Source: a virus
Taxonomy: Duplodnaviria > Caudoviricetes
DNA: 43,715 nt
IMG/VR virus record: IMGVR_UViG_3300020042_010029
Coordinates: 1-43,715 of that record
Strand: one strand, 5' to 3'
This document shows positions 1 to 43,715 of the stretch, in pieces. The notes under the pieces are model-generated. The model searched no databases, was not told the origin of the DNA, and saw nothing but the letters and a program-made list of their open reading frames with translations. Numbering within the stretch: position 1 is the first letter of the stretch; every line of letters begins with the position of its first letter. The translations under genes and the position numbers were made by a program.

Positions 1-121
1 ATTTTCTGACCTTGACTCTTTATTGATTCATAGCTACGACGCAAGCTTTGGAGCCTTTGATTTAAAGGACGTATTTGGAAGTAATGATTGTAATGTTGCT
101 GTTAAATTCACAATATATCCA
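1..121. repeat. Left copy of 121-bp terminal direct repeat (circular overlap)
   Basis: ATTTTCTGACC...CAATATATCCA at 1-121 is identical to 43595-43715. Confidence 0.97.
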
Positions 122-123
122 TA

Positions 124-1089
124 ATGAATACTTGCGTTTATACATATCCATTGGCTTATTACGTCGAAACTAACAACACTCTTGTTGGTAAGAAAACAAT
201 TCGTGTTCACGATTGTATCAATAACGTGAATAATAATGAGCTTTGCGGGCTTTGGAACTTTACGCATTGCCCTTCTGACAAGGATTATTGCCAACCGTTC
301 GTTAAAGGTGACATCGTTTACAAGCAATACTTTGCCCCAAAAGATTATTTTACATATAACTTTCCTCATGTGATAGATACGGCAACGGGTGATGATGTAA
401 TAGCTGATACGGGATTGATAACAACCGAAGCAGGTGATGACGCTAACAATACAACTTACGGCAATCTTCTGATTGATACAAGTAAATTCATAAATACTAA
501 ATGTTTTTATGTTAAAATAGTGTCGTTTACGTGCAAATTAACGATGGCAGACAACGATTTCAAGGATTGCGTCAACGCTCTAATTGCAGATGGTTATACG
601 TCCAAGGAAGCTAAAGAAATTTGCTTGAATACTATGTGCGCTGATGAGAGAACTATTATGTACTCTGAGCCTTATTGCCAAGTAGATTGCCTTGAAACGA
701 TTTTAATTGAGGGAATGTACCCGAAATATGATTGTAATGGTAATTATTACGGGGCTTTTACAACTACTCCAACAACTAATAGTTATAAGCCTAAATTGCG
801 AATATTTGGCAGTTTAGAGCCGTCCGAAGCCAATATTGAAGAAACTATTGTCAACAACGTTAGAAAGCAAACTAAGCTCATTAAAACGTTTAATTTGATG
901 AGTTACCCGTTACCCTATTACGTGGTTGAGCAATTAAGTAATATCTTTGCAAGTAAAGTAATAACGGTTGAAGGTGAGGAATATTTGAGAGCGTTAACGT
1001 TGTCAAAAAACAATGAAGAAGGTAAAATGTGGATAATTAAAACCACGTTATTACAAGAATGTAACAGCACGAACTTTACGTGCGATTGA
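124..1089 (+). CDS. Cys-rich putative virion (tail) protein, 321 aa
   Basis: Long ORF coupled by a TAATG overlap to the junction-spanning tail gene; lies in the tail module; 15 Cys. Confidence 0.55.
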   Translation: MNTCVYTYPLAYYVETNNTLVGKKTIRVHDCINNVNNNELCGLWNFTHCPSDKDYCQPFVKGDIVYKQYFAPKDYFTYNFPHVIDTATGDDVIADTGLITTEAGDDANNTTYGNLLIDTSKFINTKCFYVKIVSFTCKLTMADNDFKDCVNALIADGYTSKEAKEICLNTMCADERTIMYSEPYCQVDCLETILIEGMYPKYDCNGNYYGAFTTTPTTNSYKPKLRIFGSLEPSEANIEETIVNNVRKQTKLIKTFNLMSYPLPYYVVEQLSNIFASKVITVEGEEYLRALTLSKNNEEGKMWIIKTTLLQECNSTNFTCD

Positions 1090-1155
1090 TGTATCTGTGA
1101 TTAAATAATAAATATACGTTAAACTAGTGTTTAACCTTACAAAAAAAAGAAAAAA

Positions 1156-1767
1156 ATGATTTGTTTACCATCTTGCCTATCAGTAGGCGCGCCAACGGTT
1201 GGCTTATTCAATGGTTGCAACATTAAGAAAGCAAAGGGTGGAATACCTCGCTTGTTGTTTTTAGTGTGTGACCCTGACTACGTTCATCCGTACGAAGTGG
1301 CAGAGGGCGTGAGTCCTTGGAGTGATATCCGAAATATCGAAGCAGCGATGTGCGCTGGATTGTTAAACTTTACAGGACCTGTGTTAGGACAACAAGCGAA
1401 AGCAAGTGTCACTAAAAAACGTATGTCTAGTTGTAGCCCTGAAGAAATAGTTGGTGGAAGCCAAGTTATATCTTTCCAAGATTACAACACGACCGACGAT
1501 TTGGGTGAATACTCTTTTTGGTCTTATATCATGAAAAACTACCGTTTAATGCTATTCGGTTGGGTGACTTGTGACGAACTATTGTACATGTACGAAGGTT
1601 CGTTTGCGCCTGAAGTGTTTCCCGTAACAGAACAAACTAATGAAGAAAGCCGTTACTTTGACGGAATTGTGACCTTACAAACTGAGGAAATCATAGTTCC
1701 AATTAAAGTTGAGGGTATTATGGCTTTATTAGATTCTTTTACACCTAGCACAAATTGTTACTCATAA
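1156..1767 (+). CDS. Putative major tail (tube) protein, 203 aa
   Basis: Size, early C..GGI motif, beta-rich pattern and strong A-rich initiation region; no other tube candidate in a genome that has a TMP. Confidence 0.45.
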   Translation: MICLPSCLSVGAPTVGLFNGCNIKKAKGGIPRLLFLVCDPDYVHPYEVAEGVSPWSDIRNIEAAMCAGLLNFTGPVLGQQAKASVTKKRMSSCSPEEIVGGSQVISFQDYNTTDDLGEYSFWSYIMKNYRLMLFGWVTCDELLYMYEGSFAPEVFPVTEQTNEESRYFDGIVTLQTEEIIVPIKVEGIMALLDSFTPSTNCYS

Positions 1768-1780
1768 AAAACAACCAAAT

Positions 1781-2659
1781 ATGAACTACGGCATAGTAAT
1801 TATCGCACTTGGCTATCCATTGTATGGAAGCGCAGCCTTTAACTTAGCGTTGAGCTTAAAAGACAAGAACCCCGATGTACCTATTGCCATAGTTTATGAA
1901 CCTTCTGCTATCAGCCAACTCTCAGCACGGGAGTTGGCTTATTTTGACCACTTTATAGAGATTCCTGAATCCTTCTATACAGTTAACGGCAGCAAGCAAT
2001 ACCAACGAGCTAAATTGTGTGTTAATATCATTACAAATAAGCTAGGTTGGACTCATACGATGTATATGGACGCAGATAACCTTTGGAATGAAAAGCCCTT
2101 AGATTGGTTATTTGGACAGCTACATAAAAGAGATTTTTATATTGGTATGAATGGCCATTATAACGTAATAACAAAACAATATACGGGCAACGGATACACG
2201 TATTGGGCAAACCCCGACGTTAAAACTGTTTGTAAGTATCACGACATTAAAAAAATACTACCTCAAACCATCAGCGGCTTTGTCTTCTTTAAAAATGGAG
2301 AGTTCGCAGATGAAGTATTTACAAGAGCTTTGGAAGTTTACGATGACCCAAAAGCACCTACTATTGTTTGGGCAGGCGGCAAGCCTGATGAATATTGCAT
2401 GAATGTAGCTCTTGGACAATTAGACTACACGCAGGAGCCAGCTCATATCTTTTACTTTGATAAGATCAATGGAAGCCGCAAAGAAGACTCTATAACAGCA
2501 ACGTTTTGGGGCTTTGCGACGGGCGGCAATCAAGTTAATCCAAGAATCATTCATTTATTTAACCGAAAAGTAAACGCTTTGTGTATTAAGCACAATATAC
2601 CAACAAGGCACTATCATATAGACAAAAAAGATGTAATTTTAGAGCGTTCTAAATTTTAA
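1781..2659 (+). CDS. GT-A fold nucleotide-sugar transferase-like protein, 292 aa
   Basis: N-terminal beta strand GIVIIA, AFNLALSLK helix, DxD motif (YMDAD), SGFVFFK and DE motifs typical of GT8-like GT-A enzymes. Confidence 0.7.
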   Translation: MNYGIVIIALGYPLYGSAAFNLALSLKDKNPDVPIAIVYEPSAISQLSARELAYFDHFIEIPESFYTVNGSKQYQRAKLCVNIITNKLGWTHTMYMDADNLWNEKPLDWLFGQLHKRDFYIGMNGHYNVITKQYTGNGYTYWANPDVKTVCKYHDIKKILPQTISGFVFFKNGEFADEVFTRALEVYDDPKAPTIVWAGGKPDEYCMNVALGQLDYTQEPAHIFYFDKINGSRKEDSITATFWGFATGGNQVNPRIIHLFNRKVNALCIKHNIPTRHYHIDKKDVILERSKF

Positions 2660-2662
2660 CCC

Positions 2663-4378
2663 ATGGAAAATACACTAATACCCCAAGAGCTGATTGACTA
2701 CGCTAAGTCAATACCTACAATGCAGCCATACGTTCACACCGAGAAGTTCAAAGAACAATTCGAACAAATGGCTGTCCACACAAGAAAGCTGAAGCCTGAA
2801 GACTTACTATTGGACCGAAGACCAAACGAGCCAAAGGACGTATTTGATTACAGAATTGAGAACTATGAGCCAATTACATACGGTTCAATGAATAAGGCAT
2901 TTGATAATTTGAATCGCATTTTAACCCGTGTTAATTACAGATTAGAAAGCGGAAATGAGAAGGTTGAAAACTACCTAATCACCAATAAATTCATGCGTAA
3001 TACGTTCAATATGTTCTTTAGTCGTGTGTATTTAAAGCGTATGATTGAAGATGCGAACGGCTTATTGTTGTGGTTACCTGGTGGAAAGGGAACAACTAGC
3101 AGCTCGTTCACAGTAGAACCATATCCCGTATTGATTTTATCTTTCAATATCTTGGATTGGACAGATGAAACCTTAACAGTACTTAGCGATGAAGCCAATA
3201 TTATTACTGACAGCGAAGGGAGTATTAAGAAGGTTGGCAAGGTTTATTACATACTAACTAAACAAGATTTTTATAAGTACACAGAATTTGAGGATAAATG
3301 GGTTTTAACGCACGAATACAAGCACAATATTGGAGAGATTCCGATGATTGTACTTGGCGGTGACTTAACTGCAGACGGTTTTTATGAATCGTTTTTCAGT
3401 CCTTACTTGGCTTTTGGTAACGAAGCAATCAGACAGTTTTCAGATTGGCAAGCTTTATCAACAACGGCAGCTCATCCAATACGTGAAGAGTTCTACACTC
3501 AATGCTTGATGAAAGAGGTTGACCGTAAAAAAGGTATAATTGATAAAGAGCAGGACGACAACTTGACTTACAGCCGTTCCGTGCAATTACAGCCAATCAA
3601 TCGCAGTCCTTATGGAGTAGTTCAACGACCTATTGGAGAATCAAACCCTAATGGCCTTGGCGAACAATATCTTCCATACGACGTTCCAAGCGTTCGCTTT
3701 ATATCGCCACCAATAGAGTTCGTAACGCAAGCGGAAAAATCATACCAAGCATTGATTGAAATGGCTGAAGATTCTCTACACTTGAATTTAGGTGACGTTT
3801 CATTATCAGGCAAAGCCAAAGAGATTGATTTATTGAGCCACGAAGACATGTTGAGCAAAATAGCCAATCAGTTGTTGGCTAACAAGCAACTATCCGTTAA
3901 GTTTATTGTAGCTTACATGGACAATAAGCAATTTGAAAACGTCGTTGTCAAGTTAATCAAGCCTTCATCGTTTAGAGTTCGTACAGAGAATGAGTTAACC
4001 AAGGAGTTAACCGATTTAAAAGGCGGCAACGCTCCATCAATGCTCGTTTCAGCAGTAGCTCGTGAGTTAGCTGCGTTAAGATTCTCAGGTGATGAGATAA
4101 ACCAAAAGATTTTTGAGGTGATAGCTACCTATGACCCCTTATTTACATACTCGGTTGCAGAAAAGCAATCAATGGTATTGGCAGGTATTGTAGATAAGAA
4201 CGACACCATCAAATCCGCATTTATTTACAGTTTACTGCTATCCATTTCAAAATCCAAAGGAGAAGCTGAATTCCTAAATAAAACGTCAGAGGAGGTCTAT
4301 AAATTGTTTTTAGAAGCTATTAAGCCGTATCTTTCAAGTGAGATTGAACTTGTAAATAACGATGGAATCCCCGAATAA
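2663..4378 (+). CDS. Portal protein, 571 aa
   Basis: Size, HNIGEIPMIVL (SPP1-like H..G.vPvv) motif, SGKAKEID motif; precedes MuF-like, scaffold and capsid genes. Confidence 0.8.
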   Translation: MENTLIPQELIDYAKSIPTMQPYVHTEKFKEQFEQMAVHTRKLKPEDLLLDRRPNEPKDVFDYRIENYEPITYGSMNKAFDNLNRILTRVNYRLESGNEKVENYLITNKFMRNTFNMFFSRVYLKRMIEDANGLLLWLPGGKGTTSSSFTVEPYPVLILSFNILDWTDETLTVLSDEANIITDSEGSIKKVGKVYYILTKQDFYKYTEFEDKWVLTHEYKHNIGEIPMIVLGGDLTADGFYESFFSPYLAFGNEAIRQFSDWQALSTTAAHPIREEFYTQCLMKEVDRKKGIIDKEQDDNLTYSRSVQLQPINRSPYGVVQRPIGESNPNGLGEQYLPYDVPSVRFISPPIEFVTQAEKSYQALIEMAEDSLHLNLGDVSLSGKAKEIDLLSHEDMLSKIANQLLANKQLSVKFIVAYMDNKQFENVVVKLIKPSSFRVRTENELTKELTDLKGGNAPSMLVSAVARELAALRFSGDEINQKIFEVIATYDPLFTYSVAEKQSMVLAGIVDKNDTIKSAFIYSLLLSISKSKGEAEFLNKTSEEVYKLFLEAIKPYLSSEIELVNNDGIPE

Positions 4379-4384
4379 AGCTAT

Positions 4385-5245
4385 ATGGCAACGGTACAAC
4401 AAATAATTGACGTTGGCGACAAGTTAATAGCTAAGAGCCAACGAAATTTAATACATAAAACAAAAGGTATTGAGCTGGCTGTATATGCCGCCCTAATGCA
4501 GATTTTTGATAATGTAGAAATCAACAACGGTGTGCTTGCTTCTACTCCAAAGGCTGAAGAATTTTTGGCTGCTTTAGATTATCAAGTCTATCAAGCGTTG
4601 AAGAAATCAGGATATAACGACAACGTGAAGGAATTTACCAATAGTTTCAACGGTGTCCAAGACAATATAATCGACGTCCACAGCAAACTTGGTAACGGAT
4701 TAATTCAAGCTAAAGATATTGCTGATATAAAGCGCATTGAGGTGTCTAAAACCGTTTCAAACCTTACTACCCAAGGAATGTATGCTAATTTTGTTAGCCC
4801 CGTTACACAAGGATTGTATAGGAATATAATGTTTGGAGCTACTGTTGCTGATACTAAAGCATTTATTAAAAGCCAAATTATAAGTACTGAAGGAACGGAC
4901 AGCAAATTGCTAAGATACGTTGGCCAAGTAGCAACAGACTCTATTCATCAATTCGACGGGGCGGCAAATCAAGCCATTAAAACCAAGTTTAAATTGAACG
5001 CTATTCAATACACAGGCAGTCTTATTGAGGATTCAAGGGCTCAATGTATGAAATGGATATCAATGGCCATTATAAAGGATGACGAGCTGCAGGCTGAGAT
5101 TGATTTTGCATTAAAGAAAAGTTACTACTCAAATAAACGTTGCAGCGGCATGATCGCCGAAACAAACCCCGATACCTTTTGTGTTTGTCGTGGCGGATAT
5201 CGATGTAGACATCGCGCTTTTGGGATTCGTTTGGTAAAGAAATAA
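4385..5245 (+). CDS. Minor head morphogenesis protein (MuF/SPP1 gp7-like)
   Basis: Follows the portal; C-terminal YTG...DSRAQC and GGYRCRH motifs. Confidence 0.75.
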   Translation: MATVQQIIDVGDKLIAKSQRNLIHKTKGIELAVYAALMQIFDNVEINNGVLASTPKAEEFLAALDYQVYQALKKSGYNDNVKEFTNSFNGVQDNIIDVHSKLGNGLIQAKDIADIKRIEVSKTVSNLTTQGMYANFVSPVTQGLYRNIMFGATVADTKAFIKSQIISTEGTDSKLLRYVGQVATDSIHQFDGAANQAIKTKFKLNAIQYTGSLIEDSRAQCMKWISMAIIKDDELQAEIDFALKKSYYSNKRCSGMIAETNPDTFCVCRGGYRCRHRAFGIRLVKK

Positions 5246-5261
5246 ATTTGATTTATCTTTG
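5230..5261 (+). promoter_or_regulatory. Bacteroidota-type promoter
   Basis: TTTG (5230-5233), 20-nt spacer, TATCTTTG (5254-5261) upstream of ORF 5298. Confidence 0.6.
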
Positions 5262-5297
5262 GTTGATTAAATCATTAACCTTAAAAAAAACTACATT

Positions 5298-5666
5298 ATG
5301 AATCACAAGTACGCAAGACGCTCCACAGGAGAATTCATCTATTTCAGCGAAACGGGGAAAAAATTTTTCGACGAATCAAAAGAAGCTGCCAAGTTTAAAT
5401 ACATTGGTCCGATTTCAGCAGAAGAACAAGCAATTGAAGAATCTGCAGGTGTAAAAGCTGAGGTATCACAAATGGACGACGCAACTCAGAAAGCTGAATA
5501 CAACAAACAACTTGTAGAATCCAACAACGTGAAGGCTGTCGAGTTAACGGCTGAAGAATTAGAAGCAAGATTGTCCGATAAAAAAGTCGTTATTGCTGAA
5601 GAAGGCAACGTTGAAGAAAATAAAATTCCCGTTCCGGCAGGTAAACCATCAACTAAGAAAAAATAA
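5298..5666 (+). CDS. Hypothetical protein, 122 aa (head module)
   Basis: ORF with A-rich leader; acidic body and basic tail. Confidence 0.7.
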   Translation: MNHKYARRSTGEFIYFSETGKKFFDESKEAAKFKYIGPISAEEQAIEESAGVKAEVSQMDDATQKAEYNKQLVESNNVKAVELTAEELEARLSDKKVVIAEEGNVEENKIPVPAGKPSTKKK

Positions 5667-5676
5667 ATAATAGATC

Positions 5677-5871
5677 ATGGCAAAGACAACAAATAAAAAC
5701 GATAAAACAATCGACAAATCAGAATCGGTAACTGAAGTCACTATCTCAGATAAGGCAAATGTTATTCCTGCAGTTGAAAAGAAACCTGACCAAAAGGTTT
5801 TGGACGTTCCTAAACCAAAAGAAGGCATTTCTTTGATGAAATCTTGGAAGCACGCAAACTCTAAAAAATAA
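5677..5871 (+). CDS. Hypothetical protein, 64 aa
   Basis: Tightly packed ORF, Lys-rich, probably disordered. Confidence 0.6.
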   Translation: MAKTTNKNDKTIDKSESVTEVTISDKANVIPAVEKKPDQKVLDVPKPKEGISLMKSWKHANSKK

Positions 5872-5905
5872 ATTTAATTAGTAACCAAAAAAAACAACCA
5901 ATAAA

Positions 5906-6748
5906 ATGACAAAATCCCAATCAATCAAGTTCCTTACTGATTTAGGCATCAGCAAGAAGGTAGCAGAATCTTTAACGGCAAATATCCCAAGTGATGCGGC
6001 AGAAACGCCTGCAGATGATATTGAAAGCGCCATCGCTTCTGTAAGTGCTCATCAAGTAGAATTGTATAATTCAAGCGATGAGTTTAAAAATGCGGTAAAA
6101 AACATTAAAGACAAGGCTTTAGCCGAGGTCCACGCAAAAGCAGAGAAGAAAATTGCTCAAATCGCTGGATTGACTGCTGAGGACGTAAAAGACAAAAAAT
6201 TTGAAGACATCGCTGAGCTTGCGTTTGCCAAGGCTTCGAAGGGTTCAACTAAAGACATCGAGCAGGTACAAGCTGAGTTAATCAAGAAAGACCTTGAATT
6301 GAAAAGATTAGTTGAAGTGGAGATACCAAACATTAAGGTTGAAATGGCAACAGAATCAGCGTTATTAAAGCAAATTAGCTCGGCAAAGCTTCGCAAAGGT
6401 GTAGCTGCTGAAGATATGCTAATATTAGTTAAGTCAAAAGCAGCTAAGTCAGGATATAAAATTGGAGTAGATGGAAACGGTGAGTTGACAATTACTACGA
6501 AGGAAGGTGAGAAGATTTTGACTGAAGATAAAAAGAACTTTTTAACATCAAAGGACGTTTTAAACAGCTACCTTGATGCTATGATTGAAAAGTCTAATGC
6601 AGACGACACCGACGACAAAAAAGTTATCGTTATTGACAAGAAAACTGATGATAAAAAGGTAGTTGACGCAGGCGGTTCGGTTGTAAACTCTAATTTAGCA
6701 AGAGCTCAGGCGCACGCAAAAGCGTTGGCTGAAGCTAAAGGACAATAA
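5906..6748 (+). CDS. Capsid scaffolding protein, 280 aa
   Basis: Helical, K/E/A-rich, Cys-free; immediately upstream of the capsid gene. Confidence 0.65.
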   Translation: MTKSQSIKFLTDLGISKKVAESLTANIPSDAAETPADDIESAIASVSAHQVELYNSSDEFKNAVKNIKDKALAEVHAKAEKKIAQIAGLTAEDVKDKKFEDIAELAFAKASKGSTKDIEQVQAELIKKDLELKRLVEVEIPNIKVEMATESALLKQISSAKLRKGVAAEDMLILVKSKAAKSGYKIGVDGNGELTITTKEGEKILTEDKKNFLTSKDVLNSYLDAMIEKSNADDTDDKKVIVIDKKTDDKKVVDAGGSVVNSNLARAQAHAKALAEAKGQ

Positions 6749-6788
6749 AACTTGAACTTTTTACTGTTTTTTTAAAGTAAAGTTTTTT

Positions 6789-6815
6789 AACCCCAATTAA
6801 CGTTGGGGTTTTTTT
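6789..6815 (+). terminator. Rho-independent terminator after the scaffold gene
   Basis: AACCCCAA-ttaacg-TTGGGGTT followed by a T run. Confidence 0.8.
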
Positions 6816-6832
6816 ATTTAAAATATAATATA

Positions 6833-6840
6833 TACATTTG
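6833..6840 (+). promoter_or_regulatory. Promoter -7 element for the capsid gene
   Basis: TACATTTG matches the Bacteroidota TAnnTTTG consensus, just after a terminator. Confidence 0.6.
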
Positions 6841-6987
6841 TGACAACAACGATGTGTATTTGGTCACTTCTAAAACCATGCGAGGCAGTCAACCTTATTG
6901 ACAACCAACGTATATGCTTGTTTTAATCACAGAAAATTAAATTAACCATATCAAATAACCATTAAAATCAATAATTTTTAACCTATC

Positions 6988-8196
6988 ATGAAAAAGATAA
7001 AAACAATGCTATCTTTATTTGCCACTTTAACATTCGCTTTAGTGGTAAGCGCAACTGCGGGCGCAGCTACCTCAGTATTAACGGGACATGTTGAGCTTTT
7101 TGCTCCAATCACCGTTGGTTTGTACTCAATCGCTTTAGTATCAAACTACAGTTTTCCAAACTTTGCCTTCTCATCCCCTGCGGTTTTTACTGAAGGTATT
7201 TGTGAGAAAATCCAAACAAGCTTAAACGACTTGATGGGCTCAAACAGTCCTGAAAAGAAACGCACGCCTGTTGGATATTTACAAGCGATTACAAGCCCTA
7301 CCAATACAGCAGGTTTGTCAGTTATCCCTATTGACCAAGGTAACGGCAAGAAGCGTTCTGTAAGAATCACATACGCTCAACGTGGAAGTGAAGACGATAT
7401 CCAATCAACGGCAAACGACGGCTGTACTGCTGAGATTTCAAAAACGCCTTATGAGGAAATTGTGTCTATCACGGACGTAATGAGCACTAAAGGTATTGCG
7501 TTTTCTGAGGAAGAAATGGCTAAATTATGCGAATCTGATGCTTCTTGGATTGCTCGTATCATCGCTGCAGAGTTTGACCCGTTTATGACAAAGCTTAATA
7601 AGGCTTTAATCACTAAACAAGCATCAAACTTTGGTAATTTTGCCGATGGAACTGCAACTGTACATAACCGTCAGTTAATGGTAACAGCAACTCAATCTCC
7701 ATTCTACTACGGTGAGAACCAAATTATGAATGATTTCGAAGATATCAATTTTACAGGTCGTCCGATGTTAATTGGAGCAGGTAAGTTGAGAGATTACACT
7801 CGTATTGCTAAAATCGGTTGTTGTAATGACCAAGGTATCAATTTAGGACAAGCAGGTGATTTCGATTACTTCAACGACCGCCATGTTGGTACTATCTTGG
7901 GTGACGCTGATAAGTTTATCGGATTGGCACCAGGCAATACTCAGTTGTTAACTTTCAATAAGTACCAAGGACCAAGAGCTAAGAACTTCGGAAACATCAT
8001 CAAAACAACGATTATGGACCCGTTCACAGGCTTATTGCTTGATATGAATTGGAAATATAACGATTGCGATGAGGTTTGGATTTTGACTTTTTCATTAAAT
8101 TATGAAATGTTCTTCTTGCCTACGAACGCGTTCGCAACGGGTGATGCTTTAGAGGGTGTAAACTACTCTTTATACTACAAAGCTACAACAGCTTAA
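6988..8196 (+). CDS. Major capsid protein with ~60-aa hydrophobic N-terminal extension, 402 aa
   Basis: Follows the scaffold gene, has its own promoter and terminator, size fits an HK97-fold capsid. Confidence 0.7.
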   Translation: MKKIKTMLSLFATLTFALVVSATAGAATSVLTGHVELFAPITVGLYSIALVSNYSFPNFAFSSPAVFTEGICEKIQTSLNDLMGSNSPEKKRTPVGYLQAITSPTNTAGLSVIPIDQGNGKKRSVRITYAQRGSEDDIQSTANDGCTAEISKTPYEEIVSITDVMSTKGIAFSEEEMAKLCESDASWIARIIAAEFDPFMTKLNKALITKQASNFGNFADGTATVHNRQLMVTATQSPFYYGENQIMNDFEDINFTGRPMLIGAGKLRDYTRIAKIGCCNDQGINLGQAGDFDYFNDRHVGTILGDADKFIGLAPGNTQLLTFNKYQGPRAKNFGNIIKTTIMDPFTGLLLDMNWKYNDCDEVWILTFSLNYEMFFLPTNAFATGDALEGVNYSLYYKATTA

Positions 8197-8212
8197 TAGA
8201 TTCAATAACCTT

Positions 8213-8245
8213 AAAAGGCTGCGTATACAGCGCAGCCTTTTTTTT
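8213..8245 (+). terminator. Rho-independent terminator after the capsid gene
   Basis: AAAAGGCTGCG-tatacag-CGCAGCCTTTT plus further T residues. Confidence 0.9.
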
Positions 8246-8260
8246 AATACTAACTAAAAG

Positions 8261-9247
8261 ATGGAATGCCTAAACGATATTTTATGCGATAAATACGCTC
8301 TTGTTGGAGTACGTGACTTCGTAAACTGTCCTCACTCGGAAACCATACTATTTGTCAACGATATACCTGGCATAACCCTAAAATCTGCTGCCGCTATTGT
8401 AAACGACGAACAAAGAACGGGCATAAACCTGCTTAACGACAAAATTAAGCTAGCAACCAAAAAAGTCTTCAATAAATTTTCCTCTGTAATATCAGGCAAC
8501 TTTGATTTTAACGCAATTATTGAGGCAAGGGACATTAGTAAGTTCAAAACTGAGTTACTACCCAAGGCAACTCTCAATCGTGGCTTAAAATTGAGCCGTT
8601 GGCCCTCAGAGGCAGCTCAAATCTATATTGAGAAACTTTATATAAAAGTTGGGCAATCGGGAATTGCTTATATCAAAATTATTGATGGCGGTGTACAAAA
8701 AATCTATGAGGTTTCTTTACTTGCCAACGTTACCAACGACGTAACAATACGTTACAAGGCAAAGTCAGAGATAGTGTACATTACGTTCGATCAAACGGAT
8801 TTTGATGTGTACACCGGCAATTTAAACACCTCTACCACTTCGGGTTGTGGCTCTTGTGGAACTAAAAGAGGTTGGACTAAGAAGCACGACCTTGAAATCA
8901 CGGGATATAATGGAACGGGTGATGAAAGCGCATTATTTGGCGTTGGAGTCCTTGCGAATATCCAATGTTATGAAGAAGCTATCCTTTGCCAACTATTGCC
9001 AAGAATGTCTTTTATGATGTGGTACCAAGCAGGAATTGAGATATTACAAGAGCATATTGCTTCAGGTCGTATAAACTCTGTAGTATTGTTCAATAAGGAC
9101 CAAGCAAGAGAAACTTTAGAGCTATTACAAGCAGAACTAAAGAATGAAGAAAAACAATTCAATAATAACATTAAAAACTTCCTGAAGACTACAACGGGTG
9201 ACTGTTTTAGTTGTAAGGGTATAACTTCAACCTATGCAACACCTTAA
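8261..9247 (+). CDS. Putative head-tail adaptor/structural protein, 328 aa
   Basis: First gene after the capsid; helical N- and C-terminal parts with a beta insertion; 9 Cys. Confidence 0.5.
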   Translation: MECLNDILCDKYALVGVRDFVNCPHSETILFVNDIPGITLKSAAAIVNDEQRTGINLLNDKIKLATKKVFNKFSSVISGNFDFNAIIEARDISKFKTELLPKATLNRGLKLSRWPSEAAQIYIEKLYIKVGQSGIAYIKIIDGGVQKIYEVSLLANVTNDVTIRYKAKSEIVYITFDQTDFDVYTGNLNTSTTSGCGSCGTKRGWTKKHDLEITGYNGTGDESALFGVGVLANIQCYEEAILCQLLPRMSFMMWYQAGIEILQEHIASGRINSVVLFNKDQARETLELLQAELKNEEKQFNNNIKNFLKTTTGDCFSCKGITSTYATP

Positions 9248-9347
9248 TTTAATACAGAAAGCCTGCGCATCGTGCGGCACAAAGCCAAGTAAACCAAAAG
9301 GGGGCGGCACTACACCAAGACCAATCAGACCTAAAGGATGGGGGTAA
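9234..9347 (+). CDS. Small basic protein with CxxC, 37 aa (not in the ORF track)
   Basis: MQHLNLIQKACASCGTKPSKPKGGGTTPRPIRPKGWG fills the gap between adjacent genes. Confidence 0.45.
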   Translation: MQHLNLIQKACASCGTKPSKPKGGGTTPRPIRPKGWG

Positions 9348-9352
9348 TAGTT

Positions 9353-9562
9353 ATGCCACACTCAAATCACGCAAACGACAATAATTGTAATTGGATATTG
9401 TCCGCAATAATTGGTTTTTTCACGTTCCTAGAGTCATGCTCACCTGAAACCATATATACGTGGCTTTTTAGGTCGTTAACTCTTATGTCCTTGGTTCTTA
9501 TGATAATTATTAATTGGAAGAAAGCTTGGCAAACTATTTTCCCAAAGAAAGAAAGAAAATGA
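9353..9562 (+). CDS. Small membrane protein, holin/antiholin-like
   Basis: Two hydrophobic segments and a basic C-terminus; probable start ATG 9353; ATGA overlap with the next gene. Confidence 0.5.
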   Translation: MPHSNHANDNNCNWILSAIIGFFTFLESCSPETIYTWLFRSLTLMSLVLMIIINWKKAWQTIFPKKERK

Positions 9563-9876
9563 CAGCATTAGGCACATTACATTGGGTATTAGCATACGCA
9601 GGGGCTTTAATTTATGTACTATTAAAGGTTCAAGAGCTTAGCGTTGATAGAAAGTACAAGTTTTCAAATTACTTGAAGGCTCATTGGCCTTCAACCTTGG
9701 CTTCTGCAATCATGATTCCCGTGTTATTGCTTATTTTGAGTGAAAACTTGACTGATCTATTGCCAATTAATAATCTAACAGCTGTACTTGTTGGCTATCA
9801 AACTAATCAGATTTTTAGAAGCTTGATAAGTATGGGCAAAAAAAAGTATAATGTCGATGAAGACAACGCTAGCTGA
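9559..9876 (+). CDS. Membrane protein, putative holin
   Basis: Two to three hydrophobic helices, charged C-terminus; probable start MTALG at 9559. Confidence 0.55.
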   Translation: MTALGTLHWVLAYAGALIYVLLKVQELSVDRKYKFSNYLKAHWPSTLASAIMIPVLLLILSENLTDLLPINNLTAVLVGYQTNQIFRSLISMGKKKYNVDEDNAS

Positions 9877-10303
9877 TAAAATTGACGAGTTAATTGTAGG
9901 ATTAGACAGAGAAATGGCTAATGCCGAGCAAATAGCCCTTAACACCATGTTAGGGGCTTATTCGTATAGAATATTCAATTTAGGTAATGATTCTAATGGC
10001 AGGCAAATAGGTAACTACAAGGTTGGTCCTTACAAACGCAAGAGAGCAAGAAACGGAAAAGAGGTTGCCTATGTAAACCTGGACTATAACAGCGGATTAA
10101 GATTCGCGATTGTTGTAGAGAATGTAAACGGGAAATGGGTACTAAAGTTTAACAACGCAGAAGCAGCTAAAATAGCAGGATATCAGCACGAACGGTACAA
10201 AAAACCAATATTTGAGCCGTCCAAGGAAGAGATTTCCATTGCTAAAGAAGCGTTTGACGATTATTTAAAGGAAAAAATACAAGAAATATTCAACTCATGG
10301 TAA
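9851..10303 (+). CDS. Tail completion/virion morphogenesis protein (HK97 gp10-like)
   Basis: 150 aa, basic YKRKRARNGK segment followed by VNLDYNSGLRFAI (vnL..tG.lr.si-type motif). Confidence 0.6.
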   Translation: MSMKTTLADKIDELIVGLDREMANAEQIALNTMLGAYSYRIFNLGNDSNGRQIGNYKVGPYKRKRARNGKEVAYVNLDYNSGLRFAIVVENVNGKWVLKFNNAEAAKIAGYQHERYKKPIFEPSKEEISIAKEAFDDYLKEKIQEIFNSW

Positions 10304-12102
10304 ATATCATTTTAAAATACTTGGAACAACCACTAAAGGCTTATATGCCATATTTAAACGTGGTTGATTCGCCAGTGATCAAGCTATCAAACGGCAAAAT
10401 TTATAAGGGCAGCGGCTCAGAAAAACAAGAGGTTTGCATATCGGATTCGGTTGGCAACGCTCTATACGTCCGACAAACGCAGCCTGAAACGTTTAGAGAG
10501 CTAAAAGCAATAAGCAGTAGTCATAAGCAATACCAAGTAAACGCCCGTTGTAGAGCGTTGTTTTATACATTCGGGACAAATGATTTTAAAGTATCTGAAG
10601 ATAAAGTTAAGAGCGGATTGCAAGCGGCTTTAAATAAAGTCAATTTTAACCAATATACGGGGACTTCTACTGATATTGTAATAACTATCAACTCAGCTTC
10701 GTTTGACGCAGAGAAGCTATTTAAAGATGAAACGGGTGTAGATTTTAGCGGTAACGAATGGCCAATAATCGTTGCGGTTGATTTTACACTTTCTTATAAC
10801 GATGTAAATTGTAATTCCTGCGATATTGAAGACATTGAGAATCCTTTTATTTGGATTCCTGATGTAGAGCCACAAAACTGCGAAAATAAAGCCGTATGCG
10901 ATGTTGTAGCTGCTTGTCCCGTGATAATAACGTTACAAAGTGAGACAGCTTCATTGCAAGAGCAAATTAATAACCTTCCTGCTGGATTCGGGTGTGATAA
11001 TTTGCCTGAATGTCAAACGATTATTGATATTTTACAAGAAATTGACGACCTTGGAACCACGCTTTCCAATTATATTACTTCTAACAATGATGCCGTTGCT
11101 ACAATTATACAGTCAATAGCAGATTTACAAACTCTACTGCAGGACAATATCGACACGGTTAACACGGCTTTACTAAGTTACATTAACTCTAATGACTCAG
11201 AGATATCAAATATAAACTCAGCTATTGTCACAATCAACCAAACTTTACAAGACTTAGACTCGGCAATTCAAGCGGTTGTAGGTGATTTATGGTTAAAAGA
11301 GGACGTAATCAATAAAGTTACAGATTTTACTGTTTTAGATAACGTTACATATCCAACAACACAAGCTACAAAGGATTTGGTTGATTATTACGTTCAATCT
11401 AACATTAAAATCATAGGAGATTGGGACGCTTCAAGCGGTTCCTATCCTTTAGCAGACGAAAGCAATACGACTCCATTTATCGCACAATGGGGACCAACTA
11501 TGAAAGTAGGTTGGGCGTTCCGTGTTGGTTACGGTCAAGAAGGAACGGTTGACGGTTACGATTATGAGAACGGCGATGTAGTGTACGCTTTAGTTGACAG
11601 CCCTGCTGATACTTCTGCGGATTGGGGAGATTTAGACCATAATTTACAACAAGCGACGGAAAGTTTAAGAGGGACGGCAAAAATTGCAAGTGATATTGAT
11701 GCGCAATCGGGTGCGGATGATGAAAAAATTGTCACTTCTTTAAAACTAGAAAATTGGCGAGTTGCAAAAAAATTACAATCTTCTCAAATTATTAGCATAG
11801 TTTCTTCAGCTACTCCAACAGTAAATGTAGATTCGTACGATATAACTTATGTAAATATCACGGCTCAGGGCGTAGGCATTACGTCTATGAGTTCGGGATT
11901 AAGTGGAACGCCTGCAAACTTTGCTAGATTAATATATCGGATAAAAGACGACGGTACAGCAAGATCAATAACTTGGGGTGCTTCGTTCACGGGAACATTG
12001 CTACCTTTAACAACCGTAGTTAACCAAACGGCTCATATTGGAGCTTATTGGGATTCTACTGTATCTAAATACCGATGCGTTGCGTACGAAACACAAGCGT
12101 AA
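10297..12102 (+). CDS. Multidomain virion protein: terminator-like N-domain, coiled coil and fibre domain, 601 aa
   Basis: Heptad region about aa 210-330; GDWDAS motif; fibre repeat ATESLRGTAKIA...DDEKIVTSLKL; C-terminal IKDDGTARSITW domain. Confidence 0.6.
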   Translation: MVNIILKYLEQPLKAYMPYLNVVDSPVIKLSNGKIYKGSGSEKQEVCISDSVGNALYVRQTQPETFRELKAISSSHKQYQVNARCRALFYTFGTNDFKVSEDKVKSGLQAALNKVNFNQYTGTSTDIVITINSASFDAEKLFKDETGVDFSGNEWPIIVAVDFTLSYNDVNCNSCDIEDIENPFIWIPDVEPQNCENKAVCDVVAACPVIITLQSETASLQEQINNLPAGFGCDNLPECQTIIDILQEIDDLGTTLSNYITSNNDAVATIIQSIADLQTLLQDNIDTVNTALLSYINSNDSEISNINSAIVTINQTLQDLDSAIQAVVGDLWLKEDVINKVTDFTVLDNVTYPTTQATKDLVDYYVQSNIKIIGDWDASSGSYPLADESNTTPFIAQWGPTMKVGWAFRVGYGQEGTVDGYDYENGDVVYALVDSPADTSADWGDLDHNLQQATESLRGTAKIASDIDAQSGADDEKIVTSLKLENWRVAKKLQSSQIISIVSSATPTVNVDSYDITYVNITAQGVGITSMSSGLSGTPANFARLIYRIKDDGTARSITWGASFTGTLLPLTTVVNQTAHIGAYWDSTVSKYRCVAYETQA

Positions 12103-12114
12103 AAAAATTATATT

Positions 12115-13653
12115 ATGGCTATAAATATATTCACGGGTGCGACAAATCAAAATTACGGAACGTCAACAAATTGGAGTTTGGGCGTTGTTCCAACTGCTAC
12201 TGATGGGCATATAGTTACATTTGATGCTACAAGCCCAAACTGTACAGTTAACGCGTCTAATAGGTTTGCTAATAATATTGACTTTACAGGGTATACTAAT
12301 ACAATAACGTTTACAAATGCTTTAACTGTCAGTGGTAATATAACATTAGCGCCAACTATGAGCATAGCTGGTGCAAACGTACTTGCTATAAACAATAATG
12401 GTACAATAACTACAAACGGAGTTACTTGGCCAAACGGTTTTACTTTTTCAGGTACATCAAAAACTTTTACAATCGTTGGAACTTTAACAGTTTTCGGGAT
12501 AACAAGTTTTAGCGGTGCAACTTCTACAATAGTAAACGGCGGCACGTTATCTTGCTATGGTAGCGTTACAATAGCAAATGCGAGTCATATCATATCGGGC
12601 ACTACTCAATGCAACTTAAACGGAACAACTACTTGGACCCACATTAGTACTTCAACTTTTGGGCTTCCTTTAAATATTAATACATTAGGCACAGTAACTT
12701 TTAGCAGTGCGGGTTTAAGATATGGCGGTAGTGGCGCAGTTTTAACTTATACGTCGGGAACTGTTGCAGGAACAAAAGATTTAAAAATTTATTCGGGTTG
12801 TACTATAAATACTTCAGGAATGACTTGGACTACTTTTACAAATGCTGCGTCCGTTACAATTACGCTAACAAGTGACTTGAATATTAGTGGTAGCTTCACT
12901 TGTACCGTAAACTCATTAACAATAAATGGCTTATTTAATGTATATGTAGGCGGTAGCATACATAGGAGTACATCAGGTGCATTTAGAGGTTCAGCAACTA
13001 TTGTTTTAAACGGCACGGGAAATTGGACTGACGTATATCCGTCTTCGGAATGGTCAATAAATATGACTATTGACACGCTTGGAACTATTGTATTGGGCTC
13101 AGATATTAGATTTAGAACGGGTTTATTAAAATACGTTCAAGGAACTGTTGACTTTACTACAAATTCTAATGTCTTTACTATTAATCAAGCGGCTACTACA
13201 TTAGATACTGGGTTAATGACATTTAGAACACTTGTATTAAACAATACTATAACTTTAAATTCAACATTAAGAGCAACTAATATTCAATTTGGAAGCGGTG
13301 GACTTTGTACGCTTTTAGGTTCGTTTGGATTTATAGTAAATAATTTTGATTTTATATTGACTTCACGCTCTTTATATTTAACGGCAGGAAATACTTATAC
13401 AATAAATAGTTCAATGACTTGTTTGGCTGCCACCGCAGGCGCAAGAAATACAATACAATCTTCAACTGCTGCTGCCGCTTTCTTGACTTTAACATACGGA
13501 GCAACGCAAGACGTAAGGCATTGCAACGCTACTTGGATTAATAGTAGTGGCGGACAAACAATTTACACTTCGTCAGGTACTTTGAGTAATACTGTTAATT
13601 GGAACGTTGGAGTAGCACCAACTAATCAAGGCAATTTTTTCTTTCTAATGTAA
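12115..13653 (+). CDS. Tail fibre/spike or receptor-binding protein, 512 aa
   Basis: T/G/N/S-rich beta-helix-like repeats, NWSLGVVP motif, C-terminal GNFFFLM. Confidence 0.7.
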   Translation: MAINIFTGATNQNYGTSTNWSLGVVPTATDGHIVTFDATSPNCTVNASNRFANNIDFTGYTNTITFTNALTVSGNITLAPTMSIAGANVLAINNNGTITTNGVTWPNGFTFSGTSKTFTIVGTLTVFGITSFSGATSTIVNGGTLSCYGSVTIANASHIISGTTQCNLNGTTTWTHISTSTFGLPLNINTLGTVTFSSAGLRYGGSGAVLTYTSGTVAGTKDLKIYSGCTINTSGMTWTTFTNAASVTITLTSDLNISGSFTCTVNSLTINGLFNVYVGGSIHRSTSGAFRGSATIVLNGTGNWTDVYPSSEWSINMTIDTLGTIVLGSDIRFRTGLLKYVQGTVDFTTNSNVFTINQAATTLDTGLMTFRTLVLNNTITLNSTLRATNIQFGSGGLCTLLGSFGFIVNNFDFILTSRSLYLTAGNTYTINSSMTCLAATAGARNTIQSSTAAAAFLTLTYGATQDVRHCNATWINSSGGQTIYTSSGTLSNTVNWNVGVAPTNQGNFFFLM

Positions 13654-13658
13654 TTTAT

Positions 13659-13666
13659 TACATTTG
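13659..13666 (+). promoter_or_regulatory. Possible promoter for the glycosyltransferase cassette (near-leaderless)
   Basis: TACATTTG ends 3 nt before ATG 13670. Confidence 0.45.
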
Positions 13667-13669
13667 GGA

Positions 13670-14305
13670 ATGGAAAAAATAGATTTTACGGTACTAATAC
13701 CTGTTTATAACACACCGCCCGAACAACTTATTGAATGCGTTTATTCGCTTTGCCCTGCTAATCAAAGCATAGAGCAAGACTATAAAATAGTTATTATTGA
13801 CGACGGTTCATGCGAGATTGGAACTTGCGATGCTTTAGAATTTTTGAAACGTTCGCTTGACGTTAAAGTCCATCATTTTCCGCAAAATAAAGGCGTTTCT
13901 GCTGCTTTAAATATGGGGCATGAGTTAATAGACACGGAATATATTGCGCTGAGCGGCTCGTCAGATATATCCTTCAGGGAACGCTTTAAAATACAAACAG
14001 ACCATTTACTTGAAAACCCCGATATTGATGTACTAGGCACAAATTTATTCTCATTCTTAAATTCCGATTACAATAGAAAGGCATTGTATACAAGCACTCA
14101 CGCCTACGAAACTACTTTAAAGGAACGCTCAGAGGGTTGGCTTACCAATCACGGAACTGTAATTTACAAAAATCAAAGTGTTAAAGATGTTGGCGGGTAC
14201 AAGTTACCCGGACGGGCACAAGACGTTGATCTTTGGAAGAGAATGGCTATATCAGGTAAAAAGATAAGAACATTAAAACAAGTTTTGTACGCTTGGCGCA
14301 AATAA
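13670..14305 (+). CDS. Glycosyltransferase family 2
   Basis: VLIPVYN, IIDDGS, NKGVSAALN, VGGY and QDVDLWKR motifs; the usual DxDD site reads SGSSD. Confidence 0.9.
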   Translation: MEKIDFTVLIPVYNTPPEQLIECVYSLCPANQSIEQDYKIVIIDDGSCEIGTCDALEFLKRSLDVKVHHFPQNKGVSAALNMGHELIDTEYIALSGSSDISFRERFKIQTDHLLENPDIDVLGTNLFSFLNSDYNRKALYTSTHAYETTLKERSEGWLTNHGTVIYKNQSVKDVGGYKLPGRAQDVDLWKRMAISGKKIRTLKQVLYAWRK

Positions 14306-14306
14306 T

Positions 14307-14423
14307 ATGGCAAATAGAAGGTTTAAAAAAAGAAGGGATTACACGGCACTTTGGGCTTATTGTGTTATTATAGGTTTATGCCTATCCTTTTGGTTAACGT
14401 TGATTTATTTATTTATTTTATGA
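14307..14423 (+). CDS. Small single-TM protein, 38 aa (not in the ORF track)
   Basis: MANRRFKKRRDYTALWAYCVIIGLCLSFWLTLIYLFIL; ATGA overlap with the GT2 start at 14420. Confidence 0.55.
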   Translation: MANRRFKKRRDYTALWAYCVIIGLCLSFWLTLIYLFIL

Positions 14424-15115
14424 AAGTAAGTGTGATAATGCCTACATTTAATAGGCTTAATTTGCTCAAAAGAGCTATAAAATCATTTGAAGCGCAAGAT
14501 TATATTGACGCTGAGTTGATAATCTTGGACAACGGATGCACGGATGGCAGCAGCCAATTTTTAGCCAATTTAAGCAACCCGAATATAAAACTGATATCTA
14601 ATACAACCAACAACCCAAAAGGCTCACTGAACAAACTTTGGCTGTATTCTGAAGCCGATTTGATATGTCAGCTTCACGATGACGACGAACTCACGAAAAG
14701 TAGTATCACGGATAGAGTAGAATTGTTTAAACGCAACAAGTTCGTTGAGGTTGTTTACGGTGGTTGGATAAATCAGAAGATAGATAAAACTGCACTTGGA
14801 ACGTTTAAGGCGCAAGCCCCGAATCCCTGCAGAATGCTTCAAAATGAGTATATCAACTTTACTACTATGATGTGGAAAAACAGCATAAAGGATAGGTTTA
14901 TGTTCGATGAAGAAATGGAATTTCAAGTGGATTCGTTATTTAAAATACGTTGTGGCATGGAAACTTCAATGTCTTGCGTTGAAAATCCCGTAATGCTTTA
15001 CACTATCCATCAAGCGCAAGCTACTTATAAAATGAGGGCAACGGGAATGCTTGAAGTAGAAAACAAAATGCTTAGAACCAAAATAAATAACTTATATAAA
15101 GGCTTGTTTTTATGA
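14420..15115 (+). CDS. Glycosyltransferase family 2
   Basis: VSVIMPTFNR, ILDNGCTDGS, LHDDD; probable start MKVSV at 14420. Confidence 0.92.
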   Translation: MKVSVIMPTFNRLNLLKRAIKSFEAQDYIDAELIILDNGCTDGSSQFLANLSNPNIKLISNTTNNPKGSLNKLWLYSEADLICQLHDDDELTKSSITDRVELFKRNKFVEVVYGGWINQKIDKTALGTFKAQAPNPCRMLQNEYINFTTMMWKNSIKDRFMFDEEMEFQVDSLFKIRCGMETSMSCVENPVMLYTIHQAQATYKMRATGMLEVENKMLRTKINNLYKGLFL

Positions 15116-16020
15116 GAATATTAAACTTATCATACGATGATTACGCAAATTTTGCTCACGAAAACGCCAACGCTTTGCGTTCTATTGGTGTAGATTGCGA
15201 TGACCTTAAAAAGGTCAAACATTCCTTTGGCTATAAAACTGAGTCAAAGCTGGGTGACAGCGATAAGATAAAACGAGCTATTGCCACGGCTGATGTAGTT
15301 CAGCTATTTCACTCGGATAGTACTTGGTTGGACTATTGTGTAGCTGCAGGCAAAAGAGTAATGGTATACCATACGGGGACCACGTATAGAATGAATCCTA
15401 CACACTTAAACTCTATTTTTAACGGCAAGGTTGAAATTGCTTTCGCCGACCAATGTGAGTTTATTGGATTAGGGATGAAGAATGAAACTTATATAGCTAC
15501 TGCGATTGATACGGATTCCATCAAGCCTGCCGTTTGGAAGACTGTTCACCCTTATATGGCGGCTCACTATCCAAGTAATCCAGGTGTTAAGGGCAGCGTC
15601 AAGATTATAGAAATGGTTAAGAGTATTGAAGGCGTTGCTTTCTTATACTCAGATACGATTCTGAAGCACGCAAATCAGTTGGACCGAATGAATAATTGCG
15701 ACATTTATATAGAATTATTCAATACTAAGCAAAACGGCAAACCGTACGGATGCTATGGGGTTACAGCGTTCGAAGCGGCTGCATTGGGCAAGGTTGTTAT
15801 AACTAACAATATCAATACTAAGGCTTATGCTGATTCCTATGGGGATTGCGCTCTTGTTATAGCTAATTGTGAAACTACCTTTAAAACTAAATTGGAGTGG
15901 TTGCTTGGATTATCTGAAAAAGATATGGTATATTTACAAAACCAAAGCAGGGAATGGGTAGTAAATAAACATTCGTACCAAGCAACGGGAAACAAATTAA
16001 TAAAACTTTTAACTAAATAA
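15112..16020 (+). CDS. GT-B fold glycosyltransferase (GT4-like)
   Basis: MRILNL start, IDTD motif, YGVTAFEAAALGKVVITN, REWVVNKHSY. Confidence 0.85.
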   Translation: MRILNLSYDDYANFAHENANALRSIGVDCDDLKKVKHSFGYKTESKLGDSDKIKRAIATADVVQLFHSDSTWLDYCVAAGKRVMVYHTGTTYRMNPTHLNSIFNGKVEIAFADQCEFIGLGMKNETYIATAIDTDSIKPAVWKTVHPYMAAHYPSNPGVKGSVKIIEMVKSIEGVAFLYSDTILKHANQLDRMNNCDIYIELFNTKQNGKPYGCYGVTAFEAAALGKVVITNNINTKAYADSYGDCALVIANCETTFKTKLEWLLGLSEKDMVYLQNQSREWVVNKHSYQATGNKLIKLLTK

Positions 16021-16024
16021 TATC

Positions 16025-16363
16025 ATGGATTGCTGTTTAAATCAACTTGGTAGATTCGCTCATAATAGCCCTATAAACACGGGAATCGTTACGGATGAGT
16101 CAGGCTCACATAAAGTCTATTTTACCGCACCGACGGGCGGCACTTTTACGCTTCTTTTTAACTTAGAAGCAGGCGACGAACTTATTGTACCCGTTGGCAA
16201 ATTAAACGAAAATATGACCTATACGTTTAGAGTAGAAAAGCCAAGTGAAGATTTTATACTTGTTGACGATTGTAATAAATTTGAACTAATAACCATTATA
16301 AACTCTCAAATCGATGATTGCACTGACCCTTGCGACGAAACTCCTACTAACTACTACGGTTAG
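16025..16363 (+). CDS. Hypothetical beta-rich, Cys-containing protein, 112 aa
   Basis: ORF packed in the late operon; 5 Cys. Confidence 0.6.
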   Translation: MDCCLNQLGRFAHNSPINTGIVTDESGSHKVYFTAPTGGTFTLLFNLEAGDELIVPVGKLNENMTYTFRVEKPSEDFILVDDCNKFELITIINSQIDDCTDPCDETPTNYYG

Positions 16364-16730
16364 TTGTGTATTAGCGGCTTTATTAGCCTTATTCTCATAT
16401 TTTATTGACTTCTGCCTATGGCGTGGAAATATATTTGATTTTTACCTGCCGTACTTGGCAAAGGTAATTACCAAGCGTTTTTATAAAGCTAAGTTTGACA
16501 ATATTTCCAAGATAACCGACAAAGAAATGCGCGACGAAGCTTTCGTTGAAGCTGTAAATACACACGGCTTCTTTAAAATGTTAGGCGGTTGCGCCATCTG
16601 CTTCAACGTTTGGATAGGATTCTTCACGTTCCCACTTATACATATAGCGTTCGGAATATCTTTTTGGTATATGCCCGTATACTTGTTATTCGCAAGCTTC
16701 TTGCTCAGGAAAATGATGAAGATTGACTAA
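16314..16730 (+). CDS. Membrane protein with CxxC (DUF1360-like)
   Basis: Three hydrophobic segments; LGGCAICFNVWIG resembles the DUF1360 C..C.svW motif. Confidence 0.6.
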   Translation: MIALTLATKLLLTTTVSCVLAALLALFSYFIDFCLWRGNIFDFYLPYLAKVITKRFYKAKFDNISKITDKEMRDEAFVEAVNTHGFFKMLGGCAICFNVWIGFFTFPLIHIAFGISFWYMPVYLLFASFLLRKMMKID

Positions 16731-16748
16731 CTACCAACAAACTACTTG

Positions 16749-16775
16749 AAAGCCCTATAAATTAGGGCTTTTTTT
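16749..16775 (+). terminator. Terminator ending the late operon
   Basis: AAAGCCCTA-taaat-TAGGGCTTT plus T run. Confidence 0.85.
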
Positions 16776-16861
16776 GGCTCTCAACCGTAAAAAAAGCGGT
16801 CTGATTATCTGTTACTTATCTCTAAATTAAAAATATTTTTATATTATTAATATTAAATTAT

Positions 16862-16869
16862 TACCTTAG
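16862..16869 (+). promoter_or_regulatory. Putative early promoter -7 element
   Basis: TACCTTAG (one mismatch to TAnnTTTG) after a very AT-rich tract. Confidence 0.4.
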
Positions 16870-16873
16870 CCGT

Positions 16874-17254
16874 GGCAACCGTTCTTAAACTTTGATTTTC
16901 ACCAAAACACCTGTAAAATCAATAATCGCTCTTTGACATCTTGGGTTAGCACAGTTTACGAGTATACAATATAAGTTTCTCTGTCCCTATACAACGAATT
17001 GACCATATCGGTTGCTTAGTAGTTGTAGTTTGCAAAGGTAACGCATACGGACTAGCATAAATAGCATAGAGATTGAAGGCAAGCAGATTTGCGCTTATGG
17101 GCTATCAGATAACGACAACCCCGACACACAGACGGGGCAAACATCACGGCTAGGATGGTTCAACGTGTGGCTACGTTGATTTAAAAGTACTTAAAAGCCT
17201 ATAAACCTTGGGGCAGACAATTAAGTTTGTACAGCATCGACGCTACTGCCCCAA
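16874..17254 (+). ncRNA. Candidate structured leader or ncRNA of the early operon
   Basis: No ORF in the track; hairpins at 17119-17137, 17160-17179 and 17208-17254; long-range complementarity between about 16877-16885 and 17152-17160. Confidence 0.35.
16927..16938 (+). promoter_or_regulatory. boxA-like antitermination element
   Basis: CGCTCTTTGACA versus boxA consensus (T/C)GCTCTTTAACA. Confidence 0.6.
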
Positions 17255-17279
17255 CTTAACCAACTAAAAAACAGAAATA

Positions 17280-17537
17280 ATGGCAACCAAAACAATTAAA
17301 TTATCAGAGATTCAACAAAAAATCGTTAACAGATTAGCAAAAGGCGATAAAATAGGGCTTTATCCAACGGGTGACCATTTCGGATATGGCGAATATTACA
17401 GATTTGAAAGCGACAAGCAAGTAGTTCCTTCCAAAACCTTTAAAGCGATGAGAGATAAAAAACTAATTACAGAAGAACACTTGTTAAAATCAGGTTATAT
17501 AATGAACGAAATTATTAAATACAACCCTTACAACTAA
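17280..17537 (+). CDS. Hypothetical early protein, 85 aa
   Basis: First ORF after the control region; AAAAACAGAAATA leader. Confidence 0.7.
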   Translation: MATKTIKLSEIQQKIVNRLAKGDKIGLYPTGDHFGYGEYYRFESDKQVVPSKTFKAMRDKKLITEEHLLKSGYIMNEIIKYNPYN

Positions 17538-17550
17538 AAAAATAGAAACC

Positions 17551-17802
17551 ATGCAAAACGTATCAACTACCACAGATTTAAAAATTATTTTAAGAGAATC
17601 GTTGTTAAAAGCAGGATTCAGAGAATTTACTAAAAGCGATTGGTCAGCCTTCTTGGACGCAGAACGCTTCGATGGTGTAATAGAGCCTATTATCAAGGAT
17701 GAGGATGAAATGGCTGTTATTTTCGACAACAGCGGCTTCCATTCGTACTATGATCACCCGATGGATATGGTATATACAACGTTATTATTTAACGAGCAAT
17801 AA
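17551..17802 (+). CDS. Hypothetical early protein, 83 aa
   Basis: ORF with A-rich leader. Confidence 0.7.
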   Translation: MQNVSTTTDLKIILRESLLKAGFREFTKSDWSAFLDAERFDGVIEPIIKDEDEMAVIFDNSGFHSYYDHPMDMVYTTLLFNEQ

Positions 17803-17805
17803 AAT

Positions 17806-17961
17806 ATGTGTAGAATTGGCTTAAACGGAATGTTAGTTACATATCGCTCAGCGAACGAACTACACAACAAGATTAGTAATATGAAACCGTACAAAGGAAG
17901 CGTCAAACAGACGCTTTTTTCGTACTTAAACCAAGCAAATAAAGCAAAAAAAACAATCTAA
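17806..17961 (+). CDS. Hypothetical protein, 51 aa (not in the ORF track)
   Basis: MCRIGLNGMLVTYRS...KAKKTI exactly fills the gap. Confidence 0.55.
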   Translation: MCRIGLNGMLVTYRSANELHNKISNMKPYKGSVKQTLFSYLNQANKAKKTI

Positions 17962-17972
17962 TAACAGAAACT

Positions 17973-18155
17973 ATGAGCAAAGTAAAAAAAGCCCCTGCAA
18001 AATTGTATAAGCAATTACAATATTTTAGAGATTCAGCACGATTATTTGAGAACGCTGCAATGCAGACTCAGAATGATAAAGATAACGCAGCAAACTACCA
18101 CCGTTGGGCTGATAGAAAGCAAGCAGAGATTGACGAAATTGAAAATAAGCAATAA
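17973..18155 (+). CDS. Hypothetical helical protein, 60 aa
   Basis: ORF with AACAGAAACT leader. Confidence 0.65.
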   Translation: MSKVKKAPAKLYKQLQYFRDSARLFENAAMQTQNDKDNAANYHRWADRKQAEIDEIENKQ

Positions 18156-18160
18156 AAACT

Positions 18161-18418
18161 ATGGAAAATACAGCAGTTTTAAAGTATAAGAAATTTGGAT
18201 ATGGCAGTTATTTTAAACTCAATATTCATCAGAGAATCAACGAGCGTCAACACCGTAACGGTTTAAATATAAACTATCTATTTAGCACCGTAATGAGTAG
18301 TTGTGTGTATTCGGGCTTCAAGAACTATTTACACCCAGTAGTAAACAACGGATTGTATCACCATTGGGGTAAAAATCACAGTAAATATGCTGCTATAATC
18401 AGCGACAACATTAAATAA
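18161..18418 (+). CDS. Hypothetical protein, 85 aa
   Basis: Tightly packed ORF. Confidence 0.6.
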   Translation: MENTAVLKYKKFGYGSYFKLNIHQRINERQHRNGLNINYLFSTVMSSCVYSGFKNYLHPVVNNGLYHHWGKNHSKYAAIISDNIK

Positions 18419-18436
18419 TCATTAAAAACAGAGAAA

Positions 18437-18895
18437 ATGGAAATCAAAAAATCAGATTGTATTGCAGAAATGCAGTTATTGTACAAAACTAAAGTTAAGC
18501 CGTCAGAACGTCCAAAGATAGGAAGCTCAAAGGATTCTTATAAGCAGTTCCAACAGATTCTTGACGAAAATAGTATTGAACACGTTGAAACTATGTACAT
18601 TTTAATGCTCAATAGGGCAAATAAAGTGCTTGGTTGGTATACCTTATCCAAGGGCGGCGTGACGGGTACAGTATGCGACGTTAAAGTGGTTTTGCAACTA
18701 GCTTTAAATTCCAACGCTTCAGCCTTTATACTAGCTCATAATCACCCAAGCGGCAATTTAACGGCAAGCCAAAGCGATATTTTATTGACTAAGAAAATAA
18801 ACGAAGCGGCAAAATTGCTAGATATCACATTATTTGACCATTTAATACTTTCAACTGAAGGCTATTTAAGCATGCAGGATGAAGGATTATTTTAA
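18437..18895 (+). CDS. RadC-like JAB/MPN domain protein (UPF0758)
   Basis: E..., LNRANKVLG, AHNHPSGNLTASQSD and LFDHLI motifs. Confidence 0.92.
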   Translation: MEIKKSDCIAEMQLLYKTKVKPSERPKIGSSKDSYKQFQQILDENSIEHVETMYILMLNRANKVLGWYTLSKGGVTGTVCDVKVVLQLALNSNASAFILAHNHPSGNLTASQSDILLTKKINEAAKLLDITLFDHLILSTEGYLSMQDEGLF

Positions 18896-18924
18896 ACCCA
18901 ATACTAACCATTAAAAACTAAATT

Positions 18925-19119
18925 ATGCACGTAATTATAATGAATTATACAATACCAAAGGTATTTGTAGTTGACATGACCGACATGGAATTCAACAAAT
19001 TTAAAGAACACGGTGAGCTAATGGACAACGAAGGCAACCTAATATACAACGAGTCAACTTGCCATTATATGAGTAGCACAGATGAGATTGAAATTGAATA
19101 CTTAGAAACCCAATACTAA
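18925..19119 (+). CDS. Hypothetical acidic protein, 64 aa
   Basis: ORF with A-rich leader. Confidence 0.65.
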   Translation: MHVIIMNYTIPKVFVVDMTDMEFNKFKEHGELMDNEGNLIYNESTCHYMSSTDEIEIEYLETQY

Positions 19120-19141
19120 CACAATTTAAAAAACAGAAACC

Positions 19142-19780
19142 ATGATTGAATCATTAGAATCAAAACTAAAAAAGGTACGCAACGAGCATAAGCTTGAAGT
19201 AATGGCCAAAGAGAAGCTTGAAGGCTTGAAAGTACTAACGTTTATCAGCGAATTCAAGAACAAAACTACAAAAAACGTTGTAGTTGACTTGTTAGAATTG
19301 GAAGATAGTAAAATCACCGAATCAATAAAGTTGGTCCTGCAACAGATTCCTGCTTTAAAATCCAACGCTTCGTTCGAATTGTCAAATAAGACAATCAATA
19401 CGCACTCTCCATTTATCTTTAAATTCGATAACAACTGTAAATACAAGCAGTATTGCAATTTAGAGTACAAAAGTCTTGGAAGCGTTGAGGTTACAATCAA
19501 AATTCCTTTAGAGTATTATGATAAGGGTGAGCTTTCGTGCGAAACTCGACCTATAACAGAGTCAGAACACCATTATTTTGTAGGTTGTAGCAATAAAGAG
19601 TTGAGTAATATCAGAGTATACAGATATTGGTTCAGGGACTTTGGTACTATGAAGTACTATGGCGGCTCAGTAACAAATTATTGCAGCAGCGTTGGAGATA
19701 AAGAAGCCTTTGAGTTTATTATTGTGAACGGCTCATGTAAAGAACATTTAGCAGACCATTTAATCAATAAAATCAAGTAA
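19142..19780 (+). CDS. Hypothetical protein, 212 aa
   Basis: Long ORF with AAAAACAGAAACC leader. Confidence 0.75.
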   Translation: MIESLESKLKKVRNEHKLEVMAKEKLEGLKVLTFISEFKNKTTKNVVVDLLELEDSKITESIKLVLQQIPALKSNASFELSNKTINTHSPFIFKFDNNCKYKQYCNLEYKSLGSVEVTIKIPLEYYDKGELSCETRPITESEHHYFVGCSNKELSNIRVYRYWFRDFGTMKYYGGSVTNYCSSVGDKEAFEFIIVNGSCKEHLADHLINKIK

Positions 19781-19781
19781 T

Positions 19782-20078
19782 ATGGAAATAATATCAATTC
19801 AACGTCCATCAAACGCCAAAGGTAAAGAATGGATAAACTGCGCTATTCAAGAAATCAACCTAAAACCTTTAAAAAACGAAGGAAGCATTGTAGTTTATGG
19901 TATTGCGCAAAACAACAACGCAAATACTCGCATCGCTTTCAACGATTTAAAAAGCCTAATTGACGGAAATGAGATTCTATCAAATCACGGTTATTATAAG
20001 TTGAAGATTCCACGTGATCAGCCCGAATTTGAGAAAACTATCAAGCTATTCCAAGAACTAACCAAAATTAAATTCTAA
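19782..20078 (+). CDS. Hypothetical protein, 98 aa
   Basis: Coupled ORF. Confidence 0.7.
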   Translation: MEIISIQRPSNAKGKEWINCAIQEINLKPLKNEGSIVVYGIAQNNNANTRIAFNDLKSLIDGNEILSNHGYYKLKIPRDQPEFEKTIKLFQELTKIKF

Positions 20079-20284
20079 TGATACAAGTTAAATGTAATAA
20101 GAAGCTAATGCACGAAGACGGCACTGAGAGCTTCACAAAAGGTAATGTATACGACGTTATAAACGTGCCGCACTATGAGTCTTCCAAGACTTATATCGTA
20201 ACCAACCATACTACCTGCTTAAATAACCAAGGACAGCCGCACCGATTAGCGTTGTGGTCAAATCATTTCAAACTAAACTATTAA
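20078..20284 (+). CDS. Hypothetical protein, 68 aa
   Basis: TAATG overlap; VKC...FTKGNVY pattern common in small phage beta proteins. Confidence 0.65.
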   Translation: MIQVKCNKKLMHEDGTESFTKGNVYDVINVPHYESSKTYIVTNHTTCLNNQGQPHRLALWSNHFKLNY

Positions 20285-20287
20285 ACT

Positions 20288-20497
20288 ATGGCAAAAAACA
20301 ATTTTACGCCTGATAGGGCGTTGAACCCCCCTGAAGATGATAGTAAGTATGCCCAATGCGACGATTGTTGCGGAGAAGGCAAAATATTGAGTCAATCGGA
20401 CGGCGATGAAGAAACAGACCAATTTGAGTTCGAAAAGTGCCCAACCTGTGGCGGCGATGGCGTTATTGAAAGAGAGGAGGATGGCGATGATTGGTAG
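20288..20497 (+). CDS. Acidic DnaJ-type zinc-finger protein, 69 aa
   Basis: CDDCCGEG and CPTCGGDG (CxxCxGxG twice). Confidence 0.7.
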   Translation: MAKNNFTPDRALNPPEDDSKYAQCDDCCGEGKILSQSDGDEETDQFEFEKCPTCGGDGVIEREEDGDDW

Positions 20498-20702
20498 CAA
20501 CAGAGTATACAACTACAGAGCCTGCGTTGTTTGCAAGACCACCGATATAGGCATTCAGAAAATAGATTTGACTGTGACGTCAGATTTAATCTGCCTAGAG
20601 TGCGCTAAAAACATGACCGTTGGGCAGTTTACTAAACTTTTCAATTGGAAGCCTACATTAATTCAAAATAAATTATTAATCCAAATAACAAAACCCATAT
20701 AA
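20487..20702 (+). CDS. Small zinc-finger protein
   Basis: CVVC...CLEC; probable start MIGSN at 20487. Confidence 0.55.
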   Translation: MIGSNRVYNYRACVVCKTTDIGIQKIDLTVTSDLICLECAKNMTVGQFTKLFNWKPTLIQNKLLIQITKPI

Positions 20703-20704
20703 CA

Positions 20705-20932
20705 ATGGCAAATAAGCAAATATTAATCACGAAGGCTCAAATAGAATTGGACTTCAATGTAAATTCAGCTATTAAAAATAAAGTGTCTTTAGCAAGAAAG
20801 ATTGGCAATATAACCGATACCAAAGAACGAATAATGGGCTCAATGGTTGAAGATATGCACAGTTTGGAGCAAATGCTGAAGCGTAAAAAATTGACTATGT
20901 CTGATTTAATCACATTTATAAACTCTAAATAA
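20705..20932 (+). CDS. Hypothetical protein, 75 aa
   Basis: Coupled ORF. Confidence 0.65.
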   Translation: MANKQILITKAQIELDFNVNSAIKNKVSLARKIGNITDTKERIMGSMVEDMHSLEQMLKRKKLTMSDLITFINSK

Positions 20933-21204
20933 TGGGAAATAGCAAACTACTCAACGTTTTATCGGACCAAACTATTGCAGAGATTGTAGATATACAGAAG
21001 GCTGCGATGATCATAGCTTCAAATGGCATAGATTCCAAAATAAATATCTATAAACGTCCAGTACAATTATGGCTATTACAAACACTAGCGAACCATTTTA
21101 AAGTAGAGATTGTACCTGCTGATAAATTATACAGCACGCCTGCTTATATAGCATTAAAAACAAATTCCTGCAATGTAATCGTCCAATTAGAAACCAATAA
21201 ATAA
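20932..21204 (+). CDS. Hypothetical protein, 90 aa
   Basis: TAATG overlap. Confidence 0.65.
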   Translation: MGNSKLLNVLSDQTIAEIVDIQKAAMIIASNGIDSKINIYKRPVQLWLLQTLANHFKVEIVPADKLYSTPAYIALKTNSCNVIVQLETNK

Positions 21205-21210
21205 CATAAA

Positions 21211-21372
21211 ATGACTTGTATGCACTTACCAACCTATGAAGAACTCAGCGTGATAGAAAAAATCTACCTGAAGCAATGTGCTATTAATGTAAACGGCAAA
21301 AACAGCCATTTTAAGAAGCCAAACGAATTGAACACTTTAAACGTTTTACAAATTAATTATCTCTTATCTTAA
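21211..21372 (+). CDS. Hypothetical protein, 53 aa (not in the ORF track)
   Basis: MTCMHLPTYEELSVIEKIYLKQC... fills the gap. Confidence 0.5.
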   Translation: MTCMHLPTYEELSVIEKIYLKQCAINVNGKNSHFKKPNELNTLNVLQINYLLS

Positions 21373-21389
21373 CAACAAAAACAAACAAA

Positions 21390-22064
21390 ATGAAAACAGA
21401 AACCAACAACAAGCTTGTAACTATTGCCGAGCTATTCTCAGAGCAATTAGAAACCGCAAAGAAGTCAGAAGACTTGAATCAATTACTTAACCAAGAGCCA
21501 AAAAAAGAATGGATTAAGCAGCACCCGTTCGTCAAAACGCACTTTTACCTGCCTATTGACAAGATTGAGTACATGCTAAGACGCATTTTCAAACACACTC
21601 GCATCGAAGTAACCAACCAAGGTACTGCGTTTAATGGCGTTTGGGTAACAGTTCGGGTTCACTATATGAATCCTGCTACAAATACGATGGAATTTCACGA
21701 CGGCATTGGAGCTACTCAACTGCAAACTGCCAAGGGTACAAGCCCTGCTGACCTAATTAATATCAACAACGGTGCTATTTCAATGGCGTTCCCGATTGCA
21801 AAAACAGAAGCTATCAAGGACGCTTGCCACCATTTCGGTAAATTATTTGGAGCCGACATCAATAGAGCTGGTGCTCTTGCCTTTACTTATGATGATTCGC
21901 TGAATAACGACGACAAACTTGTCAAGATTATTGAATTATTGGAACAAAAAGCAGAGTTATTGGATTCTACCTCATATAACAACATTAAAGAGGTTATTGA
22001 CGGCAAGGTAACTCGTGACTACAACAAAGTATTAACATTATTAACTAATCTAACAACCGTATAA
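21390..22064 (+). CDS. Rad52/Sak-like single-strand annealing recombinase
   Basis: YLPIDKIEYMLRRIF, HDGIGA, AKTEAIKDACHHFGKLFGADIN; adjacent to the exonuclease gene. Confidence 0.8.
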   Translation: MKTETNNKLVTIAELFSEQLETAKKSEDLNQLLNQEPKKEWIKQHPFVKTHFYLPIDKIEYMLRRIFKHTRIEVTNQGTAFNGVWVTVRVHYMNPATNTMEFHDGIGATQLQTAKGTSPADLININNGAISMAFPIAKTEAIKDACHHFGKLFGADINRAGALAFTYDDSLNNDDKLVKIIELLEQKAELLDSTSYNNIKEVIDGKVTRDYNKVLTLLTNLTTV

Positions 22065-22066
22065 AC

Positions 22067-22801
22067 ATGGGAATTACAACAAACGAAAACAGAATTGGTA
22101 AGTTTACCTCATCAGAGATTTGGAAACTTACAAAGAAAGCCGTTGACAAAACGAAATTCGGTGCGCCTGCTCTTGCGTATATCCAAGAAAAAAAGTACGA
22201 AGCTAAATTGAAACGCTCGTTAAGTGTGGAAGCGGCAAGTAAGCCGATGAAATGGGGGACGTTTTTAGAGTCAAGAGTACACGATTTATTGCCATTAGGC
22301 TATAAACATACTTTTGATGAAACGCTAAACCATCCATTTTTTAAGTGTTGGGCAGGCTCACCCGATTCGAAAGTACCTGCAGAAAGTGTAGTTTGCGATA
22401 TGAAATGCCCTCAACCAAAAGCGTTTTGTGAGCTTGTAGACAATTTGACCAAGGCAGTTACCTACTCAGATATTGATTATTTCAGGAAAAATCACCCCGA
22501 ATATTATTGGCAATTAGTCTCAAACGCATTGATTACAGAGAGTAAATTCATTGAGTTGATAGTCTATATGCCGTATGAGTCAGAGCTGCCTGAGATTAGA
22601 CAAGCTGCAGAAAACTTTGATGGCTTAGATCAATGGAAATACAGATTCATTAGTGAGAGTTCGAATGAAGAATTGGCTTATTTGCCTGATAATTCAGAGT
22701 ATAAGAATCTTAATATTTTTAGATTCCCACTAAACCAGGAAGACGCAGAGTTTTTAACTCAATGCGTTGTTAAAGCCAACATAGAATTACAGAAACCTTA
22801 A
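22067..22801 (+). CDS. YqaJ/lambda-type exonuclease
   Basis: RIGKFTSSE, MKWGTFLE, GSPD, DMKCP, YYWQL. Confidence 0.88.
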   Translation: MGITTNENRIGKFTSSEIWKLTKKAVDKTKFGAPALAYIQEKKYEAKLKRSLSVEAASKPMKWGTFLESRVHDLLPLGYKHTFDETLNHPFFKCWAGSPDSKVPAESVVCDMKCPQPKAFCELVDNLTKAVTYSDIDYFRKNHPEYYWQLVSNALITESKFIELIVYMPYESELPEIRQAAENFDGLDQWKYRFISESSNEELAYLPDNSEYKNLNIFRFPLNQEDAEFLTQCVVKANIELQKP

Positions 22802-22824
22802 TATAAACCATAAAAAACAGACAA

Positions 22825-23958
22825 ATGAAAACAGAAAATTTAGATTTAATGGCTAAGCCAATCGAAGAACAAAACATCAGCGACGACAAAGCAGCAATGC
22901 TTCGAAAAGCCTTTGACCCAATGCTCAATACCTTGGATAGTATTGAAGAAGAGTATCAAGCTATTGTCAAAATGGATATGAGTACACACACGAGCAAGTT
23001 AGCTCGTGAGCTTCGCTTGCGATTAGTGAAAGTTAGAACGGGTACAGCAGGAGTTCACAAGGAACAAAAGGCTGAGGTGCTAAGATTGGGCAGAGCTATT
23101 GACGGAATCAAGAATGTAGTTGAGTTCGCTGTTGTTTCCAAGGAAGAGGAGTTGGAAAAGATTGAAACGTATTTCGAACGTATGGCAGAACAAGAGAGAG
23201 AGCAAATAAAGGCTGAAAGAACACAGATTTTAGCTCAGTTCGAAGGTGTTAATCCCGAATTTTATGATTTAGCCAACATGGAGCCTGAATTGTTTGAAAA
23301 ATTAGTGTCCGACCAAACCGAGTTGAAAGAGTTTAGATTGATGAAGGAACAAAAAGCAGAAGCCGACCGAATAGAAGCCGAACGAATTGCCATAGAGCAG
23401 GCAGAAATTGACCGTAAACAACGATTGAAGGATGAGTTGGAACGTAAGTTGGCTGAAGAAAAAAGAGCTGCAGAATTGAAGGAAATTGCGTTAAAAAACG
23501 AAGCGTTGGAAAAGCAGGCAAAGGAAGCCCAAGCCAAATTAGAAGCCGAACGCAAAGAAGCAGATGAAAAAATCAGAATAGCAACCGAGAAGCTTGAAAA
23601 GACACGCAAAGAAGCCGAACAAAAGCAACAGAATGAGCTGAGAGCCATCCAAGAGAAGGCTACTGCTGATAGAATAGCTGCTGAAAACAAAGCAAAGGAA
23701 GCCGCTGATAGACAGAAAGCATTGGAAGACCAAATACAGCAAAAACAGTTAGCTGAATTTAAAGCAAAGCAGGAAGCAGAAGCCAAGATTCAAGCTGAGT
23801 TATCAATGGCTGATAAACCAAAAATGGTTGCTTTGTTACAATCTATTGAAGACTTGAAGACAAAGTATACATTCAAGGCTGCTAAATACAATAAATTGCA
23901 GGAATCAATCAACGAGTTGTTGGATAAGACAGTTATCTATGCTAACTCAAAACTCTAA
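22825..23958 (+). CDS. Long coiled-coil protein, 377 aa
   Basis: E/K/A-rich heptads; follows the recombination genes. Confidence 0.7.
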   Translation: MKTENLDLMAKPIEEQNISDDKAAMLRKAFDPMLNTLDSIEEEYQAIVKMDMSTHTSKLARELRLRLVKVRTGTAGVHKEQKAEVLRLGRAIDGIKNVVEFAVVSKEEELEKIETYFERMAEQEREQIKAERTQILAQFEGVNPEFYDLANMEPELFEKLVSDQTELKEFRLMKEQKAEADRIEAERIAIEQAEIDRKQRLKDELERKLAEEKRAAELKEIALKNEALEKQAKEAQAKLEAERKEADEKIRIATEKLEKTRKEAEQKQQNELRAIQEKATADRIAAENKAKEAADRQKALEDQIQQKQLAEFKAKQEAEAKIQAELSMADKPKMVALLQSIEDLKTKYTFKAAKYNKLQESINELLDKTVIYANSKL

Positions 23959-23965
23959 AATTATC

Positions 23966-23997
23966 GGGAATGGTGTAATAGCCATTCCCTTTTTTTT
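23966..23997 (+). terminator. Rho-independent terminator
   Basis: GGGAATGG-tgtaatag-CCATTCCC plus T8. Confidence 0.9.
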
Positions 23998-24033
23998 CAT
24001 TATTTTTATATCACCATTAAAAACAGTTAACCT

Positions 24034-24777
24034 ATGGCCAAGGACAAAAAAAGTTTTGTATTGTATGCAGACCTCATCCATACAATAGAAAAAATGCCTG
24101 ATAATTCAGCAGGCAAATTATTTAAGCATGTACTTTTGTATGTAAACGACAAGAATCCTACAACAGATGATATCTTAGTTGAACTAACTTTTGAGCCTAT
24201 CAAGCAACAGCTCAAACGAGATTTGGCAAAATATGAGATTAAACGTGAGCAATGGTCGGAAGCAGGCAAACGGTCAGCAGAAGCGAAAAAAGCAGCTAAA
24301 GTCCCTGATACCAACAAAGAAGCTACGTCAACGGAAGGTAACGAAGCTCAACGACCGTTAACGAACGTTAACGAAATTCAACGACCGTTAACGGTTGTTA
24401 ATTCCGTTGCAACGGATTCAACTGTAACTGTTAATGATAATGTTAATGTTAATGTTAATGTAACTGTTAAAAATAATATAGATACACGAAAACTGAAGTT
24501 TTCGGAATCCCTTAAACCTTACCTTGGTGTTTACGGCAAGGAAATGTTAAACGATTTTTACCTATATTGGACCGAGCCGACAAATAACGGTCAAAAGTTC
24601 CGAAGGGAATTACAAAAAACTTGGGACGTCGCAAGACGTTTGAAAACGTGGTCATCAAATAATTTCAATAAACCAGCTCAAAGCGGAAATATTATTCAAA
24701 AAGCCGTGGAAGGACACAATAAAGCGATGAGCATAATCGACCAAATGTATGGAGAATCAACTGACAATAACGGATAG
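24034..24777 (+). CDS. Replication initiator (DUF6291-like N-terminus, lambda O analogue)
   Basis: KKSFVLYAD...AGKLFKHVLLY N-domain, low-complexity linker with DNA repeats, C-terminal FYLYWTE...WDVARRLKTW domain. Confidence 0.75.
   Translation: MAKDKKSFVLYADLIHTIEKMPDNSAGKLFKHVLLYVNDKNPTTDDILVELTFEPIKQQLKRDLAKYEIKREQWSEAGKRSAEAKKAAKVPDTNKEATSTEGNEAQRPLTNVNEIQRPLTVVNSVATDSTVTVNDNVNVNVNVTVKNNIDTRKLKFSESLKPYLGVYGKEMLNDFYLYWTEPTNNGQKFRRELQKTWDVARRLKTWSSNNFNKPAQSGNIIQKAVEGHNKAMSIIDQMYGESTDNNG
24328..24470. repeat. Iteron-like repeats, putative replication origin
   Basis: TCAACGACCGTTAACG at 24348 and 24378, degenerate copy at 24328, followed by AT-rich (AATGTT)n. Confidence 0.6.
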
Positions 24778-25630
24778 AACGGCAATAAGCCAAATGCCGC
24801 AGCAGCTTCAAAAATACGCTCTCGCAAAAGAGGGCGAAATTGTGGCTAAGATGAGCGTAAAGTTTGCTATAAAAAGCATTTACGAAGTTATCGCTAAAAC
24901 GCTTGTAGATACAGGTGTTCGTAATATTCAAGACCAAGAGCAAGTTATTGTAAATATTGCAGATTCGGTGTATAAGCTAATCTGTGATAAATACAAAACT
25001 TTGACCATTAACGAACTAAGGTTAGTGTGTTTTAACGGGGCTTTGGAAGAGTATGGAAAGTACTTTGGTATAAACTTAAAAACAGTCAGCGATTGGCTAA
25101 AAGGGTATTTAAACGACGAAAATAAAAAGAAAGCTATGGCAGAATGGAATAGATTGATTGATTTAGTACAAGTTAAGAAGTACTCAGATGAGCAAAAAGA
25201 GTTCATCGTATTGGACGGATGCGTGAATTTCTTTGAGGAATATAAGCAGGCAGGAATCCTCAAACAAATATTGGTTCCTGCAGATAGTTTGGCAGCCGTG
25301 TTTTACGATACGCTAAAAGACAGAAAACTGTTGATCTTCGCAAAGGAACGTAAGTTACAAATTTACGATGAAGCTGAGATACTGTACAAAAAGAAGTTAG
25401 CTGAAGCAAGAGATAACAGAAAAATCAAGTTTGAGCAAAAGGATATGGACAATATGCTTGATATGATTGCTAATAACGCAAACAAGTCCTTCGCTAACTT
25501 GTGTAAACGCTTATCTCTGTATAAGTACTTTGACGATTTGATTGAAATGGACCAAGATATGGCAAGTTTAATTTTAGAAACCTCAACCAATACAATATTC
25601 AATGAAAAGTACAAAGCCAAAAGCGTGTAA
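24749..25630 (+). CDS. Putative helicase loader/replication protein, 293 aa
   Basis: Overlaps the initiator gene (O/P-like arrangement); helical. Confidence 0.45.
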   Translation: MENQLTITDRTAISQMPQQLQKYALAKEGEIVAKMSVKFAIKSIYEVIAKTLVDTGVRNIQDQEQVIVNIADSVYKLICDKYKTLTINELRLVCFNGALEEYGKYFGINLKTVSDWLKGYLNDENKKKAMAEWNRLIDLVQVKKYSDEQKEFIVLDGCVNFFEEYKQAGILKQILVPADSLAAVFYDTLKDRKLLIFAKERKLQIYDEAEILYKKKLAEARDNRKIKFEQKDMDNMLDMIANNANKSFANLCKRLSLYKYFDDLIEMDQDMASLILETSTNTIFNEKYKAKSV

Positions 25631-26165
25631 GCAATGTGGGAATCTGTTTAAGCAAACTTATTCAACGCTCCAAGTAACTTGTAGTATCAAGTGTACTCTT
25701 GCCTTCAACGATAAAAAAGAGGTTGATAAACGTGTAAGAGCCATGAAAACGGAACTTGAAGGTATTAAAATATTGGAGTCTGCAGCAAGAACGATATTCC
25801 AAAAGTGGATTCGCGCACGGGACTCAAAGCTTCCGTGTATCTCTTGCGACAGAACTACAACTAAACAATGGGATGGCGGACATTATTTCAAGGCTGAGCT
25901 GTATACGGGCTTAATTTTCGATGAAAGGAATTGTAATAAGCAATGCAGCGAATGTAATGGAGTTAATATGCACGGAAACCTTATTGGATACAGAAAAGGG
26001 CTTGTAAAGAGATTCGGAGCAGCCCACGTTGAACAACTAGAAAGCGAAGCGGATTCGCAAAGGGTGTATAAATTCACCAGGTCGGAACTGATTGACATAG
26101 CAAACAAGTATAAACTCAAACTAAAAACAGAATATGGACACTTGGACACAAATAAGAGCAGCTAA
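25602..26165 (+). CDS. ninG: NinG/Rap-like recombination endonuclease
   Basis: N-terminal CKQC..CSIKC; FQKWIRARD..PCISC; DGGHY; NCNKQCSECN; YRKGLVKRFG. Confidence 0.9.
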   Translation: MKSTKPKACKQCGNLFKQTYSTLQVTCSIKCTLAFNDKKEVDKRVRAMKTELEGIKILESAARTIFQKWIRARDSKLPCISCDRTTTKQWDGGHYFKAELYTGLIFDERNCNKQCSECNGVNMHGNLIGYRKGLVKRFGAAHVEQLESEADSQRVYKFTRSELIDIANKYKLKLKTEYGHLDTNKSS

Positions 26166-26775
26166 GCAGGGAATTTTCAACGGGGTTGATTGGCTAATTC
26201 AGCCCGAAAATCAAAAGTTATTCCCTTACCATCACTTTGAATCATTCAGAAAGTTTACTTACAATGGACGCACGCAGAAGCAACGCTTCACGCCAAAAAT
26301 TCACTGTAAATTCTGCAAAGAAGACTTATCAGAATGGGGCAATAGTGAGTATTACACAGCCTATATATTAGTAGAATCTGAAACGCAAATAAGCGCATGT
26401 TGTCCGCAATGTCTGCCTGAAATTTCGCTTGATTATAATGAGCAAATACACGGTTTCAGAAACGAAATAACACTACCTACACAGTTCGAAAACAACTTGC
26501 TTTATAATATTGTATTTGACACAATAGTTCGCCAAAATAGATTCGAATTCAACAAGTATATTGGAAAGAAAGTGCCTGAACACTTTGTAAAACGTGTGCA
26601 GGATTCATTCTCAGGCGGTGCCAACGGGAGTTACATTTACGACTACTCAGCAAAGGGGTTGAGATACGCTAAAGATTTTGACGAGTCTTATGCCTACGCC
26701 ACAAGAAACGAAGTACTAAATATTGTAAAATCAATACTAGACAACCAAAGTAATCATCAATTAACTCTATTCTAA
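26134..26775 (+). CDS. Hypothetical protein with CxxC pair, 213 aa
   Basis: CKFC...CPQC; ends in QLTLF, a beta-clamp-binding-like motif. Confidence 0.65.
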   Translation: MDTWTQIRAAKQGIFNGVDWLIQPENQKLFPYHHFESFRKFTYNGRTQKQRFTPKIHCKFCKEDLSEWGNSEYYTAYILVESETQISACCPQCLPEISLDYNEQIHGFRNEITLPTQFENNLLYNIVFDTIVRQNRFEFNKYIGKKVPEHFVKRVQDSFSGGANGSYIYDYSAKGLRYAKDFDESYAYATRNEVLNIVKSILDNQSNHQLTLF

Positions 26776-26776
26776 C

Positions 26777-27160
26777 ATGAATTTACAGCTATCACTAAAA
26801 AGAAAATGGTTTGATATGACTAAAGCAGGAATAAAAACCGAAGATTACAGAGAGATCAACGAATATTGGATGAGAAGATTGTTTTATGGGCTTGATGACC
26901 ATTATATACAACGTATTTTAGAAGATTTAAAAGAAGGCAAGGCAATAGATTGTATTGGCGACTATCATCTACATTTTCTGAAGGAATTTACACAAAATAC
27001 TATGACACTAGGTTATCCAAAGGCATCAGATACAGATAGAATCTTGATTTTGGAGCATAAAGGTATTGTAATTTCAGAAGGGAATCCCGAATGGGGTGCT
27101 GAAAAAGGCAAGCTATACTTTGTAATTAAACACGGTAAAATTAAAGAATCATGCAGTTAA
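26777..27160 (+). CDS. ASCH-domain protein
   Basis: LSLKRKWFDMTKAGIKTEDYRE (GxKxxExR-like); G.PEWGA. Confidence 0.8.
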   Translation: MNLQLSLKRKWFDMTKAGIKTEDYREINEYWMRRLFYGLDDHYIQRILEDLKEGKAIDCIGDYHLHFLKEFTQNTMTLGYPKASDTDRILILEHKGIVISEGNPEWGAEKGKLYFVIKHGKIKESCS

Positions 27161-27456
27161 CACTAGATTTCATAGATAAGCCAATCAAGGTTATAAAGAA
27201 GACTGTAAAAGCAAAAGCTTTCAAGTCAGAGCATCAAAAATGGGCTGATTTACCAAGAGAATTAAAAGTCAAGGCTTCTATAAAAAATTACTTTTCCCTG
27301 CCTTTACACTGGCGAATCAATCATAAAACTTGGTATTGCTACAACGGGTTGCACTTTTGCGAACAAACGTTCTCTCAAACCTCATATATTACAGATGAAG
27401 GACGATTAATAAGTGAGTTTTACCTTGAATATTATGACACGGGACAATGGAAATAG
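27151..27456 (+). CDS. Hypothetical protein, 101 aa
   Basis: Overlapping ORF; begins MQLTLDF. Confidence 0.6.
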   Translation: MQLTLDFIDKPIKVIKKTVKAKAFKSEHQKWADLPRELKVKASIKNYFSLPLHWRINHKTWYCYNGLHFCEQTFSQTSYITDEGRLISEFYLEYYDTGQWK

Positions 27457-27563
27457 CCTACAAAATTTTGAGATTTATTGTATTTACAGTAGCTCATTTA
27501 ATTACTGCTTTTATTTGCTTTCTAATCTACTTAGAAGCAATAACAGCCTTCTTATCATTTTAA
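27447..27563 (+). CDS. Small hydrophobic protein, 38 aa (not in the ORF track)
   Basis: MEIAYKILRFIVFTVAHLITAFICFLIYLEAITAFLSF. Confidence 0.4.
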   Translation: MEIAYKILRFIVFTVAHLITAFICFLIYLEAITAFLSF

Positions 27564-27591
27564 TATTTTAACCCTCTAAAAACAAACGAAA

Positions 27592-27873
27592 ATGCTCAAA
27601 TTAGACATTTTAAATTACGGCTCAGGATATTACGAACTCAATATTGTTCGAATTATCAAAAGTTTAAAGGATAGCCAAAGCCTATCATCATTTGAAGACA
27701 ACTTTAAACGTGAAGTACAGAATATTCCAAAAAAGCACGCTCTCACCGCAGAAATGTGTTTTAAAATCAAATGGAACGGGGACCAATACACGAATCCGTA
27801 TGCCTTTATTGAGGTATGGCACGTTGATATCGACGGAATGCCTGATAATTTGTTAGCAAGAATCTGTAAATGA
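27592..27873 (+). CDS. Hypothetical protein, 93 aa
   Basis: ORF with A-rich leader. Confidence 0.65.
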   Translation: MLKLDILNYGSGYYELNIVRIIKSLKDSQSLSSFEDNFKREVQNIPKKHALTAEMCFKIKWNGDQYTNPYAFIEVWHVDIDGMPDNLLARICK

Positions 27874-27875
27874 AT

Positions 27876-28058
27876 AAATAAGACAACAACGAAATAATTG
27901 TTCTAATTTTCTGCAGCTAAATAAGACAACAACGAAATAATTGTCCTTTTTTCTGCAGCTAAATAAGACAACAACGAAATAATTGTCCTTTTTTCTTCAG
28001 CTAAATCGGACAACAACGAAATAATTGTCCTATTTTTCTGCAGCTAAAAAAGGACAAG
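27876..28058. repeat. Intergenic tandem array, four 42-43 bp units plus a partial unit
   Basis: Units start at 27876, 27919, 27961 and 28003; consensus AAATAAGACAACAACGAAATAATTGTCCTTTTTTCTGCAGCT. Confidence 0.95.
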
Positions 28059-28094
28059 TACAAAATAATTTATAACTTTACAATAAAAACAGCC

Positions 28095-28448
28095 ATGAAA
28101 ATATTAAATTTAAGCCAAATGAAAGGTATTCCAAAGGGAATTACCAAAGGATTCAAGAACGCCTATGTTTGCCAAAACCTTCATCACGTAATTACAGTAA
28201 ATACAAATGACGGCTTTGTTCCTGATAGGATTGTTTGCCCTCAATGTGATACGGATAGTTACTCAATGTCTTTCTTGATTAACCAAGAGTTCCCTGCTGT
28301 TATAGAGTTCTACAAGCCAAGCGAAGCAGAAATGCAAGCGGCTGAACTTAGAATGACTGAAGGACAAGCCAAGGCTCATCGAGATTACATCAATAAAGGT
28401 GGTTTAATCAGCAAACCGATAAAAAAGGAATCGTTAACGGGCAAATAA
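28095..28448 (+). CDS. Hypothetical zinc-ribbon protein, 117 aa
   Basis: YVCQNLH...CPQC. Confidence 0.65.
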   Translation: MKILNLSQMKGIPKGITKGFKNAYVCQNLHHVITVNTNDGFVPDRIVCPQCDTDSYSMSFLINQEFPAVIEFYKPSEAEMQAAELRMTEGQAKAHRDYINKGGLISKPIKKESLTGK

Positions 28449-28467
28449 TCAACTAATAATAAAAACT

Positions 28468-28989
28468 ATGCTAAGAAAAATCACAATTAACAGACAACCG
28501 AGTCAACGAGATTGGACTCTATCAACGTTTACAGCTGACGACGGCTCATTTAAGGGCGTTGGAGTTGAAGACGAAAAACGCAACGTAAAAGTACATGGCG
28601 AAACTCGCATAGACGCTGGACTTTACGAATTAACTTTGACCGATTCGCCAAAGTTCTCAAAGGAATATTATAGGGATGAAGCAGGTAACTTGATGCTAGC
28701 CAAGGATTGGAATATTGCTAACGCAGAAACCAAGCTAAAATACAAATACCCTCATCAAATGATAACCGTAAATGGTGTTAAAAACTTTAGCAGAATCCTT
28801 TGGCATTGGGGCAACGATGATTTAGACACAGAAGGTTGCTACTTGGTAGGCTCAGTATTTGGAAAGTCCAAGAGAAACCGTGATGGTGTAGTTAATTCAC
28901 GCAAAAAATACACAGAAATTTATCCAATAATCTTTAGAGCGTTGAAGGCGTCAAAAGTCTTCGCAGAATATATTGACAATGAACTATAA
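28468..28989 (+). CDS. DUF5675-like putative endolysin
   Basis: VHGETRIDAGLY, SPKF, FSRILWHWGNDDLDTEGCYLVG (HxGN...GC motif). Confidence 0.8.
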   Translation: MLRKITINRQPSQRDWTLSTFTADDGSFKGVGVEDEKRNVKVHGETRIDAGLYELTLTDSPKFSKEYYRDEAGNLMLAKDWNIANAETKLKYKYPHQMITVNGVKNFSRILWHWGNDDLDTEGCYLVGSVFGKSKRNRDGVVNSRKKYTEIYPIIFRALKASKVFAEYIDNEL

Positions 28990-29569
28990 AAAATTAGCTC
29001 TTGGTGTATCAATCCTTGTATTGATATGCTTTGCGATGGTAGTAACCTGCGAAAGTGGTTATTTTAAAGGCAAGAAGGTAGTTAATAGCAACGACGACCT
29101 TCATAAGATTGTCCAAGATAAGATTAATCAAATAGCTGCTGCGGATAGCTCAGAAACTAAACTAAAACAGCGTATTGACACTGTAAAAGTTGAGGTTGAG
29201 AAAGTAGTCACGAAGTACAAAACTGTATTTAAAACAATCTACGCAACCGCACCCGATACTTGCAAACCTTTATTGGATTCTTTAAATAAAGAGCATGAAA
29301 AAGTTGTATCTGTCAAAGATCAACTGCTATTCAAAAAAGATTCCCTGCTTAATTCACACGAATCTAAGGACCAAATGTATAAAGACTTGGTAATATTGAA
29401 AAATTACAGTTTATCACGCTCTCACGACACAATAGTTGGTTTAAATGAAGAACTAAAGTTGAAAGACAAGGTTATTACAAGAACTCGCAGACAAGGAACT
29501 CTAAAAACAATTTTATCATCAGCAGCTTCAGCCATTTTCGGATATGGGGCAGGCAAATTAATACCTTAG
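28979..29569 (+). CDS. Spanin-like membrane-anchored coiled-coil protein
   Basis: N-terminal TM, coiled coil, C-terminal hydrophobic helix; overlaps the lysin gene. Confidence 0.55.
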   Translation: MNYKKLALGVSILVLICFAMVVTCESGYFKGKKVVNSNDDLHKIVQDKINQIAAADSSETKLKQRIDTVKVEVEKVVTKYKTVFKTIYATAPDTCKPLLDSLNKEHEKVVSVKDQLLFKKDSLLNSHESKDQMYKDLVILKNYSLSRSHDTIVGLNEELKLKDKVITRTRRQGTLKTILSSAASAIFGYGAGKLIP

Positions 29570-29571
29570 TT

Positions 29572-29664
29572 ATGCAGGAAATCAAGCGAAGACTTAAAAA
29601 TAAGCAATATCAGTTCGTAGCTTTTGTTGTAATTGCAGTAATATTATTAATCTATTTATCATAA
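29572..29664 (+). CDS. Small single-TM protein, 30 aa (not in the ORF track)
   Basis: MQEIKRRLKNKQYQFVAFVVIAVILLIYLS. Confidence 0.45.
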   Translation: MQEIKRRLKNKQYQFVAFVVIAVILLIYLS

Positions 29665-29668
29665 GAAC

Positions 29669-30037
29669 ATGAAAAAAACAACATTCGAAATACTATTTGG
29701 AAAACTATTAGTGCTATGCTTTGGATTAATGTGGCTAATGGTTGTATTTAAAGCCTTCAACCTATCATTTATGCAGGATTTGAGCTGGGGTACAATATTC
29801 CTTCCTGCTGTATTTTTCACACTAGCGTCAATCACTTACGTCGTTACTTTGTACGCTTTCATCAAGTGGTACAAAATAAAGCCGCCAACGCTCAGTAAAG
29901 ATGCAGAAAACTACATAAAACGATTAGGTCACTTGGATAGGAAGCGACCGCCCTTGACCATAACGAATGCAAAAAAAGCCCTCTTATTATTCATTTCATC
30001 AATCATCGCATACTTAATAACTCAAATATGGTTTTAG
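29669..30037 (+). CDS. Membrane protein, 122 aa
   Basis: Three hydrophobic segments. Confidence 0.65.
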   Translation: MKKTTFEILFGKLLVLCFGLMWLMVVFKAFNLSFMQDLSWGTIFLPAVFFTLASITYVVTLYAFIKWYKIKPPTLSKDAENYIKRLGHLDRKRPPLTITNAKKALLLFISSIIAYLITQIWF

Positions 30038-30462
30038 ATTACAGTAAAATACAAGAACTAATTGAAGAAGTACAAACTAGCCAAGCAGCCCTTGATAGAT
30101 TGCAGAAAATGGCGTTTAAATTGTCTCAGTCAAACTCTAATCTTGAATTGGGTATACGGTTGAAAGAGGTAAAGAAAGTCTCAGAAACGCCAAAATATAA
30201 AGCCCCTGATACTGTAATCTTTCACGGGGACTCGTTAACGAATATAAATGATATTTATAGCAATATAAACAGAATGTATCAGGAATCCTCAGATAGTATT
30301 GACATTGAAGAAGCAGAAGTATCTAACGAACTTGGACTACTCATGCTTGGAACAATGAAGCGCCATTACCAAGCAATTAAGACAAGAGCTGAACGAGAAT
30401 TGAAATTGTATTTGGTTGAGAATAAAGAGATAAACAAGAGAGGGTTGAAACTTTCTTTGTAA
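30028..30462 (+). CDS. Hypothetical protein, 144 aa
   Basis: Overlapping ORF. Confidence 0.65.
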   Translation: MVLDYSKIQELIEEVQTSQAALDRLQKMAFKLSQSNSNLELGIRLKEVKKVSETPKYKAPDTVIFHGDSLTNINDIYSNINRMYQESSDSIDIEEAEVSNELGLLMLGTMKRHYQAIKTRAERELKLYLVENKEINKRGLKLSL

Positions 30463-30554
30463 TATCAACAAAAAATAATAGATTTGAACTGCGGTTCACT
30501 CTACGACTTAACAGTCCCCAAGGTTTATAGGTTGCCACCATTAAATTCCGCATT

Positions 30555-30590
30555 AAAAAGCCAGCTCTCACAAAGGGTTGGTTTTTTTTT
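30555..30590 (+). terminator. Rho-independent terminator
   Basis: AAAAAGCCAGCTCT-caca-AAGGGTTGG then T9 (stem with G-U pairs). Confidence 0.75.
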
Positions 30591-30604
30591 ATGGATAAAA
30601 GCTA

Positions 30605-30612
30605 TATATTTG
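30605..30612 (+). promoter_or_regulatory. Promoter -7 element of the DNA-modification operon
   Basis: TATATTTG right after a terminator, 17 nt before ATG 30630. Confidence 0.55.
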
Positions 30613-30629
30613 TTGTAAAAAACAACATC

Positions 30630-31241
30630 ATGGCTAAAAAATCAACACCGCTTGCATGGGAAACCGTGAAGAAAACAATCAACGAACTTAACTTGTTAGA
30701 GATTAACCCAAGAAAAATCACTGACGAGAAAAGAGCAGCACTCCAACGCTCATTAGAGAAATTCAACTTAGTTGAGATTCCAACGATAAACATTGACGAT
30801 ACAGTCATTTCAGGTAACCAACGCTTGGCCATTATGAAGGCTTTGGGCAGAGGTGAAGAAATTATCGAAGTTCGCATCCCCAACAGAAAATTAACAGAGC
30901 AAGAGCTCAAAGAGTATGTACTTATTGCCAATACCCACGCAGGAACGTTCGACGTTGACATGCTAGATGCAGAATTTGCCGACGTAACAATCGAATTTGA
31001 AGTGCCGTTTGTAGACGAGGTTGAGAAGCCTAGCAATAAAGTGCATTTACTCAACAACGAGAACCTTGAAGAAGAATTGTACGGCTTTAAAGGTGGTTTA
31101 CGCAAGGCTTTACAAATAGAGTTCGAAATGGAAGACTATGAAACTGCCGCAAACCTTGTAAAAGCATGCAGAGAGAAAGACTTGTATATTGGCAAGCTAC
31201 TTATTGAAAAACTCACAGAAGTAAAAGAACAAAACTCTTAG
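30630..31241 (+). CDS. ParB/Srx-like N-terminal domain protein
   Basis: INPRKIT...LQRSLEKFNLVEIPTINIDDTVISGNQRL...LIAN; probable start MAKK at 30630. Confidence 0.85.
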   Translation: MAKKSTPLAWETVKKTINELNLLEINPRKITDEKRAALQRSLEKFNLVEIPTINIDDTVISGNQRLAIMKALGRGEEIIEVRIPNRKLTEQELKEYVLIANTHAGTFDVDMLDAEFADVTIEFEVPFVDEVEKPSNKVHLLNNENLEEELYGFKGGLRKALQIEFEMEDYETAANLVKACREKDLYIGKLLIEKLTEVKEQNS

Positions 31242-31242
31242 T

Positions 31243-31836
31243 ATGTGTGCTATTATTGGCTTTAAAGGCGAATACGATAGTTCGTTATTACGCCCTATTT
31301 TTGATAACAGTAGAATCAGAGGTATACACGCTTTTGGTTATTCCTTCTATTTAGATGGTGTCCTGACCACAAAGAAATTCCTTAAATACACGGAATTTGT
31401 GGACTCTATTGATTCCGACAAACCCAATTTATTCATCGCTCACTTTAGATACAGCACTAGTGGCGATTATATGACCATCTGTAATAATCAGCCTTTAACT
31501 AAGAAGGATTTTTCAATAGCTTTCAATGGTGTAATTAGCCAAAAAACTATGAAGGAAATGGAGCAGGAATTCAAGATAAAGCTGCCTGCAGACAACGACG
31601 GCTTCATATTGATGGAAAAATATGAGGACTTGGAATTTATATCCAATCCAAAGTACAGCTTCGCAATGATCGGGTTGGTAGGTGGCGAACTAATTGCCAT
31701 ACGCAACAATAATCGACCGATGTGGATAAGCGATATTGGTGTAAATACTGTTATTTGCAGTACCAAGGATATATTTAACCGCTCAGGAATACAACAAGCA
31801 TCTGAAGTTCAACCTTTAATTATATTGAAATGCTAA
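31243..31836 (+). CDS. Stand-alone class II (Ntn) glutamine amidotransferase domain
   Basis: N-terminal MCAIIG (catalytic Cys), AHFRYSTSG, NNQP, FNGVI, and R...RPMW motifs as in GlmS/PurF glutaminase domains. Confidence 0.85.
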   Translation: MCAIIGFKGEYDSSLLRPIFDNSRIRGIHAFGYSFYLDGVLTTKKFLKYTEFVDSIDSDKPNLFIAHFRYSTSGDYMTICNNQPLTKKDFSIAFNGVISQKTMKEMEQEFKIKLPADNDGFILMEKYEDLEFISNPKYSFAMIGLVGGELIAIRNNNRPMWISDIGVNTVICSTKDIFNRSGIQQASEVQPLIILKC

Positions 31837-32651
31837 CATATTTAGAGTATCACAACCAAAGTATGGCTGCGAAGGATGTGGACCCGTCAGTTATTTGTCT
31901 CAACTACCTGGCAGAACGCTATGAATTGAATTTAGAGCAACGGTATTGGTTGGCTTTCTTGTACGGAACGTGCTATTGTGCTCCAACCGTGTTTTATATT
32001 TACAACGAGTTCCCTGACTTTGAAACGGTTGATGTGCCTAGATTGGAGTTTTGGTGGAACGAAAATAAACATAAGCTGATTTTCCAAACAGATAGGCAGA
32101 GAATCAAGTCCAACAATCAGTTCGTTGAGTGCTTTATCAGCTATAAAGCCCTTATCAAGACTACTCAACAAGCATATTTCGCAAGCAATAATTGGACTGA
32201 GATATACGCAAAGATTGAAAAAATCAAGTACTTTGGCAGATTCTCACTATTCAATTACTTGGACGTATTGAACGGAATAACGGACGTAACCATCAAGCCG
32301 CCATATTTAAACATGAACGAAGCAGAGAGCTGCCGGAACGGTGTTGCCTTTTCCATGGAAAGGATAGATTTGGTTGACAAAAAGCTCAATAAAGATGAGT
32401 TAATCCTGCTACATCGTGAGTTTATACGCTTGTTAAATTCAGGTATTGGCAACGTCTTCCAAATAGAAACCACACTATGCGCATATAAAAAGTATAGGTT
32501 GAGTAAACGGTATGTTGGATTCTACATTGAACGAATGAGAAAAGAAATTGTAAAAATGCAGGAAGACATCAGAGAAGGCATTTATTGGGACGTCCTTTGG
32601 CAGTTTAGACAAGAAACTTTTGACGTAAAATATCTAAAAGAGCATGAATAA
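31830..32651 (+). CDS. aGPT-PPlase / amino-acid:DNA transferase-like protein (HhH-glycosylase-related fold)
   Basis: EQRYWLAFLYGTCY, FQTDR, IKYFGRFSLFNYLD (HhH-like), IETTLCAYKK, RYVGFYIER. Confidence 0.72.
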   Translation: MLTYLEYHNQSMAAKDVDPSVICLNYLAERYELNLEQRYWLAFLYGTCYCAPTVFYIYNEFPDFETVDVPRLEFWWNENKHKLIFQTDRQRIKSNNQFVECFISYKALIKTTQQAYFASNNWTEIYAKIEKIKYFGRFSLFNYLDVLNGITDVTIKPPYLNMNEAESCRNGVAFSMERIDLVDKKLNKDELILLHREFIRLLNSGIGNVFQIETTLCAYKKYRLSKRYVGFYIERMRKEIVKMQEDIREGIYWDVLWQFRQETFDVKYLKEHE

Positions 32652-33168
32652 TGTATTTTTCATAGTTGGTAATTACGGGGTTGGAAAGTCTACTGTAATA
32701 AAAGAGCCTATTATATCTCAGGAAGGTTTATTCATCAAGATTAAGCCAAATTTGTACGTCCTTGGCACCGATATTTGTGGGGCTGATAGTTTGTCCACCT
32801 ACAAAAAAGCCTTCGTTATGCGCCAAGTATTGCGTAATAAAGACAAGAACATTATAATTACAGGCAACTACTATACGCAGCAAACCGATATACTACAACT
32901 TTACGGGCATTTTAACTTAGTATTGATATATCTTGACACTAGCTTCAAGGAAAATGCTAAACGCATCGCATATCGGGACAAAGTTATCAATATAGATACC
33001 TACAACTCAAAGCTAAAACTCCACCACGCACTCATAAAGAAGACTAAAGGCTACAGAAAATTGTTTGTAATCGACAACGATCAACCTGCAGCTGAAGTAA
33101 AAAAACATGTATTTAACATTATAAACGATGAAACGAATAGAGCTAATTCAAGTACCTCACAACTATAA
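32644..33168 (+). CDS. P-loop kinase, 5-hydroxymethyluracil-DNA-kinase-like
   Basis: Walker A GNYGVGKST, YVLG...GADSLS, lid arginines RIAYR; located between the transferase-like and dioxygenase genes. Confidence 0.7.
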   Translation: MNNVFFIVGNYGVGKSTVIKEPIISQEGLFIKIKPNLYVLGTDICGADSLSTYKKAFVMRQVLRNKDKNIIITGNYYTQQTDILQLYGHFNLVLIYLDTSFKENAKRIAYRDKVINIDTYNSKLKLHHALIKKTKGYRKLFVIDNDQPAAEVKKHVFNIINDETNRANSSTSQL

Positions 33169-33907
33169 AGTGGGTGATGTTTGCGGTCCAATTGAACCGA
33201 ATGTAACTGAAGATTGTATCTTTGCCGAAAATGGTGAGGACGTTGGTTTTTATATCCGAAATATAAAAGAACACTCGCAAAAGTTGTTCGACTTTGTTGA
33301 GATAGCCAATAAAGAGTTCCGAAGCAAAAGAGTACCCAAGTCCCCGATGAACAGAACGAGTGGCGAAATCGGACATTCAGAGAAGGTTCAGCAATATTCT
33401 ACAATACTTGGCTCAGTTCCACCACGGGCTCACATGAGAAGACCATATCCAAGTATTTCAAGCGTCCATCAGCACCAATCAGCTGAAACATTTGTTAAAG
33501 CGATGTTGTTAGTCTGCAGGGAATCTGAAGAACTAATCTTGAAGTATACACCCGAAATATACAAGCGTCAACTTGAAATCATTGAAGAAACAACAGCAAA
33601 GCAATGGAGATTCGGCAAATTGTTTACTAGCTCAATTAGCAACTTTAACATAGCAGCTTCTTTCCATACCGATAAAGCAAACCTACAAGGCTGCGTAAAC
33701 GTAATACTTGCAAAAAGACATCACGCTAAAGGCGGCAATACAACCGTGCCTGATTATAATGCTACAATGGATAGCTGCGACAACTCAATGCTTGTATATC
33801 CTGCTTGGAGAAACCTTCACGCCGTTACTCCAATAGAGCCTACACAAAAGGGCGGCTACAGAAATAGCTTAGTGTTCTATCCGCTCAAAGCTTTCAAAGG
33901 GCTATAA
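33128..33907 (+). CDS. TET/JBP-family 2OG-Fe(II) dioxygenase
   Basis: FTSSISNFN...FHTDKAN (HxD), NLHAVTP (distal His), RNSLVFY (2OG-binding Arg, Rx5Y). Confidence 0.85.
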   Translation: MKRIELIQVPHNYKVGDVCGPIEPNVTEDCIFAENGEDVGFYIRNIKEHSQKLFDFVEIANKEFRSKRVPKSPMNRTSGEIGHSEKVQQYSTILGSVPPRAHMRRPYPSISSVHQHQSAETFVKAMLLVCRESEELILKYTPEIYKRQLEIIEETTAKQWRFGKLFTSSISNFNIAASFHTDKANLQGCVNVILAKRHHAKGGNTTVPDYNATMDSCDNSMLVYPAWRNLHAVTPIEPTQKGGYRNSLVFYPLKAFKGL

Positions 33908-33968
33908 CATAAATAACCAGGTATTACAACAATTCGGAACTTAAAAATAATTTAACTACCTTCGTTAT

Positions 33969-34472
33969 ATGAAACACGAACATAAGTTATGGGCAAATCA
34001 CATTATAAGTGGGAAGACACCCGTTGACGCTGCGTTACTTGTGTGGACTAACATAGCAAGAAAGACAGCCTTCAATCGGGCAGGCATATTAGGGAAGGAT
34101 TCGGGAATACAAAACTATATTCGGGAACAACGTGAAAAAATAGCCAATAAAACGTCAGAAACTTTAGCAGACGAACTTTCTAAGGGTGAGGTGGGTATTT
34201 TATTGGACTCAATAGCAAAGCGTCAGATTTTGGCTAAAATTGCGTCAGGAACGTATGAGACAGAAAAATTGGTAATGGTTAACGGCTCACCCAAGAAAAT
34301 CAAGATTAAGCCCGATTTTGCCGACATCATCCGAGCTATTGAATTAGACAACAGAATGAGCGGCGATTTATTCCTTCCAAAAGAGAATAAGGCAAGTAAA
34401 GCAGATGAAGTAACAAGAGTAGTAATTGTGGAAGATACAACAGAACCTAATGCAAACAACGGTAACGATTAG
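33969..34472 (+). CDS. terS: Terminase small subunit
   Basis: N-terminal HTH-like region, IQNYI, RQILAKIA, RAIELDNRMSG; overlaps terL. Confidence 0.75.
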   Translation: MKHEHKLWANHIISGKTPVDAALLVWTNIARKTAFNRAGILGKDSGIQNYIREQREKIANKTSETLADELSKGEVGILLDSIAKRQILAKIASGTYETEKLVMVNGSPKKIKIKPDFADIIRAIELDNRMSGDLFLPKENKASKADEVTRVVIVEDTTEPNANNGND

Positions 34473-35688
34473 TAAACCAAAGCCCCACACGGGACAAGTA
34501 TTGGTTATTCAAGGATTTAAGAGATTTAATGTTGTAGCCAATGGCAGACGTTGGGGCAAGACTCAACTCGCAATTAAGTTAGCCATGGAAACCATGATCG
34601 CAGGAAGTCCCGTTGGTTATTTTGTGCCTACGTTTGACTTTGCTGAGGAGTTTTGGGAAGAAATGAAGGAACGGTTGGAACCTATAACAACCTACAAGTC
34701 CGAATCCAAGATGACAATCAGATTGTCCACGGGCGGCTCATTAAAAGTGTGGTCGCTAGAGAAGAAACGGGCAGGACGTTCGCGAAAGTACAAGAGAGTC
34801 ATTGTCGATGAAGCAGCCTTCTCTAAGGACTTGCGAGAGTCATGGGAACGGGCTATAAGACCAACGTTGACTGACTTATCGGGTGACGCTTTCTTTCTAT
34901 CATCACCCGTATTTGGAGCGTATTTTCAAGAGCTTGCAGAAAACAGCAGGAAGTACCCCAATTGGGCTACATTCCAAATGGCTACAAGTACTAATCCGTA
35001 CATATCAGCTAAGGAATTGGCAGAGATTAAAAGCCAGCTTGACCCTTACACTTGGCGCCAAGAATTTGAAGCAGAATTTGTCAACTTAACGGGCAAAGCC
35101 TTTGCTTATTGCTTCGAACGTAGCAAGCATATAGTAGATTATGGCGTACCCAAAAAGAACTTGCCCGTGTACCTATCTTTTGACTTTAACGTTGACCCAA
35201 TAACTTGTATTGCTTCTCAGCACGCTGAAGATAACAGCTACATTTATACGTTCGTTGAGTTTAGATTGGAGTCTTCTGACATTTGGAAGCTCTGCGACGC
35301 AATAAAGACAAAGCTTGACGGCTTCTACTTTTTTGTAACGGGTGACGCTAGTGGTAAGAACCGCTCAGCGATGACAAAGGATGGTATGAATTACTACACG
35401 ATAATTGCCAACGAGCTTGATTTGGTTCCTCAGCAATTCAACGTACCTGCAGCGAATCCATTAGTTAAGAACAGCCGTATATTATGTAACTCCATGCTAT
35501 ACAGGCATCCGAAAGTTATGATTCATCCAAGGTGTGAGTATCTCATCAAGGATATTGAATTTGTTCAGGTAAAAGACAACGGGGACATAGATAAAGATAC
35601 TAACAAATCATTAACGCATTTACTAGACACTTGGAGATACTATTTGAATACGTACTTTAGTGACTTTATCAAGCTTCGCTCAAATTAA
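34450..35688 (+). CDS. terL: Terminase large subunit
   Basis: PHTGQ, GRRWGKT (Walker A), IVDEAAF (Walker B), QEFEAEF, DFNVDP, GDASG, HLLDTWRY. Confidence 0.95.
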   Translation: MQTTVTISKPKPHTGQVLVIQGFKRFNVVANGRRWGKTQLAIKLAMETMIAGSPVGYFVPTFDFAEEFWEEMKERLEPITTYKSESKMTIRLSTGGSLKVWSLEKKRAGRSRKYKRVIVDEAAFSKDLRESWERAIRPTLTDLSGDAFFLSSPVFGAYFQELAENSRKYPNWATFQMATSTNPYISAKELAEIKSQLDPYTWRQEFEAEFVNLTGKAFAYCFERSKHIVDYGVPKKNLPVYLSFDFNVDPITCIASQHAEDNSYIYTFVEFRLESSDIWKLCDAIKTKLDGFYFFVTGDASGKNRSAMTKDGMNYYTIIANELDLVPQQFNVPAANPLVKNSRILCNSMLYRHPKVMIHPRCEYLIKDIEFVQVKDNGDIDKDTNKSLTHLLDTWRYYLNTYFSDFIKLRSN

Positions 35689-35689
35689 T

Positions 35690-35720
35690 TTTGTAGATAT
35701 TGATAAAATCATTACATTTG
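35690..35720 (+). promoter_or_regulatory. Consensus Bacteroidota promoter for the tRNA
   Basis: TTTG (35690-35693), 19-nt spacer, TACATTTG (35713-35720). Confidence 0.75.
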
Positions 35721-35723
35721 AGT

Positions 35724-35795
35724 CGTGGGGTAGAGCAGAGGCAGCTCGCTTGGCTCATACCCAAGACGTCGGTGGTTCGAATCCATCCCCCGCAA
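35724..35795 (+). tRNA. tRNA-Met(CAT), initiator type; CCA not encoded
   Basis: Acceptor CGTGGGG/CCCCGCA with C1:A72 mismatch; D stem GAGC/GCTC (A11:U24); anticodon arm CTTGG-CTCATAC-CCAAG; T arm GGTGG-TTCGAAT-CCATC. Confidence 0.93.
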
Positions 35796-35834
35796 CGAAA
35801 GTTAAGGGTTAACTTTTTTTAGTTAGTAAAGATT

Positions 35835-35861
35835 GGCTTGCAGGAATGTAAGCCTTTTTTT
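35835..35861 (+). terminator. Terminator after the tRNA
   Basis: GGCTTGCA-ggaa-TGTAAGCC plus T7. Confidence 0.8.
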
Positions 35862-35863
35862 AT

Positions 35864-35871
35864 TACATTTG
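35864..35871 (+). promoter_or_regulatory. Promoter -7 element of the tail operon
   Basis: TACATTTG 24 nt upstream of ATG 35896. Confidence 0.55.
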
Positions 35872-35895
35872 CTACAACTAAAAAACAACCCTTAT

Positions 35896-36432
35896 ATGAA
35901 ACAAACTTTTGATAACAGCAAAAACGAACTACTTGAACTAGCTTATACTGATAAACTTGGTAATAAATGGTACAACTACACGAACGTACTGGGTATATCA
36001 CCTGCAAGAGGTATCGCAGCCGCTAGAGCTGACAGATATGTAGGTTTAAAGATTAGCGAAAACAATTTCAAAGACCTTATCAACGCTGCCATTGACGGCG
36101 TAAACACTAAGCAGGATTTTGTTGGAGCGTTTGCAATCCTTAACGAATTAAAGTATAGAAGTGAGTTTCTATGTGAAGAAAATAGCATACTTGACCTAGC
36201 TTCCATTTATTACTTTCTTGAAGATGAGAATCCTGAGTTCCCAAGTGAATTTCACAACAAAAAGAAACTTGATATTTGGCAAAAGGATGAGCTTTGCAGA
36301 GGTTTTTTTTTGCACATGGGTTTGGCTCTCACGAAACGCTTTTCAACTACAGCAGAGGACGATTTGTTGAAATTTTTACAAGAGAGTCTACCAATAGCAG
36401 AAAGGATTTACAGGTTCATACCTCGCTCATAA
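35896..36432 (+). CDS. Tail assembly chaperone (gpG-like)
   Basis: Two ORFs upstream of the TMP; probable start MKQTF at 35896; contains a T9 slippery run at 36303-36311. Confidence 0.6.
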   Translation: MKQTFDNSKNELLELAYTDKLGNKWYNYTNVLGISPARGIAAARADRYVGLKISENNFKDLINAAIDGVNTKQDFVGAFAILNELKYRSEFLCEENSILDLASIYYFLEDENPEFPSEFHNKKKLDIWQKDELCRGFFLHMGLALTKRFSTTAEDDLLKFLQESLPIAERIYRFIPRS

Positions 36433-36614
36433 TAGCAGAGTTTACAGAGTATTTCGACAAGTTGATATACCACGCTTGCGACGGAAAGCCATCAGATATT
36501 GAAGCATTGGAGAATAGAAAAACGTTCGTTGAGTTCCTTAGCATATTAAACCACCATTTAGAGCGTGTAAGGCTTCGTAATGAAGAAGCGGACAAGCATA
36601 ACAAATCAAAATAA
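36303..36614 (+). CDS. Tail assembly chaperone -1 frameshift extension (gpGT-like)
   Basis: Open -1 frame from 36294 to 36614 with no ATG; ends 6 nt before the TMP start. Confidence 0.55.
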   Translation, partial: FFFAHGFGSHETLFNYSRGRFVEIFTRESTNSRKDLQVHTSLIIAEFTEYFDKLIYHACDGKPSDIEALENRKTFVEFLSILNHHLERVRLRNEEADKHNKSK

Positions 36615-36620
36615 CATATC

Positions 36621-39329
36621 ATGGCAAATAACGTTGCAGAAGAAATATTCAAGATCAAGGCAGATACTGCCGATATCATAGCAGGCTTGCAGAAGCTAAA
36701 AGGAGTTTATGTAGAACTCACAGAGGAACAAAAGAAACAAGCTATTGAGCTGGCTACCTTGGAACAAAAGGAAAAGTCTTTGACTGCAGCCCGTAATAAG
36801 TCAACGAATCCTACAACTACAATTCAGTTAACTAAAGCTATTAGTGAGAATAAGAAGCAAGTTGACGCATTAAAGGCTTCAGTTGACAAATATACCATGG
36901 CAAACTCGGCAGCTAAGGTTGAAGTTGATTCACTTTCCAAGTCGGTATCAAACGCCTTTAAATCAACCGCAGTCAACGCAGCCATTACGGATATGAAGAA
37001 AATAGAAAATGCTGCTATATCAGCAAAAGCTAGTGGATTCAGCCCGTTGAACAACTCGGTTAACCAATTAAGCAGGGAGTTACCTGCGTTTGCCGTATCA
37101 GCCAACGTCGGCTTCTTGGCTATCTCAAACAACTTACCGATATTTTTTGATGCGTTACAACGGATTAATAAAGAAAACGCAGAACTTGCCAAGGGCGGTA
37201 AAAAAACCACGGGCGTTTTAGCTCAATTAGGACAAGCCGTGTTCTCAATGGGCACTCTATTATCAGTTGCCGTAACTTTACTAACGTTATATGGTGGAGC
37301 TATTGCCAAGGCGGTGTCTTCTTTGTTCGACCAACGCAACGAATTGGAGTTAAATAAAGAAGCCCTTGCCGATTATAATGATGAAATTGAAGCGTCCGAG
37401 AAAAACCAAAAGAAGTTTACTGATAGAATCACAGCAACGGCTTTGGAGTTGATTAAGTTGACATCAGGACTTGGAGCGGTGCAAGCTAACAACTTAGAAG
37501 CTTTGAGTAAAGTGCAAGACGAGTTCACAGATATTGAAAAGCGCAGAAGGGCTGCTGTTACTAAAATGGTAATGGATCAACTGAAGGACGGGGACAACGA
37601 ATTGAAGATTGCTACTGAGGTAAAAGATGGATTAATTGCCATCAAGAATGAGGAAACGGGTGAAATCATCAAGCTAGACAAGGATATGAAAAACATCGTT
37701 GGTTCAACCTTCTTTGGTAAGGAAGCCTTGACGAGAAATGAAAAAGCCCTTCGTGATAAGATTGGCAATATAAACCGAGAAAACAAAATAGAACTAAGAA
37801 ACTTGGAACTATTATTGGCTGAGGAACTAAAATTGAATGGGGCAAATGAAGATAAGAAAAATAAAGGCAGAAAAAACGCCCATACGCAACGTTTAAAGGA
37901 CGAAATTGACCTTCGTGATAAGATACGCCAACTTGCTATTGACGACACTAAGAATGAAGAACAACGAGCAATAGAGCAGGTGCGATTTGATAATGAAAGA
38001 GCGAAGCGTGAGATTGATAAACTCACGGTTGACGAGAATCTAAAAGGGCAAGCCCGAATAGACGCAATAAAGCGATTAGAAGCGCAGAAGGCAACGCTAC
38101 AAATTGCATTGGATAAAGACTTGTTTAATCGTGAGGAAGCAATTAGAGTCAAGTTTCAGCAAGAAACGAATGATAAAATTAAAGCGGATTATGAGAAAAC
38201 GGCAGCAGCTCGTGTAGATATTCTAAATGAAGATATGGACTTTGAGCTCTATTTATTGGAATCTAAATACGACAAGGAGTATGATTTAGGCGCAAAAGCC
38301 AATATTGACAACCTTAAATTGCTTAACGATAGAATCAAAGCCAAGAAAATAGCTATTTTACAAGAGAAGGCGTTGCAGGATGAGGTTGGAAAGAACGCAG
38401 TTGAGCGATTGGCCATTGAGAATAAACTAGCTCACGACATAGAGAAGCTCAACCTTGAATCTAACCAAAAGATTGCCGACCAAGAGAAGCAAATTAACAA
38501 GCAGCGCAAGGAAGCGTATATAAGCTACTTAGCTGAAATCCTTCATGCTATCATAGACGCAACACAAAAGATAATCGCATTAAAAATTAAAGAGGTTGAC
38601 GCACAGATAAGCCAGCAAGAGAAACGAGTTAATGCCGCCAAGGATATTGCAGACCGTGGCAACGCTGAGCTTTTACAATTAGAGCAGGACAGATTGGATG
38701 CGTTAACCAAGAAGCGTGAAAAGTATGTTCGCGATCAACAAGGATTAGCAGCAATAGAGTTAGTTGCCAATACAGCAATCGCAGTATCTAAAGCAGCAGC
38801 CCAAGGTGGTGTAGCTGCAGGTGTGACTATTGCAGCAGCATTGATAGCTTTGGTTGCAGGTTTAGCATCAGCTCGCTCAATAGCAAGCCAAGCCGCATAC
38901 TATGAAGGTGGATATACAGGTGATGGAAATCCCCGTGATGAGTCTTCCACAATGGACGGCAAACGAACGTCACGACCTTACACTTGGCACAAAGGGGAGT
39001 TTGTAATGGACCATAAAAAGACTCGTCAATTCAGAGATATATTTGAGGACATACACGCAGGTCGTGTAAACCTCAACGAATGGAAGGAAAAGGCAAGTCA
39101 ATACGACAATATTATGAACCTTCGTACGTTGTCAATGGCTAATCCTTATGCTAAAGCACCAACAATTAATAACATAGTTCAGGTTCGTCAATTAGAGTCA
39201 AAGATGGACCAATTAAACGACACTATGAGAGCATTACGCTTGGGTTTAAATGTAGATGAAAAAGGATTTACACAATTTATCAGCGGCAGAATGAAACGTG
39301 CGGATTTTATTGATAAATTAGCAAGATAA
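36621..39329 (+). CDS. Tape measure protein, 902 aa
   Basis: Long helical protein; NQLSRELPAFA..GFLAISNNLP motif; hydrophobic A/G segments; C-terminal GGYTGDG...HKGEFV. Confidence 0.9.
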   Translation: MANNVAEEIFKIKADTADIIAGLQKLKGVYVELTEEQKKQAIELATLEQKEKSLTAARNKSTNPTTTIQLTKAISENKKQVDALKASVDKYTMANSAAKVEVDSLSKSVSNAFKSTAVNAAITDMKKIENAAISAKASGFSPLNNSVNQLSRELPAFAVSANVGFLAISNNLPIFFDALQRINKENAELAKGGKKTTGVLAQLGQAVFSMGTLLSVAVTLLTLYGGAIAKAVSSLFDQRNELELNKEALADYNDEIEASEKNQKKFTDRITATALELIKLTSGLGAVQANNLEALSKVQDEFTDIEKRRRAAVTKMVMDQLKDGDNELKIATEVKDGLIAIKNEETGEIIKLDKDMKNIVGSTFFGKEALTRNEKALRDKIGNINRENKIELRNLELLLAEELKLNGANEDKKNKGRKNAHTQRLKDEIDLRDKIRQLAIDDTKNEEQRAIEQVRFDNERAKREIDKLTVDENLKGQARIDAIKRLEAQKATLQIALDKDLFNREEAIRVKFQQETNDKIKADYEKTAAARVDILNEDMDFELYLLESKYDKEYDLGAKANIDNLKLLNDRIKAKKIAILQEKALQDEVGKNAVERLAIENKLAHDIEKLNLESNQKIADQEKQINKQRKEAYISYLAEILHAIIDATQKIIALKIKEVDAQISQQEKRVNAAKDIADRGNAELLQLEQDRLDALTKKREKYVRDQQGLAAIELVANTAIAVSKAAAQGGVAAGVTIAAALIALVAGLASARSIASQAAYYEGGYTGDGNPRDESSTMDGKRTSRPYTWHKGEFVMDHKKTRQFRDIFEDIHAGRVNLNEWKEKASQYDNIMNLRTLSMANPYAKAPTINNIVQVRQLESKMDQLNDTMRALRLGLNVDEKGFTQFISGRMKRADFIDKLAR

Positions 39330-39337
39330 TTAAAGAC

Positions 39338-41062
39338 ATGAAGATTTATTTGGACAATATACCTGTTAGTTTGCCTACAAAAGACTTATTAGAGCCAACG
39401 TTTGTGCTTAGAAAGCAAACTGAAACTGGCGACCGTGCTTATTCTTTCACGGGCGATTTAGAGTTCCACGGCAAAGATTATGATTATTTGTACGCTCAGC
39501 TAGTAACAAGCCCGAACGCTTTGGAAAATAAGGTAGTATTGAAGTTTGTTAACGATTGTTGCTCACAAAACCAAGTATTTGAATTTTGGATTGACCATAA
39601 GAGCTTGGAATGGTGTGACGGAGAGTGTAAAGTAACGGCTGCAGCTGTGGAGAAATCAATAGCAAGCGACCAATACACTTGTCTTCAAAACACTTTGATT
39701 TGGGACGATTATGCAGGCTTCAAGAGTAGACAGCATCCACGAATGGCTTATTGTAACGAACTGCGACCTAATTGGCTTCACGACGCTTTAATCATCTTAA
39801 CAATGGCTACTTGGACGTCGTTCCTTATGTATGGCCCTCTGTTGATTGTAGTAGCATCAATTATCAATACTATAAACTTTATAATAGCAGCTATCAATGT
39901 AGTTATTGGGGCTGTTAACGGATTGGGAGCAAGTATTGACGAGATTGACCCAATAGACTTGGACGGCGACCCAAGTACAAACGCTTTCCAAGAGATAAAT
40001 ACATGGGTTAACAACCTATTGAACGCTTCGTTTGGTTGCGGACGCAAGCACCCTTCGCCATTAGTGAGAGATTATATCAATAACGTTTGCGGTAAATGCG
40101 GCTTGACCTTCGTATCTTCAATATACAATGACCCAAACTCAGATTATTACAATACAGTGTACGTTAACGCACCAATCCATAAAGGAACGCAAGAATCGGA
40201 CATAACTACCTATTGGATTGACGAAAATGCGCCAATATTATCAGGGCTTCAGCTATTGGACCAACTAAAGCCTGTATTTAACGCCAAATACGAGATAGTA
40301 AATAGCAAGCTTATATTTGAACGCAGGGATTTTTTTATACCTAAAACGCCTTGGTTGGACCTTACAACAATAGATAAAGATAAGATTGTAAGCCTTTGTT
40401 GGAAGTGGTCACAACGCACGAGATACTCATACGCAAACATGTACTACCAAAAGGACGGTGTTAATTGGGTTGGAAGCGAAGCAGTATCAAGATGGGGTGA
40501 TATAGTTGATTGGAATAACACACCTTATTCGAACTTGCAGAAGGGTGAATACAAGCCTTTATTGGAGTTTGGAGCTTGCCGATTCCGTGATGATGGAATA
40601 GACAGGGACGTATTGACTTTTTATGAGGATTTGCCAACTATTGGTACATTATTGAAGAAGTATAAGAACGCTATGCTGATGAACTCACACAACTCTTATT
40701 TACCTATGCTGTTAATATGGGACGGACAGAACGTTGAGAACGCTTCTTGCGACAAGTTTGTCAACATTAGCTACGGTGGATTAGCAGGAGTTGTTGGAAC
40801 TAACCAATACTACAACTTTCCTTATTGGTTTAAAGATGGCTATCCTGGCAATCTATATGATCGGTTCCATTATATCAACAATCCTCGTGTGAGCGGCTTC
40901 CAAGGTTTTGACTTTGAGGTTGTATTAAACTACGATTGCCAAATGCTTAGCGACATAGATATTGAAGGAGTCATAAGAACGGCAAGAGGGGATTCAAGTG
41001 AGCCACCTATCATCACAATTAACACATCAAATAATACATTAACAATTAAAGGAACAGTATAA
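39338..41062 (+). CDS. Tail tip/baseplate hub-like protein, 574 aa
   Basis: Directly after the TMP; Cys-rich; internal long hydrophobic segment. Confidence 0.6.
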   Translation: MKIYLDNIPVSLPTKDLLEPTFVLRKQTETGDRAYSFTGDLEFHGKDYDYLYAQLVTSPNALENKVVLKFVNDCCSQNQVFEFWIDHKSLEWCDGECKVTAAAVEKSIASDQYTCLQNTLIWDDYAGFKSRQHPRMAYCNELRPNWLHDALIILTMATWTSFLMYGPLLIVVASIINTINFIIAAINVVIGAVNGLGASIDEIDPIDLDGDPSTNAFQEINTWVNNLLNASFGCGRKHPSPLVRDYINNVCGKCGLTFVSSIYNDPNSDYYNTVYVNAPIHKGTQESDITTYWIDENAPILSGLQLLDQLKPVFNAKYEIVNSKLIFERRDFFIPKTPWLDLTTIDKDKIVSLCWKWSQRTRYSYANMYYQKDGVNWVGSEAVSRWGDIVDWNNTPYSNLQKGEYKPLLEFGACRFRDDGIDRDVLTFYEDLPTIGTLLKKYKNAMLMNSHNSYLPMLLIWDGQNVENASCDKFVNISYGGLAGVVGTNQYYNFPYWFKDGYPGNLYDRFHYINNPRVSGFQGFDFEVVLNYDCQMLSDIDIEGVIRTARGDSSEPPIITINTSNNTLTIKGTV

Positions 41063-41064
41063 TC

Positions 41065-43179
41065 ATGGGATTAATAGACATACCAATTACGATTGGAACG
41101 GTTACAGAGAAAAGCATGCTACCTGATGGGACGGCTTACATATCGGGCAATTTAGGAACAATCAATAGAAGTATAGCTGAAAGAAAGCGCATTACCGTGC
41201 CTTTTAGTAGTGCTTACGCAGCAGGATTTGCCGATACGAATTGGTATGTATATATTGGCTTTGGAAAACAAGGAGTTATTACATCAACCTTCGCCAAGAT
41301 TCCAATATATCATTCTTTATCTATTATTGGAGCTTTTACGGCAGGTGTATATCCAATGTCAATGTCGGTTCCATCGGGTGCAAATCCTTTGTTAAATGAC
41401 AACGTACAAGTTTCTTTAGAGGTATTAACAGCTAGTACATTCCAACTGCATATTGACTATTACAATATCTATGACGAAACCACGTTGCAAGACGTAAGTT
41501 TTCAGGACAACCACAGTAAATTCCTCAAGGACGTTAAAACTAATCCTTTAGAGCTGAATATATCACCAACTACTATTTATAGCAGCACTAACTCTCAATT
41601 TACCTGCAATTTAATCATTGAGAAGCCTAACCAATTACACGCCCCGTCCACGTTTTTATACACGGACCATTGCTCACCCGTTATTGGCTCACCATATACT
41701 GCAGGATTTTACAACAGAAACTCAATGAACAACGCCCCTGACTTTGACACGCCCGTTTGGGAATTCAAGAGAGCGGCAATAGCAGTTTCTAATCTGTCTG
41801 TATACGTCAACACGGACGTAACTTTCAAGATCAATTCAACAACTCTTCCAACAAAAGTATTGGCTTGGGTTATCAGAACCGACAAGTTTGACAACTACGT
41901 TGATATGATAGATAACTACGAAGCTTGTTTTGCTGATATCTTAACGGGTGACCCATCCATTGGAGTTGATAAAATTGTAGCCCCGATTGTTGATATTGCC
42001 TTAGTTAGTGGAACTACATACAAAATCGGGTATTCACTTGATTGTACTAAGCTAGTTAATGGCGCTAAGTACAGGTTGATATCAATAGTTTATGATAACG
42101 CCAACAATAAAGTAAATAGTTTTATATCAGATGAGCTAGTATGTGATTCAACGCCTTGTTACGATGGCGAAGGCTTTGAAGCTATTGGAATCTTAAACGA
42201 TTATGACCGTCAATTTAATGGTAATAGCTTGACTTGCTCGATTGAAGAGCGCATGCAGTCTGTAATAAAGCTGTTTTTCCCGTTTGACCAATGGAAGAAC
42301 TCAATATATACACGTTTAGGCTTAACCACCTCAAATGATATTCGCAGGTATTTAAAGCAAATTAAATTCGATATCTACGACGAATCTACATTTATTGGGT
42401 TAGGAGTTGTAAAAAATTATTACGTGTCAGAAACGGCAAATAAATACGGAATAAACCAATACACGACGGCAAGCGGAATGAGTTTGACGTTCGCCAATAC
42501 TTGGGCTGAGTTTAAAATGGATTGGAGAAACCGATTTGAGTCAAATATTCCTTGTATTTATACAACCGTTAACGATTCGCCAATCACTCCTCAGCAGGCT
42601 ACTCAATATTGGGGCAGTAAACAATTAAAAATTCGTTGGCAGTTAGTATTCAATTACGATGATTACACCGTCCCGTTTGAAGATATTATTGAATTTAACC
42701 AAGGAATAATAGTTGAAGATTATTACGGTTTACACCTAAATCACGAATCAGACGATGTTATAAGGGATGGACCGTTCGATGAGGTTGTAGATTGTTGTAT
42801 TGGCGACGAATTTTGTATGGCTGGTATTCTCAATACCTTTGGAGATACAACAGCTAGAAAATTAATTGTTAACATTTGCCCTGAATTATCAACAGTCAAC
42901 TCTTTACAGGAAGCTGAAACTTGGGTAGGAAATCAATTAACGCAACAACAATCGGTATACATAACGAACCAAGATGAAGACTATTATGTCGACGGGGCTG
43001 AAAGATTAGCAAAGTTTTGTGTAGATACAACAAATTTATCCGTAAATTCGTATAAAATTACAGCCATGGCCAAAGAGTATGTAGAAGTTGGCAGGAGAGT
43101 AACTGAAAAAGGCAACCCTTCTGTATTTGAGCCAAGAGTAACTGAGGAAAATGACATAAGAACAACAGATAACATTTAA
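41065..43179 (+). CDS. Tail structural protein, 704 aa
   Basis: Beta-rich, acidic; C-terminal RVTE repeats; in the tail module. Confidence 0.6.
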   Translation: MGLIDIPITIGTVTEKSMLPDGTAYISGNLGTINRSIAERKRITVPFSSAYAAGFADTNWYVYIGFGKQGVITSTFAKIPIYHSLSIIGAFTAGVYPMSMSVPSGANPLLNDNVQVSLEVLTASTFQLHIDYYNIYDETTLQDVSFQDNHSKFLKDVKTNPLELNISPTTIYSSTNSQFTCNLIIEKPNQLHAPSTFLYTDHCSPVIGSPYTAGFYNRNSMNNAPDFDTPVWEFKRAAIAVSNLSVYVNTDVTFKINSTTLPTKVLAWVIRTDKFDNYVDMIDNYEACFADILTGDPSIGVDKIVAPIVDIALVSGTTYKIGYSLDCTKLVNGAKYRLISIVYDNANNKVNSFISDELVCDSTPCYDGEGFEAIGILNDYDRQFNGNSLTCSIEERMQSVIKLFFPFDQWKNSIYTRLGLTTSNDIRRYLKQIKFDIYDESTFIGLGVVKNYYVSETANKYGINQYTTASGMSLTFANTWAEFKMDWRNRFESNIPCIYTTVNDSPITPQQATQYWGSKQLKIRWQLVFNYDDYTVPFEDIIEFNQGIIVEDYYGLHLNHESDDVIRDGPFDEVVDCCIGDEFCMAGILNTFGDTTARKLIVNICPELSTVNSLQEAETWVGNQLTQQQSVYITNQDEDYYVDGAERLAKFCVDTTNLSVNSYKITAMAKEYVEVGRRVTEKGNPSVFEPRVTEENDIRTTDNI

Positions 43180-43193
43180 TAAATTATAATATC

Positions 43194-43715
43194 ATGGAAA
43201 TCCAAATACCTTTAATACCAACGTCCGCTCCTTTGCCATTAGATGCAGATGCTTTAATAGAAGTTGCTGTCCCTGATGTTGCTAGCGCAACGGGTTATAC
43301 AACTTGTAAACTTAAACCTTCAGCTTTATTGGCAACGAGCGTTAAAAGTTTTCACGCCAACTTAAAACAAAGCGGTACGTCAGCACCTACAATGACGATA
43401 TTGGAAAATACAACAGGAGTTACGCCAACGATATCAAGAACAGGAACGGGCAGATATAAACTATCATTTATAGGGCTTTTCACTGATAGCAACAAGTTAT
43501 CGTTGCACCCATTCTCTAATTGTGAGGCAGGCGGCTCAACGTCTTTAATGACAGTTCAAAACGGTGCAGTTTTAAAAGGGTATTATGGAATTATATTTTC
43601 TGACCTTGACTCTTTATTGATTCATAGCTACGACGCAAGCTTTGGAGCCTTTGATTTAAAGGACGTATTTGGAAGTAATGATTGTAATGTTGCTGTTAAA
43701 TTCACAATATATCCA
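43194..43715 (+). CDS. Putative tail protein, 174 aa, completed across the circular junction (stop TAA at 122-124)
   Basis: MEIQIPLIP...LKQSGTSAPTMTILENTTG...SRTGTGRY...KFTIYP is open to the end of the window; the stop is supplied by bases 122-124. Confidence 0.8.
   Translation, partial: MEIQIPLIPTSAPLPLDADALIEVAVPDVASATGYTTCKLKPSALLATSVKSFHANLKQSGTSAPTMTILENTTGVTPTISRTGTGRYKLSFIGLFTDSNKLSLHPFSNCEAGGSTSLMTVQNGAVLKGYYGIIFSDLDSLLIHSYDASFGAFDLKDVFGSNDCNVAVKFTIYP
43595..43715. repeat. Right copy of 121-bp terminal direct repeat
   Basis: Identical to 1-121. Confidence 0.97.

Follow-up and report, generated by a model that had tools for sequence, protein, structure and literature searches.

A stand-alone glutaminase linked to a base-flipping DNA transferase in phage thymine-modification clusters, and its predicted role in the formation of 5-aminomethyl-deoxyuridine

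A phage gene for a free-standing glutaminase, placed among genes for the modification of DNA, raises the question of which enzyme the glutaminase serves and which base the two would make. We addressed this question in a window of 43,715 nucleotides, the whole of virus record IMGVR_UViG_3300020042_010029, which is a complete 43.7-kb phage genome bounded by 121-bp direct terminal repeats. A preliminary description of this DNA had proposed that ammonia released by the glutaminase passes to the neighboring transferase and yields an unusual base, 5-aminomethyl-dU (5-NmdU), and had named released glutamate as the alternative nucleophile.

A probable thymine-modification cluster beside the terminase

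Five genes on the plus strand lie in the order ParB, glutaminase, AADT, kinase and TET/JBP, followed by the terminase. The first encodes a ParB-like protein (30591..31241, with a possible start at ATG 30630; PHROG ParB-like, E 6.9e-16), and the second encodes the 197-aa stand-alone class II (Ntn) glutaminase, hereafter GATase (31243..31836), which was assigned from profile, fold and conserved residues. These are followed by a 273-aa base-flipping transferase of the AADT/aGPT-Pplase2 type (31830..32651; PF18724, E 2.1e-19, 70.6 bits against a cut-off of 26.2), a P-loop kinase with the motif GNYGVGKST that is likely a 5-hmdU DNA kinase (32644..33168), and a TET/JBP 2OG-Fe(II) dioxygenase that is likely a thymine hydroxylase (33128..33907). 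The kinase gave weak SKI and guanylate-kinase matches and reached E 2e-6 against a profile seeded in part with PF18751 proteins. The dioxygenase fell just under the PF12851 cut-off (E 9.5e-8) and carries the motif residues H180-x-D, H231 and R245. Directly 3' of the cassette, a 167-aa ORF and the terminase large subunit occupy 33969..35688 on the same strand (TerL phrog_2, E 1.3e-28); the ORF matched no family in Pfam or PHROG and is called the terminase small subunit by position only. A tRNA-Met (CAT) gene comes directly after the large subunit (35724-35796, plus strand), and two adjoining family-2 glycosyltransferase genes (13664-14305 and 14351-15115), whose neighbors are large ORFs without a family match, lie far from the cassette.

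The ParB and GATase genes are 1 nt apart, and the following genes overlap by 7 nt (GATase and AADT), 8 nt (AADT and kinase) and 41 nt (kinase and TET). The overlap of the GATase stop with the AADT start that had been described is therefore real; we rejected it as evidence of a partnership because every junction in the cassette is similarly tight.

The presence of ParB, TET/JBP, GATase, kinase and AADT equals the gene content of a ParB-dependent T-dioxygenase cluster. Such dioxygenases regularly occur together with GATases, P-loop kinases and AADTs (O'Toole et al. 2026, PMC13229309), and amidotransferases and amidoligases have been reported in association with metavirome clusters, with their function given as unknown (Lee et al. 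2021, PMC8989533). The clade C1 T-dioxygenase clusters of these papers resemble the window in having the five gene types beside the terminase and no C5-methyltransferase. As far as the accessible text of PMC13229309 and PMC8989533 goes, thymine oxidation was tested or the GATase was listed, and no GATase role, product or GATase::AADT fusion is given; the motifs of the window TET were absent among the expression constructs in the construct table of PMC13229309. In the window, no C5-methyltransferase match was found among the 52 ORFs scanned against Pfam (102 ORFs are listed), and a profile search of the genome returned no significant lyase, GNAT, PLP, radical-SAM, thymidylate synthase or amidoligase match. 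An activator role of ParB has been demonstrated for homologous ParB-TET pairs (PMC13229309), and by analogy the window ParB is likely the activator of its TET/JBP enzyme. The five-gene cassette as a whole likely modifies thymine after replication. The same cassette was observed on two contigs from bacterial MAGs, which carry the labels Sediminibacterium and Saprospiraceae and hint weakly at hosts in the Bacteroidota.

The glutaminase and its probable partner

The GATase ORF begins with MC and contains the motifs HFRYSTSG and FNG, in agreement with the preliminary description, and the fold matches to GlmS, PurF and EgtC span its whole length and show no synthase domain. Alone, the protein gave a weak Pfam match under the cut-off (GATase_6, E 0.0046), and a profile of 95 GATase sequences matched B. 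subtilis PurF at E 2.4e-6. Its AlphaFold model (pLDDT 96.5) matched the GlmS glutaminase domain (1xff; Foldseek E 2.8e-11, TM 0.75), EgtC (4zfk; E 9.4e-10, TM 0.73) and PurF (1ao0), and because these scores are similar, the fold cannot tell whether the protein donates ammonia or hydrolyzes gamma-glutamyl bonds. In NCBIfam, the window protein matched purF only, with no match to EgtC (TIGR03442) at E 0.01, nor any in the phage genome (0 of 1), and GATase::AADT fusion proteins scored 1e-13 and 3e-9 for purF against 6e-4 and 2e-3 for EgtC. Judged by sequence, the protein leans towards the role of an ammonia donor rather than that of a gamma-glutamyl hydrolase.

The residues C2, R26, R69, T72, N95, G96 and D119 align with those of E. 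coli PurF and GlmS, and C2 would become the N-terminal Cys once Met is removed; we take R69, T72 and D119 to bind glutamine and N95-G96 to serve the oxyanion. Of the 182 copies linked to an AADT, 176 have C2 (six gaps), 178 have R69, Y70, T72, N95 and G96 (four gaps) and 179 have D119 (three gaps). Since the pocket for the alpha-amino and alpha-carboxyl groups is conserved, the substrate should be glutamine or a gamma-glutamyl compound. Y70 aligns with a Tyr of PurF, presumably with a channel-gate role, and with Trp74 of GlmS, a position held by Gln in stand-alone YafJ and by Ala in 3mdn. Trp74 is the gate of the ammonia channel of GlmS (PMC7000685). EgtC and YafJ are likewise single-domain Ntn proteins with a similar fold score, but the window GATase differs from them in the missing EgtC HMM match, in the aromatic residue at position 70 and in the synthase-like partner to which it is fused in relatives.

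A scan of viral contigs with the single GATase sequence returned nothing, and an alignment-based scan succeeded. The family comprises 256 clusters at 50% identity (E <= 1e-30). No cultured carrier was found, the GATase matches being only 20-28% identical, and the two candidates inspected, Cygsa01 and VPALA, have no annotated GATase next to the AADT.

Four sets of loci were compared with profiles of our own. Viral contigs were scanned for the AADT (best 80 of 169 matches) and the GATase (best 80 of 199 matches). The near set comprises 123 distinct contigs (145 loci minus 22 duplicates); the distant set is the best 80 of 460 metagenome loci scanned with GATase::AADT fusion proteins; and a glycine-type set (best 80 of 100 loci) and a ViI-like set (best 80 of 189) complete the comparison. 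Conserved linkage of the two genes had been named beforehand as the observation on which the proposal could fail, and it held: GATase was present in all 80 AADT-selected viral loci (best 80 of 169). On the 123 near contigs we found GATase in 123, AADT in 121, TET in 120, kinase in 117 and ParB in 107, and the two contigs without AADT stop at the contig edge. GATase lies 5' of AADT in 121 of 121 cases, directly adjacent in 83 and with a GNAT alone between them in 38; this order is fixed, whereas the kinase, TET and other cassette genes change position across the set.

Of the 12 proteins found when longer relatives were sought, 10 are single chains of GATase and AADT (605-668 aa), and a fused GATase::AADT ORF occurs in 8 of the 80 distant loci. 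Four fused loci, all lacking TET, adjoin a thymidylate-synthase-family gene, presumably representing a pre-replicative 5-hmU route, and a kinase; two others adjoin TET. As fused proteins are found both in the presence and in the absence of TET, the GATase tracks the AADT and not TET. Near-absolute linkage and natural fusions thus support the transferase as the probable partner of the glutaminase, as the preliminary description had proposed. GATase was found in 59 of the 80 distant loci, and 19 of the 21 without it end 5' at a contig edge according to the gene maps. Two well-covered related loci, L351 with an amidoligase and L369 with a GNAT and no lyase, had no GATase found and are genuine exceptions. 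Their AADTs belong to the GATase-linked branch, no FAD lyase was detected in them, and L369 has a 201-aa ORF without assignment 5' of its AADT.

Two single-member proteins join the GATase to other domains. P0242 (449 aa) consists of a GATase-family N-terminal part and a thymidylate-synthase domain; its two parts appear cut short, and it could be a chimera of assembly, but should it prove genuine, it would point to amination at the level of the nucleotide. P0250, in which a GATase N-terminal part is joined to a NAGPA domain, is probably a chimera.

Pairwise protein distances from 54 representatives were used to calculate a partial correlation for each gene pair. GATase-AADT gave a partial r of 0.72 and ParB-TET, a known cognate pair (PMC13229309), gave 0.55; the other eight pairs reached at most 0.34, and GATase-TET was close to zero. 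In the 16 representatives in which a GNAT separates the two genes, GATase-AADT reached 0.80 and the adjoining AADT-kinase pair -0.11. With the gene order of the window (n=25), ParB-TET gave 0.62, GATase-AADT 0.46 and other adjacent pairs -0.05 to 0.19, and in other subsets kinase-TET rose to 0.68-0.71 and ParB-TET fell to 0.04. Pairwise distances are non-independent, and the permutation P values are optimistic. The co-variation of GATase and AADT is as strong as that of the known ParB-TET pair, and the test is not a clean one.

The AADT model (pLDDT 96.2) matched PaMx11 gp46/PUGT (8z2m) with Z 20.1 and rmsd 3.1 over 246 aligned residues, and the next family followed at Z 9.0; gp46 escaped PDB sequence searches with both the AADT sequence and its profile and was found by fold search only. 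D18, E213, T214 and C217 correspond to gp46 D24, E243, T244 and C247, and F138 and N142 stand in place of gp46 W146 and K150. In gp46, W146 and K150 bind glycine, and C247 and E243 are the catalytic Cys and Glu (PMC11472151). The Asp at the D18 site is invariant in 102 of 102 GATase-linked AADT representatives. At the carboxylate-binding site, Trp occurs in none of these 102, which have F, Y or H, versus 25 of 25 lyase-linked representatives; the Lys site holds one of N, I, F and L in 97 of the 102 and K in all 25 lyase-linked proteins. These sites exclude the window AADT as a gp46-type glycine transferase. We rejected the loss of W146 and K150 as proof of ammonia, since the ViI O-serine transferase lacks both too and PhiW-14 gp109 has Tyr and Lys, and Y232 was rejected as a signature because it also occurs outside the GATase-linked AADTs. 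The best phage match to the window AADT has 30.8% identity, and the closest characterized AADT is the serine transferase ViI gp247 (28-31%). In a FastTree phylogeny of 225 AADTs, the GATase-linked proteins do not form one clade; their common node takes in ViI-like and 29 PLP-linked proteins, with deep support weak at 0.46-0.80.

The predicted base and competing explanations

The PaMx11 route starts with the attachment of glycine to the base; an FAD lyase then cuts this back to 5-NmdU, whose amine is acetylated by a GNAT (PMC8989533). Neither an FAD lyase nor PLP enzymes were found in any of the 123 near or 80 distant loci, and no radical-SAM isomerase was found on the 123 near contigs. Conversely, the window-type GATase occurs in none of the 80 glycine-type loci, where the FAD lyase is present in 26. 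A GNAT or amidoligase accompanies 15 of these 26 lyase loci versus 2 of the 54 others (Fisher 1e-7), and 13 of 21 versus 2 of 29 after clustering at 70%. Among the 80 ViI-like loci, 43 have PLP enzymes and two have a GATase, which is of a longer, different type and lies beside an amidoligase. GNATs are present on 57 of the 123 near contigs and in 48 of the 80 distant loci, and amidoligases in 1 of 123 and 21 of 80, respectively; in amidoligase-bearing clusters, the amidoligase could be the ammonia acceptor instead. The genes of about 134 aa in 28 of 63 near representatives are GNATs by Pfam, with at least 9 gains or losses. Orthology of the GATase-linked GNATs with gp48 was not supported: they resemble it only distantly (best E 3e-8) and mostly group apart.

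The GATase thus takes the place of the lyase and is accompanied by the same amine-decorating genes, as expected if both routes end in a primary aminomethyl group, and this swap of tailoring enzymes points to the aminomethyl product that had been proposed. Since the window genome has no detectable GNAT or amidoligase, free 5-NmdU is predicted as its final base (computed mass 257.10, dT+15.01). The base itself has been described before, 5-NmdU being a characterized PaMx11 intermediate (PMC8989533); a glutamine route to it in DNA was not found in the literature searched.

Related clusters contain further genes. ORFs of 430-495 aa without a Pfam match lie between the GNAT or amidoligase and the AADT in amidoligase clusters (L342:3515-4999, L345:2250-4994 and similar), and PF01451 low-molecular-weight phosphatase genes or domains occur in AADT clusters (L105:2961-3482, L351:3191-4567, L385:6672-7100), once fused to a weak amidoligase match. 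Other fusions and insertions include a TET-AADT chain (L303:3801-5786), an AADT with a likely kinase part (L285:4917-6503), a TET-kinase chain (L319:1608-3518) and an AADT with an intein and HNH nuclease (L289:4959-6950). Gene product 88 (PF17338) lies beside some cassettes (L113:3119-3706, L138:2493-3245).

On balance, we favor a reading, drawn from sequence comparison, in which the GATase is the ammonia-supplying subunit of the AADT and 5-phosphomethyl-U in DNA is aminated to 5-aminomethyl-dU. Upon activation by ParB, the TET/JBP enzyme would hydroxylate thymine in DNA to 5-hmU, which the kinase would convert to 5-phosphomethyl-U, both steps being modelled on homologues. The AADT would then flip the base, Cys217 would add to C6 and the phosphate would leave, producing an exocyclic methylene; the catalytic residues for this step are seen to be conserved, and the mechanism is taken from gp46 and gp51. 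The Ntn protein would hydrolyze glutamine through Cys2 and pass ammonia to the exocyclic methylene, possibly within a putative complex with a tunnel. A precedent is M6 gp51, which traps foreign nucleophiles (PMC8989533). The free amine would be final in the window phage, and about half of its relatives would acetylate it to 5-AcNmdU. That 5-NmdU is the product, whichever the order of steps, appears quite probable. For the fuller picture, in which GATase and AADT would form a two-subunit, sometimes fused, glutamine-dependent amidotransferase acting on a flipped base of double-stranded DNA, with ammonia channelled into the glycosylase-fold site and free cationic 5-aminomethyluracil as the final product, widespread in uncultured phages, we see even chances.

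The Ntn protein might instead act as an EgtC-like gamma-glutamyl hydrolase. The AADT would attach a nucleophile protected by a gamma-glutamyl group (glutathione or gamma-Glu-Cys through sulphur, or a gamma-glutamyl amine) and removal of glutamate would expose an amine for the GNAT, giving a base larger than NmdU. EgtC is among the top fold matches, the conserved pocket demands just a gamma-glutamyl group, and the GNAT link and most of the comparative data would be explained equally well. A beta-mercaptoethanol adduct indicates that an AADT can accept a thiol (PMC8989533); amidoligases, moreover, occur in 15 of the 59 distant loci with GATase. We nevertheless regard this explanation as unlikely, as NCBIfam places the window protein in purF and scores the fusions for purF well above EgtC, Y70 is invariant like a channel-gate aromatic, and the amidoligase is absent from 122 of 123 near contigs and from the window genome and accompanies the FAD lyase without GATase in five loci. 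A different order of events would have the AADT couple glutamine via the amide nitrogen, after which the Ntn enzyme would cut the gamma-glutamyl bond on DNA, yielding 5-NmdU with no free ammonia or tunnel. It fits the linkage, fusions, GNAT pattern and pocket as well as our preferred reading does, but a carboxamide nitrogen is a poor nucleophile, and the amidoligase product, which would be a gamma-glutamylated amine, would be undone by a DNA-acting hydrolase in the same cluster. We consider this order improbable even though it mirrors the attach-then-trim logic of gp46 and gp47 (PMC8989533).

There is a similarly small chance that the AADT is a ViI-type amino-acid transferase, making an O-serine or similar product, and that the GATase acts elsewhere, for example in the amidation of a side chain or of a TET-made 5-carboxy-U. 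ViI gp247, the closest characterized relative, nests among the GATase-linked AADTs in the tree, and phage T-dioxygenases can oxidize iteratively (PMC13229309). Against this stand the fusions, which are to the AADT and occur also without TET in the locus, the GATase-TET correlation near zero, the Asp18 amine-binding site, which never varies among the GATase-linked representatives and seems to be missing from ViI, and a search of the window genome in which no carboxyl-activating ligase was found. The weakest rival is the alternative named in the preliminary description, in which the glutamate released by the glutaminase as its other product would be the nucleophile and alpha-glutamylthymine would form as in SP10. 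Glutamate is abundant in cells without any glutaminase, and the GNAT link and the exclusion of the lyase would be left unexplained. N-alpha-gluT is a known base (PMC8989533), but the GATase profile had no match in SP10, nor in PhiW-14, ViI, PaMx11 or BrownCNA (0 of 5), in a search that recovered its positive control, and we find this alternative hardly credible.

Relation to known systems and meaning

We conclude that the feature exists and is conserved, and that it belongs to a known type of cluster in which one step is uncharacterized. A close counterpart is the gp46-gp49 module of PaMx11 (glycine transferase, FAD lyase, GNAT and kinase, making 5-NmdU and 5-AcNmdU), which shares with the window the AADT fold, the catalytic Cys, Glu, Thr and Asp and the same predicted base, with a GNAT also in about half of the window's relatives. 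Unlike PaMx11, the window has no FAD lyase and no W146/K150, it has a GATase, and a TET replaces the dUMP hydroxymethylase. ViI gp247 has the motifs FGR, ES.RNG and RY.G in common with the window AADT, but ViI has no GATase, uses a PLP decarboxylase, apparently lacks Asp18 and makes an O-linked product. PurF and GlmS share with the window GATase the Ntn fold, the Cys-1 nucleophile, the Arg, Thr, Asn-Gly and Asp pocket and the aromatic gate residue; in the window, by contrast, the glutaminase is a separate gene and the predicted acceptor is a DNA base on a helix-hairpin-helix glycosylase fold, not a small metabolite. We know of no dedicated glutaminase for MnmEG, whose RNA substrate and unrelated enzymes set it apart from the window. 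With ammonium, MnmEG makes nm5U in tRNA, and ammonium and glycine act there as alternative nucleophiles leading to an aminomethyl at uracil C5, which provides a precedent (PMC3936742).

Two cultured phages, Rhodococcus phage Tonitrus (L150) and Mycobacterium phage BrownCNA (L151), carry ParB, TET, AADT and kinase with no GATase match in the locus. The Tonitrus AADT has the glycine-type W/K and that of BrownCNA is ViI-like, and both are usable contrasts for nucleoside analysis; Tonitrus gp8 and gp2 had no significant match to gp47 and gp48.

The cluster type (O'Toole 2026; Lee 2021) and 5-NmdU as a PaMx11 intermediate are already in print. A literature search, with most subscription journals outside it, returned no paper giving a GATase role, a fusion, or NmdU from glutamine. 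The analysis proposes a specific role for GATases that the accessible text of PMC13229309 and PMC8989533 leaves without a function, and predicts a shortcut to a base that has so far been made in DNA only via glycine. The natural single-chain GATase::AADT fusions are ready targets for structure and assay, and the one-step enzymatic placement of a primary amine on 5-hmU would offer a handle for labelling and sequencing 5-hmU. For the phage, the likely purpose of the modification is protection from host nucleases. If the proposal is true, class II amidotransferases would gain a DNA polymer as acceptor and the ammonia-channelling enzymes a new synthase fold, and the ammonium branch of tRNA nm5U synthesis would have its counterpart in DNA.
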